Of a stretch of 42,391 nucleotides of DNA, positions 1 to 42,391 are shown piece by piece; position 1 is the stretch's first letter, and each line of letters begins with the position of its first letter. The notes below the pieces were generated by a model. The model saw only the letters and a list, made by a program, of their open reading frames with translations. It was not told the DNA's origin and did not search any database. This stretch comes from an uncultured Chryseobacterium sp. (GTDB lineage Bacteria; Bacteroidota; Bacteroidia; Flavobacteriales_F; PHOS-HE28): contig CAZQFG010000003.1 of NCBI GenBank assembly GCA_964592515.1, positions 1 through 42,391 on the forward strand, written 5' to 3'. The position numbers and the translations under genes are program-made.

Positions 1-64
1 GCGGCGGTCTTGAAAACCGCTTTACCGCAAGGTAACGGGGGTTCGAATCCCTCCCTCTCCGCCA
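1..64 (+). tRNA. tRNA-Ser (anticodon TGA), 5'-truncated by the window edge
   Basis: Anticodon stem GCGGT(4-8)/ACCGC(16-20) with loop CT-TGA-AA; long variable arm TTACC-GCAA-GGTAA; T-arm GGGGG-TTCGAAT-CCCTC; ends in discriminator G + CCA (61-64). Confidence 0.95.
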
Positions 65-68
65 AGCG

Positions 69-98
69 AAGCCTGGCCACGAAGTGGCCGGGCTTTTT
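69..98 (+). terminator. Rho-independent terminator after tRNA-Ser
   Basis: Stem GCCTGGCCAC(71-80)/GTGGCCGGGC(84-93), GAA loop, followed by TTTTT. Confidence 0.85.
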
Positions 99-103
99 CA
101 TGC

Positions 104-407
104 GCAGACCAAGCCAAGCTTGCTTGAGCTTGGGCAGTGCATGAAAAAGACGCGAGCGAAGCGAGCAGGGCTTCCCTTGTAGCCTCCCCCTAAAGGGATG
201 GACCGACCAAAGGGAGGTCGATCCCGTCCTAGGCAGACCAAGCCAAGCTTGCTTGAGCTTGGGCAGTGCATGAAAAAGACGCGAGCGAAGCGAGCAGGGC
301 TTCCCTTGTAGCCTCCCCCTAAAGGGATGGACCGACCAAAGGGAGGTCGATCCCGTCCTAGGCAGACCAAGCCAAGCTTGCTTGAGCTTGGGCGGTGCAT
401 GAAAAAG
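104..407. repeat. 129-bp tandem direct repeat (2 identical copies + partial third) with internal hairpins, tRNA-linked
   Basis: GCAGACCAAGCCAAGCTTGC... starts at 104, 233 and 362; copies 1 and 2 read identical; each has CCAAGCT-TGCTTG-AGCTTGG and GGGATGGACC...GGTCGATCCC hairpins. Confidence 0.95.
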
Positions 408-583
408 CCGCGAAAGCGTCCCAAATACGCGGGACGATCAGCGTTTCCTTATGCCTCCCAGCATGACCACGGCGCAACTACCGCCCGATCATGGCCCTGG
501 CGCACCGCTACGCCATCCCTCCTTGCACCGACCATCGGCCCCCATCACGCAGGGAACGGAAGGAAAGGCGCGTTGTACGACCG

Positions 584-591
584 TAACTTTG
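584..591 (+). promoter_or_regulatory. Bacteroidota sigma70 -7 element (TAACTTTG)
   Basis: Exact match to TAnnTTTG, 5 nt before ATG 597. Confidence 0.7.
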
Positions 592-596
592 TGTTG

Positions 597-2057
597 ATGA
601 GCAAAGCCATACGCATCTTCTCTGTCTTCGCCACAGCGCTCCTTTACCTATCCATCAACGCCCAAGTGGGTCTTGTGGTGGAGAACAAGGTGTACCAACG
701 CCCGGGCATTGGTCCTTATGTGGACGTGAACATGGCCCTGCTGGGTGGCACAGCGGTGATGAAGCCCAACGAGCGCGGTTTCAACCAGGCCCGCGTGGAG
801 GTGATCACCATTGTTGAACAGGAAGGCGCCATCAAGGCCTTTTCGAAAACACTGGTGCTCGGTCCGGAGCGCACGGACAGCCTGGCCATGGACATCATTC
901 ATCAGGAAGCCTTCGATCTGGCACCCGGGGCCTACACGCTGGCCATTGAACTGCGCGACCAGAACAGCACCGACACCACGGCCACCCGCTTCAATGCACC
1001 GCTGGCCATTGGCGATCTCTCGACCGGGCTCGAGATCTCGGAGATCCTGCTTGCTGAACGCATCGAACGCGCCACCAATGGCGAGCGGAGCAAATACGGC
1101 TATGCTCCAGTGCCGCTGCTTACCGATTACCTGCCGTCCAGCATCGGTTCGCTGGAGTTCTATGCGGAGGTGTACAACAGCGACCGCTACTTCGGCGCGG
1201 ACAGCGCCTACCTGCTTACCTACCAGTTGGAGAGTTACGAGAAGCGCACGGTGGTGGGCGCCTTCAAGCGCAACATCCGCAGCAAGGGCCGTCCCGTGGA
1301 ACCGGTGATCGCCGCGTTCGACATCGGTTCGCTGCCCTCGGGCAACTACGTGATCGCCATTGAAGTGCGTGACCGCAAGGGCATACTGCTGGCTCGTCGC
1401 GAGCAGATGGTGCAACGCAACAACCCGGTATCCTTTGCCTACGATATGCAGGCCATGCAGAAGATGGACCTGAGCCACACCTTCGCCGGGGCTTTCAACG
1501 ACCGCGATTCGCTGGCGCAGCACATCCACAGCATGCGACCCATTGCCGATCCGCTGGAGCGCAAGATCATCGACGACCGCTGGAAGGACCGCGACATGGA
1601 CCAGATGCGTCGCTTCTTCTACAGTTTCTGGGCCAACCGCAGTGACGACCCCGAAAAGGCCTGGCTGGAATACCGCGAACAGGTGATCAAGGTGAACAAG
1701 CTCTTCGGTTGCAGGAACAAGAAGGGATACGAGACCGACCGTGGTTACATCTACCTCAAATACGGAGCGCCAAACACCATGATGGACAGATTCAACGAGA
1801 CGGGCACGCTGCCCTACTCCATCTGGCATTACTACCGCGTGGGGCCGTACAGCGACCGCCGTTTCGTGTTCTACCTGCCCGATCTGGTGACCAACTGCTT
1901 CGACCTGCTGCACAGCGAAATGCCAGGCGAGATCCAGAACCCGCAGTGGAACCAGATCCTGCACTCGCGCACCACACCGGTGATGGGCGTTCAGACCAAG
2001 GATCCCAATACCCTCGAGAGCGATAGGGTGCGCGATTTCTACAACAACCCGCGCTGA
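597..2057 (+). CDS. GWxTD domain-containing secreted protein
   Basis: Signal peptide MSKAIRIFSVFATALLYLSINAQ (start moved from ORF 327 to ATG 597); C-terminal FFYSFW...KGYETDRGYIYLKYGAP...PYSIWHY motif set typical of GWxTD proteins. Confidence 0.85.
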   Translation: MSKAIRIFSVFATALLYLSINAQVGLVVENKVYQRPGIGPYVDVNMALLGGTAVMKPNERGFNQARVEVITIVEQEGAIKAFSKTLVLGPERTDSLAMDIIHQEAFDLAPGAYTLAIELRDQNSTDTTATRFNAPLAIGDLSTGLEISEILLAERIERATNGERSKYGYAPVPLLTDYLPSSIGSLEFYAEVYNSDRYFGADSAYLLTYQLESYEKRTVVGAFKRNIRSKGRPVEPVIAAFDIGSLPSGNYVIAIEVRDRKGILLARREQMVQRNNPVSFAYDMQAMQKMDLSHTFAGAFNDRDSLAQHIHSMRPIADPLERKIIDDRWKDRDMDQMRRFFYSFWANRSDDPEKAWLEYREQVIKVNKLFGCRNKKGYETDRGYIYLKYGAPNTMMDRFNETGTLPYSIWHYYRVGPYSDRRFVFYLPDLVTNCFDLLHSEMPGEIQNPQWNQILHSRTTPVMGVQTKDPNTLESDRVRDFYNNPR

Positions 2058-2091
2058 TCGGAACCGTGCATCTTTGCGCCTTCCCCAAGGC

Positions 2092-3135
2092 ATGCGCACG
2101 GCAGTGGTCATACTCAACTGGAACGGCAGACATTGGCTGCAGCGTTTCCTACCCGCAGTGCTCAGCCATTCGGCCGGTGCCGAGATCGTGGTGGCCGACA
2201 ATGGCAGCACGGATGGATCACTGGCCTGGCTGGCGGAACACTACCCGACCGTAACGTTGCTTGACCTGGTCAGCAACCACGGCTTCGCAGGCGGCTACAA
2301 CGAGGCCCTGAAGCAGGTGAACGCCGAACGTTACCTGTTGCTCAATTCCGATGTGGCGGTCTCCGCGGGATGGCTGGATCGCCTGAACGCCTACCTGGAC
2401 CTTCACCCGGAGATGGCCGCCTGCCAACCGAAAGTGCTGGACCACGCGCGCCCCGATCATTTCGAGCATGCTGGTGCTGCCGGCGGGTACATCGATCGCA
2501 ACGGCTACCCCTTCTGCCGTGGACGCATCTTCGAGATCACCGAAACGGATTCCGGGCAGTACGACGATGCACGCGAGGTCTTCTGGGCCACGGGTGCCTG
2601 CATGCTCATCAGGTCGGAAGCATTCCACAGCGCGGGCGGTTTCGATGCCGACCTGTTCGCGCACATGGAGGAGATCGACCTGTGCTGGCGTTTGCGCAGA
2701 CAGGGCTGGACCATTGGCTACACACCGACCGCAGTGGTGCACCATGTGGGCGGCGGCTCGCTGGGCTATGGCAGTCCGCGCAAGACCTACCTCAACTTCC
2801 GTAACAGCCTGATCGTGCTCACGCGCAACCTCAACGTGCCTTTCTGGTGGGTGCAGGTGCTGCGCCGACTGGTGCTTGATGGTGCCGCTGCGGCCAAGTT
2901 CCTTTTGGAAGGACATGGGCGCCACACCTGGCAGGTGGCCCGCGCGCATTGGCACTTCTTCGCCATGCTTCCCAAGGTGATCAGGCAACGGCGCGAGCTC
3001 ATGCGCACCGAGCGCACGCCAACGCTCACCGGCCTCTACCACCGCAGCGTGGCCTACGATCGGTTCATTCTGGGCTGGAAACAGTTCGGTCAGTTGGACC
3101 CAGTGGCCTTCGAGCCCGCCAAGGCAAGCAAGTGA
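2092..3135 (+). CDS. Glycosyltransferase family 2 (rhamnosyltransferase-like)
   Basis: VVILNWNG, VADNGSTDGS, NHGFAGGYN, LLLNSD, ATGACMLIR, FAHMEEIDLCWR motifs. Confidence 0.92.
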   Translation: MRTAVVILNWNGRHWLQRFLPAVLSHSAGAEIVVADNGSTDGSLAWLAEHYPTVTLLDLVSNHGFAGGYNEALKQVNAERYLLLNSDVAVSAGWLDRLNAYLDLHPEMAACQPKVLDHARPDHFEHAGAAGGYIDRNGYPFCRGRIFEITETDSGQYDDAREVFWATGACMLIRSEAFHSAGGFDADLFAHMEEIDLCWRLRRQGWTIGYTPTAVVHHVGGGSLGYGSPRKTYLNFRNSLIVLTRNLNVPFWWVQVLRRLVLDGAAAAKFLLEGHGRHTWQVARAHWHFFAMLPKVIRQRRELMRTERTPTLTGLYHRSVAYDRFILGWKQFGQLDPVAFEPAKASK

Positions 3136-3539
3136 AGGATGGCCAGCCGGTAGCCATCGGCCCCCAGGCCCATGATGGAACCCTTGCACACACTGCCGGT
3201 CAATGACACATGCCGGAACGGTTCGCGCGCCAGCAGGTTGGTGATGTGCACCTCCACCACCGGCACTTTGATGGCCGCAATGGCATCGCGCACCGCCACC
3301 GAGGTGTGCGTGTAGCCACCGGCGTTCAGCACCACGCCATCATACCGCCCTTCGGCCTGTTGCAAGGCCTCCACCAGTTCACCTTCAAGGTTGCTCTGCA
3401 GATGGTGCAGTTCAACATCTGGTAAGGCCTGGCGCCAATCCTCCAAGTGCTCCTCCATGGTGCGTTCGCCGTACAGTGCCCGTTCCCGCGTGCCCAAGAG
3501 GTTCAGGTTCGGACCGTTGAGAATGAGGATGCGCGGCAT
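3090..3539 (-). CDS. aroQ: Type II 3-dehydroquinate dehydratase
   Basis: ILILNGPNLNLLGTRE..YG, QSNLEGELV, NAGGYTHTSVAVRDA, VEVHITN..ARE.FRH.S signature; start at ATG 3539. Confidence 0.95.
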   Translation of the reverse strand: MPRILILNGPNLNLLGTRERALYGERTMEEHLEDWRQALPDVELHHLQSNLEGELVEALQQAEGRYDGVVLNAGGYTHTSVAVRDAIAAIKVPVVEVHITNLLAREPFRHVSLTGSVCKGSIMGLGADGYRLAILHLLALAGSKATGSN

Positions 3540-3667
3540 GGTGCGTAGAGATGGGAATGCGAAGTTCGGAACAATGCGGCGCCCGTTAAGCCCGTTCACG
3601 ATCCACCGTGCAGAATAAGCGCCCGCAACGCCCTGTTGGCGCGGCATCGACGGGTAACCTTCGTGGC

Positions 3668-4579
3668 ATGACCTGGAACGCGGCACTGGCCGATCTGCGC
3701 ATACACCTGAAGTTGGAACGCTCACTGAGCCCGCGTTCCGTGGAGGCGTACCTGCGCGATCTCGCCAAGCTGCAGGCCTATGCCGAAGGGCTCACTCCTC
3801 CCCTGGGCCCGGTGGACCTTGGACTTGAGGACCTGCAGGCCTTTGTGACGGCCACGGCGAAACAAGGCCTCGCCCCCACCAGCCAAGCGCGGTTGCTCAG
3901 CGCCGTGCGCGGATTCTACCGCCACCTGCTGCGTGAGAAAGTGGTGCGCGAAGACCCCAGCGAACTGATCGAAAGCCCGCGTACGGGCCGCTATCTGCCC
4001 ACTTTCCTTACGGTGGAAGAGATCGACAACATGGTGCGCGCCATCGACATGAGCAAGCCCATGGCCCACCGCGACCGCGCCATGATAGAAACGCTGTACG
4101 GTTGCGGATTACGGGTGAGCGAGCTATGCTCCCTGCGTCGCAGCTGGCTGCATTTCTCCGAGGGCTATATCCGCGTGGTGGGCAAGGGCGATAAGGAACG
4201 CCTGGTACCCATCGGCCCCGAGGCCATGCGCCAGATGGACCGTTACATGAGCGACGAGCGTGTGCATCTGCCCCTAAGACCAAAGGCCGAGGACATCGTA
4301 TTCCTTAACCGGCGCGGTGGTCCATTGTCGCGGGTCAGTGTGTTCAACCTGGTGAAGGAACTGGCCGTGCGCGCGGGCATCCACAAGACCATCAGTCCGC
4401 ACACCTTCAGGCATTCGTTCGCCACGCACCTGGTGGAGGGCGGCGCCGATCTGCGCGCGGTGCAGGAAATGCTCGGCCATGCCAGCATCACCACCACCGA
4501 GATCTACACGCATTTGGACCGCGAGTATCTGCGGAGCAATATCCTGCAGTTCCACCCGCGGGCAAAGGCCAGGGCATGA
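3668..4579 (+). CDS. xerD: Site-specific tyrosine recombinase XerD
   Basis: ERSLSPRSVEAYLRDL, YGCGLRVSEL, GKGDKERLVP, SPHTFRHSFATHLVEGGADLRAVQEMLGHASITTTEIY, HPRA end; all catalytic residues present. Confidence 0.92.
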   Translation: MTWNAALADLRIHLKLERSLSPRSVEAYLRDLAKLQAYAEGLTPPLGPVDLGLEDLQAFVTATAKQGLAPTSQARLLSAVRGFYRHLLREKVVREDPSELIESPRTGRYLPTFLTVEEIDNMVRAIDMSKPMAHRDRAMIETLYGCGLRVSELCSLRRSWLHFSEGYIRVVGKGDKERLVPIGPEAMRQMDRYMSDERVHLPLRPKAEDIVFLNRRGGPLSRVSVFNLVKELAVRAGIHKTISPHTFRHSFATHLVEGGADLRAVQEMLGHASITTTEIYTHLDREYLRSNILQFHPRAKARA

Positions 4580-4584
4580 TCGGC

Positions 4585-6219
4585 TCAGCGCACGACCGGC
4601 AGCAGCCGGCGCGAAACGGCACCGCCGCGCACATCCGTCACCAGCACCACATACATGCCACCGGGCAAACGGTCCAGGTCAAGGGTAAGGCTGGTGGAGG
4701 TCCATGGTGAGATGCTCACCATACGACCGTCCATGTCCAGCAGCTGCACCGTCCACAGGCCTTGTTCGTACTGCGCGCGCACCAGCGTGAGCTGTTCGCG
4801 GGCCGGCACCGGCATCATGTGGACAGCCTCCGAGGCTTGTTCGGTCAACCCAGTGGTGAGGTAGAGGTAGGGTTCCGAGGTGCCGGTGCAGCCGCTGCCA
4901 TAAGTGGTCTGCACCGTATAAAATCCCGACGAGAAGGCCGAGATGGTGGCGCCGTTCGCGTTGGGAATGGGTTCGCCGTTGTAGAACCACTCGTAGGTAT
5001 CGGCGGTGGTGCTGGTCAGTTCGGCACCATCTGCGGTGATCACCGGCGGTGGCAGCGGGCAGCGGTCCTTCAGCTTGTACACCCGTTGGTTCGAACGGCT
5101 CACCAGGAAGATCTCCCCCTCGTGGTCCACCGATATGTCGGAGATGCTGATGAGGCCACTGGCCAGCGCGAGCGAATCCACCCAGCCGCCGAGCCCATCG
5201 GGCTCGATGGAGCGGATGTCGCCATTGCAGAAATCAGTGTAGAAGAGCTTTCCCACCATGCGCGGATAGCGTGTTCCGCGGTACACCTCGCCGGCCATGA
5301 TCGCGCACGAATTGCCTCCGTTCACGAAATGGGCATAGGTGCGCAGCGGGTCCACAAGCACATCCTCCGGGGCGCAGCGATCGGGCAGGAAGGGCGCGAA
5401 GCCTTCGTAGCAGCTCCAGCCAAAGTTGGGCGCCGTGTTCACGTTGCCCGGCCAGTGATCCAGCTCTTCCCAGAACTCCTGCCCCACATCACCGATCCAA
5501 AGGTCATTGGTCAATGGGTCGATGCCTATGCGGTACGGGTTCCGCAGACCGTAGGCCCATATCTCAGGGCGCCGTCCTTCGGTGTCGTTCACAAAAGGGT
5601 TGTCCGGTGGAATGGAATAGGTGCTATCCGGCTCTGGCTTGATGCGCAGGATGGTACCGTACAAGTTCGTGGCGTCCTGCCCGTAATCATTGGGATCGCT
5701 GGCATCTCCGCCATCGCCGAGGGCCACGTACAAGTAGCCATCAGTGCCGAACTCCAGATCACCACCCTTGTGGATGCTGCCCGGCTGCGGCAGTTCCAAC
5801 AGGATCTCCTCGCTGTTGTTGATGGCGATGTTGGGGTCGGCCGAGACACTGAAACGCGAAATGCGCGTGGTACCATTGGTGCCCACATTGGCCGTGTAGT
5901 TCAGGTAGAAGTAACCGTTGTTGGCATAGTCCGGGTCGAAGGCCATGCCGATGAGCCCGCGCTCGCCATTGAAAATGACCCGGTTCCCGATATTCAGGAA
6001 GGGCGTGGGCAGCACGGTCATGCTGTCCGAGATAATACTGATGATCCCCCCCTGCCGTGCCACGAACAGGCGCTGGTCGCCACAGCTGGCAATGGTGGTG
6101 GCGTGTTGCATGCCAGTTGCCCACTGCACCAGCTCCAGTTCGAGCGGTGTTTGAGCCTTGGTAGGGTTGACAGTAGTAAAAGCGGAAAGGAGCAGGACGG
6201 CGAACGACGAACGGTACAC
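4585..6219 (-). CDS. PQQ-dependent glucose/sorbosone dehydrogenase-family protein with T9SS type A sorting domain
   Basis: Signal peptide; GERGLIGMAFDPDY, HKGGDLEFGTDGYLYVALGDGG, WAYGLRNPYR, NFGWSCYEG; C-terminal MPVPA...LLDMDGR...LPGGMYVV CTD. Confidence 0.88.
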   Translation of the reverse strand: MYRSSFAVLLLSAFTTVNPTKAQTPLELELVQWATGMQHATTIASCGDQRLFVARQGGIISIISDSMTVLPTPFLNIGNRVIFNGERGLIGMAFDPDYANNGYFYLNYTANVGTNGTTRISRFSVSADPNIAINNSEEILLELPQPGSIHKGGDLEFGTDGYLYVALGDGGDASDPNDYGQDATNLYGTILRIKPEPDSTYSIPPDNPFVNDTEGRRPEIWAYGLRNPYRIGIDPLTNDLWIGDVGQEFWEELDHWPGNVNTAPNFGWSCYEGFAPFLPDRCAPEDVLVDPLRTYAHFVNGGNSCAIMAGEVYRGTRYPRMVGKLFYTDFCNGDIRSIEPDGLGGWVDSLALASGLISISDISVDHEGEIFLVSRSNQRVYKLKDRCPLPPPVITADGAELTSTTADTYEWFYNGEPIPNANGATISAFSSGFYTVQTTYGSGCTGTSEPYLYLTTGLTEQASEAVHMMPVPAREQLTLVRAQYEQGLWTVQLLDMDGRMVSISPWTSTSLTLDLDRLPGGMYVVLVTDVRGGAVSRRLLPVVR

Positions 6220-6267
6220 AGGGGACGATTAAGGTCCCAAAGGTACGTCCGTGGAAGGCGAACGGAC

Positions 6268-7014
6268 CTATTGCACCACCACCCGGCGCACGGCGCCCGA
6301 GTAAGTTCCGGCGGCCTGTAGGGTACCCGTTACCGGGCGGCCCAGCACATCGTAAGTAACACCCTGTGCATCGGTGGCCACAGGGCCGCGCTCGATAATG
6401 CCTACGGCACTGCCACCCGTTGCCGGCGAGGCCACCACGCGCACATCATCCAGTACCCAGCTCCCGGTGAGGTCGCCGTCATAGGGGATCAATTCCAGTT
6501 GGAAGGTGGAGAACTCCATGCCCGTGGGAATGGTGATGGTGCCCACATTGGTCAGCACGGTCTCGCCCAGGTCGTAGGTAATGGCCACATCGGCCAGATC
6601 CATCATGGGGGCGCTCATATCGCTGGTCCAGCGGATCTGCAAACGGACCGGGCCATTGTATGAGGCGTGACGGATCACAATGCTGTCAATGCGCAGATCG
6701 GTGGTGCCGATGCCGCTCACGAGCACGCGCTTGGAGGCATCGGGCTGCAGGCCCCAACCGCTGGCGAACACGGCGTTATTTCCCACCGTCAGCGGATAAG
6801 GACATACATCCACACCCAGCCAGGCCACGTTGGTGCCGAAGAAACCGGCCTGTGTCTGGTCCGGCACATTGCACGCCGAACAGCCATCGAGGCAGTTGAG
6901 CATACTTGCACATACCGCATTGGGCCACGAGTAGTGGATCACCTGGGTCTGTGCTGCTGCAGGTAACAGGGCACTGAGTGCGAACAGGATGGAGAGTGTG
7001 TTCTTGAGCTTCAT
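6268..7014 (-). CDS. Hypothetical secreted protein with N-terminal Cys cluster and short T9SS-like tail
   Basis: Signal peptide ending AAAQ; CASMLNCLDGCSAC; tail TYDVLGRPV...RRVVVQ. Confidence 0.75.
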   Translation of the reverse strand: MKLKNTLSILFALSALLPAAAQTQVIHYSWPNAVCASMLNCLDGCSACNVPDQTQAGFFGTNVAWLGVDVCPYPLTVGNNAVFASGWGLQPDASKRVLVSGIGTTDLRIDSIVIRHASYNGPVRLQIRWTSDMSAPMMDLADVAITYDLGETVLTNVGTITIPTGMEFSTFQLELIPYDGDLTGSWVLDDVRVVASPATGGSAVGIIERGPVATDAQGVTYDVLGRPVTGTLQAAGTYSGAVRRVVVQ

Positions 7015-7238
7015 GACCTGGCATTGCCGAACAGGCGGTTTTGCCCGTTCGCGGCCTTGTTACGGCCTTCTCGCCCCCAGGTTGCACTTCATCCAGAAAA
7101 AGTCCTTCCTCCTCTTCGCAGAAAGCCCATTCATCGATGAGGCCCATGCTCAGTAAAGGACCATATGCATGACACATCACCAATAGGCAATGTACTTCAG
7201 GCCCGCCCGGCCATCGCGTTCACAAGTACGCCTAAGGC

Positions 7239-9680
7239 TCAGCGCACCAGATCGAATCGCTCGGTGCCCAGCACGTCGCCGATGGTGGTGGTGGCACGCA
7301 GCAGGTAGCTGCCCGCGCGCAGCTGGCCCAGGTCAATAGCGGTGGTAAAAGCGCCGCCCACGGCACGTACTTCGCGCTGCACGATCCGGCCATCCACGGC
7401 CAGCACATCCAGCACCACGTTGGTGGCTGTGCGCACCTCGCCACTGATGTTCAGCGTGCCGTTCGTAGGCACCGGGTGGAGGCGCAGCGGCGCGGTCGCA
7501 TCATCGCCCAGGTCCGAGATGCCTACTTGGGCCGTGCTTTTCGCGAAGGCGTACTGGCCCTTGCGCAGGTTGTTCATGGTAATGTAGCCCGTACCGTTGG
7601 TAAGCGTTCCAGCATTTACCACCTGGTCGGCATACACGCTCCACGTGCTGTCCGGGTGAGGGCGGTAGACCACCAGCAGGCCCTCTTCGTTTCCAGCGAT
7701 CAACGCGTTGTCCAACTGGTTGGCACCGTTGCCATAGTAATACAGGCGACCACGCAGCACGGTGCCTTCGGGCCACAGGCCGTCCACGTTCCAATAATGC
7801 GTGTTGCTCATGGTGATGATGTCCGTCGCAACAGGCACCTGGTCCGGTGCCGACCACATGTGGTCCACGCGGACGAAGGTGCTGTCCACCAGCACATCGC
7901 CGTAGAGGCGAAAATCCACGTAGGGCAGGATGTTGTCGAAGTTCACGCCGGGCACAATGGTGATCTCGTGGTCCATGCGGTTCTGGTTCAGCTTGGCGTA
8001 GCGGTTCAGCGCCACCATCACCGGCTGGAAGGGCGCCGTGACCGTGGCGGCGCTCTGCTCCCCGTTGGCCACCACCTGCACATCGTGCGTTGTGCCATCC
8101 GCGGCCCACAGGGTCAGGTCCAGCGGCACTTGCTGGTGATATTGGTCGGTGCCGTACAGCTTCTGGCCGATGGTAAGGTCCACGCTCCAGGCCGCGCCCT
8201 GCTGGGTGGCGGTCCAGTTGCGCACCTCAAAGCCCGCATAGCCGGGGGCGAACACCCATGCATCAAAGAAGGGGTCCAGGTCCTGTCCGCTGGTCAGTTC
8301 CAAGGCCTCCTTGAAGCCCTCGGCGGTAATGGCCGTGTTGGCGTACTGCACCTGGATGGCGCTCATGGCCTGGCGGAAGGCCTCGTTGCCCATGTAGCCG
8401 CGCAGGTTGTGCAGCACCGCCGCACCCTTGTAGTAGGTGTGCGTGCCGTAGATGTGCGGGTCGGGCATCGGCGATAGCGGCTGGAAGCCATCGTCGTTGA
8501 TGTGCGCCTGCTTCAGGATGAAGAGCGTGTTATCCTTCACGGTGCGCATCATGGCCGCAGCGCCGCCGATCCACTCCTCCACCAGGTGACCACTGTACTC
8601 GGCCGGCCCTTCCTTCAACCACATGTCGTTGTGCACGTAGGGCGAGATGTGGTCGCCCCACCAGTGGTGGCCCAGCTCGTGGGCCAGCAGGCCGCGGTTG
8701 CTGCCAATGCTCTGCCCGGTCATGAACTGCGGGTAGGCGATGTTGGTGGCGATCTCCAGCGCACCATCGGTGGTCAGCACATAGCCCACGCGGTCGTAGG
8801 GGTACGGACCGTACCAATGCTCGCAGGCATCAATGGCGGCGGGCAGGTCAACAAAGCGCGTCACCATGGCGCTCAGGTTGGCCGGCTTGGCGTTCAGCGT
8901 CACCGGAATGTCGCCGTTGGCGCCCGTGTGGGTGTATTGCTCTTGGGCATAGTCGGCCACGGCCACAGCACTGATGTACGTGGGAATGGGTTGCGGCAGG
9001 TGGTAGCTCCGCACCACGGTATCACCGCCCAGCTGCACCTCACCCAGGAAGTCGCCCTGGCCGTGCAACCGGTAGGTACCGGAACTCTTCACATGGTACG
9101 TGTAGGTAGCGCGCTCCACAAAACTGTCGAAACAGGGGTACCACACCTTGCCGAAGTTGGGCGGAATGGTGCTGATACCGATACCCAAGTTGTACATGTA
9201 ATTGCTCGCGAAGTAGAACCCGCCCCACTCGGGATCACGGTGCGGTACGCCTTGGTAGTACACGGCCAGGCTGTCCTCCTCCCCTTCGGCCATGGCCGCC
9301 GGCAACTGGACCCGCAGAAAGGCACCATCGTAGGAAAAGGCCACGGGAATGCCCTGGTGCAGTACGCTATCCACGGTCAGGTCGAACAGGTCGAACGTAA
9401 TGCCATCGAGGTCGGGCATCAACGCCCTGAAATGCACCGTGGTGGCGCCCTTCAGCAGTTGTGCGTTGTAGTCGGTCAGGTCCAGGCTGATGTCGTAGTG
9501 CAGGATATCGAAGGTGTCGCTGCGGGCTATGGTCTCTTCGATCTGCGTGCGATCGGCCGCAGTGGCCACCGGGTGCGGATGATATCCTTGACGGAAGTAG
9601 TGGCAGCCATAAGGATTGGGCTGGGCCATGGCGGTGCAGACCGCTACAAGGGCCCCTATGCTATGGGAGGTGCGCAACAT
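7239..9680 (-). CDS. M1 family zinc aminopeptidase with T9SS sorting domain
   Basis: HELGHHWWGD...MWLKEGPAEY (HExxH-x18-E), YYKGAAVLHNLR, WYPCFD; CTD LHPVPTNG...LAVDGR...AGSYLLR; start set at ATG 9680 (signal peptide). Confidence 0.9.
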   Translation of the reverse strand: MLRTSHSIGALVAVCTAMAQPNPYGCHYFRQGYHPHPVATAADRTQIEETIARSDTFDILHYDISLDLTDYNAQLLKGATTVHFRALMPDLDGITFDLFDLTVDSVLHQGIPVAFSYDGAFLRVQLPAAMAEGEEDSLAVYYQGVPHRDPEWGGFYFASNYMYNLGIGISTIPPNFGKVWYPCFDSFVERATYTYHVKSSGTYRLHGQGDFLGEVQLGGDTVVRSYHLPQPIPTYISAVAVADYAQEQYTHTGANGDIPVTLNAKPANLSAMVTRFVDLPAAIDACEHWYGPYPYDRVGYVLTTDGALEIATNIAYPQFMTGQSIGSNRGLLAHELGHHWWGDHISPYVHNDMWLKEGPAEYSGHLVEEWIGGAAAMMRTVKDNTLFILKQAHINDDGFQPLSPMPDPHIYGTHTYYKGAAVLHNLRGYMGNEAFRQAMSAIQVQYANTAITAEGFKEALELTSGQDLDPFFDAWVFAPGYAGFEVRNWTATQQGAAWSVDLTIGQKLYGTDQYHQQVPLDLTLWAADGTTHDVQVVANGEQSAATVTAPFQPVMVALNRYAKLNQNRMDHEITIVPGVNFDNILPYVDFRLYGDVLVDSTFVRVDHMWSAPDQVPVATDIITMSNTHYWNVDGLWPEGTVLRGRLYYYGNGANQLDNALIAGNEEGLLVVYRPHPDSTWSVYADQVVNAGTLTNGTGYITMNNLRKGQYAFAKSTAQVGISDLGDDATAPLRLHPVPTNGTLNISGEVRTATNVVLDVLAVDGRIVQREVRAVGGAFTTAIDLGQLRAGSYLLRATTTIGDVLGTERFDLVR

Positions 9681-9751
9681 GCCGAAGAGTAGTGCTTGGA
9701 AGGTGGTGAAGTTAGTGCGCCGGGGATGGACCTGGGTGTGTGAATACAACG

Positions 9752-10060
9752 ACTGGGAATGAACGGTGATGGACGGGAATTCAAATGCCATGAAAGCCGC
9801 AGATGGCGCAGATGGCCGACGCTCAAGTCCGGGCAGGATCTTCCGCAGGAGAACCTGCTCGTTGGTAGCTCAGCCTTACTCAACCGGTAATGAACGCATA
9901 TGAACGGAAATGAACGAGCCCATTCATGTTCATCCCCGTCCATTCACGGTTCTGCACTGGATTGAAATTCAACCGGAAATGAACAGGGATGCACGGAAAT
10001 GAATGAGCCCATTCACGCCAGCCTGCCGGCTGGCAGGTGCATGAACGTGCATTCACAGTT
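9752..10060. repeat. Cluster of REP-like imperfect palindromic repeats built from ~10-bp ATGAAC(G) units
   Basis: Copy A 9881-9951 and copy B 9970-10060 (AACCGG(T/A)AATGAAC...GAGCCCATTCA...CATTCAC(G/A)GTT) plus a left-arm-only copy at 9752-9787. Confidence 0.8.
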
Positions 10061-10152
10061 CCCTCTTCATCCAAACCGTTCATCACCAAGTGGCCCCTGC
10101 CGCAGGGTCACTTTCTGCGGGTTGCGGCATCAAGGGTACACGACACAGACCC

Positions 10153-11535
10153 ATGAACACTCGAACCTCTCTCCTGCTTGTAGCCACCACCCTCCTCCTT
10201 GGCGTTGGGGGCTGGCGGTATACCACCCACCGGTCGGCCACGGCCCAAGCACCATCAACGGCCTTCACTCCTGCCACCACCGTGGCGCACAGCAGTGCGC
10301 CGAACCTACCCGCGCACGCTGTAATGCCCCCAGCGGACCAACATGCGGCAGCGCCGGCGCGCAAGGTGGCAGGCACCCACACCGCCCCCACGGCCCGGAC
10401 CAACACTGCGGCCCAAGGCACGCACCGCCTGCCGGTCCAGCACTTCAGGGTGAACGCCGGGCGCGATACCCTGCTGCGAACCGAAGGAGGATGTGCCGTG
10501 CGTATACCCGCGAACTGCTTCGTGGATGCCAGCGGTGAACCCGTGAAAGGCCCGATCACCGTGCAGGTTCAGGAGGCCCTTACACCCACCGACCTGCTGC
10601 TGGGCGGCCTGGCAACTGTTTACAACGGCAAGGCGTTGGAGAGCGGGGGCAGCTTCTGCATCATGGCCAGCGCCATGGGCCAGGTGCTGCAACTGGCCAA
10701 CGATATGGCGCTCGACATGGCCGTACCCTCGCGCATGAAGAAGTCCGGCATGCAGTTCTTCCCCGGCGAGGTAGAACAAGGCCAGGTGGTGTGGCAGCAA
10801 CCCGAGCCACTGGAGGCACCGGTGGCGCAGCAAGAGGGCGTGCGCTTCTGGTTGGAGGACGTGGGCGACAGTCTCTCCACCAACGTCACCTACAGCGTAG
10901 AGGGCTTTGAAAAGCCCCAGGACGCGCCCATTGAGGTGACCGACCGCGTGAGCGAAGTGGCTTGGGCGAACGGGGGCCTCATGCTGAAACGCGATAGCAG
11001 CTTCAACGTGGGCAAGCACCGCGTGCATTTCTACGCCAACGCAGCGCCCACCAGCACCGCCGAGGTGCCCATGTGGCAGGTCCGGATCGACACGCCGGGC
11101 CAAAGCGTGGTGGGCACCAACACCTTCCATGAAGACCCAGCGGTGAACTACGTGTTCCGCGTAAAGCGCCTGGGCTGGGCCAACATAGATCGCTTGTTGA
11201 ACGACAAGCGCACACGCACTGTTGACATGCGCACCACCATTACCGACACCACTGGCCTGCAGGATGTGCGCATCTCGCTGGTGATGAAAAGTCACAACAT
11301 CTACCTGCCCGGTTACCAGCGCGCCGATGGAGGCTACGGTTTCTCACACGGCGACTTCGAACCCATGCAGCTGCCTATTGGGGCCAACGCGCTTGTGGTG
11401 GCCACCGCACAGCGTAACGGCAAGCCGTGCTACGCCATACGACCGGTGGTGATCGCGCCCACCGCCCACGTGCAACTGCACCTGCAGCCCACCACGGATG
11501 CGGAATTGAAAGCGGCGTTGATGGCGGCGTTGTGA
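10153..11535 (+). CDS. Hypothetical membrane-anchored/exported protein (Bacteroidota-type)
   Basis: N-terminal hydrophobic segment, Ala/Thr/Pro-rich linker, then DTLLRTEGG..IPANCFVD...LESGGSF and YVFRVKRLGWANIDRL blocks; start ATG 10153. Confidence 0.75.
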   Translation: MNTRTSLLLVATTLLLGVGGWRYTTHRSATAQAPSTAFTPATTVAHSSAPNLPAHAVMPPADQHAAAPARKVAGTHTAPTARTNTAAQGTHRLPVQHFRVNAGRDTLLRTEGGCAVRIPANCFVDASGEPVKGPITVQVQEALTPTDLLLGGLATVYNGKALESGGSFCIMASAMGQVLQLANDMALDMAVPSRMKKSGMQFFPGEVEQGQVVWQQPEPLEAPVAQQEGVRFWLEDVGDSLSTNVTYSVEGFEKPQDAPIEVTDRVSEVAWANGGLMLKRDSSFNVGKHRVHFYANAAPTSTAEVPMWQVRIDTPGQSVVGTNTFHEDPAVNYVFRVKRLGWANIDRLLNDKRTRTVDMRTTITDTTGLQDVRISLVMKSHNIYLPGYQRADGGYGFSHGDFEPMQLPIGANALVVATAQRNGKPCYAIRPVVIAPTAHVQLHLQPTTDAELKAALMAAL

Positions 11536-11555
11536 ACGACCATGGACCGCAAGCT

Positions 11556-11915
11556 TCAGGTCCGCAGGTTCTGCCAACCCATGAATGCCATCCCGGCTCC
11601 ACCCAGGACAGGACCATAAGCCACTATGTAATAGCCTTTCATGTTCACCGCGCCAAAGAAGGTGCCCAGCGTAAGCAGCAGACCAAAGCCGCATAGGGCC
11701 AGTCCGCTGTACATCATGGTGCGGTTGCGGCTGATCGAGACATCCTTCAGCATGTGCTTCATCACCAGGTCATCCACGGCGATGAAGATCTCGCGGATCT
11801 TGGCATCGGGCATACCATCCTGCTCCAAGCGTCGGCGTACATCGCTCAGTTCCATTCGCCCGGCACGGATCTCGGCCACAAAGTGGGCTATGGCGTGGGC
11901 GTGGTCGGAGGACAT
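11556..11915 (-). CDS. Hypothetical membrane protein
   Basis: Helical N-terminal domain + two C-terminal TM helices ending YYIVAYGPVLGG; upstream -7-like box TAGTTTCG (11932-11939, minus strand). Confidence 0.7.
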   Translation of the reverse strand: MSSDHAHAIAHFVAEIRAGRMELSDVRRRLEQDGMPDAKIREIFIAVDDLVMKHMLKDVSISRNRTMMYSGLALCGFGLLLTLGTFFGAVNMKGYYIVAYGPVLGGAGMAFMGWQNLRT

Positions 11916-12029
11916 GATCACTGGACCGGCACGAAACTACGAGCCTGCAGCACAAGGAACATAAGGCCCTTACCATTTACAAATGACCGCAGAACCCTGA
12001 CCAGTTCAGCACCACCGTACCTTGCCAGT

Positions 12030-12416
12030 CTGCACAGGTCCTACCTCATCCTCTTGGCCTTGGCGGTCCTGATCGGGGGTATATGCAAAGCGCAGGAACA
12101 ACAGCCGTTCGGCAGTGTGGAGGAGTGTTTTATAAGTGGGAGGAAAGGGTATTCCACTGCGTTCAGGTCAAAGGTCCGCTGGCCACACGATAGCTTGATG
12201 ACCAACAAGAACCTTGGTCACGTCTTCTTCGACGTTGAACTGGATACGCTGGGCCGCATCGTGGACTTCATGGTCATCCACTCGCCGAACCCGCTGTTGG
12301 ACCAAGAGGTGCGCACCGAACTACTGGCCACACAAGGCATGTGGAAGCCTTTAGTGGTGGATGGTCGCATGAGCCCATGCATAGAACGGGAACATGTCCA
12401 CTTTGAGTTCAGATGA
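12030..12416 (+). CDS. Energy transducer TonB C-terminal-domain protein (start codon uncertain: CTG 12030 or TTG 12054)
   Basis: Signal-like LHRSYLILLALAVLIGGICKAQ, then VRWP...GHVFFDVELDTLGRIVDFMVIHSPNPLLDQEV...WKP..VDG, the TonB_C pattern. Confidence 0.65.
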   Translation: MHRSYLILLALAVLIGGICKAQEQQPFGSVEECFISGRKGYSTAFRSKVRWPHDSLMTNKNLGHVFFDVELDTLGRIVDFMVIHSPNPLLDQEVRTELLATQGMWKPLVVDGRMSPCIEREHVHFEFR

Positions 12417-12559
12417 ACGGAAGCGCACGCATCGCCCTTCCCTTTCGCTCCATCTAACATCGATGGCGGTCCGTCGGATCGCGCGGGGGGTAATGCGGTG
12501 CGATCCTTTCCTTGTGCGGCATCATGCATCCGCGCTAATTTTATCCGCAGCACACGACC

Positions 12560-13324
12560 ATGTCCATCAACCCAGCCGCCATCCGCATTCTGATCGTAGA
12601 GGATGAGCCGATCATCAGTCGCGATATTGAACGACGGCTGAAGGACATGGGCTATGAGGTCACGGGTATCATGCGCGATGGACTGGGCGCCGTGGACCGG
12701 GCACGTGATGATGCGCCTGATGTGGTGTTGATGGACATCAAGCTGAAAGATGGTCCGAGCGGGATCATGGCGGCACGCACCATACGACAGGACCTGGGCA
12801 TACCGGTGATCTTTCTGACGGCAAACAGCGACGAGGCCACGGTGAGCAAAGCGCGTCTGGCAGAGCCTTACGGCTTTGTAGTGAAGCCCTTCAGTGACCC
12901 GGCCTTGCGCACGGCCATCGAGATCGCCCTGGCGCACTTTGAAGAAGAGATGCGGGTGCTTCGTGAGCGTGACCGTCTGTATAGCCTGATGGAGGACGGC
13001 ACCGACCAGGAGTACCTGTTCGTGAAGAGCAAAGGGCGGCAGATCCGCCTGCGCATGCGCGACATTACTTACTTGGAAGCACTAAAGGACTATGTGGGCA
13101 TACACGTGGGCGGCCAGCGTTACGTGATCCACAGCACATTGCAGGACCTGGAGGCCCGTATACCGGCGCGGCAGTTCATGCGCGTGCACCGCTCGTTCAT
13201 TGTGCGCATGGACAAGATCCTGAGCGTGGAAGAAGGCCAGGTGAGCTTGGAGCACGAGGCAAAGCCGGTGCCCATTGGCGGATCTTACCTGGGCAAAGTG
13301 CGCGAGCGGCTCGACCCCTTGTAA
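12560..13324 (+). CDS. Response regulator, REC + LytTR DNA-binding domain
   Basis: ILIVEDE, PDVVLMDI, PVIFLTA, KPF; LFVKSKG..IRL..ITYLEALKDYV...FMRVHRSFIV...PIGGSY. Confidence 0.92.
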   Translation: MSINPAAIRILIVEDEPIISRDIERRLKDMGYEVTGIMRDGLGAVDRARDDAPDVVLMDIKLKDGPSGIMAARTIRQDLGIPVIFLTANSDEATVSKARLAEPYGFVVKPFSDPALRTAIEIALAHFEEEMRVLRERDRLYSLMEDGTDQEYLFVKSKGRQIRLRMRDITYLEALKDYVGIHVGGQRYVIHSTLQDLEARIPARQFMRVHRSFIVRMDKILSVEEGQVSLEHEAKPVPIGGSYLGKVRERLDPL

Positions 13325-13483
13325 GCCCCGGCAGAAAAGCACGGCAAGGGCCACCCATGGTGAATTGGGATGGCCGAAATAGGGACTTTCCCAAAAAAGG
13401 TTCAGTCGTGATGGAGATCGCACGACAGGTCCTATTTTGCACTCCCTTTACCCGGCCCCGATCATTCATTCAACGCCGACCCT

Positions 13484-16400
13484 ATGCACCAAGGTCCCCT
13501 CCGCCACCTGTTCCTATCGTCCGCCCTCATCGCCTTATCCGTTCTGGGGCAGGCACAGGACAAGCTCCCCGATCTGCGGGTGTTCCCCACGGGGGCCGAA
13601 CTGCTTGAAGAAGGCCACCAGCTGAACCGGGAAGAGAAGTACAACGAGGCCGTCGCGAAGTACGAGGCCATCAACGAGAACGACACCACCTACGAGGCGG
13701 CATTGCTGGAGATCGGGGTGATCCACTATAAGCAGAAGGACTACGCCAAGAGCGAGAAGGCCTTTCAGAAGGGCTACGACCTGAACGCCTCCATGGCCCA
13801 TGTGTTCGCCAAGAACATGGGCCTGTTGTACAGCGAGATGAAGGAGTTCGATAAGGCGTTGGCATGGATGGACGCGGTGATCGCGGAATTCCCACGCAAC
13901 ACGGACCTGCTGTACACCAAGGGCGGCATTTACGAGAACAAGGGCGACCACAAGGCGGCGATGGAGACCTACATGGCCTGTGCCCGCAGCAACCCCTATC
14001 ACACCCGCACCCACTTGCGGCTGAGCGCCCTGGCCGTGAACGAAGGGGCCCTGGCCCAGGCGGCCATGTCGCAATTCTACTACCTCTACATCACCGACGG
14101 TGGAGAGGAGGCCACCAACGCCCTGGCCTGGGTGAACGAATTCCTGCGCGGCAGTATCAAGGCCGAACCCAAGGGCCTGACCATTCCGGGGCGCGATAAC
14201 TACGCCGAGCTGGACCTATTGATCGAGAACCGCATTGCCATGAGCACGAGCTACAAGGCCTACAAGGGGCTGATGCTCGCCTTTGCCCGACAGTACCACC
14301 TGATCGTGGACCAACTGGCCAAGGACCCGCCCACCGGCGATTTCTGGAGCGACTACTACCTGCCCATCTTCCTGCAATTCCGCACGGAGGGGCTGGAGGA
14401 GGGCTGGATGTACCATTGCCTGGGCTACAGCGGTAATGAGGACCACCTGAAAGAGGTGAAGAAGAACGAATCGAAGCGCGCCAAGTTCTACACCCGTGCG
14501 GCGGACATCCTGCGAGAGAACCATTGCACCTTCTCCGAGCAGCTTTCCAGCGGTCCGCAGGAGGTATATCACGCTTACAAGAACAACGCGCTCATGGCCT
14601 ATGGCCCCTATGACAAGTCCACGGGCAACCTGATCGGCGAGAGCTACTTCTACCACCCCAACGGCCGCCTGGCCAGCTACGGCAAGTTCGACAACGAGGG
14701 CGATCGCCAAGGCCCCTGGACCTACTACCACGCCAACGGCCTGGTGCGCTCCAAGGACATCTACAAGGACAATGAGCTGAACGGCGTGTACACCGACTAT
14801 TACGATTCAGGTGTGCGCGAGGACTCCACCACCTTCAAGGAAGGCAAAGTGGACGGCCCTTACTACGAGCACACCCGTTCGGGCGCCCTACGCCGTATGC
14901 GCACCTTCAACGCCGATGGCGCCAATGGGCCCAGCGAGCGTTATTACCAATGCGGCAGCAAGGAATACGACATCACGCTGAAGAACGGCAAGGCAGAGGG
15001 TGCCGTGACCGGCTACTATGCCGATGGCCGCAAGGAGTTCGAGGGTGTGTTCGCCGATGATGAGCGCAACGGAGTGAACCGCAACTACGATCGCGAGGGC
15101 CGTGTCTCCAGCGAAGTATCTTACGTGAACGGCGAGAACGACGGCCCCTTCAAGTTCTACCACGACAACGGCAAGCTGCGCGTGGAAGGCACCTCGAAGG
15201 CCGGGGTCACCATCGGCGAACGCCGCACCTACCACCCCAACGGTCAACCCAACGTGGTGGAGCGCTACAACGACAAAGGCAAGCTGCAAGGCCAGGCCCA
15301 GGAGTTCGACTCGGACGGCAAGCTCACCTACGAGAGCACCTACGAGAACGGCAAGATGATGAGCTACAAGTACTACGACAAATCGGGCGCCGTGATCAAG
15401 GAGGCCAAGCGCCAGAAAGGTGCGTTCGACTTCGTGGGCTACTTCCCCAATGGCAGCAAGGCCAGCGAAGGCCGTTACCGCGATGCCGAAGGCAAGGAGG
15501 GCGAGTGGAGCTACTACTGGGAAGATGGCAGCCTGCGCGCCAAGGAGCGCTTTGAGAACGGGATGCTGGAAGGCCGTGTGGACAACTTCCACCGCAACGG
15601 TGCACTTAAGTCGAGCGCCATGTACGTGGCCGGCGATGAGACCGGGCCCTACTGCATCTACTACCCCAACGGCACCAAGCGCGAGGAAGGCACCAAGTTG
15701 GAGGACGAACTGCACGGCGAGCGTTTCCTTTACCGTGCCGATGGCACTCTGGAGCGCAAGGAATTCTACCAGAACGGCAGTTCAGTGGGTGTACAATATG
15801 CACTGGCCCCCGATGGCCGTGTGGTGGACAAGACCTGGTACGACCAGGACATCTTTACCCGCATTGTCACACTGGACAGCACAGGCAAGGCCATTGACAG
15901 CATTGATGTGCCCGCAGCGAAGGAGTTCCTGCTCAAGGGTCGCCAGTTGGACGGCAAGGTGCGCAGGGAGCACATGTACAAGAACCGTATCGGCCATGGT
16001 GCATACAAGGCCTACCACCCCAACGGCAAGGTTTCCGTGGAAGGCCAGTTCCTGAACGGCGACCGCCACGGCGAATGGAAGTTCTACTACCACACCGGCA
16101 AGCTCTCGGGCACAGCTGTGTACGACCTGGGTACCCTGCACGGCCCCGACGTGGACTACTATGAGAACGGCAACAAGAAGAGCGAAGTGAATTTTGTGCA
16201 CGGCCAGCGCGAAGGTGACCTGGTGCGCTACCACGAGAACGGCCAAGTGAGCAGCCGCGTTCCCCAGTTCTACGATATGGACCATGGCACCGCCACCTAT
16301 TACACCGACAAGGGGGAAGTGGAGATGGTGCGCTACTACGAGATGGACCGCCTGATCGGCTACAGCTACGAAGGCCCAGATGGGCAGCTGGTACCCATGA

Positions 16401-16801
16401 TCCCTGTGGCGAACGAGACCGGTCGCATTGAGACCAAGTTCCGCAATGGCAAGACCGCCCGCGTGATGGAACTGAAGAACGGTTACATCAATGGCGAGCT
16501 GACACAGTACAGCTCCGAAGGCAAACTGATCAGCAAGCGCACCTACCTGAACGGCGATGAGCACGGCATTACCGAGCAATACCACACCAACGGACAGCTG
16601 CGTTACAAGGGCAACTACATCTGCGGCCAGGCCGATGGTGAGCACCTCTCCTATTACGACAACGGCAAGCTGCGCCAGCGCGCCCTCTACAAGAGCGGCG
16701 ACCAGCACGGCATCACCCTGCTTTACGACCGCACCACGGGTAAGGTGACCGAACAGCATTATTACCGCAACGACAACCTGCTCTCGATCACTCTCCGATA
16801 G
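13484..16801 (+). CDS. Secreted TPR + MORN2/YwqK-type repeat protein
   Basis: Signal peptide; N-terminal TPR helices; roughly 700 aa of G-x-W/Y-x-Y-Y/H-x-N-G repeats. Confidence 0.88.
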   Translation: MHQGPLRHLFLSSALIALSVLGQAQDKLPDLRVFPTGAELLEEGHQLNREEKYNEAVAKYEAINENDTTYEAALLEIGVIHYKQKDYAKSEKAFQKGYDLNASMAHVFAKNMGLLYSEMKEFDKALAWMDAVIAEFPRNTDLLYTKGGIYENKGDHKAAMETYMACARSNPYHTRTHLRLSALAVNEGALAQAAMSQFYYLYITDGGEEATNALAWVNEFLRGSIKAEPKGLTIPGRDNYAELDLLIENRIAMSTSYKAYKGLMLAFARQYHLIVDQLAKDPPTGDFWSDYYLPIFLQFRTEGLEEGWMYHCLGYSGNEDHLKEVKKNESKRAKFYTRAADILRENHCTFSEQLSSGPQEVYHAYKNNALMAYGPYDKSTGNLIGESYFYHPNGRLASYGKFDNEGDRQGPWTYYHANGLVRSKDIYKDNELNGVYTDYYDSGVREDSTTFKEGKVDGPYYEHTRSGALRRMRTFNADGANGPSERYYQCGSKEYDITLKNGKAEGAVTGYYADGRKEFEGVFADDERNGVNRNYDREGRVSSEVSYVNGENDGPFKFYHDNGKLRVEGTSKAGVTIGERRTYHPNGQPNVVERYNDKGKLQGQAQEFDSDGKLTYESTYENGKMMSYKYYDKSGAVIKEAKRQKGAFDFVGYFPNGSKASEGRYRDAEGKEGEWSYYWEDGSLRAKERFENGMLEGRVDNFHRNGALKSSAMYVAGDETGPYCIYYPNGTKREEGTKLEDELHGERFLYRADGTLERKEFYQNGSSVGVQYALAPDGRVVDKTWYDQDIFTRIVTLDSTGKAIDSIDVPAAKEFLLKGRQLDGKVRREHMYKNRIGHGAYKAYHPNGKVSVEGQFLNGDRHGEWKFYYHTGKLSGTAVYDLGTLHGPDVDYYENGNKKSEVNFVHGQREGDLVRYHENGQVSSRVPQFYDMDHGTATYYTDKGEVEMVRYYEMDRLIGYSYEGPDGQLVPMIPVANETGRIETKFRNGKTARVMELKNGYINGELTQYSSEGKLISKRTYLNGDEHGITEQYHTNGQLRYKGNYICGQADGEHLSYYDNGKLRQRALYKSGDQHGITLLYDRTTGKVTEQHYYRNDNLLSITLR

Positions 16802-18724
16802 ATGCGTCCCATCCTCGCTTTAAGTGCGCTCTGTTGTGCCGCCGTGCAGTGCCTGGCCCAGGTGCCCAATGCCGATCTGGAACGGCTGAAAGGGCTTTAC
16901 AAGGATGCGCCCAGTGCACTGATCAAGAACAATACCACCTATACATTCACCATGGTGAAGGGCCAGGTGAAGGCCTTACGCGTGGTGGAGCAGGAACGCA
17001 TGATGCTCACCAAGTTCCCCGGAATGGAGAGCGAGGACGTGCATTATGCCAAGAGCCTCGTGACCCTGAACGGACTGAACGCCTGGTCCATGGTGCCAGG
17101 CGAGAAGGGCTACCGCAAAGTGCCTGTGGAGCGAATAACCCACAAGGACGACCTGGACGACCAGATCTTCCACAATGACAACCGGGTGGCCAGCTTCGTG
17201 TTCCCCTCTGTGGACGTGGGCACCGTTACCCACTTGGATTACGGGTTGGACTACAGCGATGCCCGCATGCTCACCGGCCACTTCTTCGGCAGTGGCGAAC
17301 CGGTGGAACAGAGCACCCTCACCATCATCACCGACCCCGGTATTGAGATCGATGTGCGAACCTTCCACGTGGACCCTTCTCAGCTACGCAAAGAGGTGAC
17401 CACCAAGGGCAAGAAGACCATCACCACCTACACCATGTCGGGCCTGCAGCCCTTCCGGTCGGACGATGACGCCCCCTCTTTCCGCTACTTCGTGCCGCAC
17501 GCCTACGTGCTGGTGAAGAACTACAACTCCGGCAAGACCACCGAACGTATGCTGGGCGATGTGGACCTGTTGTACAAGATGTACTACGAAAACATCGTGA
17601 ACACCGAGGGCCCGCCCACAGCGGACATCAAGGCATTGGTTGACAGCATCACTGACCCAACGCTGCCCGAAGTGGAGAACGTTCGCCGGATCTTCAACTG
17701 GGTGCAGGACCACGTGAAGTACATCGCCTTCGAGGACGGCATGAACGGACTGGTGCCCCTGCCCGCCGAACAGGTACTGACCAGCCGCTACGGCGATTGC
17801 AAGGGCATGGCCTGCCTGCTAACCACCATGAACCGCTGCATTGGTGCCGATGTGCACCTGGCCTGGACCGGTTCGCGCAACATCCCCTACCTCTATTCGG
17901 AACTACCCACCCCTGCCGCCGATGACCATATGATCGCGGTGTACCGGCCGGAGAACAACCCCATATTCCTGGACGCCACGGGGGCCGATGTGCCTTTCGG
18001 TATGCCTACGGCCTTCATTCAAGGCAAGGACGTGCTGGTATCAATGGGCCCCGACCGCTTCGTGGTGCTGAACGTGCCCGTGGTGCCCGCCAAGGACAAC
18101 CTGCGGGCCGATACCAACCGCGTGGTGATCGATGGCGACAAGTTCGTGGGGTACACGGATTCGTGGTCCACGGGATTCCATCGCAGCACCATTGCCGGCG
18201 CCTTTCGACGCGTGAAGGCCGAGGACCACAAGGAGATGGTGCGCCGCATGCTCTCCAAGGGCAACAACAAGTTCAAGGTGGACAGCTTCACCGTGGCCGG
18301 CCGCGAGGACCGCAACGCCCCTTTCCACCTGAAGGCATGGTGGTCCATTGGCGACATTGTGCGCACGGGCAACGGCGAGCAATACGTGAACCTGCACCTT
18401 GACCGTCCCTTCCTGGACCGTCTATACCGCGAAAGCCGCAAGGTGGGTGTTGAGAACGACCATACCAGTGCGTTCACCAGCGTTACCATCCTGCAGGTCC
18501 CCAAGGGGGCCAAGGTGACCCATGTGCCCGAGCCCAGTTCGTTCAAGGACGAGCGCTTCAGCTACACCATCACCTACGAGGTGCTTCCCGGTGAAGTGCG
18601 TTGCATCGGCCAATTCGATGAGGAACGCATTTACCTCAGTGTTGAGGACCTCGCCGTTTGGCGCACCATGCTCAAGAAACTGCGCTCCGACATGGACCGC
18701 TCCGTCGTACTCCGTATCCAATGA
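16802..18724 (+). CDS. DUF3857 + transglutaminase-like domain protein, catalytic triad intact
   Basis: Signal peptide; VFPSVDVGTV; IFNWVQDHVKYIA; YGDCKGMACLL (Cys), DHMIAVY (His), FLDAT (Asp). Confidence 0.88.
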   Translation: MRPILALSALCCAAVQCLAQVPNADLERLKGLYKDAPSALIKNNTTYTFTMVKGQVKALRVVEQERMMLTKFPGMESEDVHYAKSLVTLNGLNAWSMVPGEKGYRKVPVERITHKDDLDDQIFHNDNRVASFVFPSVDVGTVTHLDYGLDYSDARMLTGHFFGSGEPVEQSTLTIITDPGIEIDVRTFHVDPSQLRKEVTTKGKKTITTYTMSGLQPFRSDDDAPSFRYFVPHAYVLVKNYNSGKTTERMLGDVDLLYKMYYENIVNTEGPPTADIKALVDSITDPTLPEVENVRRIFNWVQDHVKYIAFEDGMNGLVPLPAEQVLTSRYGDCKGMACLLTTMNRCIGADVHLAWTGSRNIPYLYSELPTPAADDHMIAVYRPENNPIFLDATGADVPFGMPTAFIQGKDVLVSMGPDRFVVLNVPVVPAKDNLRADTNRVVIDGDKFVGYTDSWSTGFHRSTIAGAFRRVKAEDHKEMVRRMLSKGNNKFKVDSFTVAGREDRNAPFHLKAWWSIGDIVRTGNGEQYVNLHLDRPFLDRLYRESRKVGVENDHTSAFTSVTILQVPKGAKVTHVPEPSSFKDERFSYTITYEVLPGEVRCIGQFDEERIYLSVEDLAVWRTMLKKLRSDMDRSVVLRIQ

Positions 18725-20694
18725 CCATGAAGATCAAGGTTGCCCTGCTCTGTTGCCTTTCCGTTGCGTTTACCACCAACAGCTCCGCGCAGGACAAATT
18801 GGTACGCGACTATGATTGGGCCGTTACCCCCACCCTGCACAACGCATTGCATGTGAAGGACGCACCCACCACCATCATCCGCTCGGTGAGCATGGTGGAT
18901 TGGGAAGAGGAAGGCAACGCGCTGAACGAATACTACCTGATGCACCAGATCCGGCACATCGGTGCGGAAAGCGCGGTGGAGGACAACAACAAGATCTACA
19001 TCCCCTTGAGCGATGTGATCGACGTGGTGTCAAAGAAGGCGCGCGTGATAGACCCCACCGGCAAGGTGGTTGTGCTCACGGAAGATGACTTCAAGATGGC
19101 CGAGGACGAAGAGGACCACCAGCGTTACCTCTACTTCGCCTTTAGCGGCGTGCAGGTGGGCAGCGAGATCGAATACCTGATCGTGCTGAAGAAAGAGCCC
19201 ACGCTTCGTGGTGACCGCGAGATGCTCCAGTATTCGAGTCCCGTGGTGATGCGCGAACTGCATCTGATAACGCCCAAGCACCTGGTGCTTGGCACCAAAG
19301 GCTACAACGGTGCACCAGAGGCCGTTTTCGATTCCAGCCGCACCGATGTGCGCCACCTCTCTGTGACCGCCCAGGACCTGAAGGGACTGAAGAAGGAACA
19401 CAGTGCCTACTATGCCCCGAACGCCATGCAGACCGCGTTCAAGCTTGACGCGAACATCGCACGCCAAACGCGCGACTTCAGTTCGTATGTGAACGCCACG
19501 AAGATGTACCACAGCGTCCTCTACCCTACAGTGGACAGCAAGGTGCAGAAAGAGCTCAAGAAGCTGATCAAGGCATCAGGGGCCGAGCAGGCGACCACCG
19601 ATGAGGACAAGGTGCGCCACATGGAGGACCACCTGAAGACCAACTACAACATCGTGAGCTCGGGGGCCGGCGAACTGCGTGACCCTGCGTACATCATGAA
19701 GAACAAGGTGATGAACAACGTGGGGGCCATGATCATGACCGCCTGCCTGCTCACCGAGATGGGCATTGACCACCAAGTGGTGGTGACCAGCGACCGCCAG
19801 AGCTACAAATTCGACAAGGACTTTGAGTCGTACCTGAGCCTGCAACGCGAATTCATCTACTTCCCCTCGTTCAAGAAGTACATGGCACCCACTGAATCGG
19901 AATTGCGTGTTGGCTACATCCCGGCCGAGTACATGGACAATCAGGGCCTCTTCATCCGCACGGTGGATGTGGGTGGCACACGCACCGGGATCGGCAAGGT
20001 GAACTACATCGAACCCCTGACGGACGATAAGTGCATCCACGACATCAAGGCCCATGTGGACCTGGGGAGCCAGCCGGGCAGCGCGGTGATCAACCTGGAG
20101 AACAGCCTGAGCGGCTACTACGCCATGTTCCTGCAACCCTACTGGAGCCTGCTGGACGATGAGAACAAGGAGAAGCTCATGGACAGCATGGTGGGCTATG
20201 TTACCGACGATAGCGAATCGCACAAAGTGGACGTTGAGGACTACGGCAGCCTGAACTTCGGCGTGAAGCCCGTGGTGATCAAGCTGAATGCGACCACCAC
20301 GCGCTTCCTGGAGAACGCCGGCGACAAAACGCTGTTCAAGATCGGCGAGCTCATCGGCCCCCAGATGGAACTGTACGCGGATAAGGAACGCACCATGCCC
20401 GTGGACGATGACCATGCACGCCGTTATATGCGCGTGATCACCGTGGTGCTGCCCGCGGGCACCAAGGTGGAGAACCTGGCCTCCCTAAAGATGGACCGTA
20501 GCCTGGTACGTGATGGCAAGGAGTTGCTGCGCTTCCGCTCGGATTACACCCTTGAAGGCAACATCCTGACCGTGACCGTGGAAGAGTTCTACAAGGTGTG
20601 CCAGTTGCCCCTGAGCGAGTTCGAGGCCTACCGTTCCGTGGTGAACGCGGCCGCCGACTTCAACAAGGTGACCTTGGTGCTCGCGAAGAACTGA
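18721..20694 (+). CDS. DUF3857 domain protein, transglutaminase-like fold lacking catalytic residues
   Basis: ATGA overlap with upstream gene; signal peptide; FAFSGVQVGSEIEY; equivalent positions read KVMNNVG / LQREFIYF / YMAPT (no C/H/D); C-terminal AADFNKVTLVL. Confidence 0.85.
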   Translation: MTMKIKVALLCCLSVAFTTNSSAQDKLVRDYDWAVTPTLHNALHVKDAPTTIIRSVSMVDWEEEGNALNEYYLMHQIRHIGAESAVEDNNKIYIPLSDVIDVVSKKARVIDPTGKVVVLTEDDFKMAEDEEDHQRYLYFAFSGVQVGSEIEYLIVLKKEPTLRGDREMLQYSSPVVMRELHLITPKHLVLGTKGYNGAPEAVFDSSRTDVRHLSVTAQDLKGLKKEHSAYYAPNAMQTAFKLDANIARQTRDFSSYVNATKMYHSVLYPTVDSKVQKELKKLIKASGAEQATTDEDKVRHMEDHLKTNYNIVSSGAGELRDPAYIMKNKVMNNVGAMIMTACLLTEMGIDHQVVVTSDRQSYKFDKDFESYLSLQREFIYFPSFKKYMAPTESELRVGYIPAEYMDNQGLFIRTVDVGGTRTGIGKVNYIEPLTDDKCIHDIKAHVDLGSQPGSAVINLENSLSGYYAMFLQPYWSLLDDENKEKLMDSMVGYVTDDSESHKVDVEDYGSLNFGVKPVVIKLNATTTRFLENAGDKTLFKIGELIGPQMELYADKERTMPVDDDHARRYMRVITVVLPAGTKVENLASLKMDRSLVRDGKELLRFRSDYTLEGNILTVTVEEFYKVCQLPLSEFEAYRSVVNAAADFNKVTLVLAKN

Positions 20695-20710
20695 TCGCCC
20701 GCCTCCATCC

Positions 20711-21745
20711 ATGATCGTTCCGCTGACCGGCGAGGCATTCCTGAATGCCAATGGTCCGATCATCGATGTCCGTTCGCCGGGCGAGTTCGCACACGGCCAT
20801 ATCCCGGGCGCGTTCAACCTGCCGCTGTTCGACAATGCGGAACGCGCCATTGTCGGCACCCTTTACAAGCAACAAGGCAGGGATGCGGCCATGCTCGAAG
20901 GCCTTCGGATCGTGGGGCCCAAGCTGGCCTCTATCGTGGAGCAATGCAGATCATGGGCACCGGACGGGCGCGTACGGGTGCACTGCTGGCGCGGTGGTGA
21001 GCGCAGTGGCAGTGTGGCCTGGCTGCTGGATAAAGCGGGGTTCGCGCAGGTGCATGTGCTACGCGGTGGTTACAAGGCGTTCAGGAACCTCGTCCGGATG
21101 AGCTTTGAGGCCCCACGACCGCTCCTGGTCCTGGGCGGCTACACAGGTACCGGCAAGACCGAGACCCTGGGTCACCTCCGTGTTCTGGGCGCGCAGACCA
21201 TCGACCTTGAAGGGATGGCCCATCACAAGGGTTCTTCGTTCGGCGCCATCGGTGAGCAGCCACAACCCAGCACTGAGCACTTCGAGAACATGCTCTGGCA
21301 GGCGCTGGCCACCATGGACCCAGATACACCGCTCTGGCTGGAGGATGAGAGCCTGATGATCGGCCGTGTGCGCATACCCGATGCCTTGTTCGCACAGATG
21401 CGGCAGGCCGTGCTCTACTTCGCCGATATGCCTGTGGAAGAGCGTGCAGCCCGTCTGGTGGTGGACTACGGCCGATATCCGAAGAATGAGCTCGAGGCAG
21501 CCACCAAGCGGATCGAAAAGCGACTGGGCCCCCAGCATTGCAAAGCGGCCTTGGAAGCTTTGGCCAATGACGACCTGCTGACCGTGGCCACCATTACACT
21601 ACGCTACTACGACAAGGCCTATTTGCGCGGAGCTTCAGAACGCCCCAAGGAAAAAGTGGTCCACATCCCCGCAACAGCGAGCGATCTTCGCGGACTGGCC
21701 ACACGCCTCTTGCAACATGCCGCTTCCTCCTCCCCCGTCCATTGA
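20711..21745 (+). CDS. mnmH: tRNA 2-selenouridine(34) synthase
   Basis: Rhodanese IDVRSPGEFAHGHIPGA..HCWRGGERS..GGYKAFR, P-loop GYTGTGKT, DLEGMAHHKGSSFG, EDES..IG, YYDKAY; adjacent to selD (gene also called selU). Confidence 0.95.
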   Translation: MIVPLTGEAFLNANGPIIDVRSPGEFAHGHIPGAFNLPLFDNAERAIVGTLYKQQGRDAAMLEGLRIVGPKLASIVEQCRSWAPDGRVRVHCWRGGERSGSVAWLLDKAGFAQVHVLRGGYKAFRNLVRMSFEAPRPLLVLGGYTGTGKTETLGHLRVLGAQTIDLEGMAHHKGSSFGAIGEQPQPSTEHFENMLWQALATMDPDTPLWLEDESLMIGRVRIPDALFAQMRQAVLYFADMPVEERAARLVVDYGRYPKNELEAATKRIEKRLGPQHCKAALEALANDDLLTVATITLRYYDKAYLRGASERPKEKVVHIPATASDLRGLATRLLQHAASSSPVH

Positions 21746-22778
21746 GCCCGTTCGCCTGACACAATACAGTCACGGTGCGGGCTGCGGTTGCAAGATCGCT
21801 CCGTCCGTGCTGGAGACCATTCTCCAGAGCGATCTGGGCACATTCCCCGATCCGCGCTTGTTGGTGGGCTATGGCACACGCGATGATGCTGCCGTGTACG
21901 ACATCGGCAATGGTCGCGCACTGATCAGTACCACTGACTTCTTCAGCCCCATTGTGGATGATGCCTATGACTTTGGACGCATCGCCGCCACCAACGCACT
22001 GAGCGATGTGTACGCCATGGGCGGCACCCCCCTGCTGGCGGTCGCCATTCTGGGCTGGCCCGTGGAGAAGCTCCCAGCGGAATTGGCCGCACGCGTGATC
22101 GAAGGTGGCCGCGCGGCCTGTCATGCAGCGGGAATAGCACTGGCCGGAGGGCACAGCATTGATGCTCCCGAGCCGTTCTTCGGCCTGGCCGTTACTGGCG
22201 AAGTGAAGGTGGAACACCTCAAGCGCAACGATGGCGCTGAACAGGGCGATGTGCTGGTGCTCACCAAACCCCTTGGGGTGGGCATTCTGGCAACCGCACA
22301 GAAGCGGGGCGTTTTACAGCGCGAGCACGCCACGATCGGCCGCGACCTGATGTGCCGATCGAACCGGATAGGCAGCCTGCTCGGCACGCAACCCAGCGTT
22401 CACGCGTTGACCGATGTTACCGGTTTCGGGCTGGGCGGTCATTTGCTCGAGCTCTGCCAAGGCGCGGGGTTGAATGCCACGGTACACATGGACCAGGTGC
22501 CCGTGATCCCCGAGGCACGCACCTATTTGCAGAAGGGTTGCTACCCGGACGGATCCTTCCGGAATTGGAAAAGTCTGAACACGCGTATTTCTGGTGCTTC
22601 GGACATGGAGCGCATGATGCTCCTGAGCGACCCACAGACAAGTGGAGGCTTGCTAGTTTCGGTTGCTCCTGCCGACCTTAAGATCGTTCTCGATCTTATC
22701 CGCCAGGAAAACGCTGAAGCTGCCGTCATCGGCACCATGACCGACCCTGCGGAAGTGCCGACCATTGCTGTTATTTGA
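21717..22778 (+). CDS. selD: Selenide, water dikinase (selenophosphate synthetase), Cys-type
   Basis: RLTQYSHGAGCGCKI, DDAAVY, TTDFFSPIVDD, AATNALSDVYAMGG, GGHSI, TDVTGFGL.GHL, DPQTSGGLL. Confidence 0.96.
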   Translation: MPLPPPPSIEPVRLTQYSHGAGCGCKIAPSVLETILQSDLGTFPDPRLLVGYGTRDDAAVYDIGNGRALISTTDFFSPIVDDAYDFGRIAATNALSDVYAMGGTPLLAVAILGWPVEKLPAELAARVIEGGRAACHAAGIALAGGHSIDAPEPFFGLAVTGEVKVEHLKRNDGAEQGDVLVLTKPLGVGILATAQKRGVLQREHATIGRDLMCRSNRIGSLLGTQPSVHALTDVTGFGLGGHLLELCQGAGLNATVHMDQVPVIPEARTYLQKGCYPDGSFRNWKSLNTRISGASDMERMMLLSDPQTSGGLLVSVAPADLKIVLDLIRQENAEAAVIGTMTDPAEVPTIAVI

Positions 22779-22873
22779 TCGTCGAATATCCGGTTTTTAC
22801 AAGTAAACGGATTTCGACATCCTGTGTTCGGATAAAGCCTTCCGATGGTGGCTTCCACGCCTCATTTGTATCA

Positions 22874-22881
22874 TAGATTTG
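22874..22881 (+). promoter_or_regulatory. Bacteroidota -7 promoter element (TAGATTTG)
   Basis: Exact TAnnTTTG match in the AT-richer intergenic region, 46 nt before ATG 22928. Confidence 0.6.
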
Positions 22882-22927
22882 TGCTCGATATACACCTTGC
22901 TCCGGTGCATGGAAAACAGCGATCATC

Positions 22928-23503
22928 ATGGCAAAGAGACGATTGAACGATAAGGACCTCAACGAACTGCTCACGCAATACCGCAGCGAGCGACGCAGGC
23001 TCATCTTCCAACTGGAACGAGTGCGTGAAACGATCGCTGAGCTGAAGGGACAACGCGGAGAACCGGATACAGAGGATGATGAGGTCCCCGTGAAACGCGG
23101 ACCTGGACGCCCACGAAAGAACCCCGAGGAAAAGGCCACTCGCCGCAAGAAACCCGGTCGTCGTAAAAAGCGCACCATCAAGGACGGGGGGTATCGCCTG
23201 AGCGACTGGGACCAGATGGTGGTGAACGCCATCACGAAGGCCAACAGGCTGCTACCCAGAGAAGACCTGAAGTTGCAGGCGCTTGCCTGGGCACGCAAGA
23301 ACGAGCCTCTGATGAAGGAACCGGAGATCGAGATCAAGCTTACGCGCGTGCTCCAGAAGCTGAGCGGCAAGCGAGGAATTCTTGGCGCACACCGTTCCGG
23401 CCTACGCCGCGGTTATCACTATGGCCTGAAGGATTGGTTCTTCGCCTCCAGCGGCGCACTGCGAAAGCAGCACTACGACAAGTTGGTCCTTTCCAAGGAT
23501 TAA
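22928..23503 (+). CDS. Basic putative DNA-binding protein (coiled coil + AT-hook-like motif + predicted winged helix)
   Basis: Heptad-rich N-terminus; KRGPGRPRK and KKPGRRKK; C-terminal helical domain ending RRGYHYGLKDWF; own promoter and terminator. Confidence 0.75.
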   Translation: MAKRRLNDKDLNELLTQYRSERRRLIFQLERVRETIAELKGQRGEPDTEDDEVPVKRGPGRPRKNPEEKATRRKKPGRRKKRTIKDGGYRLSDWDQMVVNAITKANRLLPREDLKLQALAWARKNEPLMKEPEIEIKLTRVLQKLSGKRGILGAHRSGLRRGYHYGLKDWFFASSGALRKQHYDKLVLSKD

Positions 23504-23526
23504 GTCGGCGCGAATTCAGAACGATG

Positions 23527-23555
23527 AAAAGGGAGCGCTGCGGCGCTCCTTTTTT
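23527..23555 (+). terminator. Rho-independent terminator
   Basis: AAAAG-GGAGCGC-TGCG-GCGCTCC-TTTTTT. Confidence 0.88.
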
Positions 23556-23618
23556 GCTGCCACCGGTCATAGCTTGTTCGCTCACGATGCGTGTAACTTG
23601 CCGACAACTCTTTAGCCC

Positions 23619-24062
23619 ATGAACAACATCCTGGTCCCGATGGACTTCTCCCCTCCTGCAAAGGATGCGCTCACTTTGGCCATCTATTTCAGCACTACGC
23701 TGAAGGCCAAGATCTGGTTGGTGCATGTGGCCGCGCCCGATCCGGATTTCGTTGGCTTCAAGACCGGTCCGACATACATCCGTGAGCATCGAGCGGACAT
23801 CCTCAAGCAGGAGCATGCCGACCTTCAGGCCATGGCCAGGGATGCGGTCGAAAAAGGGGGCAACGCCGAAGCGTTGATGGTGCAAGGCCCCACCACCGAG
23901 ACCCTGTTGGAAGAAGTGGAGCGGCTGCAGATCGACTTGATCGTGATGGGCTCGCATGGCCGCGGTGGCCTGTACAAGGCGTTCGTGGGCAGTGTGAGCG
24001 AACAGGTATTGGACAAGAGCCCTGTACCGGTGCTCATCGTCCCATCAAAGGAACGTCCGTAA
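23619..24062 (+). CDS. Universal stress protein (UspA family)
   Basis: NILVPMDFS, LVHV, DLIVMGSHGRGG...VGSVSEQVL...PVPVLIVP. Confidence 0.93.
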   Translation: MNNILVPMDFSPPAKDALTLAIYFSTTLKAKIWLVHVAAPDPDFVGFKTGPTYIREHRADILKQEHADLQAMARDAVEKGGNAEALMVQGPTTETLLEEVERLQIDLIVMGSHGRGGLYKAFVGSVSEQVLDKSPVPVLIVPSKERP

Positions 24063-24065
24063 CGC

Positions 24066-25190
24066 ATGGCCCATCGTTCCTCGCCTTGGCTGGCACTGGT
24101 CCTGCTGGCCTGTAGTGGTGCCGTATGTGTGCCCACCATCCGCGGTGGTGATCCCGCGCTGAAGGACATCAAGCTCCCGGAAGGGTTCATGATCGAGGTT
24201 TACGCGGAAGGCGTGACCAACGCACGGGCCATGTGCTGGGGCGATAAGGGCACCTTGTTCGTGGGCAGCCGAAGTGAAGGTGTGGTGCATGCCTTACGCG
24301 ATAAGGATGGCGATGGCCTTGCCGAAGAGCACCACATCATAGCCAAGGGCCTGAACATGCCTGTGGGCGTGGCGTTCCGCAACGGCGACCTTTACATCAG
24401 TGCGGTGAACAGCATCGTGAAACTCTCGGCCATCGAGGACCACCTCTCAGATCCTCCAGCACCGGTAACGGTCACCGAACAGTATCCGAACGAGACCCAC
24501 CACGGCTGGAAGTTCATCGCCTTTGGTCCGGACGGTAAGCTGTACGTGCCTGTGGGTGCGCCATGCAACATCTGCCTGAGCAAGGACAGCATCTACGCCT
24601 CCATAACACGGATCAACCCTGATGGCACAGGGCGCGAGATCATAGCGCATGGTGTGCGCAATACCGTTGGTTTCGACTGGCACCCCACCACCGGCGAACT
24701 GTGGTTCACGGACAATGGTCGCGATTGGCTGGGCGATGACAGCCCCGACTGTGAGCTCAACCTCTTGGCCACGACCGGCTCGCATTTCGGCTATCCGATC
24801 TGCCACGCTGGCACGGTGAGCGACCCCGAGTTCGGCAAGCAACGATCCTGTTCAGAGTTCGTGCGGCCTGCCGCTTTGCTTGGACCGCACACCGCCCCCT
24901 TGGGCATGCGCTTCTACACCGGCCAGCAATTCCCTGCCAAGTACCGCAATGCCATCTTCATTGCACAACACGGCAGTTGGAACCGCAGTACGCCTGTGGG
25001 CTACAAGGTGATGGTGGCCTTCCCGAACGCGGATGGTACTGCCACCACCGAGGAGTTCGCAACGGGCTGGTTGAACGGATCAAAGGCCTGGGGAAGACCC
25101 GTTGATGTGCTGGTTGCACCGGATGGAAGCCTGCTGGTGAGCGACGATGCAGCGGACTTGATCTACCGGATCCGCTACGTGGGTAAATGA
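24066..25190 (+). CDS. Sorbosone dehydrogenase-family (PQQ-dependent sugar dehydrogenase-like) exported protein
   Basis: LALVLLAC possible lipobox; HHGWKFIAFGPDGKLYVPVGAPCNIC, GVRNTVGFDW, HTAPLGM, QHGSWNR, GRPVDV..DGSLLVSDD. Confidence 0.9.
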   Translation: MAHRSSPWLALVLLACSGAVCVPTIRGGDPALKDIKLPEGFMIEVYAEGVTNARAMCWGDKGTLFVGSRSEGVVHALRDKDGDGLAEEHHIIAKGLNMPVGVAFRNGDLYISAVNSIVKLSAIEDHLSDPPAPVTVTEQYPNETHHGWKFIAFGPDGKLYVPVGAPCNICLSKDSIYASITRINPDGTGREIIAHGVRNTVGFDWHPTTGELWFTDNGRDWLGDDSPDCELNLLATTGSHFGYPICHAGTVSDPEFGKQRSCSEFVRPAALLGPHTAPLGMRFYTGQQFPAKYRNAIFIAQHGSWNRSTPVGYKVMVAFPNADGTATTEEFATGWLNGSKAWGRPVDVLVAPDGSLLVSDDAADLIYRIRYVGK

Positions 25191-25244
25191 CCGTTCAGTC
25201 TATCCCCTTCATTTCTTATCGATGTACCATAGTGCCGTGGCAAC

Positions 25245-25619
25245 TCAGCGAGCGTCCGCGGTATCGCAGCATACGGCATCCTCGCTTCGACGCCTGCGCA
25301 GGTTGAGCGCATGCCCGACAATGAGTCCGAGCGAGGCCGACATGCCCACGTATCCGGCCCACTCGAGCTCGTGCTCCAGGATCATGCACAAGGCGAACAC
25401 AGCCCAGACTGACCAAAGGATGACCTTGAAGGAGCCTAGCGACCGGCCGGCCAACGCCGAGCGTAACGCCCATGCTGCCCACACCACGAACACCAGCTCC
25501 AACAGTGGGTGTGCAGCGAACGAGGCGCCCCACGCAATGAACAAGGGCATGGCCAGGCAATGCACCAGGCACAGTCCCGAGTTGAGCATGCCCAAGTGGT
25601 CCTGGGTCAAAAAACGCAT
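25245..25619 (-). CDS. MerC domain-containing membrane protein
   Basis: DHLGMLNSGLCLVHCLAMP (CxxHC), four TM segments, GHALN near the end, C-terminal CC; start ATG 25619. Confidence 0.8.
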   Translation of the reverse strand: MRFLTQDHLGMLNSGLCLVHCLAMPLFIAWGASFAAHPLLELVFVVWAAWALRSALAGRSLGSFKVILWSVWAVFALCMILEHELEWAGYVGMSASLGLIVGHALNLRRRRSEDAVCCDTADAR

Positions 25620-25696
25620 TTGAAAAGGCGGGGTTGATCGGGCGCAAAGAGGATCGTCAGGGAGTGATCCCGGTCCTGTTGGCGTTCGTGCATGGA

Positions 25697-26275
25697 TCAA
25701 TCAACGATCACAGGAAAAGTGACCTCGATGTCCGTTTCCCCACCGGCGTTCGTAATGTCGCCATTGATGACGCCTGCAGCGGTCTTGTTGGGTTGATGGC
25801 GCAGCGTAACGGTCATGGTGCCTTCGCCGGGAGCAGCCGTCGTCGCAAGGTTCGTGAGGCCAATGGGCTGGCCGTTGGCATCAGCATCGGCATAGGCGAC
25901 CAATAAGGTGGTGCCCACTGGCTGGAAGAAGAACTGATGCGCGGGCCCTTCAGATGCGATCTCGTTGGTTATCTCCTCCGTGGTTGAACCGCTCTCGTTC
26001 AGGACACGAACGGTCATATTGAAAGCGCGGTTGGCTGGTATCGTATCGCCTGTGATCACTGGAGCATTTCCGCCATCGCCGTCCAGATCGGTGAAACGCA
26101 GTTCGAAGACCTCCGTAGGCGTTTCCTGATCCGTGAAGGTGAGGATGAGCGTGGTGATGAGCTCCTCTTCGTTGGTAGGGGTCGGTGCGGGGCTTGAGGT
26201 CTCGTCCTTTTTGCAGGCCATCAAAAGGGCTCCAAAAGCTGCGATCATCAACAGGTTCTTGCGCGTGGTCAGCAT
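25697..26275 (-). CDS. Lipoprotein of the 'EEELITT' family, typical of Bacteroidota metal (Zn) uptake loci
   Basis: Lipobox LLMAC; NEEELITTLILTF, DLDGDGGNAP, HQFFF, Y.D.DANG.PIGL, LRHQPNK, GGETDIEVTF. Confidence 0.8.
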   Translation of the reverse strand: MLTTRKNLLMIAAFGALLMACKKDETSSPAPTPTNEEELITTLILTFTDQETPTEVFELRFTDLDGDGGNAPVITGDTIPANRAFNMTVRVLNESGSTTEEITNEIASEGPAHQFFFQPVGTTLLVAYADADANGQPIGLTNLATTAAPGEGTMTVTLRHQPNKTAAGVINGDITNAGGETDIEVTFPVIVD

Positions 26276-26307
26276 GGTCGTGAATGGTGTTGATCAATTG
26301 ATGCAAA

Positions 26308-26322
26308 TGCAACGGCGTTGCA
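26308..26322. promoter_or_regulatory. Fur-family (Zur-like) operator palindrome 1
   Basis: TGCAAC-GGC-GTTGCA, perfect inverted repeat between the divergent lipoprotein and fur-family genes. Confidence 0.75.
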
Positions 26323-26342
26323 AATATGGCGAGCAATTGTCT

Positions 26343-26363
26343 TCATGCAACACAATTGCATGA
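26343..26363. promoter_or_regulatory. Fur-family (Zur-like) operator palindrome 2
   Basis: TCATGCAA-CACAA-TTGCATGA, same TGCAA-N5-TTGCA core, abutting the -7 box TAAATTTG (26364-26371). Confidence 0.75.
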
Positions 26364-26375
26364 TAAATTTGCAAC

Positions 26376-26786
26376 ATGTCGCTGGACGAACAATTACGCT
26401 CGCACGGACTACGTGTAACCGGCATCCGCAAGGACGTGCTGGAGCTCTTGCAACGCAGTGACCGGGCTTTGTCCCACGCGGATGTGGAGCGGGCCTTACC
26501 GGAGCGTGCCGACCGGGTGACCTTGTTCCGCGTGCTCCAGTCGTTCGAGGATGCTGGCCTTGCCCACCGTGTATTGGATGTGCAAGGGGTGAGCCGCTAT
26601 GCCACCTGTACAGAGAATTGCACGGCCCATGAACACCATGACATGCATGCGCACTTCAGGTGTACGGGATGCGCAGGTGTCTTCTGCCTGGACGAAGTGC
26701 CCATGCCTGAAGTGAAACTACCGAACGGTTTCCGCTTGGTGGAAAGCCATTTGGAACTGGTGGGTACGTGCAAGTCCTGCACATGA
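26376..26786 (+). CDS. Fur-family transcriptional regulator (Zur-like)
   Basis: GLRVT..R, LSHADVE, DRVTLFRVL..F...GL.H, His-rich HEHHDMHAHF.C..C, C-terminal GTCKSC. Confidence 0.92.
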   Translation: MSLDEQLRSHGLRVTGIRKDVLELLQRSDRALSHADVERALPERADRVTLFRVLQSFEDAGLAHRVLDVQGVSRYATCTENCTAHEHHDMHAHFRCTGCAGVFCLDEVPMPEVKLPNGFRLVESHLELVGTCKSCT

Positions 26787-26905
26787 GAAATGGACGACCC
26801 CAGGTTCGTTGGCATTGCCTGGGAGGACCCTGACCACGGTCGATGAACGGATATTCCTTGAAGGGCGTGGCCAGCTATTTTTGATCGGACGCAACCACAC
26901 AGGAA

Positions 26906-28051
26906 ATGTTCCGCACGATCTCCTTGGGATTCATTTTCAGCGTTAGTTGGTCGCATGCGCAAACCGGTTTCGTCACATCCTTTGGTGATGACGGTGTTCA
27001 GGATGGTATTGGTACTGTGGCCACTGCGGAAGGCTTCCTGGTGGTAAGCCGGTCACACCAAGGCGTAACTGGAAGACCGGGCATACTACTGTTCATGCGA
27101 ACGGAGAACGGTCAGGCCTCGTCGGAGATCGAGCTCCCGTTGGACGGTGCGATATTTCCCCAAGCCGTGGCAGCGGACCAGTCCGGTGGCTGTTTCATTG
27201 CAGGAAGCATCATCGCCACAGGCGCGCATGAACACGATGGTCTCTTGATCCATCTTGGACCTGACGGCACAGTGCTTTGGACAAGTATTGCTCCCGTAGC
27301 GGGTGATGAACTGTACTTATCGCTTTCCGGAACGCCGGATGGCGGAGCCGTGGTAAGCGGAGTTGTAGGCACGGCAGATGGGCACGATGGCCTCCTTGCC
27401 AGATTCAATGGAACAGGAACGCTGCTTTGGTCCGTCACCACGGGCTTCCCTCTGGACGATGAACTGGTGGGGGTGACGGCCACGACAGATGCGTTGATGG
27501 CCACCGGTCGCCTGATGAACCCTGGCGGGACCAGTGATCTGCTTGTTGTCAAGGCGGACCTTGGCACTGGTGTTCTTTTATGGACCAACACGGTAGGTGG
27601 CCCTTCGAATGAAATGGGGCATGCCGTGGTCTCCAATACGGACGGAACTTGTTTTGCCGCAGGAACCACCATCAGCTATGGCCCGGTCAGTCCAAGTGGT
27701 GCTTCTCTTGAGCACATCTTCATTGTTGCGTTCGATCAGGCCGGCGACACGCTCTGGACCCGCGTTCACGGGGACCCCATGCGCAACAGGTCCATGGCAG
27801 GTATGGCGCGCACACCCGACGGGGACCTCTTGATCGCCGGTAAGCGCTATTTGACGGGCACCTCGGATGCCATGGTGCTGCGCTTCAATACGAGCGGCGA
27901 TCTGGTCTGGGAACGCGTGTTCGACCTTGGCATACAAGAGCAACTGAAAGGCATCACGGCACTTCCCGATGGCTTCGTTACTGCCGGGGGCTGTTTTCAG
28001 GACCTAGGCCGCCAGGTCCTTCTGCTTCGCCGGGACGCCAACGGGTTCTGA
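26906..28051 (+). CDS. Hypothetical secreted beta-propeller repeat protein
   Basis: Signal peptide ending SHAQ; repeated D-x-L-L-x-x-x-x-x-x-G-x-x-L-W / GGPSNEMG blades. Confidence 0.75.
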   Translation: MFRTISLGFIFSVSWSHAQTGFVTSFGDDGVQDGIGTVATAEGFLVVSRSHQGVTGRPGILLFMRTENGQASSEIELPLDGAIFPQAVAADQSGGCFIAGSIIATGAHEHDGLLIHLGPDGTVLWTSIAPVAGDELYLSLSGTPDGGAVVSGVVGTADGHDGLLARFNGTGTLLWSVTTGFPLDDELVGVTATTDALMATGRLMNPGGTSDLLVVKADLGTGVLLWTNTVGGPSNEMGHAVVSNTDGTCFAAGTTISYGPVSPSGASLEHIFIVAFDQAGDTLWTRVHGDPMRNRSMAGMARTPDGDLLIAGKRYLTGTSDAMVLRFNTSGDLVWERVFDLGIQEQLKGITALPDGFVTAGGCFQDLGRQVLLLRRDANGF

Positions 28052-28063
28052 CCCGATCAACGA

Positions 28064-31000
28064 TCAGGGCAACTGCTGGTCGCGGACCAAGGTGGGCACC
28101 ACTCCCCCGATGTTCTGAAGGATGATGTCCCGATCGTTATGCTCGCCGGTGTAGCGTACAATACCATCGAGGTTCACATCACCAGTTAAGTAACCGGTCG
28201 CGGTGTTGGTCGGTACCACACCTCCGATCTGCAACAGCACCGCATCCCGGTCATTGTTATCACCGGTGTAGCTGATCATTCCGTTGCGCAAGGCGTTCCC
28301 GGCCCAAAGTCCCCGTTTGCCATTGGTCATTGTGGCCCGCGCCTCAACTCCATGAACCAGCGTTGCCGCCAGTGTCAGGTCAACGCCTACCACGTTGGCG
28401 CCCAATTGCAGGGAATCGGCGGTCATGACACCCAGATGGTTCCGATGACGCACGGCCACGAAATAGCGGTCCGCTGCCACATTGAACAAGAGCCGCGGCT
28501 GGCCGTCCACACCGACCACGTCGCCGTCACGCTCAAGTAATGCGGCACGGGTGGCCACGATCTGCGATGGGCTGTTCCGGTTGCGCAATTCCACCAGCAC
28601 CCAATCCACCACGGCGTTCTTTCCGGTCTGTGCCAATCGTGATGCATTGGTGCTCTCCCCTCCTCCGCCCACAATGGTGAAACCAGCTGCAGTGAAGGGC
28701 TCGACCAAAGGCACCAGACCGGCGGTCCGCAGGTCGTCCTTCATCATGTTCAACGCACCATCCCACGGCCCTTGAAGTGCGGTCCTTATTCGCACGCTTG
28801 GCTGACAATCCTGCCAACGAACAAGTGCGGTGCCTGGCACCACTACGCGGTTGCTGTTGGTCGGCGTTTGCCAACGCACGGCGAAATGGTCGCTACTACT
28901 GCCTTCCTTGTGCAAGAGTTCAACGTAGTAATAGCGCCCGGCCACCATGGCAATGGGCGCGCTCACTTGCGTGGGATACTTGTTGTACTCGGTCTCATTC
29001 GTAAACCCGGTCACACTGCAAATGGCCTGCATGAACACCGGCTCGGCGTTCGGGCTCAGGTAAAGGATGCTTTGATCATCACTGGTCAGCGTAAAGGTGT
29101 AGTTGCCGGTCTGCGGTACCACGATGTAGCCCCGAACGCGGGTACCGTAGCTGTTGCCGAACGCTGTGGGACCTTGGAAACTGGTGATGATGTTGCTGCC
29201 GGAAGGGGAATTCGGATAATTGGCGTTCGCCGTCAGGTCGCTGACCAAACTGCCACTCACCCCGTTCCAGAATTGCCGGAGTAATCCGCCGGAAGCACCC
29301 ACGCATTGGGGTGGCAGGTAGGTGTATACACTGATCGTGCGCTGTGCCTGTCCGGTAAGCCCATCGTTGTCCGTCACCGTGAGCGTCACGATGTGATCGC
29401 CCGATTCCGTGAAGGTCTTCGACGGTGCCACGGAAGTAGCGAAGGTCCCATCACCGAAATCCCAATGGTAAGAGACGATGGTCCCGGGATCGAAGGACGA
29501 GGAGCCATCGAACTGCACGGATACCGGACCTGCTCCCGCCACGGTATTGCTGGTGATCACTGCGGTCGGGGCGATGGCGTAACAGCGGGGATCCAATCTG
29601 CGCTGGACCGTGGTGCTAAGCCCACCCGCGTCGGTGACGGTAAGGGAGATGATGTAGTAGTAGGTCTCTCCATCACAACCGACCCCGCTGATCACCGTGC
29701 TGGTGCTCACGTTCGGGTCCAGCGCCTCCGGGTGCGTGTGGGTATTGTGGTGCAATGTGGTCCTCCAACCATAGGTCAGCTGGCCGGGACCGTGTTCCAG
29801 GTCGCTTACGGATGCCTGTAATTGATACACCGTATCCACGCCCACCGGGAAGTAGCCATCCGCAGGAATGCTCGTGATCTGGACCGATGGTGGCGTATTG
29901 TTAACCGAAACCAACAAGGTGGTGGAATTGGTCTGGCCTTGGTTGTCGGTCACCGTCAGGGTCACCGTATAGCTCGTAGGGACACCGGGCGGTGCGTTGA
30001 ACACATGCGAAGGCGACACTGCATTGGACACCGGTGAACCATCGCCGAAGTTCCAACTGTAGGTGATGGCACCGTTCTCCGGATCGCTGCTACCTGCACC
30101 GTTGAACGATACGGACAATGGACCCGGGCCATACTGAACGTTCTGCGTGGCCACCGCAACCGGTGGAAGGTTAACGGCAAGTGTGTAGCAGATGCGACGT
30201 ATTTGTGAACTGCTGTAGCTGATGTACGAAACACAGCCATCAGGCCCTGCACCCAACCATGTGATGGCCCCGAGCCCTGATGCGAAATCATGCACGCTCA
30301 CGGGTTCATCCTGTGCATCGAACATGAAACGACGGATCCAACCACCGGCATAATCACCATGGAACGAACTGTTCTGGTAGCCCGGGGGAAGGCTCTGTCC
30401 GCTCATCCACGGTCCTGCAATGGCCGCGTACCCACCGAAACGAGGCCCCGGCACGGGTGAAAGTGGCGAATCGAGGTCGTAGGTGACCGCCGTGTTGCCA
30501 GAGAACCCACCACAACGGGATTGGTTACCATGGCGCCAATCAATTGCTGGCCGGGAATGGAAGAACTTCGTGATGCTGTTCGGGATCTGAACAGCGCTGT
30601 TGCAGGGGTTTGGGTGTCCGTTCAGATGCACGGGCGTATCCTGTTTCAACAGGTCCTGGAACCGCAGGTTCTGTAGTGTGCATCCCACTCCGTCATACAA
30701 TGGATTGGAGACATCCAGGTTCGTGGTGAGCGCCGCCATGTATCCGTTGTTCGGCTCCAGTCCCTCGAAGATGGGCCAGCCGAAGTTCATTCCTCCTTCG
30801 TAGCACACATCAAGCTCTTCCCAAACATTCCATTGAACATCACCAATGAACACGGTACCCGGATCACCAGCAGCCGGGTCGGTGCTACCGCTTCCGGTCT
30901 TGAACGTGCTTCGGTAAGGATTGCGTAATCCCAACCCCCAAACGCGTGACCTTGCCGCGCGTGGTGCCTGTGGGTCGAACCATGGATTGCTGGGCACCCC

Positions 31001-31795
31001 ATCACCGGTGTTCGGATCAAGGCGCAACACCTTGCCATTGTGGCAATCGACCAACTGGGACCTGAAGGCTCCCACGTTCTCTGCAGGGCGCAGGATACCG
31101 TCTGTCAAAGCCTGTGACCAATAGGTATCGCCACTGCTGCCCGCATCCACCACATTGTAGCTCGCCCCATCGCCGGTGGTGGCCAACAGGGTGCCGTCCG
31201 TACCGAACATCAACGAACCCGTGCTGTGCGATTCATGAAGGAGGGGTATCCCGGTCTGACGCGTTTCGCCCACCAGGACATAACGGCTTGCGGGGTCCAC
31301 CGTATTGAAGTTCGGACCAAGGGCCGTGTAGCGCGTGATGCGCATGATCGTGGCCGCATAATATTCGTTCGTGGTGGCGCTGTAGTTGGGTGTACCGAAT
31401 TGCATCAAGTGGTGCCTGTCCACGGCATACATCAGGTAAATACGGCCATTGGAGAGGAAGGCCGGATCGAGCGCGAAACCAAGGCAACCATGGTCGCGCC
31501 AGTTGCCCACCTCCGCACTGATGTCGATCAACGGGTTTGGCAAGCGTACCCCGTTCTCCACGATCCACACCATTCCACGTTTCTCCCACACATACATCCT
31601 GCCGTTCGCGTCCCAAGCGGCCCCCACAGGCTCGCTCCAACCGCCCATCACCAATGCGTCACTGAATCCGGCAGGTACCGTTTGTCCGTGTATTGATGAA
31701 GGGATCATCAGCGCAGCGCTGCAAGCCAGGATAAGCACTTGCCGGGCCTTGGAGACCACGATTTTGATCGCTTTGAACGGCTTCGTACTGGACAT
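28064..31795 (-). CDS. Large secreted multidomain protein: glucose/sorbosone dehydrogenase + 2 PKD + PA14 + C-terminal domain with dockerin-like loop
   Basis: Signal peptide; FALDPAF, GLRNPYR, NFGWPIFEG; two WxFGDG PKD motifs; NSYGTRVRGYI..PQTGNYTFTLTSDD (PA14); VDWVLVELR...GDVNLDGIVRY...NDRD. Confidence 0.88.
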   Translation of the reverse strand: MSSTKPFKAIKIVVSKARQVLILACSAALMIPSSIHGQTVPAGFSDALVMGGWSEPVGAAWDANGRMYVWEKRGMVWIVENGVRLPNPLIDISAEVGNWRDHGCLGFALDPAFLSNGRIYLMYAVDRHHLMQFGTPNYSATTNEYYAATIMRITRYTALGPNFNTVDPASRYVLVGETRQTGIPLLHESHSTGSLMFGTDGTLLATTGDGASYNVVDAGSSGDTYWSQALTDGILRPAENVGAFRSQLVDCHNGKVLRLDPNTGDGVPSNPWFDPQAPRAARSRVWGLGLRNPYRSTFKTGSGSTDPAAGDPGTVFIGDVQWNVWEELDVCYEGGMNFGWPIFEGLEPNNGYMAALTTNLDVSNPLYDGVGCTLQNLRFQDLLKQDTPVHLNGHPNPCNSAVQIPNSITKFFHSRPAIDWRHGNQSRCGGFSGNTAVTYDLDSPLSPVPGPRFGGYAAIAGPWMSGQSLPPGYQNSSFHGDYAGGWIRRFMFDAQDEPVSVHDFASGLGAITWLGAGPDGCVSYISYSSSQIRRICYTLAVNLPPVAVATQNVQYGPGPLSVSFNGAGSSDPENGAITYSWNFGDGSPVSNAVSPSHVFNAPPGVPTSYTVTLTVTDNQGQTNSTTLLVSVNNTPPSVQITSIPADGYFPVGVDTVYQLQASVSDLEHGPGQLTYGWRTTLHHNTHTHPEALDPNVSTSTVISGVGCDGETYYYIISLTVTDAGGLSTTVQRRLDPRCYAIAPTAVITSNTVAGAGPVSVQFDGSSSFDPGTIVSYHWDFGDGTFATSVAPSKTFTESGDHIVTLTVTDNDGLTGQAQRTISVYTYLPPQCVGASGGLLRQFWNGVSGSLVSDLTANANYPNSPSGSNIITSFQGPTAFGNSYGTRVRGYIVVPQTGNYTFTLTSDDQSILYLSPNAEPVFMQAICSVTGFTNETEYNKYPTQVSAPIAMVAGRYYYVELLHKEGSSSDHFAVRWQTPTNSNRVVVPGTALVRWQDCQPSVRIRTALQGPWDGALNMMKDDLRTAGLVPLVEPFTAAGFTIVGGGGESTNASRLAQTGKNAVVDWVLVELRNRNSPSQIVATRAALLERDGDVVGVDGQPRLLFNVAADRYFVAVRHRNHLGVMTADSLQLGANVVGVDLTLAATLVHGVEARATMTNGKRGLWAGNALRNGMISYTGDNNDRDAVLLQIGGVVPTNTATGYLTGDVNLDGIVRYTGEHNDRDIILQNIGGVVPTLVRDQQLP

Positions 31796-32057
31796 GGCGG
31801 CTCAATTAGGGGCGTCAAGCTACTTTATCCGTCGAGCCTTGTCAATAATTGGTCGGCAATAAACACGCCTCCGTCGACGATCGATCGCTCACGAGGAAAC
31901 GACGAACGTAAGCCAAGCTGTTCAGTTGGATGTCACACGCTCAAACCCGTCAGGCCGTGCGTTGAAGTAGGCCCTAAACAACGGTCAGGTGGCAACCAAG
32001 TGGAGGTTCGCATGGAAGTGACCTCGGATACGGAGAGCCTCTTTGGATCCTTCGACC

Positions 32058-32723
32058 CTACGGCAGCCATGCTGGCATTGACCGGACCAACCGCCTGTCC
32101 AGCCAAGGACGGGCAGCAAAGCTCCCTTCATAGAGCCATCGCCACATGAGAATGGCCGTCACCGTACCCACTGCTGCTCCGGCAAGAATATCTTCCGTGA
32201 AGTGCTGCGATAGATAGACACGCGAAAAAGCCATCAGCGAAGCTGCGATGGATAAGACAACCGCCGATCGTGGCCTCGCCCAGATAACGGCCAACGCAAG
32301 GCACATGCTGAAGGCCGCTGTGGAATGGCCGCTCGGGAAGCTGAAGTGATGGTGCATTTCGATGCCTTGCACCCAGTGCATGTCGGTCAGTTGTTCCCGG
32401 AACATGAACGGACGGTCCACATGATCGAACACCTGCCGCTTGAGCAATTGGGCTACGATCGCGCTCAAACCACAGCTCAGCCCCATCATCATGAAGGAGC
32501 GCAATGTGCCGAAGAACAGGAAGAGAAGCGCTATTGCAGTGGGCACGAGGCCATCGGCCCCGTGCGTGATGAAACGGAAGAAGAGATCGGCCAGGTAAGC
32601 ATGGTGCTGATTGATGGCGCTGTGCAGCTCCAATTGGTCCGTGAGCAGCGTGGCGATCAGGGCTGGAACGGCGAACACCAAGGCCACCAACAGGAATAGC
32701 AATACGCTGCGACCACGGGACAT
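32058..32723 (-). CDS. PAP2-family membrane phosphatase
   Basis: LK.....RP, SFPSGHS, SRVYLSQHF.ED motifs; TM helices. Confidence 0.92.
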   Translation of the reverse strand: MSRGRSVLLFLLVALVFAVPALIATLLTDQLELHSAINQHHAYLADLFFRFITHGADGLVPTAIALLFLFFGTLRSFMMMGLSCGLSAIVAQLLKRQVFDHVDRPFMFREQLTDMHWVQGIEMHHHFSFPSGHSTAAFSMCLALAVIWARPRSAVVLSIAASLMAFSRVYLSQHFTEDILAGAAVGTVTAILMWRWLYEGSFAARPWLDRRLVRSMPAWLP

Positions 32724-32897
32724 GCGGCGAAGCTAAGCGCTAACACTTCGCACGCATGGCGACCTGAGCGATGTCACCCTTCACCTTTTGTTCGCGAACG
32801 ATCGATCGTGGAGCATTTCGCATGCACATACCACGATCCCGGTATTGGGTCCGGCGTTGGGAGCGTGGAGCTTTGGCATGCATCAAAACGAACGAAC

Positions 32898-33077
32898 ATG
32901 ACCACCATCGGTAAGCGTTTCCTGCAGCGCACCAATCATCCCGAACAACAAGGCCGCATCCTCGACTCGCTCACACGCACCATCCTCAATTCGGTGCTGC
33001 AGGCAGAGCGGGGCCACAGTCTCGACGCCTATCTGCGGGCCATGCAGTTGGACAAGAAGGGAATGACGGGGCGTTGA
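32898..33077 (+). CDS. Small hypothetical protein (59 aa)
   Basis: ATG preceded by an A-rich tract (CAAAACGAACGAAC); fills the gap before thpR; predicted helical; no family recognised. Confidence 0.5.
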   Translation: MTTIGKRFLQRTNHPEQQGRILDSLTRTILNSVLQAERGHSLDAYLRAMQLDKKGMTGR

Positions 33078-33104
33078 ACCCTGTCTGTGCGAACTTCGCG
33101 GCAC

Positions 33105-33677
33105 ATGTCCGCAATGGAACGCATCCGCTTGTTCATTGGCACGCGTGTGCCGGAGAACGTGAGGCCGCTGATCCGCACTTTGGCCGACCAGCAGTTCGCG
33201 CGATCCGTGTGGCGTGTGGCCCCGGAGCAACAATGGCATATTACCGCCCTGTTCGTTGGGGAACGTCCAGCGAAGGATGTGCCCGGGATCAAGGATGCAG
33301 TGGAACGCATCGCTTCGGATACTCCGCAGTTCCAATTACAGAAAGGACAGCTATTGACCATGCCCGAGGAGGGGCCTTCGATGCTCTGGGTGCGTTTCGA
33401 TCCGCATATGGAACTGACACGTCTTCACCATCGGCTGGCAGAGGCACTGGCCATGCGACCAAGCCACCACGTGCCCTATTGGCCGCACATTACGCTGGCC
33501 CGTTCGCGCGGCAAAGCTGATGTTCTGCGGGACAACCCTATGGTATTGCCCGAGCTGTTCCTCGCGGACCTGACCTTGTTCCGTTCGGAACCGGGACCGA
33601 CAGGCACCATTCATACACCGTTGTTCACCTGGCCGCTGGGCCGAACAGGTCCAACTGCCCCTGTGGCGGCGGACTAA
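33105..33677 (+). CDS. thpR: RNA 2',3'-cyclic phosphodiesterase (2H phosphoesterase, 2'-5' RNA ligase family)
   Basis: RLFIG, two HxT motifs (WHITALFVG, PHITLAR), LFRS. Confidence 0.85.
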   Translation: MSAMERIRLFIGTRVPENVRPLIRTLADQQFARSVWRVAPEQQWHITALFVGERPAKDVPGIKDAVERIASDTPQFQLQKGQLLTMPEEGPSMLWVRFDPHMELTRLHHRLAEALAMRPSHHVPYWPHITLARSRGKADVLRDNPMVLPELFLADLTLFRSEPGPTGTIHTPLFTWPLGRTGPTAPVAAD

Positions 33678-34704
33678 AGGCCGTGCGGTCCAGTTCGGGG
33701 ACCGAACGCCCCTCGAAATAGCGGCGTTTCATCACATTGAACAGCCTGGCGATATTGGTGGCGAACACGCCTTCGCCACGCATCCTTCTACCTGCCTCGG
33801 AATCGCTCATGCGTCCACCGTGCAGTTCCTTGGTCTGCGCCATGATCTTGGCGGCACGGTCCGGATAGTGGGTATGCAGCCAGCCCTCGAACACCTCGCC
33901 CACAGCGCCATTGGTGCGCAATACCGTATAACCAGCGTCTAAAGCGCCAGCATCGGCTGCCGAGCGCAACAGCAACGGGACCTCAGGCTCATTCAATGCG
34001 GGAATGATGGGGGCGATCATGACGAAGACCGGAACGCCGGCATTGCGCAATGCCTCAATGGCCTTCAGCCGGTTGAGACCACTGCTGGTGCGTGGCTCCA
34101 ACCGACGCCGCAGGTCCTCGTTAAGCGTTGTGAGGCTGATGGCCACGGAGACCAAGCGTTCCGCCGCCATGTCGCGCAGGAGGTCGATGTCACGTAGCAC
34201 CAAGGCGTTCTTGGTGATCAGTCCAGCGGGATGCTTGTAGCGCCACAGCACTTCGAGCAGGGCCCGTGTCAGCCGCTCCTTCCGCTCAATGGGCTGGTAA
34301 GGGTCGGTGGCGCCGGATAGCACAATGGGGTCCACTAGCCACGTGGGGCGGCGGAGGGTCTTTTCCAACAGTTCAGGGGCGGTGCGCTTCACCAGCACCA
34401 CCCGCTCAAAATCGAGGCCCGCTCCGTAGCCCCAATACTCGTGAGTAGGTCGGGCATAGCAATAGCTGCAGCCATGTTCGCAGCCTTGGTACGGATTGAG
34501 GCTCCAGCGGAACGGCAGGTCAGGCGAATCCACCCGGTTCACAATGGTGCGCGCATGGGTCTCGATGTACTTCGTGGCCTGCCCTTGTTCATCTATCGGC
34601 TCGTCGATGGCCTCCCAGTGCATAGCGGCATAGTGGCGCTCGGCGAACCGGTTCTGCACCTGGCCACCTGCGCCCCTGCCCTTGATGGGTTTTCCATCGA
34701 TCAT
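33625..34704 (-). CDS. PA0069/Rv2578c-family radical SAM protein
   Basis: KGRGA, SPDLPF..SLNPYQGCEHGCSYCYARPTHEY.G..AGLDFE, TDPYQPIE, LEPR, QLDLF end. Confidence 0.92.
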   Translation of the reverse strand: MIDGKPIKGRGAGGQVQNRFAERHYAAMHWEAIDEPIDEQGQATKYIETHARTIVNRVDSPDLPFRWSLNPYQGCEHGCSYCYARPTHEYWGYGAGLDFERVVLVKRTAPELLEKTLRRPTWLVDPIVLSGATDPYQPIERKERLTRALLEVLWRYKHPAGLITKNALVLRDIDLLRDMAAERLVSVAISLTTLNEDLRRRLEPRTSSGLNRLKAIEALRNAGVPVFVMIAPIIPALNEPEVPLLLRSAADAGALDAGYTVLRTNGAVGEVFEGWLHTHYPDRAAKIMAQTKELHGGRMSDSEAGRRMRGEGVFATNIARLFNVMKRRYFEGRSVPELDRTAFSPPPQGQLDLFGPAAR

Positions 34705-34800
34705 GCTGCGAACAAGATAACCGCCTCCCCGTCCCTATGGCTATGCGATGACATTCCGACCGAACGCGTTGGTGTAGTTTCGCGGCCCTCAACAACGACC

Positions 34801-35916
34801 ATGTACCGACTGCTGCCCGCACTTCCGCTCGCGATCCTGCTCACCACCGGCTGCCAGGAGAACCCCGCCTCCGCTGACACCACCACTACCACCGTGGACA
34901 GTGTTGCGGTAAAGGACTCCCTGATCCATCCCGATGAGAAGCACTTCAAGAGCCTGAAGCAGCTCACCTTCGGCGGCGACAATGCCGAAGCCTACTGGAG
35001 CTTCGATGGCAGCAAGCTCGTGTTCCAATCCACGAATCCGGCTTGGGAAGAACATTGCGACCAGATCCACGTGTTCAACCCCTTCACCGACGATCTCCGC
35101 AGCGGGAAACCGTCGCAGATCAGCATCAAGGGTGGCCGCACCACGTGTAGTTACTTCCTGCCCGGCGATAGCTTGGTGCTGTTCGCCAGCACGCACGAGG
35201 CCGGAGCCACCTGCCCTGCCGTACCAGAGCGCCGGGCCGACGGCAAGTACGTATGGCCCATCTACTCCAGCTTCGACATTTACGTGAGCGACCTGAACGG
35301 CAACATCCGGAAGCAGCTCACCAAAACGGCCGGTTACGACGCCGAAGCCACCGTTTCGCCAAAGGGTGACCGCATCGTGTTCACCAGCATGCGCGATGGC
35401 GATATGGAACTCTACACCATGAACATTGATGGCAGCGATGTGAAGCGCGTCACCAATGCTCCGGGCTACGATGGCGGTGCTTTCTTCAGCCCCGATGGCA
35501 CCAAACTGCTGTGGCGTGCCAGCCGCCCCGGCACCAAGGAGGAACTGGCCGAGTACAAGGCACTGTTGAAGGAAGGCTTGGTAAAACCCACCGATATGGA
35601 GCTCTATGTGGCCAATGCCGATGGCAGCGACATGCGCAAGGTGACCGAACTGGGCCAGGCCAACTGGGCACCCTTCTGGCACCCCAGTGGTCAGAAGATC
35701 ATCTTCGCCAGCAACCACAAGAGCCAACGCGGTTTCCCGTTCACGCTGTTCATGATCAATACCGATGGCACCGGCCTCGAGCAAGTGAGCTACGGCGACA
35801 CCTTCGATGCCTTCCCGGTGTTCAGCCCCGATGGCCGCTATCTGGTCTTCAGCAGCAACCGTAACAACCAGGGAACGCGCGAGACCAACCTCTTCCTGGC
35901 CGAATGGCAGGATTGA
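34801..35916 (+). CDS. TolB-like PD40 repeat lipoprotein
   Basis: Lipobox LLTTGC; QLTFGGDNAEAYWSFDG, GRTTCSYF, GYDAEATVSP.G, GYDGGAFFSPDG, FDAFPVFSPDG; start ATG 34801; upstream box TAGTTTCG. Confidence 0.88.
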   Translation: MYRLLPALPLAILLTTGCQENPASADTTTTTVDSVAVKDSLIHPDEKHFKSLKQLTFGGDNAEAYWSFDGSKLVFQSTNPAWEEHCDQIHVFNPFTDDLRSGKPSQISIKGGRTTCSYFLPGDSLVLFASTHEAGATCPAVPERRADGKYVWPIYSSFDIYVSDLNGNIRKQLTKTAGYDAEATVSPKGDRIVFTSMRDGDMELYTMNIDGSDVKRVTNAPGYDGGAFFSPDGTKLLWRASRPGTKEELAEYKALLKEGLVKPTDMELYVANADGSDMRKVTELGQANWAPFWHPSGQKIIFASNHKSQRGFPFTLFMINTDGTGLEQVSYGDTFDAFPVFSPDGRYLVFSSNRNNQGTRETNLFLAEWQD

Positions 35917-36025
35917 GCATTCGCATCACCAGAACAGCACAGTTTACGAACAGGTCGCTGCTACGCTTGTTCACAGAGCGACCATGTTATCTATCGTGAA
36001 GCGCGAACTTCGCCAGCCGAGACCG

Positions 36026-36358
36026 ATGGGACCTGCGAAGGGAGCGAACAAAGGATGGATGGACCGCCTGAGCGAACGCTGGGGCGTGCCCCCTTCACGT
36101 GTGCTCATCATACTGCTGGTATTCGCCTGCACGGGCTTCACGGTGATGTTCCTAAAGCGTCCCATTGTGGAATGGGCCACCGGCAGCGGAGAACCATCGT
36201 GGATCTTCTCGGTGCTCTACTACGTGCTGATCCTCCCCTTCTACAACGTGGTGCTGCTGGTCTACGGAGCACTGTTCGGCCAGTTCAGCTTTTTCTGGGC
36301 CTTCGAGAAGCGGTTCTTCGGCCGACTGTTCGGTAAGCGCAAAGGTTCAGGCCAGTAA
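36026..36358 (+). CDS. DUF6787-like small membrane protein
   Basis: RLSERWGV...IILLVFACTG...LPFYNVVLLVYGALFGQFSFFWAFEKRF pattern. Confidence 0.75.
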   Translation: MGPAKGANKGWMDRLSERWGVPPSRVLIILLVFACTGFTVMFLKRPIVEWATGSGEPSWIFSVLYYVLILPFYNVVLLVYGALFGQFSFFWAFEKRFFGRLFGKRKGSGQ

Positions 36359-36787
36359 GCGGGCCACGCGTGCAGCCTCCCGCTCAGCGTTCTGCTTCAC
36401 GCGGCATTCCCACAGTGTAATGACCTTCCAACCGGCGCGCTTCAGCGCCATGGTCTTTTCGGCATCACGCTCCTTGTTGCGGTCCAGTTTGGCGTTCCAG
36501 AAGCCTAGGTGCGTGCGTGGTCTTCGTGGGCGACAATGCGGACAACCGTGCCAGAAACAACCGTTCACGAATACGGCCACGCGACGACCAACGAATGCGA
36601 TATCGGGCTTGCCGGGTACCTTGGCATAGTGCAGGCGATAACCAGTGAGTCCTTGTGCACGCAGCGATCCACGCACCAACAGCTCAGGCGTGGTATGCTT
36701 GTGCCTGATGCGGCTCATCACCGCGCTCACACGTTCATCCGTCGGCAAGGGGGCACGACCGTCACGTAGGTAGCTGCGCGGGGACAT
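36347..36787 (-). CDS. vsr: Very short patch repair endonuclease
   Basis: MSRIRHKHTTPE, YRLH...PGKPDIAF, AVFVNGCFWHGC, FWNAKLDRNKERD, GWKVITLWEC. Confidence 0.93.
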   Translation of the reverse strand: MSPRSYLRDGRAPLPTDERVSAVMSRIRHKHTTPELLVRGSLRAQGLTGYRLHYAKVPGKPDIAFVGRRVAVFVNGCFWHGCPHCRPRRPRTHLGFWNAKLDRNKERDAEKTMALKRAGWKVITLWECRVKQNAEREAARVARLLA

Positions 36788-36808
36788 GCCCCAAAGTTCG
36801 GGAACTGA

Positions 36809-38020
36809 TCAGGGCAATTTGGTGCGTGGTGTAGCGCCGGCCAAGCGGTCCTCGGTCAACACCTCCCGCTCATAAACAAGCTGCGTGCATGGTTGTCCAT
36901 TACGGAAGTAGTAGGTAGTACCCCACTTGTGGATCACCTTGCGGTACTCGGTGGCAACTCCGTTGGTCTCCAGAAGAACGATGGTCGTCACCTTGTTGGG
37001 TTCCACGATCAGGTCCTCATTGCGCACGGTAACGGCCTCTTCATCGGCCTCAACGGGCTGTACTTCCTCATTGGTATTGGGTCGTGCCAATGCCATACGA
37101 GAGGCCTCCTCCGCTTCAATGGGAGTTGATGCCCGTCGGGTATCAGAATCCTCGTTCGCCTTGGCCAATACATGGTTGCGATGTGGTGCCGCAGGCGCCG
37201 GGTCCGTAGCGACCGGCTCAGGCGTAGGTGCGGTCTTTATTGGTGGAGGTACAAGCCGGGGCTCCTCCTTCGGCTTGGCGGCCACAGGCTTGGGTTGCGC
37301 TGCTTCGGCGCGTTTCGTTTCGGCCAAGCGTGCCTCCTCTGCCTTGCGAGCGGCCTCCTGGCTTTCGCGTTCAGCCTTGGCTGCGGCATCGGCCTGTTTC
37401 TTCGCTTCAGCCTGCGCCTTGGCATCAGCGGCGGCCTGGGCTTCGGCCTGTTTTTTTGCCTCGGCATCGGCCTTCGCCTTGGCCTTCGCATCGGCGGCGG
37501 CCTGCTGTGCCTCCTCCTTCTGCTTCTTCTCCACTTCGGCCAGTACTTGTTGCAACTGCGATTGGATCGACTTGGTGTAGTCCGTATCGTAATCGAAATC
37601 GCCCAACCCTGCTTCGTAGCGGATAACCCCGACCGGCTGATTGAAGACCACCAAGTTGATGTCGTCATACTGCTTGAACAGCGAGACCGCGAACTCGAAC
37701 GGTGTGAAGCCTTTTGTCGCAGCATCGGCCGGTACACGTGTATTGAACGAGAGCTTCTTCGCCACGTACCCCGGCTTCTCGAACGAGATCACATAGTTCG
37801 CGTTCAGATCGAGGTCCAGCGTGAACTTATTGAGGCTCGTAGTGATCGTGCGGTCCTTCTCGCCGTTCTTGTACAACACGGCGCGCGCCCCGGACACATC
37901 GCCCCCTTCGATCTTCAGGCGGCCGTTCACGGTGAACTTGCTCTGCGCAAGCACCATCGTGCCGAAAATCAATAGAACGCAAGTGAAAAGCGCCCTGAAT
38001 TGAAGCTGTTGGTAAGCCAT
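36809..38020 (-). CDS. Hypothetical exported protein with TolA-like Ala/Lys/Glu-rich helical stalk
   Basis: Signal peptide; beta-rich N-domain; AAADAKAKAKADAEAKKQAEAQ... repeats; Pro-rich linker; C-domain EYRKVIHKWGTTYYFRNG. Confidence 0.8.
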   Translation of the reverse strand: MAYQQLQFRALFTCVLLIFGTMVLAQSKFTVNGRLKIEGGDVSGARAVLYKNGEKDRTITTSLNKFTLDLDLNANYVISFEKPGYVAKKLSFNTRVPADAATKGFTPFEFAVSLFKQYDDINLVVFNQPVGVIRYEAGLGDFDYDTDYTKSIQSQLQQVLAEVEKKQKEEAQQAAADAKAKAKADAEAKKQAEAQAAADAKAQAEAKKQADAAAKAERESQEAARKAEEARLAETKRAEAAQPKPVAAKPKEEPRLVPPPIKTAPTPEPVATDPAPAAPHRNHVLAKANEDSDTRRASTPIEAEEASRMALARPNTNEEVQPVEADEEAVTVRNEDLIVEPNKVTTIVLLETNGVATEYRKVIHKWGTTYYFRNGQPCTQLVYEREVLTEDRLAGATPRTKLP

Positions 38021-38083
38021 CGGTCTGCTGCAGGTTGAACCTGCGACGCGGGTTTACGTAAGAACGGCCCCAAGGGTTCACAC

Positions 38084-38509
38084 ATGCGACCACGAACACT
38101 GCTCCTGCTTCTGCTCCTGAACGCTTCCATCAGCCGGGCCCAACCTGCGCTCGACACGTTGAACGCGCTATATGCAGGCAGCACCACCTTCCGCATCGAT
38201 CGCCACGACCGATTGGTGATGGACCATTTCACCGAAGGCCGCCGCACCGAACAAACGGTCGTTGCACTCTCCGGGCTCGATGAAAGCTCGTTGCGAGCGG
38301 ATACGTTGACCATGCAATTGCGGATCCGCTGCACGGAAACATCGGGCAGGTGCATCTCGCGTGAATCATTCAAGCAGGCCTCCATAACTCGTTCTGGACG
38401 AACGGTATTGAGCGTGTCACCTGCCAGCATGCAACAGGTCCTGCAAGCATTCGCTGCAATTGTGGAAGAACGGCGGTCGCTCACTTATGCACCGGTTGCG
38501 AAACCTTGA
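38084..38509 (+). CDS. Hypothetical secreted protein
   Basis: Signal peptide MRPRTLLLLLLLNASISRAQ; fills intergenic space; divergent from the previous gene. Confidence 0.65.
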   Translation: MRPRTLLLLLLLNASISRAQPALDTLNALYAGSTTFRIDRHDRLVMDHFTEGRRTEQTVVALSGLDESSLRADTLTMQLRIRCTETSGRCISRESFKQASITRSGRTVLSVSPASMQQVLQAFAAIVEERRSLTYAPVAKP

Positions 38510-38554
38510 GGCAGGTACCACACGTAAAGAGCCAACTTCCCCATAGCGATCCGC

Positions 38555-39088
38555 ATGCGTCTATACATCACGCTTGTTCTCAGTACACTACTGTATATCT
38601 CCGGTCAGGCCCAGTACATGGCCGAAGCCCGAACAGCCCCATCCGACAAGGATGCGTACGAGCGCGGCGAACAGGCTTACCGACGTGGTGACCATGCACT
38701 GGCCGTGGCCTTGTTCACAGAGGCGATAGCGGTGGACCCGGACAACATGAACGCCTACCTCAACCGGGCGTTCTGTCATGTACTCCTGAAACAATACACG
38801 GAGGCCATCAAGGACCTTACTGTCGTTATTGAACGCGAGCCCAAGCACGCATTGGCGTATACCACACGCGGTAGTTCATATCTAAGGTCCGGCGAGCCGG
38901 ACAAAGCCTTGGCTGACCTGGAAATGGTGATTAGCCTTGACCCCCGAAATGAGGAGGCTTGGAACAACAAAGGCTGGGCCTACAAGGCCAGATCCGATAT
39001 GGACAGTGCCTGTAAGGCTTGGCGCACCAGCCAGCGCATGGGTAATGCCGAAGCCAAGATCATCCTGAACAACAACCGCTGCAAATGA
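38555..39088 (+). CDS. Secreted tetratricopeptide repeat protein
   Basis: Signal peptide; AYLNRA, AYTTRG, AWNNKG TPR units; C-terminal ACKAW...MG...C. Confidence 0.88.
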   Translation: MRLYITLVLSTLLYISGQAQYMAEARTAPSDKDAYERGEQAYRRGDHALAVALFTEAIAVDPDNMNAYLNRAFCHVLLKQYTEAIKDLTVVIEREPKHALAYTTRGSSYLRSGEPDKALADLEMVISLDPRNEEAWNNKGWAYKARSDMDSACKAWRTSQRMGNAEAKIILNNNRCK

Positions 39089-39495
39089 CCGTGAAAAAGA
39101 CCCTTCTGCTCATCCTTGGTGTGCTGATGGCGTTCTGGGCAGGCGCCCAGGACCGCGACCCGGCGGATTGCCTGGTGAAGACCGCCAGCCGTTGGGGTGC
39201 ACCTTGCGAGAAGTGCGAGATCTACAAGGACGGATACAAGCGTGATTTCAGCGGTACGTACAGCGTGGACCTGAAGAACACCTGCGCCGATCTCGTTGAA
39301 GTGAAGGTGGCGGTACAGGAGAAGAACGGAACGTGGCGCATCTTCCCGGTCCGTACGCTCTCGGGCAATGAAGTAATGACCGTGTTCGCCTGCCAGGGCA
39401 CTGGCAAGTATCTCTACTGGGTGCGCCGTGTGAACGACACGGAGATCATCCTTCCTTCCGACCACGAGATCGTAACGGAGTACCGCAGCCGATAG
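39085..39495 (+). CDS. Hypothetical secreted Cys-containing protein
   Basis: ATGA overlap with the TPR gene; signal peptide ending AGAQ; five Cys including CEKC. Confidence 0.75.
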   Translation: MTVKKTLLLILGVLMAFWAGAQDRDPADCLVKTASRWGAPCEKCEIYKDGYKRDFSGTYSVDLKNTCADLVEVKVAVQEKNGTWRIFPVRTLSGNEVMTVFACQGTGKYLYWVRRVNDTEIILPSDHEIVTEYRSR

Positions 39496-39597
39496 GCCAA
39501 GCGCCCATCAACATCGGGGTGTTGGTCCAAGGACTTCTTCGCACCGCATCCCTTGACCTCGCGGCAGCACCTTTGATGTGTTGTAATGCCGCAGGCC

Positions 39598-39984
39598 ATG
39601 AAGCGATTCCATATTGAACGTACGGATACCTCTCCCGAGGTCGATCTTGACCTGGACCAGGGACTGCTGGAGTTCATCGGACGTTCGCTGCCGCACAACT
39701 CCGAACAGTTCTACCATCGGGTTTACAACTGGCTCGACGAATACCTGCGTGCCCCACGCGTGGAGACCACGGTGAACATGCGCTTGGACTATCTGGACAC
39801 CAGTTCTTCCAAACACCTGTACAACATCTTCCAGAAGCTCGATGCCGTGAGCGAACGGGGTCAACGTGTGCAGGTGAACTGGCACTACGAGACCGGCGAC
39901 GAGGAAATGGCCGAGACCGGTAAGGACTACCAGAGCTTCTTCAAACTGGACTTCAACTTCATTGAAGTGAAGGACCTGTTCTGA
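39598..39984 (+). CDS. DUF1987 / SiaC-family regulatory phosphoprotein
   Basis: I.RT..SPEV.L...G.L.F.GRS.P.N..FY..V..WL..Y, LDYLDTSSSK, V.V.WHYE..DE.M.E.G.D; alternative start 39586. Confidence 0.88.
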   Translation: MKRFHIERTDTSPEVDLDLDQGLLEFIGRSLPHNSEQFYHRVYNWLDEYLRAPRVETTVNMRLDYLDTSSSKHLYNIFQKLDAVSERGQRVQVNWHYETGDEEMAETGKDYQSFFKLDFNFIEVKDLF

Positions 39985-40000
39985 GCGTTCGAAACCCACC

Positions 40001-40036
40001 AATGAAAGAAGCCCGCGATCGCGGGCTTCTTTCATT
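40001..40036. terminator. Bidirectional terminator (perfect 36-bp palindrome)
   Basis: AATGAAAGAAGCCCGCGA|TCGCGGGCTTCTTTCATT between the convergent siaC-like and phoH genes. Confidence 0.85.
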
Positions 40037-40057
40037 CGCATCCGTAGGTCCTTCGTA

Positions 40058-41392
40058 TCAGAGCAGTTCGTTCGCCAGATTGGCCAGCGGGCTGCGTTCT
40101 CCTTTCTCCAGGGTGATATGCGCGAACAGGGGGTCGCCCTTGGCCTTGTCGATCAAGTAGCTGAGGCCGTTGCTCTCCGTGTCCAGGAAGGGCGTGTCGA
40201 TCTGATGCACATCGCCAGTGAACACGATCTTGGTGCCTTCACCCGCGCGGCTGATCACGGTCTTCACCTCCAACGGGGTGAGGTTCTGTGCCTCATCGAC
40301 AATGAAGAAGATGTTGGCCAGACTGCGTCCACGGATGTAGGCCAACGGTGCAATGGCGATCTTCTCGTTCTCCAGCATCTCGTCAATGCGCTTCGGCGTG
40401 CTATCGTGCTTTTCGAACTGGCCCTTGATCAGCTTGAGGTTATCCCACAAGGGCTGCATGTACGGGTCCAATTTGCTCTGGATGTCGCCGGGCAGATAAC
40501 CAATGTCCTTGTTGCTCAATGGCACCACGGGGCGTGTCACGTAGATCTGGCGATAATCACGGCGCTGTTCCAATGCACAAGCCAGGGCGAGCAGCGTTTT
40601 ACCGGTACCTGCAGCACCTTGCAAGGTCACCAGCTTGATCTCCGGATCCAACAGGGCGCTCATGGCCAGCGCCTGTTCCGCGTTCTTCGGACCGATCCCG
40701 AACACGCTCTGCTTCTCCACGCGGTCCACATGACCTGTGCGCGGATCGTACTTCGCGAGGATGCTCTTCTTCTTGTGTTTGAGAATGAAGAAGTGATTGC
40801 CCTTGGGCTTTTCCATGCCCAGTTCCGAAACCTCGATGCTGCCCTCGGAGAACAACCGATCGATGCGCTCTTCAGAGTAGTCATCCACAACTGTGCGGCC
40901 GGTGTAGAGCTTCTCACGCACATCGCGCACCTTGCCGGTGAGGTAATCCTCGGACAGCAGGTTCAGGCTTTTGGCCTTCAGTCGGAGCGCAATGTCCTTG
41001 GTGACCAACACCACCTTACGACCAGGGTTCTGGCGTTGCAGGGTAAGGGTGGCGTTCAGGATCTGGTGATCGTTCTTGGCGTCGGCAAAGACCTTGGTGG
41101 CATCCACGCCGTTCAGGTCATGCTTGGCCACCACCTTGAACTTGCCGTGCGTGGGCCCGTTCAACGGTATCCAATCGGTCAGCACATCGGTCTTCGCGAT
41201 GTCATCCAGATGGCGGATGAACTCCCGCGCTTCAAAGTTGATGGTGTCATTTCCTTTCTTGAACGTGTCGAGCTCTTCCAGGACTTGTATCGGGATGGCC
41301 ACGTCGTGCTCTTCAAAGTTCTCGATGGCCGAGTGGTCGTAGAGGATCACGGAGGTATCCAGTACGAAGATCTTGCGGTCTTTTTTCTTCAT
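40058..41392 (-). CDS. PhoH family protein with N-terminal PIN domain (PhoH2/YlaK/YbeZ type)
   Basis: VLDTSVIL (PIN), ND..IL, LVTKD..LR.KA, GAAGTGKT, IGYLPG, YIRGRS, IVDEAQN, GD..QID, GERS.LA; -7 box TAGCTTTG at 41415-41422. Confidence 0.93.
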   Translation of the reverse strand: MKKKDRKIFVLDTSVILYDHSAIENFEEHDVAIPIQVLEELDTFKKGNDTINFEAREFIRHLDDIAKTDVLTDWIPLNGPTHGKFKVVAKHDLNGVDATKVFADAKNDHQILNATLTLQRQNPGRKVVLVTKDIALRLKAKSLNLLSEDYLTGKVRDVREKLYTGRTVVDDYSEERIDRLFSEGSIEVSELGMEKPKGNHFFILKHKKKSILAKYDPRTGHVDRVEKQSVFGIGPKNAEQALAMSALLDPEIKLVTLQGAAGTGKTLLALACALEQRRDYRQIYVTRPVVPLSNKDIGYLPGDIQSKLDPYMQPLWDNLKLIKGQFEKHDSTPKRIDEMLENEKIAIAPLAYIRGRSLANIFFIVDEAQNLTPLEVKTVISRAGEGTKIVFTGDVHQIDTPFLDTESNGLSYLIDKAKGDPLFAHITLEKGERSPLANLANELL

Positions 41393-41450
41393 TCGATCAA
41401 GGAACGGTGTGCATCAAAGCTATCCGCCACTTTTCCGGAAGCCGGATCCA

Positions 41451-41471
41451 TGTGGATCGCACTTATCCACG
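41451..41471. promoter_or_regulatory. Pair of inverted DnaA-box-like sites
   Basis: TGTGGATCG (41451-59; 2 mismatches) and TTATCCACG (41463-71; 1 mismatch to TTATCCACA). Confidence 0.4.
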
Positions 41472-41519
41472 ATCGATCGTGTTCATCAACGGAACATCAG
41501 CACAGTGTAGGGCGTGTGT

Positions 41520-41559
41520 AAAAAATGAAGCGGGGACCACCGTTTTGGCGATCCCCGCT
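41520..41559 (-). terminator. Rho-independent terminator, minus strand
   Basis: Minus strand AGCGGGGATCGCC-AAAAC-GGTGGTCCCCGCT-TCATTTTTT; two pairs are G-U only in this orientation. Confidence 0.85.
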
Positions 41560-41784
41560 CCCATCCGACGTTGGCCTTGGCCTCCATCGTATGCCCTCAT
41601 TCCTTGCGCCCTCCATGGGTGATAGCACCCTATGGAGCGATCCCTTGTGGGGGCACGTCTGGCATGCCGCCCGGGTCGTAGCTGGGTTTCTTACCAAACC
41701 CGCCGTAAGCCGTGGCTCACGATGTGCATCGACCCTTTCCCGTTGTGCGTTTCAGCACGATCGAATGATGCAATGAACGTTGGT
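41520..41784 (-). ncRNA. Candidate structured non-coding RNA (~265 nt), family not recognised
   Basis: Bounded by a -33/-7 promoter and an intrinsic terminator; no credible protein ORF; several local hairpins and long-range stems. Confidence 0.6.
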
Positions 41785-41788
41785 GAGC

Positions 41789-41820
41789 CGAAAGTACCCC
41801 AGTGACCTTGCGGACATCAA
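41789..41820 (-). promoter_or_regulatory. Bacteroidota promoter (-33 TTG, 21-nt spacer, -7 TACTTTCG)
   Basis: Minus strand CTTG at 41821-41818, 21-nt spacer, TACTTTCG at 41796-41789. Confidence 0.65.
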
Positions 41821-41836
41821 GTTTTTCGACCCCGGT

Positions 41837-41845
41837 TTATCCACA
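41837..41845 (+). promoter_or_regulatory. Consensus DnaA box
   Basis: TTATCCACA exact match, just upstream of the -33 element of the candidate ncRNA promoter. Confidence 0.5.
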
Positions 41846-41863
41846 AGTTGTGCACCGCCACTA

Positions 41864-42391
41864 TCACTGCGCCACTTGGATCAAGCGTATCACACGCACG
41901 CCATCGGGGCCCAGCAGACGAACGCTGTAGACGCCGCTGGACTGTTCGCCCAATTGCAGCCATTGGCGCCCTTGTACCGTGGTGTTCTGCCAATGAGCCA
42001 CGCGTGCGCCGTTCGGTGCGATCACATCCACCACCCGATGATCGTCCGGCATGATCAGCAATTGTCCTTCGGGGTGTTGGCCGCCCCACTGTATGCGCGA
42101 ACGCTCCGCAACATCACCAACACCCGTGCAGGGGTCGATCACAACAGCGACGAAAGACTGTGCATCGGTGCATGGTGCCACGCCTTCGATCTCGTAGGTG
42201 TACAAACCCGAAGCACCTGTTGATGGCACCAGGGTCCCATCGAACGCCCCACCGCCCGGCGCGGTCCATGTGCCCCCTTCATCGGCACCGGCCAACAAGG
42301 TGAGCAGATCGATGGACGCACCGTTCACGCAAACGGTGTGTGTGGTGCTCGTTCCCACGTTCGGCGCCGCGTTCACCGTGATCGATATCGC
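41864..42391 (-). CDS. C-terminal part of a T9SS-secreted repeat protein (5' end outside the window)
   Basis: APNVGT...VC...IDLLTLLAGADEGGTWT...G.Y.Y...PC repeat unit, then a CTD-like tail VIAPNGARV...SSGVYSVRL...RLIQVAQ; frame open to the window edge. Confidence 0.8.
   Translation of the reverse strand, partial: AISITVNAAPNVGTSTTHTVCVNGASIDLLTLLAGADEGGTWTAPGGGAFDGTLVPSTGASGLYTYEIEGVAPCTDAQSFVAVVIDPCTGVGDVAERSRIQWGGQHPEGQLLIMPDDHRVVDVIAPNGARVAHWQNTTVQGRQWLQLGEQSSGVYSVRLLGPDGVRVIRLIQVAQ

Follow-up and report, generated by a model that had tools for sequence, protein, structure and literature searches.

The window analysed here (the whole stretch of 42,391 nucleotides) contains, on its minus strand, a spacer between an upstream open-reading frame (ORF) and the 444-aa gene phoH, and a predicted structured RNA lies within this spacer. 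The window contains 175 residues of the upstream ORF, and no Pfam family was recognized in them. In the order in which they are met along the minus strand, the features of the locus are as follows (with their basis in parentheses).

41864, minus: end of the upstream ORF (ORF listing)
41393-41863, minus: spacer between the upstream ORF and phoH (ORF listing)
41837-41855, minus: putative upstream operator, GTGCACAA-C-TTGTGGATAA, of the general form GTGCACAA-N-TTGTGCATAA (conservation)
41789-41820, minus: promoter of Bacteroidota type, with the -33 TTG at 41820-41818 and the -7 box TACTTTCG at 41796-41789
41520-41784, minus: predicted RNA of ~265 nt, with A41784 as its putative first base and the last U of the U-run as its end
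41767-41783, minus: 5' strand of the closing stem P1, CCAACGUUCAUUGCAUC (MFE fold; duplex test)
41684-41701, minus: hairpin H-A, with a stem of 5-6 bp and the hexaloop GGUAAG (invariant loop; covariation)
41652-41668, minus: hairpin H-B, GGCAU/GUGCC, with the loop GCCAGAC (conservation; covariation)
41611-41637, minus: variable hairpin CUCCAU-A-GGGUG ... CACCC-AUGGAG (MFE fold)
41594-41610, minus: purine-rich 3' strand of P1, GGCGCAAGGAAUGAGGG (MFE fold; duplex test)
41562-41593, minus: hairpin H-C, capped by a CAAG/YACG tetraloop (covariation)
41520-41561, minus: intrinsic terminator, consisting of hairpin H-D and a U-run (terminator scan; covariation)
41393-41481, minus: phoH promoter region, with CACGATCGATCGTGGATAAG at 41481-41462, the -7 box TAGCTTTG at 41422-41415 and a boxA-like GUUCCUUGA at 41405-41397
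41392, minus: ATG of phoH, which encodes a fusion of PIN_4 and PhoH domains (Pfam)

The 5' end at A41784 is a prediction. A sigma-70 scan of the region returned no promoter, as is expected for the phylum Bacteroidota, and the promoter call depends on the conservation of its motif in relatives: by a permissive regular expression, a TAnnYYBV-type -7 box (TAnnTTYG-type) at the same distance, together with a -33 TTG or TTTG, is present in 68 of 76 relatives, and the promoters of many of them are canonical (TTTG ... TAnnTTTG). The TTG and TACTTTCG elements named in the initial annotation are confirmed in the sequence, and their motif is kept in relatives. That annotation had also placed a strong minus-strand terminator with G-U pairs at the end of the RNA, and the terminator scan found the same element, a stem of 15 pairs (10 of them G-C) at 41561-41527 and, behind it, a U-run at 41525-41520. 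The stem contains three G-U pairs, which with the U-run fix the minus strand. Its sequence conservation is unusually high, yet it covaries where bases change, and an exact 26-base terminator pattern is present in 32 records of metagenome-assembled genomes (MAGs). A 276-nt stretch of the locus folds at -128.1 kcal/mol, compared with -95.6 +/- 5.0 kcal/mol for 200 shuffled sequences (z = -6.5), none of which was as stable.

A search of the whole window with the 4227 models of Rfam 15 at the gathering score yielded nothing except a partial tRNA at 1-61, and at E <= 10 the region 41350-41900 gave only two chance matches of 13 bits to snoRNA models, so the RNA matches no Rfam family at either threshold. 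ARAGORN found neither tRNA nor tmRNA in 41300-42000, and the SRP and RNase P RNAs were found elsewhere in the source assembly (G000) and in four relatives, in agreement with the early remark that hallmarks of these four RNA classes are missing here. The 6S RNA models (RF00013 and RF01685) did not match the region at E <= 10; nor did they match any of five genus genomes, a result with weak controls (6S RNA in 5 of 14 control genomes, 6S-Flavo in none). Like 6S RNA (RF00013) and 6S-Flavo (RF01685), the new RNA stands alone, is non-coding, measures a few hundred nucleotides and is apparently abundant, and the 6S role is formally unfilled in those five genomes, given the same weak controls. The architecture is different, however: 6S RNA is a long irregular rod with a large central bubble, closed by its two ends, whereas the new RNA consists of separate hairpins (H-A to H-D), the last of them a 3' terminator hairpin, and it went undetected in 35 of the 130 genus genomes. 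The 6S-Flavo motif is listed for Bacteroidetes in PMC2864571, as are the motifs Bacteroidales-1 (RF01693), Bacteroides-1 (RF01694), Flavo-1 (RF01705) and Bacteroid-trp (RF01692). These orphan motifs are likewise restricted to lineages, without assigned function and discovered by comparative genomics, but none of them matches the region at E <= 10, and the new RNA is larger and has conserved loops of its own. In the literature searched, no description of an RNA beside phoH in Bacteroidetes was found, with the reservation that the supplements of the motif catalogues may contain an unnamed equivalent; phoH is not mentioned in PMC5737381 and PMC2864571 themselves. The RNA is, with respect to Rfam and to this literature, the first described member of a new family of bacterial structured non-coding RNAs.

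Four helices of the RNA covary. In 64 sequences aligned by fitting to a covariance model, which biases the alignment in favor of that model, 94.6% of the cells of H-A to H-D are paired and compensatory or double changes occur in 28 of the 34 pairs: in 4 of 4 for H-A (98% paired), 5 of 6 for H-B (89.2%), 9 of 9 for H-C (98.4% at the tip and 84.3% in the lower stem) and 10 of 15 for the terminator H-D (98.8%). None of 500 shuffles reached any of five measures of this covariation, and partners slid out of place were 34-50% paired. RNAalifold, applied to a plain MAFFT alignment, gave the same four helices, with compensatory changes in 20 of the 34 pairs. The UGGUAAGA hairpin loop is invariant in all 22 sequences of a smaller alignment, of which at least 90% have the GCCAG of the H-B loop. 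H-A is the GGGUUU/AAACCC hairpin first proposed at 41701-41684, which has proved to covary. Two other hairpins proposed at the same time, one at 41637-41611 and the other GUGCUGAAACGCAC, are both present in the MFE fold; the region of the former is of variable length, and the shortest relatives, with cores of 143-154 nt, do without it, so that peripheral hairpins are gained and lost across relatives while the core is retained. A three-way junction in the 5' domain, which appeared in single MFE folds, was rejected, as two tests gave it no support: in a comparison of cognate with non-cognate partners, 94 of 2000 permutations did as well as the real helices (36 of 2000 for the control, which the helices thus did not surpass), and the local z-scores averaged -0.88.

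Two long-range stems had been suggested in the initial annotation, one joining 41724-41714 with 41595-41585 and the other, a closing stem, joining 41783-41776 with 41572-41565. Both were rejected. In 22 relatives the two together are 55.9% paired, 81 of 500 shuffles did as well, and their compensatory counts equal those of the shuffles; moreover, the 3' partners proposed for both form the local, strongly covarying hairpin H-C (41593-41562). The first stem finds no support in relatives. For the second, the idea that the 5' end closes the molecule is retained, but the partner was wrong and is more probably 41610-41594. The MFE fold of the source sequence pairs 41783-41767 with this purine-rich stretch (P1), and 51 of 68 relatives support P1 in their own MFE folds, by the criterion that, within the first 30 nt, five or more are paired with a 38-nt window ending at the start of H-C. 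In an alignment-free test, duplexes between the 5' 24 nt and the segment preceding H-C averaged -17.1 kcal/mol for cognate and -12.7 kcal/mol for non-cognate combinations, an advantage reached by none of 2000 permutations. Four control windows gave no signal, including the partner segment of the initial annotation (-14.2 kcal/mol cognate versus -14.4 kcal/mol, 1501 of 2000 permutations); kinship among the sequences inflates such permutation counts, a bias that the control windows share. Column by column, P1 is 61.7% paired in the MAFFT alignment (33 of 500 shuffles were as good) and 57-75% paired in a fitted full-length alignment, made from a 246-position model without the terminator. This column-wise support is poor, and the register of the stem evidently shifts between lineages. 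Closure of the 5' end by P1 with the purine-rich stretch before H-C is supported but not proven, and the same holds for the architecture that would follow from it, in which two 3' hairpins come after a closed domain of several helices.

The RNA sequence is single-copy in the source assembly. BLAST reaches only the 3' 40-80 nt of the RNA in relatives, but despite these limited matches the spacers 5' of phoH orthologues align into the same RNA. A covariance model (R1) built from 22 sequences matched the source locus with 151.5 bits (E = 4.9e-41, minus strand) and gave one full-length match each in 70 of 101 genus genomes. It detected one copy each in 95 of 130 genus genomes besides the source assembly, which together with the covarying helices answers the question of conservation in relatives that had been raised at the start. 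Order-wide, R1 matched 96 of 132 genomes, the sole extra member of the order outside the genus being without a match, and in a class-wide sample of 151 genomes its matches were confined to the genus, apart from a single match to the terminator only. With a second model (R2), built from 64 sequences, full-length matches with E-values from 7e-14 to 2e-7 appeared in a second family, in three of the four genomes sampled there, and full-length relatives in 7 of 24 genomes of the order to which that family belongs. These distant relatives retain the promoter, a closing stem ACCAAAC/GUUUGGU, a CACG-capped hairpin and a similar terminator; the exact GGUAAG loop is not retained in them. In the other direction, R1 has no match in 35 of the 130 genus genomes, and the RNA is absent from five complete or near-complete genus genomes that were inspected, which represent a sub-clade without it: their phoH spacers contain no such element, and pattern matches in the sub-clade are no commoner than those of a reversed-pattern control. 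Weak R2 matches exist in four genomes of this sub-clade, of which the two inspected (G070 and G004) proved spurious, being ends of coding genes together with a terminator; the remaining two are in G055 and G012. Since the five inspected genomes truly lack the RNA, it is dispensable. The named records with the terminator pattern are all MAGs, mostly labelled as Flavobacteriales or as Bacteroidota/Bacteroidetes bacterium, with three labelled as Chryseobacterium, and the DNA runs that contain the stretch are mainly metagenomes of bioreactors, sludge and wastewater. In short, the RNA family so far spans two order-level lineages of uncultured, Flavobacteriales-like Bacteroidota of sludge and wastewater.

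Four RNA-library runs, from four studies, were compared with the stretch 40900-42391. Three metatranscriptomes yielded one contig each, all within the RNA (41553-41763 with a depth of 30, 41581-41771 and 41594-41734), and none of the three covered either neighboring gene. The third contig continues into 18 letters that are unmatched in the window, presumably sequencing-adapter sequence. In the fourth run (X10), contigs of a strain 95-99% identical span the RNA and its flanks; because they cover both alike, this run says nothing about transcription. The contigs carry no information on strand, ends or level, and carry-over of DNA into RNA libraries is possible, so transcription of the RNA in nature is supported but not proven, and the contigs give a hint of high relative abundance.

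The neighbors of the RNA vary. Of 76 loci, 56 have phoH downstream in the same orientation and 58 have the upstream ORF ahead of the RNA; both neighbors are present in 41, the upstream ORF only in 17, phoH only in 15 and neither in three. The promoter and terminator of the RNA are kept where either neighbor is lost. Where phoH is downstream, it mostly lies 108-170 nt past the RNA terminator, whereas in two genomes (G007 and G009) the RNA follows the upstream ORF and phoH is elsewhere in the genome, and in none of three examined relatives of the second order does phoH adjoin the RNA. The -7 box of phoH, which was noticed early and taken as a sign that the RNA is unlikely to be a mere leader, is strongly conserved in aligned relatives along with a -33 element and an operator, and this promoter region, predicted from its sequence conservation, is retained in five genomes without the RNA; the absence of phoH downstream in 20 of the 76 loci bears the early remark out. 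The RNA is independent of both neighboring genes. Being Rfam-negative, conserved, covarying, independent of its neighbors and represented by RNA-library contigs, it fits the first description as an uncharacterised multi-stem non-coding RNA with its own promoter and terminator, and we hold with high confidence that the locus is a real, independent non-coding RNA gene.

Two further features are found at the 5' side of this gene. The upstream operator, a putative protein binding site, is conserved: TGTGNAWAA is present in 45 of 68 relatives (53 of 68 with one mismatch allowed), and in 43 of the 45 carriers it is located 48-50 nt before the -7 box. We take the operator to be a tandem pair of units, each similar to a DnaA box in reverse complement; TGTGNAWAA is the relaxed DnaA-box consensus read on the opposite strand. 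In the source assembly a similar GATCGTGGATAA is present before phoH and before genes of GyrB/ParE type, PHP-domain (DnaE) type and with a Por_Secre_tail domain. The second feature is a boxA-like string, GUUCAUUG, at 41778-41771, within the 5' strand of P1. Of 68 RNAs, 39 have GUUC[ACU]UU (CGUUCUUUGA-like) at +7 to +10, and the motif is found at no other place in the 16,462 nt of these RNAs; an extension to ..[GU]A is seen in only 13 of the 68. CACC..CGUUCNUUGA is common to the first 20 nt of the RNA and those of the phoH leader. As a general 5' UTR motif in the source assembly the string was rejected, since CGTTC[ACT]TTGA occurs there 33 times, mostly inside genes (about 20 are expected by chance, by a rough arithmetic estimate). 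In the rRNA leaders of three complete genus genomes, GTTCTTTGA is located about 100-109 nt before the 16S gene, and soon after the first rRNA promoter one genome has the exact GTTCTTTGA and the other two have the near-matches CGTTCTTTT and CGTTCTTTGG. The rRNA string of the genus resembles the boxA consensus GYTCTTTAANA, which is gamma-proteobacterial as given in PMC5725501. The RNA family differs from the rRNA copies in that a position that is U in the latter is often A or C in the former, and the motif is missing in the distant relatives as well as in 29 of the 68 members of the family. As the string doubles as a strand of P1, P1 alone could explain its conservation. On these grounds, a DNA-binding protein may control the RNA, and the RNA may serve to load Nus factors.

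As to how the RNA acts, a closed core, invariant loops, a variable periphery, a conserved 3' hairpin and an apparent abundance lead us to rank first a reading in which it is trans-acting through its fold. A stable, highly structured RNA of ~265 nt would be made from a self-contained gene, its synthesis being controlled by the conserved operator upstream of the promoter; the folded core would then bind a protein or a small ligand and act in trans, with the GGUAAG and GCCAG loops and the terminator stem, whose sequence is conserved, as candidate recognition surfaces. This mode of action and the role of the operator have, in our estimate, a probability from somewhat below even to even, and to the reading as a whole, counted jointly with the reality of the gene, we give one slightly above even. 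The features of the RNA are closer to those of RNAs that act through a defined three-dimensional fold than to those of seed-type small RNAs (sRNAs). In a narrower and quite speculative version, which we consider a long shot drawn by analogy, a new ribonucleoprotein or decoy system, abundant and with a logic like that of 6S RNA, would be built around the RNA as its core and tied to the control of growth and replication. Its promoter has tandem DnaA-box-like units as before dnaE, gyrB/parE-type and PIN-PhoH genes and its 5' end would mimic the boxA of rRNA leaders, and so the RNA could titrate or load a transcription or replication factor, the GGUAAG and GCCAG loops perhaps serving as the protein-binding face.

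The strongest competitor of the fold-based reading is a trans-acting, base-pairing sRNA, in which the UGGUAAGA and/or GCCAG loops would be seeds and the remainder a scaffold; we regard this as possible but clearly less likely. The stand-alone promoter and terminator would suit it, as would the fact that sequence conservation is strongest in single-stranded loops. The sRNAs of Bacteroidota are not known to depend on Hfq, and Hfq (PF17209) was not found in any of five genomes, so an Hfq-dependent sRNA was rejected. However, seed-type sRNAs do not usually have six or more helices and a closing stem around ~190 nt, the sequence of the terminator stem is conserved, and the GGUAAG loop is not intact in distant relatives. 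The sole candidate target tested, the phoH leader, is complementary to the purine-rich strand of P1 in the source assembly, but across 49 species this complementarity showed neither excess nor co-evolution (-12.4 kcal/mol for cognate, -12.2 for non-cognate and -11.8 for shuffled pairs), and phoH mRNA was rejected as the target of this strand. A protein sponge of the CsrB/RsmZ type was likewise rejected, for a gene of the CsrA family (PF02599), the required partner, was not found in 5 of 5 genomes, with positive controls.

Far less probable is a cis-acting leader of the PIN-PhoH gene, that is, a riboswitch or attenuator with P1 as the aptamer stem and the terminator as the expression platform, which had been the fallback of the initial annotation. 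The RNA does share with riboswitches a multi-helix core closed by P1, invariant loop nucleotides, variable peripheral hairpins and a 3' intrinsic terminator, often with a same-strand gene downstream (phoH in the 56 loci counted above), and the CACC..CGUUCNUUGA is common to the 5' ends of the RNA and the phoH mRNA. On the other hand, the RNA has its own promoter and the downstream gene a second one, with a conserved operator, located after the RNA terminator and persisting in RNA-less genomes. The downstream gene varies, and such a leader fits neither the 20 loci without phoH downstream, nor G007 and G009 with phoH elsewhere, nor the second-order relatives. RNA-library contigs fall on the RNA and none on phoH. 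In addition, H-C sits between P1 and the terminator, no switching helix or alternative pairing is apparent by eye, and no riboswitch model matches, and the fallback is given up.

Still more improbable is that the spacer is not an RNA gene at all and is either a DNA-level element, such as protein sites or an origin-like region, or simply belongs to the upstream ORF, as its 3' UTR with terminator. DnaA-box-like motifs do exist in the spacer, and the upstream ORF is adjacent in the majority of loci (58 of 76). Against this reading, compensatory G-C/A-U/G-U changes and strand-specific G-U pairs argue for selection on an RNA; the region, with a G+C content of 62%, has no A+T-rich unwinding stretch; a promoter stands between the stop of the ORF and the RNA, and in 18 of the 76 loci the ORF is missing. 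A small protein-coding gene, such as the 12-codon ORF MHIVSHGLRRVW (41729-41691) that had been offered as an alternative, can be set aside with near certainty, for although this ORF exists in the window, only 2 of 68 full-length relatives have it (the source assembly and a near-identical genome), the closest other species, with a spacer identity of 86.6%, no longer has its ATG, 21 of the 68 sequences lack any ATG ORF of at least 10 codons and the ORFs of the others differ in position and length, and no ORF is conserved in the RNA family.

Compared with ordinary sRNAs, large structured RNAs that combine covarying helices with invariant loops are rare, and those discovered earlier often proved to be ribozymes, riboswitches or the cores of protein complexes. 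To our knowledge, nothing is known of RNA-based regulation in these bacteria, for which metagenome bins of sludge, wastewater and bioreactor origin are the only source. For now, what the RNA described here adds is a well-founded new family of orphan RNAs, dispensable in part of its genus, and not yet a new mechanism. It is directly testable, on the basis of its coordinates, a covariance model that recognizes it in the 96 order genomes and a consensus of the four supported helices and P1.

The gene downstream of the predicted structured RNA, here called phoH, is highly conserved in the genus and encodes a fusion of two domains.

Window 40058-41392, minus strand: PIN_4 and PhoH fusion gene (PhoH2 type), downstream of the RNA

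This fusion was recognized at 80–99% identity in 59 of 60 other genomes of the genus. The matches in G001 and G016 are split and contain an in-frame TGA, and thus phoH may be broken there. Contigs of a 95–99% identical strain, from a run filed as a single-organism transcriptome, cover window 40900-41857 and span phoH, the RNA and the spacer. At the other end of the window, a partial tRNA (1-61, plus strand; Rfam RF00005, 29.4 bits) is cut by the window start.

The spacing of the locus varies within the genus. In genome G064 (locus L041), the stretch from the end of the RNA terminator to the conserved promoter of phoH carries an extra insertion, and phoH starts 276 nt past the RNA match, whereas this distance is about 110–170 nt at most loci. 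In genome G003 (L188, G003:C2:126360-127960, approximately 1310-1500), the ORF that precedes the RNA elsewhere adjoins phoH across a spacer of about 190 nt with no RNA. This spacer retains remnant-like strings, e.g., TGTTCAAAGG and GGCACGGCC, which suggest a secondary loss of the RNA in G003. The distant relatives of the RNA in genus g14 (L166 and L167), which belongs to a second order, are longer and very purine-rich, with numerous GGA/AGGA strings. They adjoin other genes, and no homologue of phoH or of the upstream ORF was found within 1.5 kb of either RNA.

The string GUUC(A/C)UUG(A) is found in both the 5' end of the RNA (window 41771-41778) and the 5' UTR of phoH (41397-41405). In the rRNA leaders of three genomes of the genus (L181–L183, from G125, G083 and G072), GTTCTTTGA lies about 100–109 nt 5' of the 16S gene; it also occurs shortly after the first promoter in one of the three leaders, with near-matches there in the other two. 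The element so represented in the RNA, the phoH 5' UTR and the rRNA leaders is boxA-like. In G000, the assembly that contains the window, the string is also found directly 5' of the RNase P RNA (contig C302) and within a leader with an rRNA-type promoter (contig C168).

A second motif, GATCGTGGATAA / TTGTGGATAA, is common to the regions upstream of the RNA and phoH, and recurs in G000.

Window 41837-41855: motif upstream of the RNA
Window 41462-41481: motif upstream of phoH
Contigs C17 (23968-23979), C143 (7295-7306) and C15 (12552-12563): motif
Contigs C79, C91 and C255: motif

The same motif was found in G000 upstream of one gene of the GyrB/ParE type, one with a PHP domain (DnaE type) and one with a Por_Secre_tail domain. 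It resembles the reverse complement of a DnaA box. The genes behind this shared motif may constitute one common regulon.
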